Of a DNA stretch of 64,000 bases, positions 1 to 64,000 are shown piece by piece. Within the stretch, counting starts at the first letter, position 1; each line of letters opens with the position of its first letter. The notes below the pieces were generated by a model. That model was not told where the DNA came from and searched no databases. It was given only the letters and a program-made list of their open reading frames with translations. The translations under genes and the position numbers were made by a program. Origin of the DNA: Balanoglossus misakiensis (taxonomy: Eukaryota; Animalia; Hemichordata); the NCBI GenBank assembly GCA_040954595.2, contig CM082581.2:6006699-6070698 (forward strand). Direction: 5' to 3'.

Positions 1-2602
1 CCACATATACTCCTCAGGATGTTCGCCACCAAGGTCATATGGAGCATTTCTTCCATCGCAATACTGCGTAAAATGTTCGAAATCTCTATATTGTGTCCCC
101 TTTTGATTGAAAACCATGCAGTCAGATATGGAGGAATAGTAGCGAGCTCGATTTCCAGTGCTGTTTGTAGATGATCTTTAAGCTCCTGTAGACTTAATAT
201 CGGGATATCACCGAGCTGTGGGTCATCAAGCCATCGCAGAATCGATTGTTGCTTTTGTTTGGACAGGTCTCTGGTAAAAGGCATAAATGCTGGATCCGTA
301 TCCGGCAGGGACATTGTCAACTTCACCATTTCCTTCTTACGCAGAATATCTTCATAAGAAGCCATGTTGACGACTTTGTTCATACTAGGAAACATGTTTG
401 CATACATTTTGAATATTGGATAAATGTCCTGATACCAAGTCGGTCCACCATCTGAAAGATGAAAGTCGTCGTACATGAGGATAGCTATTGGCTGGTTAGA
501 AGTGAACGGTTCTTTCACATGGACTTGGATGTCAAAGAGATACAGCTGTCCATCAATTATTTTTCTTGGGTTTCCAGGGCTTTGTCCCGTGAAGTCTAAC
601 CAGGTAACGCCATTATTATCCGTTATCTGATACTGGGAATGCTGGACAGCGCTTGTAGACTCTCCGGTTTTTTTTTCGACTGGTCTAGACATTTTCATTT
701 CCAGTGAAACGTTGTGTAAAGGTCTTCCAAATGCGGTCAAGAATGTTTGCACTTGCCAGACATCTCCAGGATTTTGTCTGAATATTCTTTCGCCTAAAAC
801 ACCAACTGCAACCCCGTCAACTCTCTCTGCAAGTACGACGCGCAAACAGGCCTGTGTGTTTCTATCCAACTGTCGGATCATCAATGGTCGATGACGGATA
901 TCACTGAGCTGCTGTTGGGTGAGATCAGAATCTTCGGGAATGCTGATGACTCCTCCTGTGGTCTCATACCAGTTTGGACGTGTATAATTAATTTGATCTA
1001 GGACTTCGACATGTGTGTCACAACTTAAAGACTGGGTCGCCTGAGCAGAAGGAAATGCAACCTCCAAGATTTGATTGAGATGCAAATCTGGGGATCCTGA
1101 AAGGTTATGCATGAGGGTGTTTCCAAGGTCAATCAATATCTTACCACGGTCCGGAAAGACTCTAAAATTCGCCATTCCAAAGTCCTCGGTATCTAACTGC
1201 CCAAGCTGTCGATGGCGAAGTCCATGCAATGGCAGAGCAGAACCGGCAATACCTATGCTTCCAACAATTCTACCAGTGAGAAAATGTGTCGATGTAACAT
1301 CGGAATTATAAGAATCCAAGTTAAATTTTATGGACAGCACATTCTGATTGCCGCTGGCATAGCTGTGTTCCTTTAACTCTTCCAAAATGCGCGAATGCTC
1401 CAGTTTATTTTGCCAGTCCACGTCGACCAGCAAGGAAAAGAATTCGACGCCGAGGGCGCCATCACGTTCAGCATGAGGCATTTTATGAAATGCATTCTCC
1501 ATGGCTGTTTCAAGTAGATTGGCTGTGAACGCACCTGGTAAATGTAGAGTCATTCCAAAAATGGCTGAAACTTTCTTGTACTCGGGATCCAAGTCCGCCA
1601 TCTTTGCTTGAGAACGTTTAACATTACCTGAAGGAAGCAATATTAAAACATGTTATCTTCGACTCTGTTTGCTAAATGTATTTTACATGCCTGATCGTAA
1701 AATATCCATGTTGCGATTCACCTCCACGCTTTCTATTGTGATAGAACTTCTCCAGTTTAGTCAGGAACATTTGAAATGCAAATTTGTCGGAATGGTTACC
1801 ACACACTTACTCAAGATATGTGTTCCGATCAGGGAATCCTCGATCGAATGAGTGACGCATTCGCCTCGTCTGTAGCAGACGCTAGTCACTTTACACTTCA
1901 ACAGCTGGAAGGATCCCGAGCCGTCGGGGTTGTATCCTAAAATATCTGGTCTCTGCCGCAGCCGTTCATCGAAGGTCGTGATGTCGTAGTTCTCCACCTT
2001 GTTATTACCAGTTGGCGAGTCGGCCATGAATGTGCCAGCGAAGTGGAACCGCGGCCAATCGAGGTAAGAACCGCTGTTTTCTGCGAAGTTATAGATACAA
2101 CATACGTTTGTGATTATTCAAGTCCAAACTGTGCAGAGTAGTATAGAAACATGGACACGAACAAAATCTGGAAAATGTTAATAGTAATCATCATCATTAG
2201 CTCGCGTGTTTACATACACATGCGTTTATGTCGTGCCGATTTCACTTTGTGAATGTGTGTCGGTGTGTGTGTCTGCCTGCATACACGATATATCGCGAAC
2301 GGCAGAACAGATTCAACCCAAAATTGGTACACTGGTTCATGTTCATAATGACAAGAACTGATAAGATTTTTTTTCTGGTAGGGCTTGCATATTAATGAAA
2401 GTTATCAGGGTTTTAATGTTTCTATTACATGGCTGTCTATGTGAGACAACATTGCATACGATTAACTGTTTCCTTTGTTTAACTCACCTTCACTGAAAGT
2501 TGCAGCATTGCGAACCCATTCCGTCTTGTCGAATGCGCCAGAGAGCCCGAAAGCCAAACATATCAACGCCGTCAGTAGCAGCATGCCTCGGAATCGTTGC
2601 AT
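1..2602 (-). CDS. VioB/RebD/StaD-like ferritin-like-domain protein, copy A (3' end runs off the window)
   Basis: Exons 2602-2488 (MQRFRGMLLLTALICLAFGLSGA..., signal peptide), 2080-1811 (ENSGSYLDWPRFHFAGTFMADSPTGNN...), 1627-<1 (SNVKRSQAKMADLDP...). Both introns are GT-AG and phase 1. Colinear with copy B; the indels seen (+9 nt near 1350, net -33 nt near 650-700) keep the frame. ELATIPPYLTAWFSIK and EEMLH motifs lie at about 45-150. Confidence 0.85.
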
Positions 2603-3716
2603 TTTGGTTCTGCGGCACGAACCAATCTGCCGGTCGTCCACGAACCAACTTCAGTCTTATTTCGCAAATCGTTCTCCGTGGTGAATTCAACGCGGACGAG
2701 TGAGACTCACCTGTACAGTGTGGTCATGAGTGAACACACGTTTTCATATGACTTCCGAGATGTTATTTTATCGGTAGGAAGTGCAGGCTTTGTTAAAATG
2801 TTGACATACCCTGGTCATCAACACCACAGAAGTTATGGCTGTTGGAATTGAGGCGCAGAGGGTAACAATTGCAACGTTTACGCGTCCAGTAAGTTGGAGA
2901 CGAGTGGCAATCCCGGCGTACACGCCATTTTTAGAGTGGACTTCATCAGACGAACCTGAGTACTGGCTGACCTGTTCCATTTTCGTATTTACATACATAA
3001 TAATAGGCACCTCCGCTGGTGTCCACGGTTCGGACAAGTTACATGATTGGTTGGCAACATCTGGTCAAGTAGGAATATGTATGGCTCGAGATCGTGAAGC
3101 CAGCAGGACAGATGGCACAGCGAACGAATGTGTGCCCTGGGCAGGACATGCCACCCGTACGGATTCTGAAGAACCGTTTGCAATCTCTGTTGAACCCGTA
3201 CAAATTTACAACGACATGGTCGCTTTACGATCGAGAAACCATTAATGAGCTGGCTAATTTCTGAATTTATTTATAATTTTTCACATCATACACCGTAGAG
3301 TCGATCTAGACATAAGGATATCAGATAAAGATATCGGGACTACTGCATACTGGTGCGCAATTAGTGAGCAGTCAGGTGGCTCAAGATGAGTTGTGGACAG
3401 GATTGGAGAGATGTGAAGAGAGTACTCGACTTTTGATGGTAACATCAGTATCCTGTTTCTGAATTCAAAAATCACTCTGGAAGAAAAATGTGACACATAC
3501 ATGTAGCAGAGACCTCGCCCGTCAATTCTATCTCACCTTACCTGTTCCCAAACTCCCCAATCCATTTAGGCCACCTATGCGTTAACAAAATCGGTCTGGC
3601 CATCTAACACTGTACGTGCTAGTCCAAGAGACTATACAGCCTTATGCAATTTGAGAAACAAAGGACTTTAACATTTCCGCCTAATATAAAACCTTCATAT
3701 TGCAATCAAAATCAAG

Positions 3717-6700
3717 CTAGAGTTCAGATTTCTTTCTCCCGATGCGTTGTGACATCTCCCCAGGGTCAACATGGGGGATTGAAAGGAATTCAAACGTCGG
3801 TGTGCCATTTGGGCCTATGTTTGGGTCCCCACCCGGGCGGATCGGAGTCTTCACCAACTGCCGACCAAGCAGTTCGATTTTGGCCATCATCGACATGCAC
3901 GTTTTCATCTCCCTGGGATTTTCGTTAAACGCCCGGTGAATGCAGCGCAGGAGATTGGAGTATTCGGTATTGAAACGGTAAGATAAAAGTCTCACTTTGG
4001 ATTCTTTGGGATAGCTGTGTCTCTGTGGGTCATCGATTATGGGCCATATCCCATCAACGTGGAATGGTAATCTCTCTCCTGTGAAATGATAAGGTACTTT
4101 GCATCTCTCGTGTACGTACATCCGGTTGCAGGGTTTGTAATTAGCCCCACATACCCTACTAGTATATCGATCAGAATAATCGATAACACACGCGTCGATA
4201 GAGGTTCTTGCTTCATAGTACGTCTTCTGTGCTGAGTCCTTATCTAGTACGAGTCTATTGCCCATCACAACCTCAAGAAATTTGAAGTAGTGAGAGAGAT
4301 TACCGTCATAATCAAATGGCTGTGTGGGAGAACTCCCCTCTCCCTCCTCTGTTATTACTAGAATAGCCCTTCTTGCATCTTCTATACTCAGCACGGGAAA
4401 TGGTCGCTTCACTGCGTGACTATACCAATCGTCCTCTGTAATCTGTGTGCTTTTGCTCCCGCATCTGAACAGGTCGTTGTCTTTGTTTGCATGGAATAAG
4501 AGGGATCTCCATATTTTCTTATAGTAAAACTCCCCAATTGTGTTGTAGTGATGCTTCAAGTGAGGTTCAGAACTCGATTCGTGTTCTGTGCTGTAAAGAA
4601 TACTCTGACGCAGCTGAATAGGAAGTGTGTCGTCTGGTTCCTCTATTTTCATGAAGACATCCTCTATGAGACCTTTGCTGAGTCTGTGAAGTGACACAGT
4701 CAATCCTGGGTGAACTCCTCCCGGTAATTTTGACGGATACTTAGGTATCACCTTTACATCGTCCAGTACTGGATGACCACATATACTCCTCAGGATATTC
4801 GCCACCAAGGTCATATGGAGCATTTCTTCCATCGCAATACTGCGTAAAATGTTCGAAATCTGCACATTGTGTCCCCGTTTGATGGAAAACCACGCAGTCA
4901 GATATGGAGGAATAGTGGCGAGCTCGATTTCCAGTGCTGTTTGTAGATGATCTTTAAGCTCCTGTAGACTTAATATCGGGATATCACCGAGCTTTGGGTC
5001 ATCAAGCCATCGCAGAATCGCTTGTTGTTTTTGTTTTGACAGGTCTCTGGTGAAAGGCATAAAAGCTGGATCCGTATCCGGCAGGGACAGTGTCAACTTC
5101 ATCATTTCCTTCTTACGCAGAACATCTTCATAAGAAGCCATGTTTATGACTTTGTTCATACTAGGAAACATGTTTGCATACATTTTGAATATGGGATAAA
5201 TGTCCTGATACCAAGTCGGTCCACCATCTGAAACAAGAAAGTCGTCGTACATGAGGATAGCTATTGGCTGGTTAGAAGTGAACGGTTCTTTCACATGGAC
5301 TTGGATGTCAAAGAGATACAGCTGTCCATCGATTATTTTTCTTGGGTTTCCAGGGCTTTGTCCCGTGAAGTCAAACCAGGTAACGCCATTATTATCCGTT
5401 ATCTGATGTTGGGAATGCTGGACAGCGCTGATGTGGTGGTTAAATTGAATGTCATCGCCATCTGTAAATCGTGGAGACTCTCCGGGGTTATTTTCGACTG
5501 TTTTAATTTCCAGAGAAACGTTGCGTAAAGGTCTTCCAAATGCGGTCGAGAATGCGTGCACTCGCCAGATATCTCCAGGACCTTGTCTGAATATTCTTTC
5601 GCCTAAAACACCAACTGCAACTCCATCAACTCTTTCTGCAAGTACGACGCGCAAACAGGAATTGGTGTTTCTATCCAACTGTCGGATCATCAATGGTCGA
5701 TGACTAATATCACTGAGCTGCTGTTGGGTGAGATCAGATTCTTCGGGAATGCTAATGACTCCTCCTGTTTTCTCATACCAGTTTTGACTTGTATAATTAA
5801 TTTGATCTAAGACTTCGACTTGTGTCTCACAACTTAAAGACTGGGTCACCTGAGCAGAAGGAAATGCAACCTCTAAGATTTGATTAAGATCCAAGTCTGG
5901 AGATCCTGAAAGGTTATACATGAGGGCGTTTCCCAGGTCAATCAGTATCTTACCACGGTCCGGAAAGACTCTAAAATTAGCCATTCCGAAGTCCTCGGTA
6001 TCTAACTGCCCAAGCTGTCGGTGGCGAAGTCCATGCAATGGCAGGGCAGAGCCTGCAATACCTATGGTTCCAACAATTCTACCAGTTCGAAAACTGGTAG
6101 ATGTGACGTCAGAATTATAAGAGTCCAGGTTAAATTTTATGAACAGTACATTCTGATTGCCGCTGTATTCCTTTAACTCTTCCAAGATCTGCGGATGCTG
6201 TGGGTCATTATGCCAATCCACGTCAGTTAGCAATGAAAAGAATTCTACCCCAAGGGCGGAATCAAATTCAGCGTGAGGCATTTTACGAAATGCATTTGTC
6301 ATGGCTGCTTCAAGTAGATTGGCCGAGAAAGCGCCTGGTAAATGTACAGTCATTCCAAAAATAGTCGAGGCTAGCATATGCTCAGGATCCAAATCCACCA
6401 TCTTTGCTTGAGAACGTTTAACACTACCTATGAAGGAACAAGAATATGACAGTAAATCTTCGACTCTGTCATACGCCTCTGCAACTATTGTACCTGCTTT
6501 GCATATGGGCCTGAGGCCTTGTAATGCAAATAAGTGATGCACCCTACAAAAAGTTTATGATTTATATATACCTTACTCACAACCCAAGGCCAATTTCAAC
6601 CACTCTTCTGTGGATACCATGGTGATTAAATTTAGAAATTTGCAGTGAACTTACATTTAAAATAAAATATAATAAAATTGAGATTATCTTTTACATGCCT

Positions 6701-7762
6701 GGTCGTTTAATATCCTTCGTTTCGATTTACCTCCTTGTTCTCTCAATTTTGAAAATTGCTCCGATGCTTTGGCATAAGTTCAATTTAGTCTAAAACATTT
6801 GAACTGGGAATGCGTCTGGTCACCACTTACTCAGGATGTTTCTTCCAATCAGGGAATCCTCGATCGAATTTGTGATGCATTCGCCCCGTCTGTAGCAGAC
6901 GCGAGTCACTTTACACTCCAGCAGCTGGAAGGATCCCGAGCCTTCGGGGTTGTATCCTAAAATATCTGGTCTCTGCCGCAGGCGTTCATCGAAGGTCTCG
7001 ATGTCGTAGTTCTCCACAAGATTGTTGCCAGTTGGCGAGTCGGCCATGAATGTGCCAGCGAAGTGGAACCGCGGCCAATCGAGGTAAGAACCACTGTTTT
7101 CTGTGAAGTTATTGATAAAACGTACGTTTGTGAAAATTCTAGTCATAAACGGAAAAATCTTGTTAAACAATCAAAAATGGATCGAGACTAGTAGATGACC
7201 ATGTTTCAGTTAAAAAACACCACCCCCAACGTATTTTGCCCATACATATATATAATGTGAAAATAAAGTGGGCGAGGGGAAGCACCATTGCCATCAGCGA
7301 TTTCACTGAACTGTGGATTGTAATACCAGTGAAGTCCACGTTGCGTTCCCAACACTGCCACGTCGCATTAAAGCTCGCTGGACTGTGACGTGAAAAGCGA
7401 GCGTTTCCTATCGTTTTAAAATAAACTGTCTTTCGAGAAAGCCGTGTAAAATCTGCTAATTTGTGTGAACTTTCTCTTATTGGAAATTACAATTCTTATT
7501 ATTTACATACCCATGTTATGTATGTATGCAATAATAGCCACAAAAAGGTCGAATGGAAGCAACAAAAACAGCAGTATGGTCGGAACATTGAAATGAATGA
7601 TATGAGTTTTTATAAAGTTACCTGTGACGTTGCCATTTTAAACTCACCTTCACTGTCAGTTGCAGCATTGCGAACCCACTCCACCTTGTCGAATCCGCCA
7701 GAGAGCCCGAAAGCCAACAATATCACCACCGTCAGTTGCAAGAAACATCTGAAAAGTTGCAT
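3717..7762 (-). CDS. VioB/RebD/StaD-like ferritin-like-domain protein, copy B (complete, 1031 aa, signal peptide, C-terminal KSEL)
   Basis: Exons 7762-7648 (115 nt, MQLFRCFLQLTVVILLAFGLSGG...), 7100-6831 (270 nt), 6427-3717 (2711 nt); total 3096 nt, in frame. N-terminal SYLDWPRFHFAG..PTGNN..GYNPEGSG resembles the VioB-family start (ILDFPRIHF..PTAN..GYN). C-terminal LQTALEIELATIPPYLTAWFSI..EEMLH..IEEP..EEGEG..SHY matches the ferritin-like domain of VioB. Confidence 0.88.
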
Positions 7763-10700
7763 TTTGGTCCAGAGTCGCGAAACCTGCCACTCGTACCCGA
7801 ATCAACTTCTTGTCTTGAAACTTGTTCTTGGGCGTTGTGCGCGGTGAATTCCACGCTGGCAAATCAAGTTACCCTCTAGGCCTTACAGCAGGCATAAATG
7901 CGAATGCGACACACTTCACTGATCAACATAGACATTGCCAATGAGATGCGAGAGATGATCCGCAACACTTTCGTAATGTTGTCTGTGATTGGCCAGTGAA
8001 TGTATTTGGCAGAAATTCATCAAATGTGTACGTAATTTTCTCATTCTGTAAAACACTTGGAAGAGTTGCTGCTTCGATATTGCCTCAAAGGACCTTTGCA
8101 AAATAAAATTATCGTATCGACATACTAAAGAAAAAACCCTCTTCGTCAACGCATGGGCAGGTTGATGTCTCTTTAATTTACAATATACCCGACTGATAAA
8201 AAAACGCATGTACGAAATTCCACTCAGTTTTATTAATCTCTCCTAAATATCCAAGATTATATTCTAAGAGGAAATTGAGCTTAGTATTTTGGTGATTTTC
8301 ATAGAAACAAATGTTAGTATACCGATACATTCAAGACTTGGTCTCCATCCAGAACAGTTGAATCATGAGATATTTCACACATGATATCATTACTATACGG
8401 CTTCCCGTGGGTGACGATGCCTGTCTGAACACCCGCGACATTTCCTAAAGCGAATTTGTGTCCGATTTAGCCCAAGAAAAATTAGCTTGATCAAAATTAA
8501 ATGAGTTCGCAAATCATCACCTGCTTCGGATCCCACAAAGTCGCCCACTCCAAGAAACTATTTTGATATTTAATTTGTCCCATCCTGATTATATGCTGTT
8601 TTACCCCTCTCTGCTGGCTGTAGGGACATAAGTTCCCCATTTATTGATATATCTGTCACTGGCTTGAAGTGTGCAAGTGTAAATTACCCTGTAGACGTAA
8701 GATGTTTTCGAGGCAACGGCGAAATCCCGGATAAATATTCAATTAATATCTCCCCGAATAGCTGTCGGAGGGTGAATTTGACTTCCGCTGAAGCGTGGCC
8801 AAATGGCGTGGAATCGATGTATTGATTAAACACGGCATGGAGACCAACTCCGAGGGAAGCCTCCTCGCACGTACACGTCGTGATGGCAATGCCAGGATTT
8901 ATACATCTCACCCATCACCTAATAACGACGCAAACATTTCAGCAGTTGACTTAAAAGGAGAGATCTTCATGTACAGTCTGGTTGTTTGTAGATTTTATAG
9001 GATCACTTTCAATAACGGCATGTGCTTATGACTTCCCGGAGGAACTATAGGTTTGTGTTGGAAATTGATGAGTATAAAGCCAAATTTATCTGAGCCATAC
9101 ACGCAACAATTCGAATTGGGAGCACACTGTCCTTTACGCTATATTTCTACTTACAATAAAACACTTCAAATTTCTCGAATTTCATAAAGTGTTACATAAT
9201 TGATACTCTAAAGAGAAAAGCTAATGCAAGGCCTACATCAAAATATAAAATGTTATAACGGAATGGAGGCTGCAATACCAACATGTTGTTTTGTACAGAC
9301 CGGCAGACAGACAGACAGACGGACGGACGGACAGGCAGGCGGGGTACATAATAGCCAGCTCGAGAGAATCAAAAATACAGGAAAGGAAACATAATATGAT
9401 AAGTGTCTTCATACTCTTATTCCCACTATTCGCTTTTCACAGGATTGTGAAAGTGGGTTGACTGTGCAAACAAAACACTACAAGAGCCTATTAATAGAAC
9501 CATTACTCATTGATAATAGATCACATGACACAACGTGACGTCGGCCTCCGGACGTACACGTAATTGTGGAAACGTCGAAGCGACATGCTAAACCCAGGAG
9601 TGTTAACTTTGTGTATCGACACTTGTCAAGCTATACAGCCTCGTCTGTCCAGTCACCTGTCGTGTCTCCTGTCGCACCGACGAACAGACAAAAGCTGCTG
9701 CATTGTAGGAAGACTCTGGCCATCGTCGCCATGCCAACGTGACGAGAGCTCGTATATAACACGCACGCTTGGAAGGTAAAGGTGGGTACCTTTAAATTGT
9801 CGTTTCTGTGAGCATAAAACCATGCCAATTTCGGAATGGATGTACATGCATGCGTAAAATGACAGGAGTGATATACGCGCCTGGCAACGATCACGGAGGG
9901 GAAGATCTGATTGACTATGGTGACAAAATGACACGAATAAAATAAGGGAAGTTGGGACAAATTCAGAGGAAATATCTTCTCATTCGAAAGGGAAATTTTG
10001 CGATAGTTCTAATGCGCCACTTGCAATTGATTCCTATGTGAAGAATACGCTAATCCCTGTCTGAGTACTAACATTTCAGAGTTTACATACATGAACCATG
10101 TGAAAATGTTAAGAATGTCGGGAGTGACGTTGTTTTAGGCGGACGCGAAGCCTGTAGTTTGCAAAATAGAAAATCCCGTTCGATAGTGATCACGACCTTA
10201 TGCACCGCCAAACATTTCAGTATTTTGCTGAAATATCATGAAGGAAGCTATAGACATATTGAGGCAGAACAAATGCGGGGATGTTTTGATATATTAAGCT
10301 TGTGAAGTGAACTTCGCAGACTTTCATTTTTCAAAACTGTTCGGACCAGAAAGGATCGAGGTTTGCTAAGTTCTGGACTGAGATAAACCTTCCTGTCGAA
10401 AGGATATATAGAGAGAAATCTAATTGCAAATAACGCCGTCGATAAGAGTTTCTTGTGGATCGTTTTCTTTATAAGGAGCCCGGTTTTGGGGAGTAAAAGA
10501 AACAATAGCTGTTTGTGTCTGGTTTAAATTGCCAGCGGCAAGGTTATTCGCCATTGTTGCTCTAATTGTAGTAGTCTGTGAACGTACGCCATCGTTGGTT
10601 ATAGACGTCTTTGCTTCGTTTTTGTGTACCACGTATTACGCGGCGTCGTCAGCAAACAAAAGAATACGACCGATATTGCCGCTGCTGGCTTTCAAAAAGC

Positions 10701-10817
10701 ATGGCGAGACCTTCCTGTACACCAGAACAGAAAAAATGTGGATTATCCGCCTTTCATCATATTATAAATGACGTTTACGTTTCTTTCAGATCTCCATACT
10801 CGGCGATTGCCGATAAC

Positions 10818-11561
10818 ATGGAGGAAGTTTCGAACGCAGTCCCTCCCACGACAGTTCAAGTTTGTGATTCTTGTTGCTTGCCTGGCCGGAATTCGGGGCG
10901 TGACTGTCACCATGGCTCCCAGGCCACAGACGAGGGACGGTACAGAATACAACAACCAAAAGGGATCCCGCCTCTGGAAGTTCTGCTGCTGTGTACATCA
11001 GTTGGGGCAGTGAGCACGTGCATCGGACTTCTTATTCTGAACAAAGCAATCATGACATTCACCTTTTCGGGGTCCCTGTGCGTCTGCCTCCTCCTGGCCA
11101 GCGTTATTTATAACACGCACACAGCACGCATGCGCCAACCTGAGTCCGACGACCACGAGCTGAAATCCAGTGACTATCGTCGTCTCGATGATTTAATAGC
11201 GCATGTCAACAAACCTGACCGCGGGAATAATCATTGGTCGGTTCCTGTGAAACTCTCCTCAAAAAATTCCGACAATACAGAGAATTTCACACTTCTGGCG
11301 AAAAGACGTTGTGCTAAATCAAAAGACGAAGACGTTGATAGTATCGATGATGATGATGATGACGGGGATGATGACGATGATGATGAAGACAAGAGTGATA
11401 GCAAATGTGGGACAAAGGAACTCGACATATATGTGAAGAAAATAACCGTTTGTCGGAAGTCTCGCCAAAGACTTGATATTTTCTGGAAAAGATACCGTTT
11501 GAGACGGAGACGGACAACTCGATTACCAACGTATTTACTCCACTGCATCGGTTGCAAATAG
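10818..11561 (+). CDS. Uncharacterised protein, 247 aa, two predicted TM segments, acidic Asp tract, basic C-terminus
   Basis: Long open frame. ATG in good context (AACATGG) lies 28 nt after a strong acceptor (gtttctttcag, 10789). Hydrophobic stretches LEVLLLCTSVGAVSTCIGLLIL and IMTFTFSGSLCVCLLLASVIY. No family recognised. Confidence 0.55.
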   Translation: MEEVSNAVPPTTVQVCDSCCLPGRNSGRDCHHGSQATDEGRYRIQQPKGIPPLEVLLLCTSVGAVSTCIGLLILNKAIMTFTFSGSLCVCLLLASVIYNTHTARMRQPESDDHELKSSDYRRLDDLIAHVNKPDRGNNHWSVPVKLSSKNSDNTENFTLLAKRRCAKSKDEDVDSIDDDDDDGDDDDDDEDKSDSKCGTKELDIYVKKITVCRKSRQRLDIFWKRYRLRRRRTTRLPTYLLHCIGCK

Positions 11562-12146
11562 GGCGCGTGCTACAGAATTGCCCTCTATATCTCTAAGGTG
11601 CTGTACATTATTTACACACATTAAATATTGAGTAGTATTCCAGGGGGACGTCTGTTTATTATGTACTTTTGCAGCTTATTTTAACAACGCCATTCAAAAA
11701 GCGTTTCTTACTAACCGCCTTGCATTAATTTGGTAAAGTGAAGCGATTGGTACGCAACAAAGCTTTTTAAACGAGATGCACGATAATTCTTGCCTCTTTC
11801 ACGAAAGACGACATGTACGTCATCTTTCTCCAGTGCCATGCAAGAAAAATCGTCTCTTTATATAGACACATTTACTTCCAAAACCGTTCCCTCAGTATGT
11901 TTAAAAGTTTGAAAGCTATTCACACTATCAAGACTTACCAAATGGTATAAAACTACAGTATCATGCAACCAGTATGACATAAAACTGTTCTTTATTTTCC
12001 CAAAAGAACAATGTATGCACTTACAGAATGAATATTGGATCTGGTATATTTCAAGTTTCAAAACTTACAGTCAATGGCAATTTGACAACACTTAAGTTCT
12101 TACGCAGATGTGCTCTTCAATATAATAAAATATAATGACTTCAACA

Positions 12147-14912
12147 CTATGAATTCAAAAGTCTGACTTTCTCCTTGTGCACTTTGAATTTTTTACATTT
12201 GTGAATTTTTCGATTGAAGGCTGCCAATACTTCCTCTTCTGTCTTCAATCTGCAGTCTCCGCCTTGTGCCCAATATTCACCAACAACCTGCGGGACAAGC
12301 GAAATAGAATGTGCTTAAAAACAGAAAGATAAGAACTTTTACTCATATTTTTTATCAAAGCAACTTCAGATTTTTCGCCTTTAAAAATTGACAGTAACAA
12401 TTTTGGATCATCTTGCAAAATTTTGAATGAGACGACAAAATTTGTTTCAAATTTGAAATTCAAAATGGCCGCCAATCTGGCTGTTGACTCTATGGTGACT
12501 ACCATGTTTTAATTATCACTGGTTCCACAAAAGCATCATACCTTCTTCCTGAGCTTTTTGACGGACATTTCATTTTCAGCAGCCGTCTTCAGGACAGACT
12601 TGATAGTCGACTCCCAACGAAACTTTTCTGGAAGATGGCAAAACAAACCCCAAAATCATGAGTATTTGATGGCGAAAGTTTTCCTCACAGTCCACAAGTT
12701 TCACGAACATGTTTATCCTTAACATATGTCTTCACGTTCATCTTGGATTTGCAGTATATTACATATAGTATATTATCTCAAAAATTGACAATATCAATGC
12801 ATACCATACTCAGTCAAGTCAACAGCAACTGTAAAGATTTAGTCAACCTGGCACATATCGCTTGAGTGATTCAAAGGATACAATGGCTTAAGTTCAGGTA
12901 ATCTACCCTACACCCAATATCAATGCATCAAAGTTGTATAAGCTTACTAATAATTGAGAACTATTCTTACTTCCTGGTGGGCCATCGGTTTCTTGACTGT
13001 CATCCTCCTCTTCTGGACTTTGATTCGTTTGCTGCGATTCTGCTTCTGTATTAAGTTTCAAAACAAACAAAGGAGACCTAAACATTCCAAGTTCAATATT
13101 GCAATAAACTAAATATAGTCACATACTCATCAGCAACACTTTTGTCCCCAGCCTCTGAATAATGGCGATTTTCCCAGAAAATTCTTTACTCACCACCATT
13201 TTCCTCTCTTTTCCTCTTTCCTGGTTTCAAACTTTCTTGCGTTTGATCCTCACCATTGGCCATCTCGGCATTTCTTTTCTTCTTTTTCTTTGGCTTGTCG
13301 GAGTTTGAAAGGTCCACTTTTCTCTCCGGCTCCGTCGTGTCTGTATCCTCAATTTTACGTTTCTTTTTCTTGCGTTTCGATTCTTTCTGACTGTGTCCAT
13401 TTTCAGCGGAGTTACCCTCAGCACTGTCAGGAGATTCTTGCTGCTTCTTTTTCTTCTTCTTCTTTGTCGATTTGTCCGAATCAACACTGTTGTCAGTCGC
13501 ATCAACTTGACTGTCTACACCCACGTTCTTTTTCTTGGCTTTTTTGTCCTTCTTACTCGTTTTGCTCTTCTTTTCTTCGCTGCTGTCGTCTCGCTTCCCG
13601 GGTAACTTCTCTTTTGTCGTAGTTTCTTCCGTTTTGTCTGTCTTGTTTTCTGTTTCCTTTGCAGCTGACGTTTTAGCGGCCTGTGCCTTCGAATCAGACT
13701 GATACACAAAAAGACAACAAGTATCAGAAAACAGGAGAAACTCGCTATTTTTATGACGAACGATTTAACCAAGAGACAAGTGTCTTGGTGAGTCTGCAGC
13801 GAAATCCAATCTGTGTTTGGAAAGATAACTGATTAATCCACAATGTTAGTTTATAACTCCTCAGCTATAAGCCATCGTTGATATGTTCCCATCCAGCATA
13901 TGCAAATGACCAACATTGCTTGACGTATACCCACGATCCTGTGTCTCCAAATCGACTGTAATGAAACAACGCCCTCACCTCGCTTTTATTGGCCGAGTCA
14001 AACACCTGCCAAAGCCCTTCACTGGTCTTCTCATCTGTTATCCGTAGACTGTTCTTCAGAAAATTCTGCGGAATGACATTCAGAAATCAATCAAGATTTT
14101 ACAGAAAAACAGAAAACACTTCAGTTGGACAAAAACCAACGCGCTTGTTTGCAAAGTTGCATTACCTTGAACTTGGCCTTCTTCCTCGGAATATTGAAAT
14201 ACTCAGTGACCTGTTTCACCAACCCGGCCATGCGCGGATTCAGATTGGCAGCCTCTGCAGCCAGTTTCACGTGTTGCAGCCAGTTGGCCTGTTTGACTTC
14301 CCCTTTGGACATCTTCCCAGCAGCCTCTCTGTTCTCCACGCTGCCATATTTTTCGTCTTCTGAAATGCATTTGATGTGGGTTTTGTACTCATCACCACTG
14401 CAAAGTAAAAGAAAATTCAGACTTATAATTGTAATAGATTATATATGAAACATCCATGTTGCACTGTTTAAAATATCAGTCGGAGGTATTTCACTGACAT
14501 GATCAATGATCAATCAAGCCAGGTCTATGTACAGAATGTAAGCTAGAAACTCCAAACACTGTTTTAATGTGAGTTGGGAACCTTCCACATGAAAAATGTA
14601 ACTGTCATTGGGTTAACATGTACTCTTGAACAATGTACATCTCAGCCTGTTGTTAGTGAAAATATTCATAGCCGCATTGTCAGTGTTGAATAGCTTTTCA
14701 ATCAGACAATCACATTCACAAAGCTTTTATTGTGACCAACTCCTGCAAATTCTGCAAACTAACTTGTGATGACTAATCATGACTTACTAGAATTCTTTGC
14801 CGCAATCCAGACAGGACAGTACCTCACACTGTCGACATTTGGTCAGGTAGTGTTTCTCCACCTGGTTTTTCTTCACCGACTGTCCACAAGCGTTACAGTT
14901 GAAAAACACCAT
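12147..14912 (-). CDS. LYAR: Cell growth-regulating nucleolar protein LYAR (416 aa)
   Basis: Coding exons 14912-14788, 14397-14166, 14065-13979, 13698-13194, 13045-12971, 12627-12542, 12287-12147; all GT-AG with consistent phases, 1251 nt. Diagnostic N-terminal C2HC fingers MVFFNCNACGQSVKKNQVEKH..C..LSCLDCGKEF.GDEYKTHIKCISEDEKYG, NIPRKKAKFKNF, Lys-rich middle, C-terminal KFRWESTIKSVL..KKLRKKVV. Confidence 0.96.
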
Positions 14913-15070
14913 GCTTGAATTTCTCCCCAATCCTTCACAGCAGTCATCGACAATTGACTGTTGAGAGAAGAATTGGGAAATAGAATGAGCTGAGACTGGC
15001 AATCAGCATATCAATCAGCATATCCCCCAACACGGTTCAGCTACGTTTACACGGCTAACATACTATGTAC

Positions 15071-15155
15071 CTAGCCCTACATACAGGTCTGTGTGTACAC
15101 AGACCTGTACGCAGGGCTAGCTACTAGTTATCTGTGGTACGCAGCTGTACCACAG
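15071..15155. repeat. Two adjacent short palindromes (hairpin/MITE-like)
   Basis: ctagccctacatacaggtctgtgt-gt-acacagacctgtacgcagggctag (15071-15120) and ctgtggtac-gcagct-gtaccacag (15132-15155). Confidence 0.7.
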
Positions 15156-16585
15156 CTAGCTACAAGTATGTACCATGCATAAGATTATGTTTGGCCGGAT
15201 CATGGAGGTACTTAGTAAATCCATGGCCGGGTCGACCTTGTACAGCTTCCCTAACTAAGTTCTGGAGAGGGAGGGGGGGGGGGGGTCTCGGCTTGTATTT
15301 ACGCGCTTGACTTAGCAGTAGAAAAAAGTAAAACACGTCGGGGCTCGTGAAGCTGAGAACACATCATTGGCAACACGTGGGCCACGGATAAAAATGCGTC
15401 CACACGTGTTTAGACTCAGCTATGCATCGCCGCCATCACACACCACGCGTAGGGCACAGGAATGTTCATAAGCAATTCTAAGTCAGTGGCACAATGTACT
15501 TTGACAGACTGATATTCCAGAAAATGTTGTAATCAACGTGGAAACCTTTACCTTTGCCCGGTACGAAGGAGACCTCCTTTGACCTTTAAACAGCTGATTA
15601 CTTCTCGCAGCTTTGTATTTTCTCGCGTGAATTGTAATGGCGAGATTGAGGGCGTACATTCAAATGTGCGCCTCTGTGGCTGCAGTGCTGAGAGAAACCG
15701 GAGACTGATAAACGAAAAATATCTCTGAGACGTGTGTCTTTCCGTAGAAAATTTGCAAATTTTTGAAGACATGCTACACGTTCAAGTTCATGAGGTTGTC
15801 GATCACCGATCCGCACAACCTTGCGAACAAGCGCTTTCTTGAAAACAGCTCATGAAATATTTGATGAGATAAAGCTCGGGCTTTTCATAAACCAATACCG
15901 CACATGTATATACTCAGACTGCAACTTCGAATACTTCCACACACACAAAAAACACGGACACAAAATGATTGCCCAAAGTGATAGTCGTCTTTTTATTGAT
16001 CACGTCTGACATAATACCAACAGAAATACAAATATACTTCTATGAAATACCACATACCTGTTCTTTACGTCTCATCGTCGCGATTCAAGGTTGGCGCCGA
16101 TTGAACAGCACTTTGATTTAGTACACGACAATTTACAAGTGAGGGTGCCGTCTGCCAAATTGATTGTGTTGAACTTTGCGGGTAAAAATGTACCACTCGA
16201 CCTTTGTCTCTGCTATGATGTTTTTTTTCAGTTGTCAATTTTGGGTATGGTAACGTTTGCCTCGGAAATGAATTATGGGTTTTAAATCTCGTTTTTTTTT
16301 TACTAAAGTGACAAAATACAGTGACTGCTGTGCTGGACTTCAGATAAATCTAACTTGCTCACTAAACTTTGTAATCGCGACCATCTCACGGACAACTCAG
16401 TTGTTGCTTACAGTTTGGTAGATATCGGCTACTGGTAAAAAAAATTAAACATGCAAAGCGGACAATCAAAAAAGGAAATCTATAAGACTACGCTACACTC
16501 CTAAAATACAAAAAATATATGGGAATACGAAAATAGCACCATTTGAAAACTTGATATCCAGTAACGACCCCCGAGCTACGTGCAT

Positions 16586-18791
16586 TCAGAGTTCTGCAAA
16601 TGAAAGGAAAAAACAAGTACTTTCGTTAGGGATGATGTATTTGCGGCATATTCAATAAACATTTATTATTATGTCGTCACAAAAAATAGTCACTCTTGGC
16701 AAAGGTGGTGTACGTTGGTTGGTGCAGTTTCTGCTTCTACTTTTACCAAGGGTGACATGCGCTCCCGAGCACTGCATCCTTGACTACATATCAAGTTATG
16801 CGTGAATGCTTAATTTTATCCTATATGTCACTGACCTTTAACCTCAGCATTCGACATCTTACAGATATTTACATCATCAAAATCATGTACAGAGAAAAAC
16901 GCAGCTGCGGCCCGAGGCAGCGGCGAACGGCGCTCCGAAAAGCGCCCTCAGTCGATGAATCTTTCAGAGATACATGTATGCTCATACTTGCTTATGGTGA
17001 AAAAACACAAAGTTACTAGGCTGTTGGCCAGCAGTTGGGGAGGGCGTTGTTGAAAACCAACCTTTGCATGCATAACCAGATTATTTTCCGGTGGTTAGAG
17101 AAAATAGTTCGACCAATTCGAACGATTGCGATATCAACAGTAGGAGCCTACGCTCATATCTTTTGTTAGCACACGAAAACTTTGCTGCTAATTTCGGAAT
17201 CATGAACCGATATACATGTACTAGCACCACACATGACCTTACTGCCTTAGTTCTGCGAGTCACCTGACAGCTGCGCGCACAACACATGGTAATGCCACTC
17301 ACCAGTTTTGTCTTTCACGTTGGGCTTGACTGTCAGTTTGATGACCTCGCTTGCTTCGCCGTGTTTATTTTTGCCTGTACAGGTATAGTCTCCCGAATCA
17401 ACTGGTCGTAGACTGAGAAACTAGGGAAAGAGAAGAAACAAAGAAGATATGACTTTAGCAATCAGCTGACCAAGTTATTTAGCTCCACCCAGTCAGATGC
17501 AAATGTAAATTCCTTGTTCCGACGTGGATCACACTTATTGGTCAGCGGTACATTCATAATTGCGGTCCAGCTTCTTTTGGATCAAACGTTATAAGCAAGT
17601 GGACCAAAACCACGGCCACTCCAAAACTTTCGTTTCGTCCCGGCTAAGCTCATTTCAGGACATTAATACCACGAAGAGAATTACACACTTACCACCATGT
17701 ACCCGTTCATTTCGTTCGGCAATCTGCCTCTCACCATCTGTATCTGGACGTTGTCGTTCTCCCCGGGCAACTCCTCGCCTTTGTGAAACCACGTGATTTT
17801 AGGGATTGGCACCCCCTGCGCCTTGCAGCTGAGATACAGGTTCGCCGCTCCAGAAAGTTCCTCCACCGTCGTGTTGGTATTCGTCACCGTGATGGTCGGG
17901 GCTGTTGGAGAACAATGAACCCGACATTCTTTTTTAACATAATGATGAAATCTTATTTTCTTTTCTTTTCTTTTTTGGATAATTTGCTAATATTGACTGC
18001 AGTAACCTGGAAAGACATTTATCGTTGTTGTGATAGCAAACAAATCGCCGAATATGTAGATGGCCTTGGTCAAATCTGAAGTGGGTAAAATTCAAGTTCA
18101 CCCAATTGGCCAAAGCTGAATTGTTGAAGCCGTGGGAATACCGACCGCGGTCAAGAGCATGAAAGAAACGTCTAGAATCTTGAAGTGTAATGTAATGCGA
18201 GTATACTGTGTGTGACGTTGCACTTCCGGTCTGGCAGTCGGGATCGAACAATAGAGTACATGTATTGTTAAATTGGACTTGCAAACAAAAATATTTTGGG
18301 GAAAAGAAGTAAAACAAATATATTTCGATAAAATTAAAACTAAGCTTTGCTGACATTATCAAACTGAACAAACCTCTCTGGCAGGCACCCTGGTTTTTGA
18401 CTTCAATATCGCCGGGTTTTCCCTGCGCCTGCAATTTCTCGTTGTGTAAGCGGAGATCGCAGACGCTCAAGTAGTCTCTGTCGTCCGAGCCGCAGACGTA
18501 GCCCGGTTGCTCGGGACAAACGCAGGTACCCTCCTGGTTGTCACTCCCCGGCTTTCCTTCTTCGCAGACGAGCCCGTCGCGACACTTGCCGATCTCAAAC
18601 TTGCCCCCGCCGCACGCCTCTCCCTCGATCTTCTCGCAGACGTGACAACAATCGCAGTGGCCCGTGGTGTAGGATTTGCAGTCGCTCGGCGGTTCTTCGC
18701 AGTCGTTCCATTCGCAGGGTGGACAGTCTTCGGACTTGTCGGCTCCCGAAAAAGCCAGAATAGCGAGCAGAAACACCCCAAAGACTCTCAT
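16586..18791 (-). CDS. IGFBP7/KAZALD1-like (IGFBP-related) protein, paralog 1: signal peptide-IB-Kazal-Ig, ends KTEL (250 aa)
   Basis: Exons 18791-18374, 17901-17693, 17420-17303, 16593-16586. Motifs CPPC..HCDCCHVC..GEACGG..GKCRDGLVC (IB), VCGSDDRDYLSVCDL (Kazal), LSCKAQGVPIPKITW..DSGDYTC (Ig). AATAAA on the minus strand at about 15992-15997. Confidence 0.92.
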
Positions 18792-19923
18792 TTTTTTGCA
18801 CGCGTTGATTGGAGATTCAACAACGACAGCTGGCCACAAGGCACACGTCACAGTGGTTCACCGGCAACCTTAGCTTCTCTCAGACAGACGCTTTCTCGAA
18901 GACCAGTAGTACTTTCCAGAACGGCTTTTAAACCCATTCTTGGCCATACCCCAACAAGCTTTTGTTGCACGGCACTTATGTCGGGGAATGAAATCACTAC
19001 CGACACGACCTCGCAACAAAGAACTGAAAGAAAATGTCACTTCCTTGAAAATAAATGCTGGAAGTGAAAACTTAGGAATAACAAAAACGGGATCCGATGT
19101 CACTTCACTGACCGTGTTTTGGGCCACAAACGGATATACCATAGACAATAGAATTTAGTCGTACGTCGTGGTACTATTCGTCGCCATGAAAATAAAAGAT
19201 ATCTAGTGAAAATAGCGAAAACAAAGCAGAAATGCAAAAATCACAATTAACAATTACAACGACTCAAAAATACTTGAAGGCCAGAGCATCGAGGTGCGTA
19301 ATAACCGTCGACGCGGTTTAATATTTTTTTCTCTCCGAAAGTCTGCGACTTGCGACTCCGTACGCCCTGCACCCAGGGACCAGAATTCTCTGATGACCTA
19401 AAAGGCTTTGTACCTAGAGATTTGCAATTTGCCGCACATTACGTAATGTAGCTGAGAAATCTAGGTGGTGATAATTTGCCCAAGTGGCCATTCAATCTTT
19501 TGTCTTTGTTCAAGTGATTGAATCAAAAGGTGGTGGTTTGCAATGCAAAACAAGAATTACGTGAATCTTTGATAAGGATAATGGTTTGGTTTTGGAAAAC
19601 TCGGTGACTAGCTTCTGTCTTATGCTGTCGGCATTACAACCTTCTGCAGTGGTCAACACTGCTATGTTGGTACACAGACATTTGTCTGTGGTTGGTATCA
19701 ATGAGGTAATTGTACGGAGGATTTCTGACTGTCTATTGTATTTATGCTCGTTGTTGTTCCGTTCAACACACAGTTTTACTCGTGTGGCTTTATTAAGGAC
19801 CTTACGCGTCAGGGAAGCCATATACACACAGACAGTATTTAGTTTAGTTTACTACGCTGAGACACGGTCATTGAACGCTGAACGGTCAGTCGCTGGCGGT
19901 CGATCGAAGCTAGGTCTAAGAAA

Positions 19924-21738
19924 ATGAAGGTCCTCCTGGTGGCAATTCTGGCAACGGTGTGCCTGGCCGCGCCCAAGGACGCTTCGGAACCGTGCCCACC
20001 GTGTAAGCACGACGAGTGCAAGACCCGCAACAACTGCAGAGCCTACACCCGGGACGACTGCGGCTGCTGTTTCCTGTGCGAACGGAGCGAGGAGGAGGCA
20101 TGCGGCGGCGAGGACTGGGACACCGGCAAATGCCGAGAGGGGCTCGAGTGCTACATCAACCCCGAGAAGGAGGACCAGACGGAGGGCGTCTGCGTGTGCC
20201 AGGAGGACTCGGAAAACGTCTGCGGCTCCGACGATGTCGACTATCTGAGTATATGTCATCTGCGTTTGGCAAATAAGAAGTTGGAAAAGGGGACGATTGA
20301 AGTCAAACACAAGAGCTTCTGCAAAAGAGGTTAGTTCAGTATTGGAAATTGCAAACGTAAAAGTGCTAACCACCTCTAATAATCCAAGCTCGACCCCCCC
20401 CCCCCTAACGACCTTGGAGTGGTGGTTATTCGGAGAATACTTTACTATTTATCGCGCAATAGCAACTAAGGTGCACACTTTTAGTGTGTAGGTAAACAGT
20501 AGTTGTATTTATAATGGCTGTGTAGTTTCTGGAACTTTACTGGCGGAAGTGCCACGTGTTACTCAAAGCCTGGAAGTGCGTCTCCTTGCATTCCAATACC
20601 AACTTCCGGACGCTCATATGCTAATGCCCCAATTAACCCTCGACGCATTCTTCTCATTGCTCCGCTCTCCACCGGGTCTCCCCGCGAACGCACAGTGCTG
20701 CTTTCCCCAATCTGATTAAAATCAGATATAGGGAACGGCGACGTGTTACAGCATAAAAAACGCGCCAAGGTAAATTGACCAGCACTGATAGATGATCATG
20801 TTTGGAAGGGGTCGTATGTCAAATGACCTTCATGAAAGCAATGGCAGTTGTCAGACTGAACAGTTCTTTGTTTCCTATCGTGTGGATCCGTGATGGACTG
20901 TGATGTAAAATCGTTTGTGTTTGTGTCCGTCTGATCAACAGCGCCAACTATCAGTACTCCCAACACCACACTCGAGTTCCTGGCTGGATCGGAGAGTTAT
21001 CTCTTCTGCAAGGCCAAGGGAGTTCCAACACCGAAGATCGCGTGGTTCCTCAACGACGAAGAGCTGCCGGGGGACAACGACAACGTGCAGCTGCAACTGA
21101 CCAAAGGCGCCGAACGCCACGAGATGGTTGCATACATGCTTGTGAGTAGAGATGTGGGGAGGGGGGATTGAAAGGGAGGGAGGGTGGTGCGAGAGAGAGA
21201 GAGAAAGAGCAACAAGGGAGAGAGACAAGGGAACTAAGGCGGAGAAAGGGATTTGGTACCAGAGGGGCGTTTTTAATATTTGAGAAAGGGGAAGATGGAG
21301 AGAGGGGGGGGGGGAGAGTTGGAGATTGAATGGCTGATGGACAAAGAGGGAGGGAGAGAGACATATAGACAAAGACAGGCACGGAAGATGGACGAGTATA
21401 AAGGGAACACCTATGAATGGGTCAGTCTGTTAACATTCCTTATATCTTCCTTTATCTCTGTAGTTTGACGAATTGCGTCCCATCGACTCTGGAAAATACG
21501 TTTGCAAGGCGACAAATTCACAGGGAGAAGCTGCAGAGGCCATCAAGCTTACAGTGGCTCCAAACTATAAAACAGGTATGCGCCAGTTATACACATTTAG
21601 TTATGTATAGTCATGTGTATTGCATGCAAGTTTCAGCGGCCAAGCTGTGAGCTACTACTTATATGTACATTTGAATTTTCTATCACTGGACCTCTATTGA
21701 CATTCCACATTTTTTCTTTCTTTTTTACAGAACTTTAA
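19924..21738 (+). CDS. IGFBP7/KAZALD1-like (IGFBP-related) protein, paralog 2: signal peptide-IB-Kazal-Ig, ends KTEL (241 aa)
   Basis: Exons 19924-20329, 20942-21141, 21464-21575, 21731-21738; same intron positions and phases as paralog 1. Motifs DCGCCFLC, VCGSDDVDYLSICHL, FCKAKGVPTPKIAW, DSGKYVC. AATAAA at 22039-22044. Confidence 0.92.
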
Positions 21739-22220
21739 GAGTGTATCCGAAGTCGATTTCGCTTTTCAAGATGGTGCTACTTTTTAGTGTGGAGTTTTTA
21801 TACACACATTTTACAGCCTTTTCCTTTTTTATTATAGTTCTTTTACATATCACGACATTGAGTTGTTGTTTCCTTGGCCATCGATAAATGCATCTACTGC
21901 TGTCCGGCGCGAACTCGATTATTTGGATTTATTCGTTTTCTTTAAACCTAGCTGTCAGAAAACGTAGATGGTTCCACCATGGGAAAGGCGGCAATTTCTT
22001 CACCCATTTGTCGACACATGAAGAAAATATTGCGTAACAATAAAACGTCTGCCAAGAGATACCTCTCTTGTTTTATTAATTTCATTAATTATGATTTTCT
22101 GTTCAGTACAGTACAGAACAGAACAGTTTGGGTATGTCATGAACTTTAAAATGAATGAGTGATACAAGCACGTTTATTTTCATGCATCATAACATTTCCG
22201 TCAATGATAGCTGACCGAAA

Positions 22221-24049
22221 TTAGAGAAGGAAGTAATCGCAGTAGTGGTATGATCCACCAAATTGAGGTTCCGCGAAACAAGTTCCAGCAGGTATATGTA
22301 TAGGTATGGTGGCTTGTTTGAATAGAACCCAGGAAAAAGGACCAGAGAATGCTGGGTGACATTCTGATTCCTAAGAATAAAATGAAACAATATATAACTT
22401 TTACACTCTACACACACACAATATAAAACAGACCATATAATTGGAGATTGTTGACTACGTGAATAACAGGACGAGATGTTTATATTGGGATTTTGATATA
22501 AAGGTAGCACACGTCATAAAGTGGGAGGCACAGCTCTGCTCGATCGATCAACTGTCAGAACATTATTGGAACGGGGTACGCAAGACGATGCCAAGTGTTG
22601 TCATGAATAAGTGTACATACCCGACAGTCCCAAACACCGATATCGTTGGCATATTGTGTCACCTCGCAGTACCCACACTCGGAAATCAACTCGCTTCCAT
22701 CTCCAGGGCCCTGTATTGATAAAAATGTCTCAGCCCTACAAGAATAGTGTTAAGTTATACAAACCTAAATCTCATATGGTCGACACAATTTCAAGATGGC
22801 CGATTTTGGCCACGTTAACCAGTAAGAAATGGAAGTTCACAAGCTAAAGTGATACTGGGTCATTCAGAAACTTTGTATATCACTCAGAAAAAAGAACCGA
22901 ATATGAAAAAAGTTGGATGAGTTTAATATGCTAACTACAAAGACAGAAAATTTTGACCAAAGAAGTGATGAAATACAGTTGACATATAATTTCTTCAAAC
23001 TCTTACAAACGTGAGTTGTTGACCTTTGACTCAGAATGTGATTATTATAATGTGATTTGATCCCCTAGCACGAAGTAAAAACTTAGCCAGAATTCTGTAT
23101 GGATGAAGTCCAGATTCCGAGCATAAACGATCATTAAACATTTAACATTGCATGAAACCGTCGAGACTTTTTCAGGGGCCTATTTCTCATCAAAGACAAC
23201 TCCCATAAACCATATATATTCTCACTCAGCCATTCACTTACCAGACTGACATCTTCAAAGACGTGTTGGTATAATAGTTCAACTATGAAAAAGCTAGTGT
23301 TACTCTTGAAATCCACGGCATACGCAGTCGAACTTCGGTATCTTGTCCGATTTACAAGTCCGTCCTTAATGTCCTTCACTTTGGCCAACAACTCCGACGG
23401 ACACTGGTTTGTTATTGATATATCGCAAGCGTAGTAAAGAACTCCGTCATCATCATTGAGGTCAAGCTTGCATGTATCACAGGCGGGATTATCAGCGGTG
23501 CTATTTTCTCTTTTCAGAACGGAGCGACTTGGGGAACATGACAGTAACACCGTTACTGCTGCGACAAGAACCCATCGGAGTGTCTAAGATAGAAAACAGT
23601 ACGTGCTCACATTTCAGTGTCTCAGTGTACAAATAATGAGACGGCGATTAAGAAAGTAATTAAGAAATACTTTTTAGTGACCCCTTTATCGTCTCTCCCT
23701 TATTATTTCAAAAGGTGCAGTGTGCGCATTCATTTGCTGTGCCATCGTTCCATATTCAAACTATTGGCATTGTATTCTTCGAGATACAAATCTGAGTTTT
23801 TATTCTTTTTTAGCAACTCCCCGTCTTACATCTCTGCTGATCACGCCATGATTCAAAATTACTATCTATGTTGATTATGTCGCATACTCTAACATACCCA
23901 CCCAAACGACGACAAAAGTGTCACAATGTCAACACTATCATCCAAGTTCAAACATTAAACATGTTCGGGGCCCATTTTCACCATATGTTAACAATTCCAA
24001 TACAAAATCTATACGTAAATATGATTTTGACAAAATGTACACTTACCAT
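22221..24049 (-). CDS. Orphan secreted cysteine-rich protein (194 aa, 4 exons)
   Basis: Exons 24049-24047 (ATG|gtaagt), 23583-23242, 22710-22621, 22370-22221; all phase 0 with canonical GT-AG. Spliced product: M-TLRWVLVAAVTVLLSCSPSRSVLKRENST...ACDTC...GPGDGSELISECGYCEV...DCR-ESECHPAF...YHYCDYFLL*. TATAAAA upstream (about 24124-24143) and AATAAA downstream (22173-22178). Confidence 0.75.
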
Positions 24050-24123
24050 TGTGCTTATAACTGAAACAACCGCACACACCGTCTGCCAGCGTTGCATTGG
24101 CTTTTTTTGCAAAAAGTGCTTTC

Positions 24124-24144
24124 TTTTATAACTTTGTTTTTATA
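24124..24144 (-). promoter_or_regulatory. Putative TATA box(es) of the orphan secreted gene
   Basis: Two TATAAAA motifs on the minus strand 75-95 nt upstream of the ATG. Confidence 0.45.
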
Positions 24145-25569
24145 AAGCATATTATAATTAGATCGATATAATTAGATCAACAAATGTATTTTTGTGCCAA
24201 GAGATTTTTACCCTGGTATACTGACACGAGCACCTTTGGGGTCAGTACCTGACGTATGTGGGACAGAGTCACCGGCAATAGAGCACCTAGAAAAAAATTC
24301 TAAATAATGTGCTAGTGCGCTTCTAAACACAGGCAATAAAGGAACAATTTCACCGGACAAAAAATCTAATGACTATTACACGCAGTCTTTCTTGCAATAG
24401 TGTCATGTAATCTCACGCGAGCGGATTCCCCTTTTTATGTCGACGTCGATTTTATTTTCACCCTTCTTTATCGCTTTATTCATCAGGTCAATCAACTTGA
24501 CAAAAAAAACGCGCATCGATGATATGGACGATTAGATACCGTAGAAGAACTGATAATTGAATAAAAAGAACTATGAATTTTAGATCATGTAATATAAGCC
24601 GTTAATAGCGTCGACGCGGATTTGCGAAAATCCGTACTTGTTTCCTTCTCGATACTTGCAGCATTATCATTTTGCTACACAAAGGGCAAGGATGCCTATT
24701 CAAATGAAATCCAGACAAAACATCATTAAAACACAGTGATCCTACGTTTGCCATTTGACCGCATTTCAATTTGAAGTAACACGATGGAAAAACTACAGTA
24801 CGTGATGCAAAATATCGTTATTGAAAAATGGAGCGGGCAATGACCAAGACGTGACCTGAGTCAGTGCAACGTCGCCCGTGTAATTTTCCCACTTAACAGC
24901 GCCACCATGCGATCACGGCATACATGTAGCTGACGTGAACTTTATTATTATGACACTCATACAAATCATAACAAAAAAAATCTTTCATAATTTGCTCGGG
25001 TGTCATGAACACCCACAGATAAACAAACAAACAAGCAAACGAAGAATGGAAAGCAGTAACCCCACGTACGTACATGTAACCGTTTTCCTCCATGCAGCTG
25101 GAATGTTCTCTGAACAACTAGCGGACCGCCAGTGCAAACACGTACATGTGATATACAGCGTCACGTAGACACAAACCACCCATTTCCTGATGAAACCCGT
25201 AATGGTAGGCCCCACTGTCAAGATCCGCACTTCACCCGAGAAAAAACGACGCCACCTTTGTAATTTGCAACACTTGTCTCTCCAAATTCATGAATCATTA
25301 ACGGCAAATCTGGTTTTAGAGTCGACGGCAGTGTAATTATGCAGTTCTTCGACGGATGTGTGAAAATGTCACCATCATTACACTTGAATTAAAGGGCTTG
25401 TTAACAGTTATTGCAAAAAGGCTACTAAAAAAAGAAACGGGGAAAGTTTCAAAGATTTCAATTTGAGTGTGAATGGATTATGAGAGTAACACAAATTACT
25501 ATGACAAGATCTAAACAAGCACTTGTAAAAAATGTAGTAAAATAATCAAGAATAATTAAAAAACAATTA

Positions 25570-25572
25570 AAT

Positions 25573-25603
<31 letters not shown>

Positions 25604-25605
25604 TT
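25570..25605. repeat. (ATTT)n microsatellite
   Basis: Directly visible tandem repeat. Confidence 0.9.
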
Positions 25606-28498
25606 CAATAGAGAATGACTTGCAATTGGTGCGGTGGAAGTGAGGGTGAATTTCTGACGATGAGACATACAATTCAGTAGAAACCAAGTTCTTTGATCCT
25701 CGAAAAACTGAATGTGATTCACATTTGATCCGTTTGCAAAATAACAAAGCCTATTTCAAGTTCTCCTTATTAGAGCAGTCACCGCATGTTACTTCGTGAA
25801 TGTGTGTCACGTTTCGAATGAGGTCCACGTACCGCCACAAAGCTGATGAGATCCAACTTGGAAATCACGACTCGAGCAAATAACGAAAATAGGTGCCGAG
25901 TCAAGTTCTCTGCGACTAGCGACTGCAATTACCTTAATACACTAGAACTCCGTGAAGCTGCACGACGATGAAGATATGTCACAAAGGTGGAATTCGAAAG
26001 ATTACTGTCGGAAAAGTTCTTCAAAAGAGTAATCCTACTGATTGAATTTTTTTCTTCCATGAAAAACACTGAAAATTGTTCTTTTATTTCGTTCTATTAA
26101 CAGAAAATCAACTATCAAGTTCATGTCAACCATCACGCGGTGACGTTTTTAACTCGGGCGATCGCCGCGTTTCAAACCCCGAGCTGTGTTCTAGGCCGCC
26201 CATGTCACGCGTTCCCAGCCTACGCGACAATTATTTCCGATCGCAGGGTTACGGCGGCGCGCCAGCTAATCACCCGGCTTCCGATTCAATAAATTGTTTC
26301 ATTTCCGTTCTTTGATTTCCTCCTGCCCTTCTTTCTCCCTAACTACGACGCCTCGAGCGGGAACAATCCGAGCCGACTCGGGCGACTTCGCGAGATCCGC
26401 CAATGCCGACCGCTGACTTCATGCCAGGGTTTAACATCATGTATATATCGCTTTGATCAAAGGTGGTGGCGAGTAACGATGATACTTATCCGTCCCAAGC
26501 CCCGGGGACCTATTCCCAATATTCTCATACGGTGGCGTGCGACCCAAGTTCAAAATATCAACACGTGTACATTTCATAAATAGACCCGTTGTTAAGGATA
26601 TTCAGTTCATATACCGTTGAACCGTTGCATGTAAAGGGTTATCAAAAGCACTTGGGCATTTCCTATGTTATCGATCTATGTTAACGTGTTTTCTGTATGC
26701 CATGTTAAAAATGCCAGTGGTCCATCTGAGCGACACGTATACGTGTAACCCCTAACCCCATCCCGATTTCTCACTGGATATTCTACTTAGGTTTTCGATG
26801 GAAAACGACAAATTCATCAAGATAAAGCTCGTTTACTAAACTTTACACCGGGGATTCTACAAGAACATTCCTCCGTTCCTATATTGCTGGGAGAAAGTGG
26901 CGGTTTTTAAAACTAAATCCGGGAATTTTAATACTCAGTGGCGAACGATCAAAATAGTAAAATTAAACCCCAGTGAAAAATAACGCTTTTACAGCTTATT
27001 TTGTATACAGCAAACTTCTGCATCCTTGTACAGATTATATCCCCTGATGTGTCGTGCACATTTCAAAATTTGACTTATACACAAATAGACAGATATGTCA
27101 CAATGTCAGCCAGGGCCGCTGTTTTTAAGCACTGGTTATTAACACATAGTCACGATTCGAACTCACGACAGGCTTCCGCTCACGCCGGTATAGGATCGGT
27201 GCGAAGCGATATATTCAAATCATGCACATTCCCATTCCTGAAACATATTTGCAGCGAAACAAATTCTTTCTTTTCTAATAACTATATATGCTGCTTTCGA
27301 TAATAAACCGTGCGCTGTACACAGACCGCGTCGGTATAATTACAGTAACGTGTACCATATTGCCCAGGATTGTCGATCGACCGAGGGCACGACGCATAGT
27401 CCTATTTGTTTTTTCAGAAGGATTTCGTCGGCGAATTAAAACAGAGAGTTTGGAATAAAATCCAATATGTTCGTGTTGTCTGGATTCCAGACATGCGCAG
27501 TTTCCTCAACCGACTGCGGACCAAGCAAGCGCCTGCGCATCGTTCAAGACTTGGCACTCATCCCGCGAGTAACCAGGGATATATTTTGGGGGTTGTTTAC
27601 AAGTTTCACTTTTATCAATTATATTCGTAGAAAACGAGGGTCTATAGTTTATCCATATCAGGGTCATAACCGCTTGGCTGTTAACGGCAGAATGTCTATC
27701 GCGTCACCGATGCGTGGTGCTGAGTTAGCAATCGCTTTTCGTCGGCACGAACCCATACATGTATTTGATTTAATGAGTACCACACATTAACTCATCTACG
27801 AATTTCACGCAGGCAACTCAATTGCAATCAAGAATTTACCCTTTTCTTGCACGTAACCTTAAAATTTGAATATCACACGACACCAAAAATACCAGGCGCA
27901 GAGGTCAGTCAACAAAATCGACATATGAACAATATTTTGACTTCTCCTTATATAAGTTTGCAGCTTTATTGTAGATCGATCAGGTGTGTGAGTATGTGGG
28001 TTAAGAACGAAATTTTCACATATATTTATGCGCATGTATGGAATATCAATTGTGTGTTTAGTAGCAACATTGCCGTATGGCATGCAGTGTTTCTGTGTTA
28101 ACTTATTCTGTAATCCGTGTAAGCCTCTATGTTCAAATTAAGTACCAGTGCAGAAATGCACAGTCTCGTCCCCGGCATGCACTACTATACCAGGAGATAA
28201 ATTCAATTAGAACGAAAAAAACAGCGGCCTCATTTGCCAGTGGCAATACCGAGACAGAAATATAACTACGTCTTAATTTGATCAACCTACTGTCTTCGTC
28301 GCCGAGGTAGCGAAAGTTCTCGGATAGAAACGCAAATGCGCCTGTCCATTTTGAGTTCACCTCGCGGTGACCACACTGCGGCGTCCGCGATTGGCTAAAT
28401 GCACCGGCACGTCAATTACTGGGGGGAACCCCCCGGTGCCATAAACGTGTTCAGAAACACTTCTGAAGTGGAAAGCAATTATCCATGTTTAATTTTAT

Positions 28499-28603
28499 TA
28501 CGGTGTTCGCCGCGTGAAGATGCGTTTTCTCGGCGGCGGAGTTTCAGCGGAAGGAGCCGCCAGCCACAACCGATTGCCGGCGTGTCTCAGTGTGAACACC
28601 GTA
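28499..28603 (+). other. Imperfect long hairpin, candidate structured RNA
   Basis: tacggtgttcgc pairs with gtgaacaccgta; tgaagatgcg with cgtgtctca; cggcggcgg with ccgattgccg. Non-Watson-Crick pairs read as G-U on the plus strand. Confidence 0.35.
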
Positions 28604-30226
28604 TCGCACCTCAAACTGTACCTTGCGGAAATCTCTTGAATACTAATACACTGCGGCGTTCAACACTGAACAGAAAGACCAGATAGAGCTGTCAAATGAT
28701 GTGACGATATTGATTTTTAAGTGTAATTACTTTTCTTAGCACTTTCAACCTCAGGGCTGAACGTACATTCCTCAGTGGACCGCTTCTCCAATCTTTTTTA
28801 CGGCGTTGATTGTTTCCAACGAGAGAGGTGACGGAAGAGAAAGAGTTGTTTCAATTATTATGTCGCGGAGTTGCAAATATATATGGAAATTTTCACCTTT
28901 GCGTTTTCCAATATTATATTTGTTGGAGCTGGGAACAGATGGTTTGTGTAAAGGTTGGAGTTCTAGTTTAATCACCCACTAATTCTCCATTCCCGTCACG
29001 CATGCGAAAACGTGTAAATAAAAGTGGACCGACAGAAAACAAGCGTAGTCTATCAAGCTGTACAGTTCTTTACAATTATACTGCATGTGTATCTATAATT
29101 GTTTTTATTCGGTTTAATTGATCGGGATGTTAAAACTGTCAAAGACCGCTGAAAATCGAAACTGTTCTCCAGCGGTAAGTGTTACCTGGCTGTCGTCGTT
29201 TGCAGACTTTTATTAAAGCACAAGGCGTACTGTACGATCATCCCTTTTTAATCTTTCACGTGTTACACTTATATCGACATCGTGTCCCTGTCAGCGTCCC
29301 TGCAAACCTGCTTGACCGAATTTTTTATCAGCCCCCCCCCTTCGAACATGTTCTAGTTATCTGACCCATGCGCTATTTCCACCGATTTCGCAAAAACAGC
29401 GAGGCGTTCTGCGCTTATTTCGCATTCTGTGAGGTCCACACGACTTCTTATTTTAGCTGCAGCTAAGTGCCTTCAAGTCTATTTGTAATCAGTTTCGGCA
29501 CGTAACTTACTTAAGCGACGGTCAGCTGGCAGGCGCAATTTCATCATTTCGTGGGCTTCGGTTCTAGCCTGCATCCATCATACCCCGTGTCTCACACACT
29601 ATCGCGATGTACCACCGGGAATTGTTGATGCTATCATCTCAAGGCGCCCTCCACGAATAACAATTTGCCTCGCTCGTAAAAGAACACGCACGCTGTAGAT
29701 TGCACTAATGTAAACGCGGATCGGGATATCGATTTTAAGCGTTTCTGGGTATCTGTGAGAATGTCATTTTAAGTCCTGAGACGGTTAACACAGATACTAG
29801 GGGGGTTTTGAAGATAAAGAGGTCAACGCGATGTCAAAACAACTAACGAGTGCCAAGATCTGAAAGATCAGCCTTCTTTTGAGAGCTGCCTAAAGGATAT
29901 GATGACTGGAGATTGTATCGTCAAGATTGGCAGTCGCGCTAAACACTTACATCCCATAATTTAAAGGTGTTGGTGTTACCATCTTAAAACAAAGTTCAGA
30001 CAGTATCAGTTGCGGACAGGACACACAAAGTGACAGTTGATTTCAGTTTGAAAGCGACAGCGGATACAAAATGCCAATGTTGTACCCGAAAAGTTTGATT
30101 GATTTGTGGGAATATAAAGTTATTGATGTTATTGTTGTTGTTGTTGTTATTTACTTGCTATTGTTCACTCGTTCTGTGACGACGGTGCACATAAAACATA
30201 ATGATCCTGCCCACCACGTATAGCCT

Positions 30227-30332
30227 CAGTTCAGTATCTCGAGGTTTTGCCTTGGTTTGTATGTTAAACGGTAAAACCAGCCGTCTAACACACAAACCAA
30301 AACACAGCAAAATCTCGAGCCATACTGAACTG
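30227..30332. repeat. ~106-nt imperfect inverted repeat (pre-miRNA-like or palindromic MITE)
   Basis: cagttcagtat-ctcgag-gttttgc-cttggtttgtatgttaaacgg / 9-nt loop / ccgtctaacacacaaaccaa-..-gcaaaat-ctcgag-cc-atactgaactg. Confidence 0.75.
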
Positions 30333-33300
30333 CAGATACATGTAGCCCAACACGAAGAAAGGCACAGCACCATACTAACCGAACTGGGAGAAGTTTTAAC
30401 GTCTCTCAAGATTGCAATGACAAAGTAAAAGAGAAAGAACCACAGTGCGTCAGGCAAAAGAATAAAATGAAATTTCGAGATTATTACCTATTAGTAGTTT
30501 TGGTTGGTGAAGGGAAGTATAACTGGGCATGCGCACTCCGCTGTGCCACACAGTACTATACATATCGTTTCTTGGCTTTGTATTTTATGTCCGAGGTTTC
30601 CCTTGCCTGAAAAGTAACAAACGACGCACGTCGTGACTCTGTTCGCCTTCTGATGAACGACTGCGAAAGCAAATTGATTTGGGTAAGTGTTTTGTAGTCC
30701 CACATAAAAAGGCGATCAAGCGTTTGGTGTGTTCGCTGCCTTAATGGACAGTGTGAGCAGCACTCTCTCTCGTCACGAAGGGCGGATAATGCTAACGTGT
30801 CGAACACTTCCGGCTTTTAAAAATGGAATGCTTACCCGTGGAAGTTCAGCTCGCGCTTTCCTGATCCGAATACGTCTAGTGTTGTTTTTCCCTTAGGAAA
30901 CGTCACAGCTCGCCAGGTTTCCAAACTGGTAATTTTTTATTTCACACACACACACGAGACTGACATCGCTCTTGGAATTCGTGATTCATCCTTCAATATT
31001 CCCTTGTTTTTGCTATGCACTTTTTGGCTGTAAAGGGCATGAATTCACTGCGCTTGCAAGAGAAGGAACGGACACATACTTGAAAAGGGGTGGGAAATGC
31101 CAATGCTTACTAAACCGATATCTCAAAAGGAGAGAAAAAAAAGAACCGAGTTTGACATGACGTCATGAATGTTATATTTTGTATAAAAGGAGAAGAAGAC
31201 TCGACTATACTGGGGTCTGTATGTTGCTTTTCATACATGTGTGATGAGCGACCTCTTTCTTACTGTCGCCCAAGATAGGTTATTGTGCGAATTAGTTGGT
31301 GAGATTAGTCTCGTCGACGACCTGTTTACGACATAAACAAGAGCGCGTCTGAGCCACCAGACAGAGAGAGCCGAAACGCGCATTTTAGTGTTAATTTAAT
31401 AAATATGGCAACATTCCAAAGTTACGACTTACAACAAAATAAAAACCAATCAGTGTTTCTGATTAGGTCTGAATGAATTCACCCGTAAAACAGTAAATGG
31501 GGACATAAAAATCTTATATTTCACTCCTTGTAAACACTTGTTCGTATTCTAAGCGAGTAAATCTTCCCTAATGCGTTCGCAACGCCAATCTCCAAATAAA
31601 TCAAAATTAAATAGCGTGTATGGCCAGTCTCGGAGGTGGTCTATATTGAATTATATCTACGGTTCACAATATGAATGGCATTCAATATGATTTGAAGCGT
31701 TTCGACGCAGTCCGGGTCTTGTAGTTACTGTTGGGGGGTCATCTCAATCTGCGAGTACATGTACAACTGTAAAGCATGTTTTGCCGACAGAAGCTGAACT
31801 TAATTCAGTTTTGCAGCAAGTCACTTTTCTTTCGTGATTTATTGCAGGACGGAAGAATGTTTTGAATCTCTTGACTGTAGTTTGAAGTTGAAATATGAAT
31901 GTGTGCTTGATCTCGGTGAAAGTTCCCGAATGTAATATGCCTTTAAAATCTATTACCGCGAAGACATTTCTTTTTTGTTATCGTATAATAGACATGATGT
32001 CATAATCATGTGACTTGCACTCCCTGAGATTGTTTCGACACCGAGCGAAAACACTTACGTGAATGTCTGGTGAAAAGTTGAAAAGCGGGCTTTGTATAGT
32101 CCTTGCACATTTCAAGGCAAAGGTAGACGATGTCTCGTTCCTTAGCAACGGAAACGTGCGGGGGTGAAATGAGTAGACACACGACTTGATTGAACACCTT
32201 TCAAATCACGAATGCGATGTTCATTTCCATTGTCCACTGAACCAAACGTGTGGTATTTGGGGTTTCAGATTGAGCCCTTCTTGATCTTGAAATCGTTTCG
32301 TGTTCATTCGATAACCCAGACATGTATTAAAGGCATCCGATTTTACGACAGTGTCTCGGAAGTTATGCATAGTAGACGGATAATACGTATCAGAGAAAGG
32401 ATGCTCCACCATTTGCAGCGAGAATTACCGGAAGATCTGCCCTTTTACATGCTATACACTGCATTTGCTTTTAACGGCGTGGTTACATTATTGTGGGTGC
32501 GCTATCTACCCATGCAAAAACGTTTCCGCCAGTTCAGATCATTTCGCCGCGACCTTTGGCAGAGAAACGCAATTCTGCAATTCTTGTTGCAACCATCCTC
32601 ACAACGGACTCTGACTCAATCGCTGCACCATTTTTCAGACGAATCGGCTACTCATTATCGATTCAACAAAATACTCATAAAACCCGGATTCTCCACTCCA
32701 CTCCAAATCCCATAATCCCGTTTGTTAGAAAAAAAAGATTCTTAAGATGTCCTGTCGTATACATTTATCACATAGTTGTCTCGGGGATGAAAATCTCGTT
32801 GGATTTCGTCGAGGATGACCACGTAAATATTTTAGTAGCCATGGCAACATCGATGGCGGATTGATATCTATTTCTGGGAAATTCGTTGTTTTTTGAAGGA
32901 AACTAAATCCGTCGGCTCGTTAGCAATCAATCGAGCGATTTTATTCCTCTCAGTTGCGGATTAGACAAAGCCAAACTTTCAATGGTAATTTGGATTTCAG
33001 TGGGAATTTCCGGTATTAGAGGAATATTTTACCATACCATGTCCTTATGAAAAGTTTTCCCTTATCCGAGACGTCTCCAGTGCGGCGTCTAGTCAGTACC
33101 CTGACTGAAACCAGATTAATCTTCAATTAACGGTAGTTTCCGGTATTAATACCAAAACACAGCTAACATACCCCCGAGTAACTGGTTTAAACGTCTTTCC
33201 CTGTAATACCCACGATCACAATTCGCGTCATCCGTTGGCGGACAGGAGTTCTGAATCTTGAGAGAACATTTTTCTCTCGCACTTATAAATTATGAATACC

Positions 33301-36300
33301 CACAATGTAAGCAGGATCACCCCAATTGTACTAACTAAGAGGCTCTACCGCCGATGATGAACTGGACTTGACTTTGGTTCACCTCAGTGGTACACCGTGC
33401 GCCCTGCGTTGGAATTGGAGTTTAACTTGGGGACGGTACAGTTCGCTTAATTAATGACGGTGTTCCCAAGTGTTGCGAAGTAACCGTGTGTATACAGATA
33501 GAGTGAACTAAAAATGTTTTACACCAACTCGACCGTGTGTTTCTCGTCCCCCCCGGGGGGGGGGGAGGAAACGCAACCTCTCGTTCCACCTGTTGAAACA
33601 CATCGGAATGATCGCACGCATTTCCGCGATAAAAGCTGCAGATTGGGAATCAGTCGCAATACATGCAATACCGAAGGTGTTCAGGTTCATGGCCAATCAG
33701 CGTGTTTTGACGCACAGCGAATTCCAGCTCTGGCCCCCCGATTATATCAAAAACAAAACCTCCATAAAAGTGATATCTAACTGTCATATTTTACGACATG
33801 GCGTTGCTAGGTTGTTTGTGTCTTTATGATGCTTTGTAGGTCGATGATTAATACCGGTGAATCGCCGATTGATAAAGCCACTAGCGCTCTCGCTCTTCGT
33901 TTCCTAGCAACGGACTCCGAGCGCACGCGTGTATATGACCTGAACGTTGTATCTCTTGTGTAAATAACTGAACTTGGATTTATTGTCGAAACATATGGTA
34001 AACTATGTGGAATAGCACGCAAGGTCAAGAGTAATAAAAAATCTGACATAAAACGGGGCATTAATTCGCCTTTATGGGCAGCTTGGTTTACATAGAAGAT
34101 AATGCACAAGTCCGCCATGAAGAATGAGACCCTCGTTGAGATCTATCGATAACCATGGGTTGAGTTTAGGAGGATCCGCGTTGTCGTATATATTAAGCTT
34201 GGAATTCAACTGCTAAGTACGATACGGACAAGCTGGAGTGAGATTGCTAATTCTAACGGTTGTCGTTTGAAATCACAGCGCCACCACCATTCAAATGAGT
34301 CACACTACACTATATCTGCTGGCCTAGTAATAAGGAACATGCATCATTTCGACTTAATTACCCAATGTTTCTCAGAAGTGCGGCGTTGATTATGAAATTG
34401 GTACGGCGCGGAGGTGTGCCAAGAACCGATTTGGAACCTGTAATGAGGAACCCACTTTCCCCTATTAAACCGTTCAGCAGATTTCCGTCTACATGTAACG
34501 GGTAGATCAGTTGATATTTATTCTCTCGGACACAATCATCGTTACCTCTCTCCCCCACACTGGTTAGCTTGCACTCGTAACTACCGTCGAAGCGCAGTGA
34601 CATTTACACCACCGCAGAACTGGAACCGATTCCTCTTTATGCAACCCCCTTGACAAAACGGGGCACTTTATGACACGTTAAACGCTGACATTTGCCAGCT
34701 TAAAACCATAACTCGTAAGAGTGTGACTACCATTAAGGATCATTAAAGAAATTAGTGGAGCGCGTCCGTCGCTGCGGTGAATTACGCGTAATTTACTGGC
34801 AGTGGTAGGAGGGAAATATGACGTAAGATCGCACGGTCGACGTGTGTGTGTGCAAGTGTTCTAAGTGTTCTGAATAGACGGCACAGATGAGTTTAGTAGC
34901 CTAAGGGAAGAGTGAGGCGAATCATTCTGTTCAGTACTTTTCCATTTTAAATATTTTATATTTTCCATACTTTATACGAATATCGTATTAAATTAAATAT
35001 TAACTATAGTCACCTTCAAACGCCTTAAATATTTATTTTGCACCCAGTAGCAAACTGATATGTAGTGCTTTGTATGCGTTGACAAGCCAAATGCATTACA
35101 CTGGGCATTTCAATCGGTCACGGGAAGTACCAATTCACCAAGCAATTGAAGGTGATACGCACAAAGGACAAATTAAGAAGAAGTTCTAGTATCACAATCA
35201 CGGCTACTGTGACAGCCCCGTTCATTATTTCAAGACTGTCGTAATATTGGACTTTGATATTGTCAGAAGCCGTGACTTGTATCTCGGTGTGCGTGTCTTG
35301 ACATTTTGGCCTTTGAAATCATAGACATCGTTCAAAACCACCTTCACTTCCTAACAAGACTTGAATTAATCATTCCGATCAAGGGTCGTCCCGGAACTGT
35401 GCAAGAACAAGCGATCGAGCTTTTATAATCCAACAGGAAATCAACCCATCTCTAGTACCTGAACACGATGACAAAATCTTTCGATTATTTAACACGGCAC
35501 TGATGAGCGGCAGTGTGAGAGAGGCAACGTGACTCGATTACGAGATTCAAACATTATCGCCACCTTGCAGCAAGATATTCGGAGTGCTCGATAAACCCAT
35601 TTACAATGTAGGTATCTCCGTCAATTAAAATAATACGATATGTCCGCTGGACATGATCGTAAAATTGCAACAAGTTATAGCCGTCGAATGTGTCTCTTTG
35701 TGGTCGACAATTGCTCTTTTTCTTCGCCGGCAGGCAAATATAGAATTTCACACAGCACATCAATAAAGCGAGTAACATTTATTAATAATTAAAGGTGGGT
35801 ATATATTCAAATAACACATTTAATTGTAACGATGTTCTATGCAGTAGCTATAAGAAGGGTTATGGCTTCTGGGTGCCATTGGAACTGTTCTAAATATGAA
35901 TCCGATACCTGCTCCAATTAGATATAGCATACCAATTTCAGCGAAGAGTGTAGATGGAACACAAAACAACACAAATCTGCAAAAATTTTAGGCTTCGTCC
36001 ACGATAGCAAGGCTGTAAGGCTTTCAGTTCTCAGATTTCCTGTACAAATGTATATTATTGGCTGCCCATGAACTCGCCTGGTCCATCACGGAAGGACTGA
36101 CCGACAGTTGAACCCAACTGTGATGTTTTGTAAGCGAGAATTAGAGAATGTCAAGAGAGCTATACATGCATATCCGCCCCACTAACCGAATGCCGACACG
36201 GTGACCGAATTTAGGTTATCCGCGGTTTAGTTTCGACCAACCAGGAGCTGAAAAACAGTACAACCACGGCAAGAAAACGGTCTTGTAATTAATGTCAAGT

Positions 36301-37374
36301 TTTCCGGAAACGTCAAGGAGGCAATGTACGCTAACGAGATTGCACACACAAGAAACATGTAATCGGTGGATTAACCGTTCACAAATACTTCTTACAATAT
36401 AACGATGAATCACCGGCAACTTAAATCGTCGAAAATAGAACGAGGTGATTTGGAGCGAAATTTGAGCACGGGCAACATTAAATAAAACCGCACAGCATTC
36501 AATACAAATTCAGCGGCACGACGCAATCTATACACCAGCAAATATATTCACATTTAAAAGCCTACGGCAGACAACACTGTCCGCTGAAGATGTAAAGAGT
36601 ATTTCTAAGGATTTGATTTGAGGACGGTGAATTGGGCCAGAAAAAATGTAATCCCCTGTACTAGAAATAACCCGCCACGAAGATGGCACACTATACAAGT
36701 CCTTGCATGAATGTAGGGCAATATCACCTGACCATTCGTATGATCACCGTAACAACATACGACGTTCGCGTGACTGGCAAAATTAATATACGTGAGCTAC
36801 AATATGCCTCTTTATTTTCAGTCATTAACCTAAGAATCTGTGTACCGTTTTTTTTTTTCGTCATCAATTTTATTTTGCCGCGACCGCGACGACAGCAGTA
36901 TCAGTGTACAGTATACAACAGTAACTGGTACACGTGTAAGAGTTACCGTTTGTTCAAAATGTCCGCTCACCGTACTTAAAGGACGACATATGTCACTGCA
37001 CTGTCGCACACCAAGCTTGTACCGAAACTGCATTAATGATAAGGGAGCCTTCTGCTGAAGCTTTGAATTAGTCTCGCGGACTTTGTCAGTCGCAAAAAAG
37101 GTCGTCAGCACCAACAGGACGCCAATCATTCTGTCAACGCGTCTATCTCTTTCGCAATACCTCCTTTCAAAATTGCCACGCTTTCGTCAGACCTTTGCTC
37201 ATTTGCTTAAAACTGAAGTGAACGCATGTTTCACGTCAGCGTAAGAACAAGGTATGGCATCAAAACACGTCCAGCAATATTTGTCCTCAAGGTAGTTACA
37301 ACTGGGCCATCTTGAACCACTGCAATAATGGGTGGTACCAGGCGTAAAGAATTGGTAATAATGATAATAGTGAG

Positions 37375-37455
37375 TTCTTATATATAGCATATATAGCGCA
37401 CGTATCCACAATATTTTGTGCTGAAGGCGCTTTGCAACAACTATTATACCCTCGT
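37375..37455 (-). mobile_element. Possible SINE/LINE 3'-tail remnant
   Basis: tatatagcgcacgtatccac...gaaggcgctttgcaa resembles the reverse complement of the tgtaaagcgc..gcgctatata tail typical of L2-related SINEs; a similar tail is at about 40215-40295 (+). Recognition by eye only. Confidence 0.3.
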
Positions 37456-37639
37456 AACCTCCTTGCTTACTTTCACAAAAATGGCAGTCATGTACATGTA
37501 GTTCTGAATACGTTGTCATCGTTCTTTCCGAATACAAAAAGGACATTGATGTGGAAATGATTACTTAAAAAGAAGACACTGCGTATCACCTGCACTATTG
37601 CCTTCGACGCCATCTTTTTCATCGAAGACGACATACAAA

Positions 37640-37640
<1 letters not shown>

Positions 37641-37722
<82 letters not shown>
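37641..37722. repeat. (ATC)n microsatellite
   Basis: Perfect trinucleotide run; explains the poly-Ile and poly-Met ORFs. Confidence 0.97.
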
Positions 37723-38488
37723 TACCACCACCACCACCACCATCACAACCTCAACCACAATCATCATATGTTTCACATCATGCGGAATTGCGAGGTCTCT
37801 TGTAACTCGCAAAGAGAAATTCTCACTTTTATTCCTTCACCCTGTGGTGACTGCATTTTCATTCGCCTGACTGACCTAATGTCCGCAGTGCTATAATGTC
37901 TTTCAAGTTGTAAAATCTAGTACAACGTTTCCGCTTCCCACTTTCTGTGCGTTTGTTCGGATATAACACTTCCATTGAAAGTTCGCACGAACCCATCATT
38001 CATGAGCGCGACAGATAATGGACGACGTGAGTGTTAAATCTGGCGAGATATTTCGTTTCTGTGTCTATGAATTAGTTGCTGTGCAGCATATAATACATGA
38101 AAGTGTCAATTTGAAAACGAACCGGCGTGATTATTTTTTTAACTTTAAGACTTATTCACGTTCGCATCAATCTGATGAAAATCAGACGTACATGTAGGGT
38201 TGACTCGATCTTCATCTGTGCTAGATCGAGCCAACCCTGCATATGATTTTAAACAGATTGCGTTCGCGTACACTTATTTAGTAAGCGATTATCACATAAA
38301 GGTTTACTGCTAGTAATGGAGGTACGCCTCTCTATTCAGTAATCAGATTTTGACATGTTCTTTCGGAACACTGTGGCAGGAGTTGTAACTATGTAGACAG
38401 CAAATACAAAATGTAGGTCGTGACACAGTTGTTCCAGTCAGTCAGTCTGCCTGTCAAGTGTTTCATCAGTCACTCATCCAGCCGTTTG

Positions 38489-38493
<5 letters not shown>

Positions 38494-38583
<90 letters not shown>
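38494..38583. repeat. (GA)n microsatellite
   Basis: Perfect dinucleotide run. Confidence 0.97.
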
Positions 38584-38586
<3 letters not shown>

Positions 38587-39570
38587 GACCATTAAAGTCA
38601 TACAGCTTTGACTAACCCCAGTGAGTATAGTTAAATGCAGAGTTTCAATAAATTGGTTTCTTAAAAGTTCATCCTATTTGTTTGATACAGTATATCACAA
38701 TAATTTCTGTAGTTTATCAAGCTTATCGTGTTTATATACTTCTCATTCTAAATCTAAATTGTGTACGTTTTATTGGTGTCGTTTCTGTCACTGTGTTCTT
38801 TTAGATGCCTAAAAGAGATGAAGTTTGACGTCGGAGTTCTTTGAACAGGTTTGGCTGTAATAAACTAAAACGTCAGAACGCAGAATTGCAATAACACTGA
38901 GCAAGGGGATATCAGTGCAAAACCTATACACTGTTGCAAAGAATGCACTAGCGGCTTACTTTCCCGATAAACTCCATAAAATATGGCTAACCGAAAAGCG
39001 AATCCCGTAAAAAGATTTCATATGTAAGTCTAATTCCTTACCCTACCCGAAGTGACATTTGTCCCCCCGACGCCGAAACAAAGCAATTCATCTTGATATG
39101 TGACGAGTACACTCATAATCGAAATCGATTTCTGCAGTTTTACAGACTTTGAATCAAACGCCAAAATTTGCAGATTTATCGCCGTTCCTTTAACTTGTTA
39201 GCCAGAAATTGAAACAAATGGCGCTTGCCTTGCTGGGGTAATTTTTTGACGAGACGCATGTTGACGTTTTCGTATTGTAACGCTGGAATCCAGTTATTCG
39301 TGTCAAAGTAATAGACCGCGGGAATGCTACGCGGTAATGAAATTGACGAAGTGCTGTAACCGCACGACACTTACATTTGCAAAATTAGTATTTCGAGAAA
39401 AGTAAAGTGTACGAGGGGATACGAAGTTGATCCGGGTCTGTAGTTACCCTACCTATACAATAAACAAGACATTGAAGGAAAATAGAAAGGGAGCATCGAC
39501 CGGGGAGTAGCCTCAACACAAAAAACTCAACTTCAGACCCCAGACAAACCAAACACAACCAAACTAAACC

Positions 39571-39630
39571 AAGGCAAGGCAAGGCAAGGCAAGGCAAGGC
39601 AAGGCAAGACAAGACAAGACAAGACAAGAC
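39571..39630. repeat. Compound (AAGGC)n(AAGAC)n pentanucleotide microsatellite
   Basis: Directly visible. Confidence 0.93.
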
Positions 39631-42600
39631 AAACATTATTTACAGTGCTGCGGATTCGAAAGGAACTTGAACTAAACGGTTTCGACAAAAATCTACTTCG
39701 ATTTGCATTTGGAAATATGTATGTTTTGTTCCCGCGCACTTGCTTGTTTTGCATGTACATGTAGTTGCCATGATACACCAACATTAACACGTACGTGCCT
39801 TCAGTTTTTTTGTATATCATTGCACTTTCGGTGGAATAATTTGCGATGTTCAGTCAGTCTGAGCGATCATACGACTTCCAATTGGTGGCAGGCAGTAACC
39901 AAACGTGACCAACGTGTTTATTGCCTTCTGTCTCGTCGCATCGAAGACAGAATGCCTCATCGTAAACGCATAAAGACCGGGTGATATCTCTGGCGGTTGA
40001 GAAATGAAAAGTCCAAGCGTGCCGTAAAATGATACGACAGTAGGTGTCGTAAAATCGACACTTTTCAATATCCTGGCGGTATCCCAGGTAACACGGCATA
40101 AATCATTGTATAGGGCACTGCAGCAGTAAGTGAACCGTATGCGAAATAACTAGAGCAACATTTTTCATGGATACATATCTCTTCGCAAAGTGCTTCACGG
40201 GGAATGTTGGCACCATTGTAAAGTGCACTCACGTATATCAGGATTGCTTTGTGCGCAGCTTAAACTCCTGGGGCACACTGAAGTGCCATAAATGCCAAAT
40301 TGAATACATCTTTTAATATCGAAAGTTGGCCTCGAAGGAAGACGATCGAAAATGTGTCAGTTCTGTAGGATTATTTGCTATAGCCCGACTCGCTCACGTG
40401 CACTTGGGCCAGGAGAGGCGCCCACCCGGAATGTTCTGTTGGACTGGAGGGGGTTACATTTACCCCCCACCCCTCCCATGTCAACAAAAGCCTGATTGGG
40501 TGTCTCATTACCACAGACTGCAGAGATACCTCACCAGGCATTGTCGAAGCTCTCGTCCTTTCCCGTTAATTCGGAATCCGTTTTATACAAATATTCACCT
40601 AGCACAATGAGTACATTGTATTACACGAAAATCACACAAACGACTGGACAGGATATTTTTCATGATACGGCAAATAGTGTTTGAGTTATCGGTGGAAGGC
40701 CATCAGTTGCAATTGCAAACATTCCGGGAAAGATGTGTTACTGTCGACTTGAAAAAACAGCAACATTATTACATGGAATGCAAGGTTAGCAACTGTATGT
40801 GACAGCTCTCTTAGAGACTAGTCCCTGAACAAGTCATTTCGATATGTCCCCTAACAAGCCCTTTGCATTACGGAAGAACTGTGTACACAACTAAGCCGAC
40901 CAAAGCTCGCGGACAGCTTGTCAAGCACGAAAAGTGACAATCTTAAACGATGTCATCAAGCGATCTGTTTGCTATACTCTGTGACCTCAACCATTATAGC
41001 AAGGCATGAAAGGTTTTCCAAACACCCTTAATGAGTTATCTAAACGTATTAAAAGTCCACAGCTCTGTCCTGCGCATTGACAAGGTCTACGTTGAACAGG
41101 TTCAGTCGACTGTGAAAAGCACCGCATCGGTAACTGGCAGGTGACGTCATAGGTGATATATATCTCTCCCCTTTGACAGTGATGATGTTGGACGTCTCAC
41201 AAAATGTACAAGACAGATAAAAGTAGCCAATTAAGTTGACGTTACGACAACTCCAAGGTCTTCCCATTTGACACCATCGCTTTTGGCAAAAAGCGTGCGT
41301 GATCGATTTTCAAGTTGATGGGAGGATGTTTTAACTAACTAAAACGCCAGCATTTCACAGTGAGCGTCGAATTATCATTGCTGTGTCGTCGTGACAGAAC
41401 TTTGTGTTGTTGTCGTGGAAGGCCTTTGACGTCAAGCAAATAGCACTGTTACTCGATTCACCGCTTCGCCGCAGTGGTTTCACACTCAAAGTATATTATC
41501 AAGTATTACAGGCAGACAGACAGTCAAACAGACAGTCAGTCAGTTAGGCAGACAGACAGAAAGACAGGCAGGTAGGCAGGCAGGTAGACAGACAGACAGT
41601 CAGACAGAGACTTAGAGACTGACATCCATTGATAAGTCGTGTTTCAAGGTCTATTTACATGTACTAGAATTCAGTAGTTTAGCGTATAATGTTATAGCAT
41701 ACTGTTGACAAATCTACGTGAACCAGCCAAAATAATTCCACAACAGAAAGCCGAAATTCACATATGTACATGTACGTTGATCACTGTTACTGCACCGTTT
41801 ATACTCCACTGAACCGCATTCGTGTGCAAATCGACCAAGCTCACGTCACGGTGTAAACCATCAGAGGCAATCAAGACCGTTGGTTTTTCAGATTATATCG
41901 TCATAATGTTTAATGATGCTGATATAGACAGCGTAGATTTATGCTTGAAAAAAAGTGAAACCATAAAGTTAAGAGAACTAAAACTGCTGAAGTCTTTAGC
42001 TCGTAAATAAAACTTAAGCCTTTTAATGGGCATGTTCATATATTGATTTATTATTTCCTGTCACTGTAAATCTCTTGTGCTACTAAAAGCGACATGCCAT
42101 TTTTGAAGTATGTTATCTTGAAATATTTATTTTCTGAAGTCTGGGAGAATACAGTTTAGAACACGAAACACTGCGGTGTGCATCGCGTGAACCATACATA
42201 AATTCACCGGATGCCTTCAACTTGAGTTTGCGATTTGAAAAGACGGTTGTGAGTTATCATTATCAAGCAAAGGTACGCCCTTGTCGTTCAAATACAGACG
42301 TTCCATGTTACATGTAGTGTACACTTACATGTACTACTAGTCTTTCCCGGGCTCTCTGTTTCCCACGATGATGCGGCTGCCGTCGGAACAATACCGAAAG
42401 GGCTACGAACAATGCCGATTATCGAAGATAACGGCGAACATGCTAATGATGGAGCGGCTTTTTATGGATGAAGGCGCACACAGAAACGGCGAGCCCTTCT
42501 TGACGTAGTATGCCAAAAACCAAATGGAATACATTTTTGGGTTCTTTTCAAATCTTTCCTTTCTTTGGCCTTGCAGTAAAATAAAATGCACTTTCATTCT

Positions 42601-42940
42601 ACCTGCAGAAAGTTACACGTATCTTACGACCAAATAAGAACTCTTCAAGCGTGTCATTTCCAGAGGCAGTTTGTTGCCTCCGGGCACAGAAATGGTTAAA
42701 TGTTTTTTGAGTGTTGGTTTGTGAATGGCCTCGTTAAGCATGTTAAATTTTCATTATTTCGTGTGAATCTGTACATGTGTGTTAAACAAACACGTGGATA
42801 ATTAATTCCCTGAATGAAGTTAGTGGACCATACCCTTATAAATCCCATTGCTTTCGCGAGGCTTGCTTATTTAGGAGTACAAATCGTGATTATACCGCTT
42901 TCGGCAGGTCTGGACTTTTTTTACTTGCGGGTTCTATCCT

Positions 42941-43105
42941 TCAAATAATGTCTCGACCCCCATCATTCCCAGGGCGTCTATGTCAAATAATATCTCGACC
43001 ACCATCTTTCTCAGGGCGTCTATGTCAAATAACATCTCGACCACCATCTTTCTCAGGGGGTCTACATGTATGTCAATTAATATCTCGACCACCATCTTTC
43101 CCTTG
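42941..43105. repeat. 42-bp minisatellite, ~3.7 copies
   Basis: Unit tcaaataatatctcgaccaccatctttctcagggcgtctatg starts at 42941, 42983, 43025 (6-nt insertion) and 43073 (partial). Confidence 0.9.
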
Positions 43106-46100
43106 TCGTCCATCCCAGATAATATGCTGACCACCTACGGAACATCATGGTTAAGAATTCACGACAAAACCTGCCCTATTACACAACGGTGAATAACGAC
43201 TCCTTCTCTTTACATCGACCTATGCATCATCACTCATTGCTTCAGTCTAATCCGAAGAATTTGTATGGAAAATGATACCATAATTAAAGACATGTAATAG
43301 TATAAGTTTATCGACTTTTAGTGGACCTCTCTCGGAATCAGTTATTCTTTCAGCGCCGCGGGTCATTTTTTCAGCGCGTGTGCGTGGATAAAAAGACTCG
43401 CAGCATTACGCTACATCTCTCGTTACATATAGGATGTCTCAATGGCGCCCATTCCTCCGACAATCGATTTCGTTTCAATACCTCACCGTTCAAGTCGTAT
43501 AACGTACGGAAGGAACAATGAAGGAAGAAATCGATTGCAAAGAAGATTAGCAAAGCCGGACCTAAGCCTTCAGCGGGGACTTCGAAAAGAAATACGCTCA
43601 GATAACATCACCCGCAAATCCCATTGTCATATTCTTTTAATTATACATTGATTAGGGCCTATTGACCAATTCGTGAGTTTTTTTGTACATCGGGCAAGGT
43701 CACAAGCCACTGACGCTAGAAATGAAGACCGCGTGAAACACGACTGTTATGTGTTAAATGTCTGCGAACTTTCTTAAAGATGAACTGTGCCACGAAAACA
43801 GGTCAACAAGCATTATCAGTCAGGGTCAGCAAACTGACAGTACCAAGATGAAGATGTAGAATAATGACAATGACAATCCAAAGGGGTCATCTTCAAGTGC
43901 TGCGCCCGTCAGGACTGACCCAAAGAGACAAATTCGATTGTGCTAAACCTCGTGGGTCCAATCCATGCATGCTGTCACTCATCGTTTACATGTGTATGTC
44001 AAGATGTGTCATATTCGGATACAAAATAACACAGCGTTTCTTCAAGGATCTCCGTCGATTGTTTTCACGCTAACTGTGTCTCACACGAAAATCGTTATTA
44101 ATACAGCTGTGACTCCACTCCACAAAACGTATTCGCCAGTGCGCTACCGTGACATTGTCAATATTTTTATGGTCCCTTGTTCGGAGAATCTCGTTAAAAA
44201 TACATCTCTCGTTTGATCAAGAGATGTGCCACTGTGCTTTTATGTTTATGCGCTCAGTTAAAATTTAAACAAGGTATACGTGTGTGGCTATCACGGTCAC
44301 ATCAACTCGCGGCGTTCTACCAGTCCATGAAATAGGTGATAAACCATCTGGTCCCAGGTTTATATAAGTTTACAGAGCACGAAACATTATGTATGGTGGA
44401 ATGCGTAAATGTCAGATTGTTATGTTAACACGACCATCAGATATGCGAGGCGAAATTCATGCATTTTCAAGCAAAACTTCAAAAGTACATGTACATATAC
44501 GTCCTTTTAAGTTTTAAGACACAAAACACTCCCACTGCTGCGTAACAAGTAATGATATCTACGAGTCCGGTTATAAAAACCCCCGAAGATTTCCCCTTTG
44601 ATTTGGACAAATCACTCACTACATGTGTACGTTTTTTACTAGTAATACAGGACCTTGGAATAGACGCGAATATGAAAAAATGGCATGAGTTCAAAGTCAC
44701 AAATCGAATTGCATTACCAATTTGGCTTGAAGAGCGTCAATGTCAGTGTCTGCCGTATCACATCGTTTGGTTTAATGTTTACTTCAATTACGACGCTCAA
44801 TGACAAATCTTTGGAAATCAAATCGTATTGGAATAATGAACCAACCAAGCTGAACATGTCACGCCGCACGGTCAAGGGAAATCGGGCATCACGCCAGTAT
44901 GTCCATCATATTCGCTGTTTCTCGGGGCTTTGTTGGAGCAGTGACCTTTGACCCAAAACACAATGAAACCCAACGATATCATCATTGTCCGTTTATCATT
45001 GGAAACGTCGAAATACATTATAGTACATTACATTACAAGGAATGACCCGCAACTTCGTGTAAGCTTATTCCGCGGGCCTAAAATGTACATGCACTTTTTC
45101 TCAAAATGTTATTTTCTCAAATTCTATAGGCGATGTGGCCTTCACTGCAGCAACATTCATTTGTGAAAGAATAGGCACATAAAATTCGGTCGTATCCAAA
45201 AAGCAAACGAGAGAATACAATATCACAGTGAAGGCTACATAGTAGCATTGAGGCGGCCATATTTGAGTAAGGTACCGTTTATTTATTATTATCCCTTTTG
45301 TACAGGTACCGTGTATTATCCATTTTGTACAAACTTGGACATGCCCGGGCATGTATAGTCAGCGGTCAACGACACTTGTAAGTCAAATCCTTATAATTCC
45401 GCTGTATCGAAGACAACGCACAACTTACGTTGGAATTATTAAAGGAAATCAAATTTCCTTATTGCGTCTTAATTTTATGCGTAAAGGCTTACCTGTCAAA
45501 AATAAAATACACTCAATGAAATTAATGAATTAATGGGAAACGGTAATAAGCCCCTAGAACGTTTTAATGGAAGATCTGTTCATGCATTTAACAAAGCTTT
45601 CAAAGGCAGACATCAGTCTACAAGACACTGTCAGGTTATTTGCTTAAATTAGCCGTGTACAATTGCAGCAAGTAATGGCAATGCAAGAGAGAGTGAGGAG
45701 AAACATTTATGCAAAGGGGAATTTTTCACTCCTCTTTTGTTGTGTGAGTTTTAGCGTAGTAACAAAAATGAAGCGAATTCCAACAAGGGAAACACGAAAC
45801 ATTACTTAATTGATCAATTCAGGATATGTCCTCAGCTTATCAATAAAATTAATTTAAAAAAAATGTCCACAATTTATGTTTCTCTCAACTGCTAAAAATG
45901 CCGCTACCTGCGTAATTCACAACATCCATTTTTAGGACGAGAAATTCGGACAAATCGTTTGAAATATTCGCTAATTGAAATCGATGATAAGAAACGGTAT
46001 ACGTGATTCATCGGCGCGTGAGGTTCTTTGTTTAATAACATGGCACATGTTGCAATCGTTGTGTTGACAAAAGAGACAAAAATTGTTCTGTAATGTTATA

Positions 46101-49100
46101 CACACCGCTGGAAACGTCTTAAAGCTTTTGTTTCGACCGCAGTCGAACAATAAAACAGATGAGCTTCACTCGGCTCATGCTGCTATCAAAACACGGATTA
46201 TTATTTCGCAGGCGGAGTTATCATTATTACAAATGATACACTTTTCCGCGCTCCATTGTTACGAGCATGTATTCATTAATTCTGAATAGCTGCTAATGAA
46301 AACAGCAACTAATATGAATACTCATAAAATCGTAAACAAGTGGGTATACGCGGTATTCGCATACTTTCATGGGATAAGTGGTGGTTCCATAAATTGATTT
46401 CTCCACTTTGTGGCTGGAGGCGGTAATGAATAGCTCGCGATAGCAAAGTGAACCCATTACCAAAATACGATTTTTATTTGAGCTGCCGCCTCGGGCGTTT
46501 TCTCTTGTCTAACGACGTGTAATCACACCACCCTTAATGATACTTCATGAATTTGTCAATTTGATGACACTGCGTGGAGTGCCCGTTAACTGGTAATCAC
46601 CCGGTGGGGCTATTTCTGAAATTAACCTTTCCATCTCGGACGTCACTTTTGCAGTTTTGCTTCGTGTTTCCCCCCCGGAAACAACAGCTCTGTGAATATT
46701 TCCAACACACCTGATTCAAAATTATTTTTTTCTTCAGAATAATTCTGCACACAAGATTTGACTATAGACCGGGCCCAGAATGCGATGACATGGTCGTGTG
46801 ACTGTTGTACATATTAAATAGATGGTCTTAGGTGCAATTATAGTCGAGTGTGCTTGAACGGAAAATAGCACACTTGATTGGCCGAGATGATAATAATAAT
46901 AGATAATAATAATAGACGATTCAGAAATGTATCATTGATCATAAATTATCATTGTATGTATTTTTATTCCTAATTATTACTGTTTAATTGCGCGGGTTTT
47001 ATGCAGAGGCAATGATATATAGTTGTACTTATATAGTGTTATTTAATTTATTCCATTGCTCATAAAGTGCATTGGTTGTGTTTGATGTTATGCGCTGCAT
47101 AAAAAGTAAAGATTATGGTCAAGGTTAACGGTTTAGATTTTTAGAATATTGAAAATGTTGTTAGACTGAATACCATCAGTATTATGGCGATAATTTCCAG
47201 GAATAATGAACCATTTTGGCCTTCAGCTTGAGTTTCTGTTTGTAAAATGTAATGACTATGGTAAATTTCCATTAGTGGCGAGGAAAAAAAAGGATTGCGA
47301 ATCGTAAATTTGATTAACTAAATGCATTTAACATACGTTCAAGGCAATCGTAAATTCGTTCAAATATATATTTTTGCAAATGGATCATCCATGCGGTTGT
47401 ATCGAGGTGACTGAACGATGGTCGCTACACCCCTTCCTAGTACACGTGCATGTTAACTGTGCTGGCTTTTCCCTAATTATAACTGATGCTATTTGACTGA
47501 AGTTTACGGATGGTGACGCTTGATTGAATTACTGTTATTGAATGGAGGAGGGAATGAATCCCATCCTAGCGTAATAACCCACTTCGATGTCATAATTTTG
47601 TTCAGAAGTATTTTCTGAGTTGGATGAATAGTCGCGTTTTTCGGTCGGCCGATCTTTCTCAGTGGGCGCCCAATGCTCCGTGACGGAGAAAATGTACCAC
47701 GGACAAATGAATGTGTAATGCCATTTCGTTGTGACTGGTAATAGGCCACTTTCGTGACCCCTATGTGAACTTTACATCCTGGCATTTTGGTATGAGTTTA
47801 CCATTTTGAGTTTGAATTCAGGAACAGTGAGCAGTGCACTGTAACTCACCCTAGAAGCATTTTGCACGCAGATGTTAAAATATCTAGAAAACTGCCTTGA
47901 GAACACAAGCACTGATCGATCGATGACCCTTATTTACATTCAGATTAAATGCCTTCCAAACCAAATAACGGAATGTATGTCAATACCGACCGACGATGGG
48001 TATTTTCAAAACACACTGTTAACAGCTTGTGCAAATTTGAGATTATGTGACAATACACAACGTTCGGTCAATCGGTCGTTGCGTTTATTGAGTGGCAAAT
48101 GGTAAAACATGAACAATATATTATCAAAGAGCCACGTTAAGGTTGGACGTATCAGTGAATGCGAAAAAGAGTTTCCTGCGCCATGTGAAATATCGGTGTT
48201 TGACATTAACCTTGGCTGTTTGCAGATCGACCGCGTCATTCAATGTGCGTTGCATAGACGGGATTCGGAAATGACGGAGATTATTGAGCAATCTGCAGCG
48301 CATGGAGACTAATTATTTTCTCTGTAGCTCCGTTCAAAAACGCCTCGTTCATCTTGATAACCCCAATTTTTGGCGGTTTTCGTGCTGCGTGCGTGAATTA
48401 ATCGCACAAGACCTGATTTGGCCCGAGATGACCCTATACGGAATGCGGTATCCCTTCAGGTTTTCCCCTGGTTCTTATCGATGAGACGTCCAACGTCAAC
48501 AACGTGATAAAGAGACTCTAGGGGCTTTTACTTAGAAAGGGAAAATGGAGGAGTATATATACTAGCATCACATTTGAACGCTTTTTTAATTTCCATATTG
48601 ATAAGTGGGTAGAATTTGACGCTTATCAGACTCCTGATTTCGTACAAAAGAATAAGGTACATGTACATTCCTTTTTTTTAAATTCTATATACCTTTAACT
48701 TAATATCATGGATATGTCACGTAGATTTCTGTAAATGAAAGTAGTAACGTGAAATTATTTTTCAATTTACTTGTACATTGTTATTAATAATTAATAATAT
48801 GAAAAGATCAACAATAGTCGGAAATGTAATTATAGGTGACCTACTGAATAATATATAGAATATTTAATTATTTCAATTTGCCGTGGAATGTAAATGAGAT
48901 TAAATAATAGCCATGAATATTTCGTATTAATAATGAAAGTATTGTGATATTGAAGTATGAGCTATTATATTACGTCATCTTGAATGTCAAGCTGGGCTAA
49001 TAGACGCGGTAATTGAGGATGAATGTGAGTCTGAAGTAAACACCAGAAGTGTGTAGGGTAGGATTCTTGCTGTACATGTGTAGAGTGGTGGGTATATTGA

Positions 49101-52100
49101 AGAGTGGATGGATAGATGGGTGGGTGGGTGGGTTGGTGGGTGCATGGAGGGCAGGGTATGGATTAATCAGTTGGTGGGCGAAACGGGATCAACGCGTATG
49201 AGATGGATTATTGGATGTTTGGGATGAGCGAGTTTGTGATTTGACGATAGATGGATTGACGAACCGGGTGGGGTGAGACAGATGGCTGGGTCACGTGCAC
49301 AGACATGTAGCAAGAGGTAGGGAAATTTGTGCGGTTTTTTGTCTACGTCGTGTCTATGTGTTGATGGGAATGAGAATGTGAATAGTGTGAGCGCTAGCTT
49401 TTGGGTTGGCGAAACTATCGAGTAATAGCTGAACTTAAAATACGTGTGGAACATTTCAATGACGCTTACGCGGTGGTTTTTTTTATGAATAATGGAAAGA
49501 AACCGCGGCTGGCAAAATGTTCGAAATTGGGTAGCGATAAGGCATTTCGGTTTATATAATGGCTGTCTGAAGCTGGACGCACGCTGGGCTCTCAGTTTCC
49601 CCCAAGAGATAGCGACTATCACGCGTCGATGGTGCACGGTATCCTTTGAACAGCATAACAACAAATACCGATACATGCACACACGCAGTCGGGATTACTA
49701 ATAACACTATAATAACAGGTATTTCACCATGGTTTCACAACCATATGTTGCCTACTTGCGGCATATTGAAGTCGATACGGGCAGACAGTTATTTTGTGTG
49801 TGCAAAAGACCCAATATTTGAAAATCACTCGCTCAGACTCAAAGACCGATCAGCATTCAGGTCTTCGGGGTTGAAGCTGGTCACCCTTGTCTAACAGATG
49901 CACTCACTGCCCAGGAAAGAAGCGAAATCTGGACACGTGACCGCACGACTACCGAAGTTCAGTATCTCTACTGCTCCGGATTTCTGAAAGGCGTATATTT
50001 TATTTATATATACTTGTAGAATATTCTATCAGGAGAAATCATGAAGAACCAGGAGTCATGGTATAAAATGCCGTCCGACAGCCTAAACACGAGAACAAAC
50101 GATAATTTTTGAATATTGCCACACAATCATTGGTAATGTTTGCTCTATGCGTTGTGCATTTACTGTTTTACCCATTGGATTGTGTTGATGGCTTAAGCTG
50201 CAGTGATTGTAGCGGTGAGGGGGGGGGGGGGTGCTCCGATTGGGTTGCGGTTAAGGGAACGCCCCGTTTACAATCATTGCAGAGTTCTCAGACGTGACGT
50301 ATTTCAAGGGTACCTTCACGGTCTATGAACGTACAAACACACAGCAGTCCCTTGTATGGACAGTGATTGTATGCACAGGCAGCGCATCACAAATAAAGTC
50401 CCTTTTTAGATATTATGTCAAAAAATAAACTTCCTCCGTGGATATCTGATACCGACCCGTCTTTGCAATCGATCGAACCTAGATTTAGCAAATTCAACAT
50501 TGAATGTTTACAGTACAATTTACGAGATACAGGTAAACATAATGCAAATATTTGCGTGCGCTTCGTATCAAATATTTAATAGAGCGATTTTAATCCGTAT
50601 ACACGTGAGCATTACATTCAAGTCAGCATATCGCCACTATAATATATAGTTTTTTTATACTGTACAATTTACGAGGAAATACTGCTGTTTGAAATTGCCA
50701 ACGGAAGGTTTCTAAGTTTTGAGTGGATCAGATACAGGTTAAAGTATTTTTTTTAAATTAAAAAAAACTATTCACCACTTATTTATGGCACCTAAAAGAG
50801 ACATACAAATGTCAATTTTAATTTTTCAACGTATGCGAAAATCTGAGACGGTCCCTTACACACACACAAGCATACACTCACGAAACAGACAAATCCATAA
50901 ATAGTATTAATTAAATCTAAATATGGTAGCAGACAGCAACTGTTTCTTTGCTTACTATCGTGATGCATAAAAAATAAAGCATTTAAACATTTTTTCACTG
51001 TGTCTGAGAATCGTAGCAACAGGAACTAAATATAAAATGCCAGATTCATTAAATTACAACACCATTGACTGGAGTGTTCGACGCTTTTCCCCGTGATATT
51101 AACTCTGCGTATTGTCAACGGCGTTTTCTCATTAGTCTCCCTAAAATTATGAAATGCCAAGTATCGACCTTGTCAACATAGACAGTAATTCTATCTGTTC
51201 AGTCGGCAATGTCATCGCAGAAAACAAATGAATTTAAGTCCGGACTTAAATTCAAATATCAACTACAACAATGAAAGCCACACGTGCACAGTGTGTGATC
51301 AAAATCACATGTACAGTATTCGGAATTTTATCGGGCTCTCTGGATCATATAACATTTGATTGATATTCGTGTTCATAGACTTATAAGATTTTGACGCCAT
51401 ACAGATAAATTCATGAAATCATACCAAAATGAAATAAACAAACGCGATTTGAACATGTTACTTATCATAATAAATGTTCAGCTATACGAACAGAAACTGT
51501 TAGTTTATGGTCCACTAAGCGACAATTTTCTCGATCTACTAAATTGCTGTGCAATTGCATATCTTTTCGTCATTAAATTCAATGAAATTTCGCCCCAAAT
51601 CTAAGATTTATCTGATGTTCATATTTATTGACTAATCGATGACTGATCAGCCTTCGACCGAGGGAATATTAAAGTACGTGTTCATGTCCACTTGATAAGA
51701 TCACTCGGACATGTTTGCTTGTTTGTTTGTGACATGGTCATCCATGGGCCAATCCTTACACTTATCATCTCCAAGGTGCACCAACATTTTGAAATTCTAC
51801 GGACAAGTAAACAGACTTGATAAACATTATTTCGTGGCCGCCAATGCCCAATGGAGTGGCCATATCCGCAAAACCGAATTGTCTCAAGTCAAGTACTGTC
51901 ATTGTAACTAGGCCCAAAGCCAACTAAATCTGAACGCCTGACCTCGTGTGTCGACAACTTTGCAATTAAGCGTCACGCACGACCGAAATAGACTCTAAAT
52001 GTTTAAACGACAGGCAGTTGGACCATGGCAAGGACTCGTTCTGCCGAATTAAAAGTGTAGCACATTTGCCAACTTCTCCCTGCAGAGGTGTTGCGACCTT

Positions 52101-52462
52101 CTGACCGTGCAATTTTTAATCAAACACGCTGTAACTATGGCAGTAGTTGCATTGGTCCCAGCAAGTGCTAAAATTCGTGTTTCTCAAATATTTAACGATC
52201 ACGCCGCTCGGTACATGTGTATGGCGTGACATAGCAGTATTACTTCGACTTAAAATGTTCAAATCTAATTGTCTGCAAAGGTAATTTATTCCTGGCATGC
52301 ACGCCAATAATGCACTCGCACACATCTGTTTAATATACATGTACCTGCCTGCTTGGTTATCGGTCGCGTTAACTTAGGTGTTATTGCACCGACTGCGTTC
52401 AAGGCCACACTAAATGCAATCGATCGATCAATCGATCGATGAATCAATCAATGAATTAATTA

Positions 52463-52637
<175 letters not shown>

Positions 52638-55503
52638 AGTTTGTTTGTTTGATCGTGCGATCGTGCGATGGAACGTAAGAGAATTTATACATTCGATCAT
52701 TTGATCGATTGATTGATCAAGCGCGAATTTATATATTCGCTGCGATGTGTCTTTTAGCAAATGTGCCAAATGCTTTGAAACTAATTTTATCATCAAATTG
52801 AAATGTGGATGACAGCCTGGTATATTTAATAACGGCCAGTGTGAAAAAAGTTCTTTATATATTACAAAGTGTAAAATGAACTACTAGAAGCGTAATTAGT
52901 AGCTATTAGAAGTTAAGTCTGAATAAGGAAATTACTTTTTAGTACGGGAAAGTGGTTTTTGAAATACAGAAGCCGTTCAAGAAAACGCACATTTTCAATT
53001 AACTTTGCACGACTATGTCTGCTAGACTGGGGAAACAAATACACGGACGGACAGGTGGACAGTAGACAATGAAGAGAATTGCTGTTCCAACGAATTTGTG
53101 TATACAAACTTTAAAGATGAGGACTGTACACATATTCAAAATACCGTCTCAAATTCATGTATCTCGCTACAGATACGGAGGTGATCTCATAACAGTGTGA
53201 TAGCTGACACCGAGCGGTCCTTGTGAAAATTGTTGCGAATATTCAATATGTTCCCCTAATACGGCAGTGCAAATCCAGTTCATATCTGGTCACTGGCATA
53301 TGCTAGTATTGCAAACTGCTCGGGGTGACAACACACACTAACGACAGCTTGAACGTTACAGGGCTGCACAGAAAATGCGCTACAGGCCTGCAAAGGCAAT
53401 TATTTGGACGTTAGAGTCAGGGTAGATTTCAAAACAATAAATGATACGACGCAAATGCGTTTTACTTTCTGCTCCATGTTCGGGTTATTTAGCGTTTCAT
53501 GCTCAATTGCACAGTGGGTTGTCAAATTTACGACGAGTCATTGAAATAATTCTAGAGAAGATTTTATCTCCGTCTTCTCCTTTTCATTATTGATCTTTGT
53601 AATTTCATTGACTCTGGTTCGCCCTTTAGCCATACTGGATGGCATATTACCCGGCAGTTACTAGTGAATTCATTTATTTGGGGGGAAATTGTATCCCGCG
53701 GCGAATGAACTATTTCTCGGCACGCTTAGTTGCCAGTCATATGATCTGATGACGTTTCTGCACGTCAAGCGTGTGTGAAGATTTCAAAGGTGTCCTTTAT
53801 AATGACTTCCACTGAAATGTGACAACACGTCCGAACGGGTTGCTAACGGGTTGCAGAAAAAAAACAATTAAAGTCAAGTTCTGTATGAAATTAGAATAAA
53901 TACAGAGTTGAAAAAAAAAACTTTTGTGTCGTTTAACATGATACCCCACGCGTTGTTTATACTGCGTCACGTGCAATGCCTTCCCGCATAAACTGCCTAG
54001 CCACGCGAGGTCTCGCAGAGTCTCGTGGAGGTCGTAAAATGGTCTATTGGGCTACTCAATACGGGACGACATTCGAGGAATGATTGTAGCGACACATGAC
54101 GTATAACACTGTAAGTGATAGGTCCATATTTTGCATAGAAGTCCTCTTTGATTTTGATGACCAGCTGTGACACTGTTACGTCTGATTACGTATGTAACAG
54201 TTTTACAGCGCATGTTGCTAAATTCTCTCATGTTTCATTTCTGATCAGAATTTACTTATTAGAACTAAGTAATCCCCAGAGCAAATAATACACAAAGCAT
54301 GAGTTCTGCTGCAAGCAGATAACATTTCATGGGACGAAACACTACTCTCTCTCCCTCTCTTTCTCTCACTCCCATCAATTACTTCATTTACATCCTCACA
54401 TCATCGCTTTAATTATTCACCAAGTGATTCAGACGATCGAGTCACGCTGCAGGCCGGCTGCTCTCTGCAATATGCAATTGATTTAAATTATTTACGTAAT
54501 GAAACGTATTTTACAGAATTTTAAGCGGAGTTCATTATTGAAAGGGCGGGGTCATTTTATAAAATATAGCCCGGACTCTTACTTTGAAGCAAATCCGTGC
54601 ACATCTCTATTCTACATATACATCAATTGTGCCCTGATCCATCACAAATATTTTCTGAGGTTATCCAGTTGCAAAGTAACGATACATGTGAGTGTCGCGC
54701 TAGAGAAACCCTTGTCGCCCGCCGCCGGCGAAAATGCGCTGAAGGAGGCGACTTAGCGATGATAATTGACAAAATGCTTTCAATCATCGGACATCATCTG
54801 TATGCATACTTCATTATTTGGATCTCCTCGTGGGAACACTCATTATACCGTTATACACAGCTGTTAAAGCTCACAGCGAACCCAAGGCTGATGCTCGATC
54901 GATATGTATTGGTAATGCATTGACCATGTACATTTGTTAAAAAAACACGAGAAGATTACGGCCTAACATTAAATGACGGAACTGTGTAATACTATGTATG
55001 GGTTGTGAAGTGAGCCCGGCGTGACGACCGGGAAACATGTGTCAGTGAGTAGAACAAAATACAAAACGGTCACAAGTTGACGACTGTGTCCCTTTAATCC
55101 ACGCCAGTCTATCAATCAGAATCCGTAGCATCTCTCTCCACCGATCGCTGGTAGGTATACATGGTAGTAAAGCGGCAACGTACGTCTTCTCTAAAGCATA
55201 CACGATGAACAGCTTGGGGCGAGTATTCAAAGTTTTCACGCTCGCCCCACGCATTAAGTGCAATATTCTTCAACGCACGATATTCCCCGCTTGGAAATTC
55301 TCTTCAGACGTGACGCGGCCACTTCAGCGATTTCAGAATTGCCCCGCTGCGTCGGATCCTTTACCTCGAAGATGGCCGTATCCCATCATACGTATATCGT
55401 TCTTCAACTGAAGGGTATTCGCTTGACATATTTATATAGCTGCAGCAGAGCGAGAAATGCTCCGCACGGCTACCGACTGACAAATTCAGCCATCTTATAC
55501 ATG

Positions 55504-55509
<6 letters not shown>

Positions 55510-55550
<41 letters not shown>
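55510..55550. repeat. (AGAC)n microsatellite
   Basis: Directly visible; degenerate relatives at about 9304-9340 and 41510-41610. Confidence 0.9.
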
Positions 55551-55551
<1 letters not shown>

Positions 55552-58500
55552 TAAAGGTAAATCAGTAAAGAATGTCTTTTTTTACATGACGCCAGAATAA
55601 GGAAGCTAGCTCTATTGAGACGCATGTCGCCGTGATCATACTTTTTTTATCTATTTTCTTTTAAATAGCAAAAATGCCCCTGGAGAATCCCGACCAATTA
55701 TTAAATTGACATGCTGACACGTTCCGTGATCTGTAGAGCACTCTGGATAAGGCAAGGCTCATCTATGCAATAAGGGCGAGATAAGAAAAAATTAACTATA
55801 CCATTTCTAAAGAGAGTTGTGATATTGTCGTGCGGCTGCACCCGGGGGAACTTGGAGACTCGTGTGCACAGTCACAGGCGATCGCGATTCGCTGTCCTGG
55901 AGAGACGATATCATTTGTATGAATTTATGAATTACCCACGACCACAAATGAGAAATTTATAGACGTTGCAAAGCAAAGCAAAGCAAAGCAGCTGCAGCGA
56001 CAGAGCAATATGTGTGCCCGACGATAAAAAACAATAGTATACATTTATTTATTATTGACAAACGTTGCCCTCCAGGACCTTTCATTTGAATTTCTCCTGG
56101 GTGATTTGACGCTGTGGTGATAATCATTAATGCATGCTGTCGGTCGTCTACCTCCGTTTTTTTTTGCATTTTAAAACAAAAAAATATCCACTAATTATAC
56201 TCTTACGTAATTTAAAGTAAGGGTTTATGCCACGCATTCGGCTAGGTAAGCTGTGTAAGTATTTAATGTCTCATGAGCTGCCATTTTAGCCTTTAAATAT
56301 CAACCCATGGGAGATTATTCAAACCCCCCTTTTCAAAAAATGGGACTGTTTGATTTTAAGCGGGGGAGATTCATTTCTGGGTTAAACGTTCTCGTGTCAT
56401 ACCAGTATTTCCGCCACAGATTGTCTTTTTAAAATTCTGATGGTGCCCGTGTCTCGCGGCATTTCCATGAAACTGTACAACGTCGACGGCCGCTATTCAG
56501 TTAGGAGTGCGTATATATCGTTTGTACATAATGCTGATCAGACTTAGTGAAAGATTTCATGTATGAGTGCAGCAACAAACACACTCATTGTAGACATGCA
56601 TTTGAGTAGAACGATCGTCCCAACACACAGCCTTTCGGCATCTTGATAGATAAGATTTAACGATTTCCTAATAGGTGAGTGAAATTCGAAATAAGGAGAT
56701 TGGATTGTGGCTTTTTGCAATGTTATCAAACAGAGTGGTTAAAGGGACATACATGTAGGCAATTGCTTGACATACATGTACTTTAGGTTATTTTAGATTC
56801 TTTTGATAGGCTTTTAGGCTGTTCTATTTACTGAAATATCCTCATTCATATGCCACGGCTTAATTGGCAACGCGTACATAGACAGATATTACGAAATACT
56901 ATCTATAGTCATTTGACATGTTTTAGTAAGTAGAACAAAATCAATGACCCATCAAATGAAACTAAAATAGTCAAAAGTTAGCGACTTCACCTCTAAACAG
57001 AATAACAGCCGCAATAGATCCGTCTTTGAGGCTTTGCTGAAAGTGATATTAAAGAAAGGGCCCGGCCGAGATGAAATGCCGAAAGATAGAGTTATTAATT
57101 ACGGACGGCATTTACACAATGGTGTTTTGTATAATTGAACGTGTCAATTGCCTTCATTTGTGTACTCGCGGCAGCTGGAGTGGTGTCGGAGAGAAACGCA
57201 TACAAGAAACTGCCAATAATTTAATAATAGGACAACATATTAACTGCAGATTTATTCTCTGGCATTTCCATGGGAACCGTCTGTTTCGGTGACTGTTTAT
57301 AGCAGCCTCCGAAAGAGCAATCTGGAGCGCCTGTGTGTGGCGTGTTTATTTTATGGTGTACGGTGTGGTCTACGTTGAGGGTTCATCATCGAGCAGCGAA
57401 CTATGAATGTCTGCGTGAAAAGAACCGGTGTATATTTCTGGTCGAGTGACAACAGAACCAGCGGAGCATAATCAAGCTTATGGTGCGGACTCAATCTTTC
57501 AATGTCCGCGCGGGTATTTCATAGATTTGTAGCAGCATTCAAGGTATCATGTCGCGTCCTCTGACAACAAGCCCTGATTACTTCTAATATTGCCAATTCA
57601 ACGCCCCCGTTTCTTAGAACTGCGAGGCACGCACGCAATCGGCTCAAACGGAGGGTGTGAAAACGGCCTCGACACGTCAATAACGCGAAGTCGAAGTTGG
57701 AAGTGGCGCGCCTCTGATCTCATTACGGTGCCGGGGCTAAACAAAATCGATGTGTGACAGGCGTGAGCTTTAATCAATTATTGACATTTTATTAAAAAAC
57801 CATAACACGACCTAGCACAACCCTTGGCTTGCTCAGCTCCTAATGCTAGTAAACTGGAGTACAAAAAAATGAAATCAGCTAGAGATTAACGTACATTTTG
57901 TATGGGATATGTATAAAGACCCATGGAGGGATATCTACATACAGGCAGCCTCCGGAAAGTTGGACAGCACTGGCTTTTATAATCCGCCACACTGCTGAAT
58001 GGACGATCAACCCGAAGGAGAATTATGAATGATGTATAAAAATATCGACAGTCAGTCAGTGAAGATACAAACAGTGGTAATCCTACTGAACACAAAGCTT
58101 GCCTGACATTTGAATCGAACCAATGAACTATAGCGTCACTCGACTGTGTAACTTCTGACTTTTGTCATGTACTATTTTAACAGGGCAAAGTTGTAAAAGT
58201 TTAAGTTTTATTTTGGTTATTTTCAAAAGTTTTTTATCACAAGACATGTGATGATGTGTCTTAGAGGTTATATTTTGTGCTTACAAAACACACCATGACT
58301 ACTTTGAAAAATCTCATTCATCCAGAATGCATGGGCCATTAATGTCTCGACATGAAACTGCTTTGAGTTTTGTTTACAATCTGAGCGTGACTGGAGTCTG
58401 TAAATCGAGATATTCAGCATGTTAGTCAACACAAGCGACATTTTATTCCGTTTTCTGGAAAACACAGCGAATTTGGGGTCGCACTATAGTCATAATCTCA

Positions 58501-61341
58501 GTTCGACATTTTCAGTACAAAATGCACCTCGCCTATTTCGCGGTGGTTTTGCATCTGAGCTGCGCACAGCGATTAGTGAATATTTGCATTAATCTCCGGC
58601 TGCGTTTCATCCGCTTCAAATTGATTTTGAATTTTTCCTGGAACCGCCAGTGCTAGAGGTCTCAGCACACATTCGGTGCGAGTCGAGCACTGTGCGGGCA
58701 GAAAGATTATCATTGTCACCACTTTCCACGCAGACTTTAACGGGTGTCATTTGATTTGGACAACGGGGTTAGTTTTTATTACTGGTTTGCGGGGAGACTC
58801 GCTGTCAGGTCGCGTGCTTGGTGATTTGTGTCCCACCAGTTTTTGCGGAGAACGGCGAGCTGTATACGAACTCGCGAAAGGGATAAACTCTATACTATTA
58901 CTAGCCTCAGGGGTTCAGAAACACTTAACGCTACACATTGTATATATACGTGTACTCTGATTCGGAGAATCCTGCGTGGGCTGGATCGTTCCTGTCTTCT
59001 CCGCGAGCAACAAAGGTGAAGATGCGATGGTGTTCTACTTACTGGGATTTGGTAATTGCATCCCAACATTTGCAGCAGATATAAGTTTCCAATTTTACGC
59101 ATTCTGGAAAGTTGCAACAGCACAGTGTCTAACGAAAATGTATACATGTACTTGCGACTGATGCTGAATCACTCTTACTCGAGAGGTATTTTTACTCTGA
59201 GCTTTGTTAAAGCGCGTTACTAAGAGACAGGCCAAACCCAAATCAGTCAAACTTATTATAGCAAATCTGTGTGTGAGCGCTTTCGTTCATGCCATTATTG
59301 GAAACCACTGGTTTAGACCTTTAAGAAATAGAGCGTCGACCCGAGGTCACAGGTGTGCGCGTCGAGATATCCTGCGACATTCAATCATTGCGAGACAAGT
59401 CACCGTCTCCATCGGTTAGCAGTAATAAATACGAGATTAACACCGATTTGTGGTGTTACCGAAACACATTTCAAATGCAGTCGAATAAAACGCCAGGCCA
59501 ACGAGGCCGAGCTTGTTTCTTGTATAAGACCGTCGACCTACATTCCTTGATGATGACAACTTCGACTTTTCAACGCGTCTGTACATATGCTATTCCCTGC
59601 GTCAAACTTGATAGTGTTTGTGCAGATTGGACACGTCTCGATGGGTAAATGATTGCGCTGTACCGTTCAGCTATATGTCAACACCATAAACCTCTCAGTA
59701 CATGTACTTCCACGTGGCGTACCTGATCAATCGACGACAGGTCCCGGATGACAGATTTCAAAATGGAAGAGAAATAAAGATAGCGTTAATTTAAATTATA
59801 ATGTAAAAATATATTACGGAATTTTAAAAAACAAACAGAACGCCATGGAAAGAAGTAATAGCCGACACATCATTTCAATATTCAAGGTACATGTACATGT
59901 ACTAGAATTCCATTCAACCGATGCGTCCTCGAAACAGAATTGAGGTTCGTTCAGCCAGTTTATGGCAGCGTTCCTGAGACATCACTTATTAATTTCATTA
60001 ATAGCACGCTGTAACGCGTGGCCAGGATTGCGTGAATCCGAAACCACGTCGCAACAGCGGTTATCTGTCATGCCTATATCTTTTTTATGTGAATCATGCA
60101 GCGGTTGCATTTTTGCTTTCGAAAGAAACGTGCACGTCTTCGACACTAGGGACGCCAAGCGGTTCAGAAAATTGGTTCAGAACGGATTGCTGTGCGCACT
60201 GGTCTGCGCGTTCCGGCGATAAATCACACACGTGCGTATTACAGTCGAAGATGGGGGTTTTCGTCACATTAGTATTCAATTAGATATGTCATCAAAGACG
60301 ATGCATTCCGCCACATGATGGCTCCGTTTTATTTACGACAATGCCATGGTTTGCTACTGACATTTTTTTTATTATGAAACAGTTCGAATTAAACATCTGT
60401 CCGGAAAATAAAAAGACAGAAGTGCCGGATATGTACGCAATATGAATGTATATTTCGCCCGGCCCAATCAGAAGTCATGGTTCTCCAGTCAAATGATATG
60501 ACAAGTAAGAAAACAAACTCAACATAAAATCTTCACATCTCAATGATAAAAAATTCGAAAGATAGTAATAATAATAATACCATTAAAAACTAAAAAAAAA
60601 CGGACATCGTGAATTCTTCAATAGATACGTGCGTACTGACATTTTGAGGGACATATTTAATTATCTACGACTTGTTATCGTCTTTGAAGCAGCCTGTAAT
60701 GAACGCGTACTTTTGGCTTGATTGGTCTAATTGAAAGACTGGCAAAAGGGCAATGAACTCGAAATCGTTCTGGGCGTTTTCATTTGATTATGCGGGGCGT
60801 GGGATAAAAGAAGTCAGTGTACTATGCTCTGATGATGAAATGAGAATATTATTTTTGCTGGCGCGACAGAATCAGCCACGTGCAACACTTTGAATCGGTT
60901 ATATAACACATGTGTTAATCAATCAAGACTGGTTTTATCGCCAGTGGAACACGAACGAACTTGCACGGCTGGACTTCCAGGCGTTGACAACTTGAACTCA
61001 AATTAGGACTGTTATATACACGCGCACACGTATTTGATTGTCTGTATCACTCCAGTTGCGTAATTCAATTAAACGGAAATTCAATTTTCACGTCCGAAAG
61101 GGGCTATCTACGGCGATATTACAAATCTACTCGGCCGATTAACATGCTTTACCGGCCAAAAGGCTTAACTCATCTACTGTCTATGGTTTAAACGAATGTT
61201 TTCAGAGCAGGTCAGATTACTACGGCTACAAAGGGTGCATTGCGTAATTACGGTGTATAGGGTTTGTATTTACCCGGAGCTCCATCAGGTATATCAACAA
61301 AACGTCCTTTGAAACCGGCTTCCACACGGGATGATTAATTG

Positions 61342-62520
61342 CTATAGCCTGGACACGGTGGCGTTGTTCGGTGAACTGTTGCACGTCGTGAAGTCCAGCG
61401 TGGTTTCCATGCGCAGTTTCCTCGGCTGCGACCGCAGCTGCTGCCCGCACAGCTTCAGGTTGCCGACGCGCAGTAAATCCTTGAAGGCGTTCTTGAAGTC
61501 CTTGTTCAGGCAACCGTAGAGGAACGGGTTGACGGCCGAGTTGGCGTAGCCCAGCCACACGAACACCACGAAGACCAGCTCGGGTATGCAGTCGCCGCAC
61601 AACGGCGAGACGACGTTCATCACGAAGAAGGGCAGCCAGCAGGCGACGAAGCAGCCCATGATCACCCCGAGGGTCTTCGCCGCTTTGCCGTGCTCCTTCA
61701 TGGTGCTGGCCTGCTTGTGCTTGCGGCGGTTGAGCGGCGAGCGGGTGGACGAGTTTTTGGCCGTCAGTTTCTCCGTGCACACGGGGCTGGAACCGACAGC
61801 CGTCTTGTAAATCTGCTTGTGGTGGTAGCTGGCCGTCTTATAAATGCGCCAGTACACGAAGCACATGATAATCAAAGGAATGTAGAAGGAAATCAATGAC
61901 GACGAAATGGAGAACGCCGTGTTGAAGTTCACCAGGCACTCCATCGGAGGCTGTTCAAAGCCGGGTCTCTTGTACCAGCCCAGAAATATCGGCACGAAAC
62001 CGATCAGGCCCGATATTATCCACACGACCGTTGAAATGCACGCCAGCTTTTTCGCCGACATTTTTGCATCGTAAGTGAAGGGGTAGTTGATGGCAACGTA
62101 GCGATCGATAGCGATGCAGCACAGGTGGTTGATCGACGAGGTGCACGCCACTATGTCGATCGCCAGCCAAAACTGGCAATAGACGCTGCCGAAGTACCAC
62201 TTCCCGGCGAAGTGGTACGTGAGGGTGGTGGGCATGATGAGGGAACCCATCAGCTCGTCGGCGAAGGCGAGGTTCAGGATGAACAGGTTGGTCATGGTCC
62301 GCAGGCGCCGGTACTTGAACACCGCCACGATGACGAACACGTTGCCCACGATCGCCGTCAGCGTAATCACGGCGAACACGATCCCCAGGACCATGTCGCC
62401 GGCGCCCAGAGTCGACGCGGACTCGTCCTGTCCGCAGGAAGCGCCGCTGGAGTTGGCGAGGTCGCTCTCCGATGAAACATTGCACGGATTTCCCAGGTCC
62501 ACATCATCAGGAGCGGCCAT
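61342..62520 (-). CDS. Aminergic class A GPCR, probably Gs-type (D1-like dopamine / beta-adrenergic-like octopamine receptor group), intronless CDS, 392 aa
   Basis: 7 TM. GNVFV (TM1), LAFAD (TM2), D3.32 in IDIVACTSSINHLCCIAIDRY, TM5 serines in ISSSLISFYIP, KAAKTLGVIMGCFVACWLPFFVMN, WLGYANSAVNPFLY; short ICL3; high GC3. Confidence 0.95.
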   Translation of the reverse strand: MAAPDDVDLGNPCNVSSESDLANSSGASCGQDESASTLGAGDMVLGIVFAVITLTAIVGNVFVIVAVFKYRRLRTMTNLFILNLAFADELMGSLIMPTTLTYHFAGKWYFGSVYCQFWLAIDIVACTSSINHLCCIAIDRYVAINYPFTYDAKMSAKKLACISTVVWIISGLIGFVPIFLGWYKRPGFEQPPMECLVNFNTAFSISSSLISFYIPLIIMCFVYWRIYKTASYHHKQIYKTAVGSSPVCTEKLTAKNSSTRSPLNRRKHKQASTMKEHGKAAKTLGVIMGCFVACWLPFFVMNVVSPLCGDCIPELVFVVFVWLGYANSAVNPFLYGCLNKDFKNAFKDLLRVGNLKLCGQQLRSQPRKLRMETTLDFTTCNSSPNNATVSRL

Positions 62521-62538
62521 CGTATCTCCAATTCACAA

Positions 62539-62698
62539 CTGCATAAAACGCACCAACACAAAATTTGAGGGTGATTTCTGTATGAGGTAATCTAGCGTGA
62601 TAACGACGATATGTGTCGCCGTTACTAGGTGCAAGAAGAGTAATACGTGCATAGATTCGATATCAAGCGTTGCCTGTCTAACAAACGTCGTTCCTTAC
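62539..62698 (-). other. Probable 5'-UTR intron of the GPCR gene
   Basis: Donor cgg|gtaagg at 62698 and acceptor ttttatgcag| at 62539, 18 nt before the ATG. Confidence 0.5.
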
Positions 62699-64000
62699 CC
62701 GTATGCAAGGTGCAAACTTAATATTTTTTGAAAACTTTCAGAAGTTCCGAGCGGAAAAAGGCTTGACTGAATAGGCGAACACCTGTTAACGCCACTGCTG
62801 GACTCGCCGGTACAGGAAAGTGAAACTGCCGCTCGGTGTGACTGACGTGCTCTCTCCTCCCCGAGATAATCGCCCATGAAAACGAGAACGACGGGACATG
62901 AATTGAATATTTCAATATTTGCAGGTACCAGCTTCGCTCGGTCTTGTGCGGATGTAGTACTCAAAGCGACAACGTTAACATCACGGTGAATGAACCTCTA
63001 TTTCCCCATATAGCTTCGGCTATACGCAGTGTGTGTAAGGTCGGTTGTCGACGACGCGTGCCGCTCAGAGGTGAACGTTGCCAGTTCCTGGAGAGAGGTG
63101 GCGCGAATAGTATTCCGCCGCCGCGGCCGTTTGCTAGTGTACCACCGGTGCGAATGTACAGCGAGACACCACGGCATGCCGTTAGACGCCACTTAACGAC
63201 TGAAAAACATCTTGGCACAAAATCAATACGAATCCATACATCGGCATCGATCTCTTGTGGGGAAATGCAAGTGCGACGATGTGCCGAACGCGGTGGCCAA
63301 TCCACAAATGACTCGATAACACCACATTGCGCGTGTACTTCCCCCAAGTATCCGCACAGCGCATGCGCGAAATGAGAGTTATCTTGGCTGGCTTTTCCTG
63401 ACCTCCCTATCTTCGCACAAGGGAAGCTGGCATGTGCTCTTGAGGATGCATTCAAAAACTGACCGACGATTGCGAACTTAATCTGGTGTATGTGCCATTT
63501 CGCTTTCACAGTTTAAAATAATCGCCGTGAAATTTATGCATGGCGGCTATCCAAGTCGTTGCCCAGCAGTAAGCATATGACAACAACTTGTTATTTTTCA
63601 TGGCGGGAAGCTTGGGATAACAAGGCTCCTGATTTGTCCTTCGCCAGGAGAAAAACGCCCTCAAAGTACAAAGACAACATAACCTGAATAAAGGTCGACA
63701 CTCTACCCAATGTCAGATATTTTCAGTACACACCGAGTAAATATCATGTGTTGCCACAGAAACAATTTTCGCGACAGCTTGCGAAGGCGATACTTCGCCA
63801 CAGGAAACGGTGTGACCGAAGTCATCACATTTCAACACTAGCCCTGCGCAGCACACACTGGCCCTAAATCCATCGCGGTTCAACTGATCGACGATCAACT
63901 TAATCGAAAGGGAATTCTAGTTCAACAAAAGAGAGCATTTATACCAGATGATAAGGTATTATCTCTTTACCCATGCATTAAATCTTAAAATTAACAAAAA

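Follow-up and report, generated by a model that had tools for sequence, protein, structure and literature searches.

A tandem gene pair of the acorn worm Balanoglossus misakiensis belongs to an uncharacterised sister family of VioB/RebD/StaD and is predicted to encode secreted haem/di-iron redox enzymes

In bacterioferritin a haem b held by two methionines is paired with a di-iron site. A stand-alone ferritin-like domain (PF12902), lacking any beta module or haem domain, is known from Caulobacter CC_0557 (PDB 3HL1). The only characterised relatives of the proteins described here, VioB, RebD and StaD, couple organic substrates, and a tryptophan oxidase, read from translations, is carried at five of five VioB loci and at a RebD-like locus. 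A 2021 review gives no VioB structure, and neither sequence nor Foldseek searches of the PDB found a full-length match to the proteins studied here.

The window (the whole stretch of 64,000 nucleotides of Balanoglossus misakiensis DNA analysed here) contains two tandem paralogues, genes A and B, which both lie on the minus strand, possess GT-AG introns and are 88% identical. The initial annotation had described two spliced genes, a complete product of 1031 aa and about 900 uninterrupted codons, all of which the exon/intron models reproduce, and every motif that it quoted is found in the predicted product. The features are as follows.

Gene B exon 1: 7648..7762, minus strand; start codon, signal-peptide-like segment and short hemichordate-type leader.
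Gene B signal-peptide-like segment: about aa 1-23, 7694-7762, minus strand; from hydropathy.
Gene B intron 1: 7101..7647, minus strand; 547 nt, GT-AG, phase 1.
Gene B exon 2: 6831..7100, minus strand; VioB-type N-terminal motif region, beginning of the beta-rich module.
Gene B intron 2: 6428..6830, minus strand; 403 nt, GT-AG, phase 1.
Gene B exon 3: 3717..6427, minus strand; 2711 nt including the stop (about 903 codons); remainder of the beta module, cytochrome-c-like and ferritin-like domains.
Gene B predicted cytochrome-c-like domain: 4983..5264, minus strand; without CxxCH.
Gene B candidate haem ligands: Met552 (5157-5159) and Met585 (5058-5060), minus strand; both invariant.
Gene B ferritin-like domain PF12902: 4269..4946, minus strand; the structural domain extends to near the C-terminus.
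Gene B predicted di-metal ligands: E630, E663, H666, E724, E825 and H841, within the ferritin-like domain.
Gene A exon 1: 2488..2602, minus strand; signal-peptide-like segment.
Gene A exon 2: 1811..2080, minus strand.
Gene A exon 3: 1..1627, minus strand; truncated within the ferritin-like domain at the edge of the window, so that the gene leaves the window after 670 codons.

Open GT-AG combinations numbered 12 for gene B and six for gene A, and the model chosen is the one with two consensus donors (GTGAGT and GTAAGT in gene B, where the AG acceptors are pyrimidine-rich). In this model the intron places are identical in both copies, and the Ptychodera flava protein P0001 aligns by eye without gaps across both junctions. 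Intron 1 of gene B ends five codons ahead of the position at which the bacterial proteins start.

The long single exon of about 900 codons would be expected of bacterial contamination or of decaying, non-functional inserts. We nevertheless regard such an explanation as hardly credible: the consensus introns occupy identical places in both copies, GC3 of the genes (0.47) equals that of the LYAR exon, dN/dS between A and B is 0.32 over 664 codons, the window holds an IGFBP-like gene and a GPCR as animal neighbours besides LYAR, and the window genes are 47-61% identical to genes of three hemichordate genera. Integration into an animal chromosome and tandem expansion, both proposed initially, are thereby upheld, and the dN/dS value indicates purifying selection. 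LYAR itself is nearby as claimed (zf-LYAR at about 14.1-14.4 kb), but is not adjacent, as a plus-strand frame of 318 codons without Pfam match lies between.

Similarity to the VioB family extends beyond the ferritin-like domain, as the initial annotation had it. HHalign recovers colinear, full-length homology to VioB/RebD/StaD (probability 100, E 5.4e-58, 812 columns) at about 20% identity; direct BLASTP to VioB-type enzymes gives 47 bits over 199 aa only. Both families share the three-part colinear architecture and 44 near-invariant positions, which include the same two Met and six Glu/His ligands and, among further residues, Y545, Y637, Y763, R265, E393 and R589. The differences are likewise pronounced. 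Against the VioB equivalog TIGR04492, whose cut-off is 1250 bits, the window exons score 9-14 bits (exon 2 of gene B matching weakly at profile positions 2-28) and the full-length P0001 19.8, versus 1779-1908 bits for true VioB proteins; membership in VioB is thus rejected. In the alignment at 20% identity, gene B keeps five of 64 VioB-specific polar or aromatic invariants, which form a candidate substrate site, and H54, H89, W121, H123, Y127, H194, C540 and W550 of VioB are absent. The branch separating the animal/bacterial family from the VioB family measures about two substitutions per site. Judged from their sequences, genes A and B are members of an uncharacterised sister family of VioB/RebD/StaD and not VioB itself.

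The bacterial members of this sister family, annotated as "ferritin-like protein", come either as one fused chain of about 900 aa or split into two of about 620 and 350 aa, and are 29-33% identical to exon 3 over 95-98% of its length. All core residues are common to animal and bacterial proteins. The animal proteins differ in adding a signal exon, while the bacterial members checked lack a hydrophobic N-terminus. A direct count places 16 of 75 bacterial loci in an ebo operon context (an apparent EboD in 27 loci was rejected as a clustering artefact caused by a DedA fusion), and three of the four annotated plasmid loci viewed also lie in such operons. As ebo genes are absent from 59 of the 75 loci, and from 34 of the 50 loci of at least 15 kb, ebo chemistry need not be the core job of the family. 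A neighbouring gene of 140 aa, considered as a stand-alone cytochrome-c-like domain, proved to be a VOC/glyoxalase protein.

Three parts are predicted for the protein: a beta-sandwich module spanning about aa 42-525, then a cytochrome-c-like domain at about aa 530-605, followed by a ferritin-like bundle. The last is recognised in gene B by PF12902 (E 1e-54, 186 bits, threshold 22.3 bits), the profile proposed as a check by the initial annotation. In a model of Ptychodera P0001, which is 61% identical to exon 3 (pLDDT 86.8, pTM 0.79), the C-terminal part superimposes on CC_0557 with Z 27.2 and rmsd 2.3 over 255 residues (sequence E 1.4e-6). Apart from 3HL1, Foldseek with the full model brought up nothing but generic beta-sandwich arrays (complement C3, alpha-2-macroglobulin and intimin, query TM at most 0.11). 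The ferritin-like ligands are kept, with the second ExxH represented by NxxH at a position that varies across the family.

The assignment of the middle domain is derived from weaker similarities. The 94-aa domain of the window gene folds at pLDDT 87.7, and among 48,161 chains its five best matches, and 15 of its best 50, are c-type cytochromes. The best of these, PccH, reaches Z 6.6 (rmsd 2.8, 77 aligned), a Z that falls short of what the tool itself treats as trustworthy. With this domain as query, Foldseek gave no match at E 0.001, and no cytochrome came up when Pfam and PDB sequences were searched. HHalign to PSCyt1 scores above all 30 and 100 shuffles, yet with a probability of 7% locally and 0.5% globally; in this weak alignment the distal Met-Pro and the closing helix are in register. 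Class I cytochromes c (PccH, DHC, PSCyt1) are the best, though weak, structural matches, from which the window domain differs in possessing a Met near the place of the proximal His and in lacking CxxCH, and it should therefore bind no haem covalently. CxxCH is absent in all 45 rows inspected. In a set of 149 rows every one has both Met, and conservation does not reach 85% for any His in the N-terminal module. The domain and its two invariant Met, common to VioB, where they are Met529 and Met564, predict a bis-Met haem beside a di-iron site. The core residues are retained in 23 of 24 complete animal rows, the exception being Sanderia, in which the iron ligands are lost; gene A retains every core residue that falls inside the window, including the equivalents of both Met and of E630, E663 and H666.

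The animal members are predicted to be secreted, a further distinction from VioB/RebD/StaD. No 15-mer of the protein is more hydrophobic than the one in the exon 1 segment (KD 2.5), and a hydrophobic N-terminal segment (KD12 at least 1.8) occurs in 22 of 25 animal rows versus none of four bacterial rows; the signal peptide is called here from hydropathy and not by a dedicated predictor. Some animal members are fused to EGF/FN3, LDLa or TSP1 domains (Dendronephthya, Branchiostoma, Ciona), and the animal proteins contain more Cys and N-glycosylation motifs than the bacterial ones.

The family occurs in sponges, cnidarians including corals, Lingula, amphioxus, Ciona, hemichordates and many bacteria, with named homologues in six animal phyla and expansions in hemichordates and demosponge-like sequences. 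Non-animal eukaryotes were not seen among the named matches (17 of the 30 clusters looked up carry no taxon), and a search of the ESM Atlas returned bacterial clusters only. In quick LG+G4 trees, from which all supports quoted here are taken as SH-aLRT, 21 animal rows are split from 31 other rows with a support of 99 when VioB and the rows P0171, Sanderia and P0124 are left out. With VioB as outgroup the support of the animal clade is 5, and the AU test does not reject a tree in which the hemichordates join VioB (p-AU 0.25). The hemichordate sequences group with amphioxus, tunicate and brachiopod rows (97). In the tree without the VioB outgroup the animal sequences group together in an arrangement that broadly tracks animal phylogeny, so that any transfer would have been ancient and not specific to acorn worms. 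A recent transfer into acorn worms is rejected by the trees and by the spread from sponges to chordates, and an acquisition tied to acorn-worm chemistry, as initially suggested, is not supported. What stands of the proposed domestication is a probable bacterial origin; the direction from bacteria to animals, likewise probable, is suggested by the breadth of the family in bacteria, and no donor lineage was found. We consider vertical inheritance since early animals likely, after a probable single ancient transfer.

Taken as a whole, the evidence leads us to hold, with about even confidence, that the animal proteins are secreted haem/di-iron redox enzymes which likely oxidise and couple aromatic substrates extracellularly, and whose genes have likely come down by vertical descent from early animals on, with one ancient transfer as the probable starting point. 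O2 or H2O2 would be taken up at the di-metal carboxylate site. Met552 and Met585 would hold a b-type haem without covalent attachment, and this haem would pass on electrons that come from a substrate at the beta module (a phenol, catechol, indole or enol/enamine). The radicals so formed could then join into C-C dimers or cross-links, be it in mucus, in the matrix or on the cell surface.

Part of the same evidence also fits an extracellular peroxide scavenger or iron-oxidising protein, in which the di-metal site acts as catalase/peroxidase or ferroxidase with electrons relayed through the haem, comparable to bacterioferritin or Mn-catalase. Such a protein would shield mucus and cell surfaces and make no specific organic product. 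The ferritin-like fold matches Dps, bacterioferritin and Mn-catalases at Z 9-11, and H2O2-making oxidases are neighbours in bacteria: a GMC oxidoreductase beside the PF12902 protein at one locus (L095) and LodA about 4.5 kb from the pair at another (L130). The presence in amphioxus, Lingula and a freshwater sponge, which are not known for alkaloids, would suit such a general role. Catalase activity is reported for VioB itself (PMC9705886), and fungal PF12902 proteins are reported beside the H2O2-making LodA (PMC4417212). However, a scavenger would need less than the 500-residue beta module that every full member keeps with its own invariants, all characterised relatives are couplers of organic substrates, and the 16 ebo loci are biosynthetic operons. 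We therefore consider scavenging possible, though rather doubtful.

The initial annotation envisaged a VioB-type synthase dimerising indole-pyruvate imines. Together with a secreted L-amino-acid oxidase, a true arylpyruvate or indole-pyruvate (imine) dimer synthase would yield bis-indole or diarylpyrrole defence compounds or pigments. The entire redox core is common to VioB, and the family is expanded in hemichordates and demosponge-like sequences. Enteropneusts contain bromophenols and bromo- and chloroindoles, whose biosynthetic source is described as unknown (PMC6315191). Biomimetic syntheses have reached the lamellarin cores known from ascidians and sponges via oxidative dimerisation of arylpyruvic acids (PMC4278223), and lamellarin enzymology was described as "practically untouched" in 2010 (PMC3039461). 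The TIGR04492 scores and the few VioB-specific invariants kept argue against this function, as does the lack of a linked tryptophan oxidase: none of the 75 bacterial loci contains a VioA/RebO-like oxidase, in contrast to the VioB and RebD-like loci, and the window holds no VioA/RebO/VioC/VioD/RebC/RebP-like sequence at E 0.01, which agrees with the missing vioA partner noted initially. We thus find a dimer synthase unlikely and its VioB-type form unsupported; the enzymes probably act on something other than the tryptophan-derived imine of violacein synthesis, and we prefer the initial caveat, according to which the chemistry of uncharacterised bacterial homologues may differ. Equally improbable to us is the boldest version. 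In it a secreted enzyme of bacterial descent, carried by animals since the sponge-bilaterian ancestor, would connect a bis-Met haem within a cytochrome-c fold to a di-iron site. It would be the missing animal synthase by which aryl- or indole-pyruvates are dimerised, giving sponges, sea squirts and acorn worms their lamellarin-type pyrroles and bis-indoles, and VioB/RebD/StaD would have this bis-Met haem as their cofactor site.

The ebo operons raise a further alternative, namely an oxygenase that opens or rearranges catechol-type rings. In bacteria it would catalyse the unassigned step from saccharoquinoline to thallusin, and animals would use it to alter or break down aromatic signals of bacterial or dietary origin. 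The gene is operonic with ebo genes in Bacteroidota, Proteobacteria and Cyanobacteria. The products of ebo are hydroxylated, prenylated quinolines and thallusin, and its oxidative step lacks an assigned enzyme; the thallusin preprint found no ring-cleavage enzyme and suggests iron-assisted chemistry (bioRxiv 10.64898/2026.05.21.724671). The same preprint, however, mentions no ferritin-like or VioB-like gene in its main text and reports no conserved ring-cleavage enzyme among producers. Moreover, a VOC/glyoxalase-fold gene, itself a candidate dioxygenase, occurs in 12 of the 75 loci, and most loci lack ebo genes. Ring opening is in our view quite improbable.

No characterised animal member was known to the initial annotation, and our literature search, from which subscription papers including the primary RebD/StaD/VioB biochemistry mostly fell out, likewise found no study of animal members or of this bacterial family; the text and one supplement of a 2026 paper on tunicate HGT (PMC13390645) do not mention it. 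The extracellular coupling enzymes that we favour would therefore represent an unstudied, predicted extracellular metalloenzyme family that has stayed intact in six or more invertebrate phyla, marine and freshwater, and is testable in Ciona and in culturable bacteria. They are a candidate for animal-encoded oxidative coupling chemistry, a field in which symbionts are usually assumed. For the much-used and structurally unsolved VioB/RebD/StaD, they predict a haem bound by two invariant Met in a cytochrome-c-like domain and O2/H2O2 chemistry at the di-metal site.

The gene of interest is present as two tandem copies on the - strand of window positions 1-7762.

Gene B, complete: exons 7762-7648, 7100-6831 and 6427-3717, - strand, product of 1031 aa
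Gene A, partial: exons 2602-2488, 2080-1811 and 1627-<1, - strand, running past the window edge after 670 codons

Open GT-AG combinations number 12 for gene B and six for gene A; the chosen model, with donors GTGAGT and GTAAGT, places both introns in phase 1 at identical positions in the two copies and, judged by eye, aligns without gap to P0001, a Ptychodera flava relative. Across 664 codons the two share 87.5% identity (dN 0.068, dS 0.21, ratio 0.32). The pair has the same GC3, 0.47, as the LYAR exon, the neighbours (LYAR, IGFBP/Kazal, a rhodopsin-type GPCR) are animal genes, and the best eight of 222 matches come from Ptychodera (58-61% identity), Glandiceps (55%) and Saccoglossus (47-49%), which points to an enteropneust host. 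The earlier view that the genes sit in an animal chromosome is upheld, and contamination can in practice be ruled out. A 318-codon open frame (10605-11561, + strand) separates gene B from LYAR; it encodes two hydrophobic segments besides an acidic run, and a Pfam search gave no match. A tandem pair of IGFBP/Kazal/Ig-like genes, the first matching IGFBP and Kazal_2, occupies 17.6-21.4 kb (- strand), and the intronless, aminergic-type rhodopsin-family GPCR at 61342-62532 (- strand) has a GC3 of 0.85, far higher than its surroundings.

The initial annotation described the genes as VioB/RebD/StaD-like; the homology stands, whereas the membership does not, as genes A and B belong to a sister family apart from VioB. 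Exon 3 scores 186 bits against the ferritin-like domain PF12902, while the window exons reach only 9-14 bits against the VioB equivalog model TIGR04492, below its cut-off of 1250, and full-length P0001 reaches 19.8 bits. BLASTP against a true VioB (L076) gives 47 bits across 199 aa. The profiles of 76 family members and 41 VioB/chromopyrrolic-acid (CPA) synthases nevertheless align end to end (probability 100, E 5.4e-58, 812 columns, 20% identity), and in the trees a distance of about 2 substitutions per site separates the VioB/CPA synthases from the sister family. Its bacterial members show 29-33% identity over 95-98% of exon 3. At E 0.001, 2727 cluster representatives match (150 listed); an estimated 1200 or so genome stretches match the family, and the 75 loci fetched include both fused and split forms. 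One member, P0171, carries a fused C-terminal OTU-like protease domain. An actinomycete (L091) has a split member elsewhere, besides an indolocarbazole-type cluster (L091:5580-13733) of RebO-, RebD-, RebC-, RebP-like and glycosyltransferase genes, identified from their translations.

Among 30 clusters looked up, 12 bear an animal name (Branchiostoma six, Oscarella two, Lingula, Ciona, Sanderia, Corticium), one has a bacterial name and 17 are without a taxon label; Oculina and Dendronephthya are also among the homology matches, and Ephydatia accounts for two of the 37 matches of another search. The family thus occurs in Porifera, Cnidaria, Brachiopoda, Hemichordata and two chordate subphyla (six groups, or five phyla with Chordata counted once), and no vertebrate, arthropod, mollusc or non-animal eukaryote is named among the matches listed. 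In our trees (a 131-row FastTree and a 61-row IQ-TREE quick tree) the window genes group with Ptychodera within a hemichordate clade (100), itself within a bilaterian group (97-98). A tree leaving out the VioB outgroup, P0171, Sanderia and P0124 splits 21 animal-labelled rows, several labelled from tree position, from 31 others at SH-aLRT 99, with a branching order of homoscleromorphs, demosponge-like sequences, corals and bilaterians. With the VioB outgroup the animal clade is present at a support of 5, and a constraint joining hemichordates to VioB is not rejected (p-AU 0.25). The best reading is one ancient, probably bacterial, origin followed by vertical descent with losses. Intron 1 ends five codons ahead of the start point of the bacterial proteins, consistent with this reading, as would be seen if a signal exon had been put ahead of the gene. 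Several of the demosponge-like copies P0093, P0408-P0411, P0209 and P0424 share contigs of 2.2-2.3 Mb, which suggests tandem expansion. A clade with extended N-termini nested in the bacterial fused group (P0074, P0142, P0154, P0158, P0161, P0167, P0169, P0173) could represent a further gain of the gene, by a eukaryote other than an animal.

In each window protein the stretch of highest hydrophobicity is encoded by exon 1, and by hydropathy a hydrophobic N-terminal segment is found in 22 of 25 animal rows versus none of four bacterial rows; VioB rows lack a signal. Members from other animals are fused to EGF/FN3, LDLa or TSP1 domains, and P0265 combines a signal-like start and 25 N-glycosylation motifs with a hydrophobic C-terminal tail. 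The N-terminal segments, the extracellular fusions and the P0265 tail point to a location in mucus, matrix or at the cell surface. These genes are real, functional-looking animal members of an uncharacterised, probably secreted sister family of VioB. An automated UniProt label calls Branchiostoma members 'iminophenyl-pyruvate dimer synthase domain-containing', but literature searches found nothing on animal members.

The P0001 model (pLDDT 86.8, pTM 0.79), standing in for the spliced window protein, divides into a module rich in beta structure, a small helical domain and a bundle of helices. The bundle matches 3HL1, the Caulobacter CC_0557 structure, at Z 27.2, followed by folds of Dps, bacterioferritin and Mn-catalase at Z 9-11. 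Near-invariant in both the sister family and VioB are 44 positions, including E630, E663, H666, E724, E825 and H841 (gene B numbering); of 24 complete animal rows, 23 retain these six. The exception, P0182 of Sanderia malayensis, retains both Met of the small domain, has lost all six predicted iron ligands and is likely a pseudo-enzyme. We infer that the protein acts like a haem/di-iron oxidase; a secreted haem/di-metal redox protein is quite probable, oxidation or coupling of aromatic substrates about as likely as not, and a scavenger role unlikely.

Only five of 64 VioB-specific polar invariants survive. Each of the five VioB loci, and likewise the RebD-like locus, is flanked by VioA/RebO-type oxidases, as expected from PMC10851217, whereas the window and the 75 relatives' loci hold no VioA, RebO, VioC, VioD or RebC match and a single P450 match. 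Both observations argue against a violacein-type reaction, and a true pyruvate-imine dimer synthase appears improbable. Operons of the ebo type occur in 16 of the 75 loci, i.e. 16 of the 50 of at least 15 kb, and in three of four annotated plasmid loci viewed; a VOC gene is found in 12 of 75 and a DedA-like match in 17 of 75.

Relatives inside or heading ebo (thallusin) operons: L013, L015, L017, L018, L026, L028, L030, L044, L046, L049, L055, L056, L059, L062, L066, L074, L128, L130

A VOC-fold gene often stands alongside these ebo-linked relatives. The ebo operon has been tied to prenylated hydroxyquinolines, with an oxidative step lacking an enzyme (bioRxiv 10.64898/2026.05.21.724671), for which the sister-family gene or the VOC-fold gene is a candidate; neither the main text of that preprint nor, by term search, the original ebo paper (PMC5133447) mentions the sister-family gene. 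The linkage and this chemistry suggest no more than that some family members act on hydroxylated aromatics. Since enteropneusts contain halogenated phenols and indoles of unknown origin (PMC6315191) and arylpyruvate dimerisation can yield lamellarin-type pyrroles (PMC4278223, PMC3039461), the original idea stays alive in widened form.

The small helical domain holds two conserved Met.

Window 4983-5264, - strand: small helical domain with two conserved Met

Both Met occur in 149 of 149 rows and also in VioB, and no N-module His reaches 85% conservation. Modelled alone (pLDDT 87.7) and compared with 48,161 chains, the domain has c-type cytochromes as its five best matches (PccH, Z 6.6) and as 15 of its best 50; Foldseek, Pfam and PDB sequence searches gave no match. 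In a comparison with 25 PSCyt1 domains, chosen beforehand because they have a Met-Pro motif, the distal Met-Pro falls in register, as does the closing helix (20.2 versus 16.2 for the best of 30 shuffles; probability only 7%), and a global alignment sets the first Met beside the CxxCH His (9.4 versus 8.5 for the best of 100 shuffles; probability only 0.5%). We slightly favour a bis-Met haem b here; VioB is reported to bind haem b and to have catalase activity (PMC9705886), and a haem so saturated would leave peroxide chemistry to the di-metal site. In VioB (L076:1501-4524), Met529 and Met564 are the invariant counterparts of these candidate ligands, and the invariant pair predicts that the structurally unsolved VioB/CPA synthases, too, hold a bis-Met haem, in a domain resembling cytochrome c.
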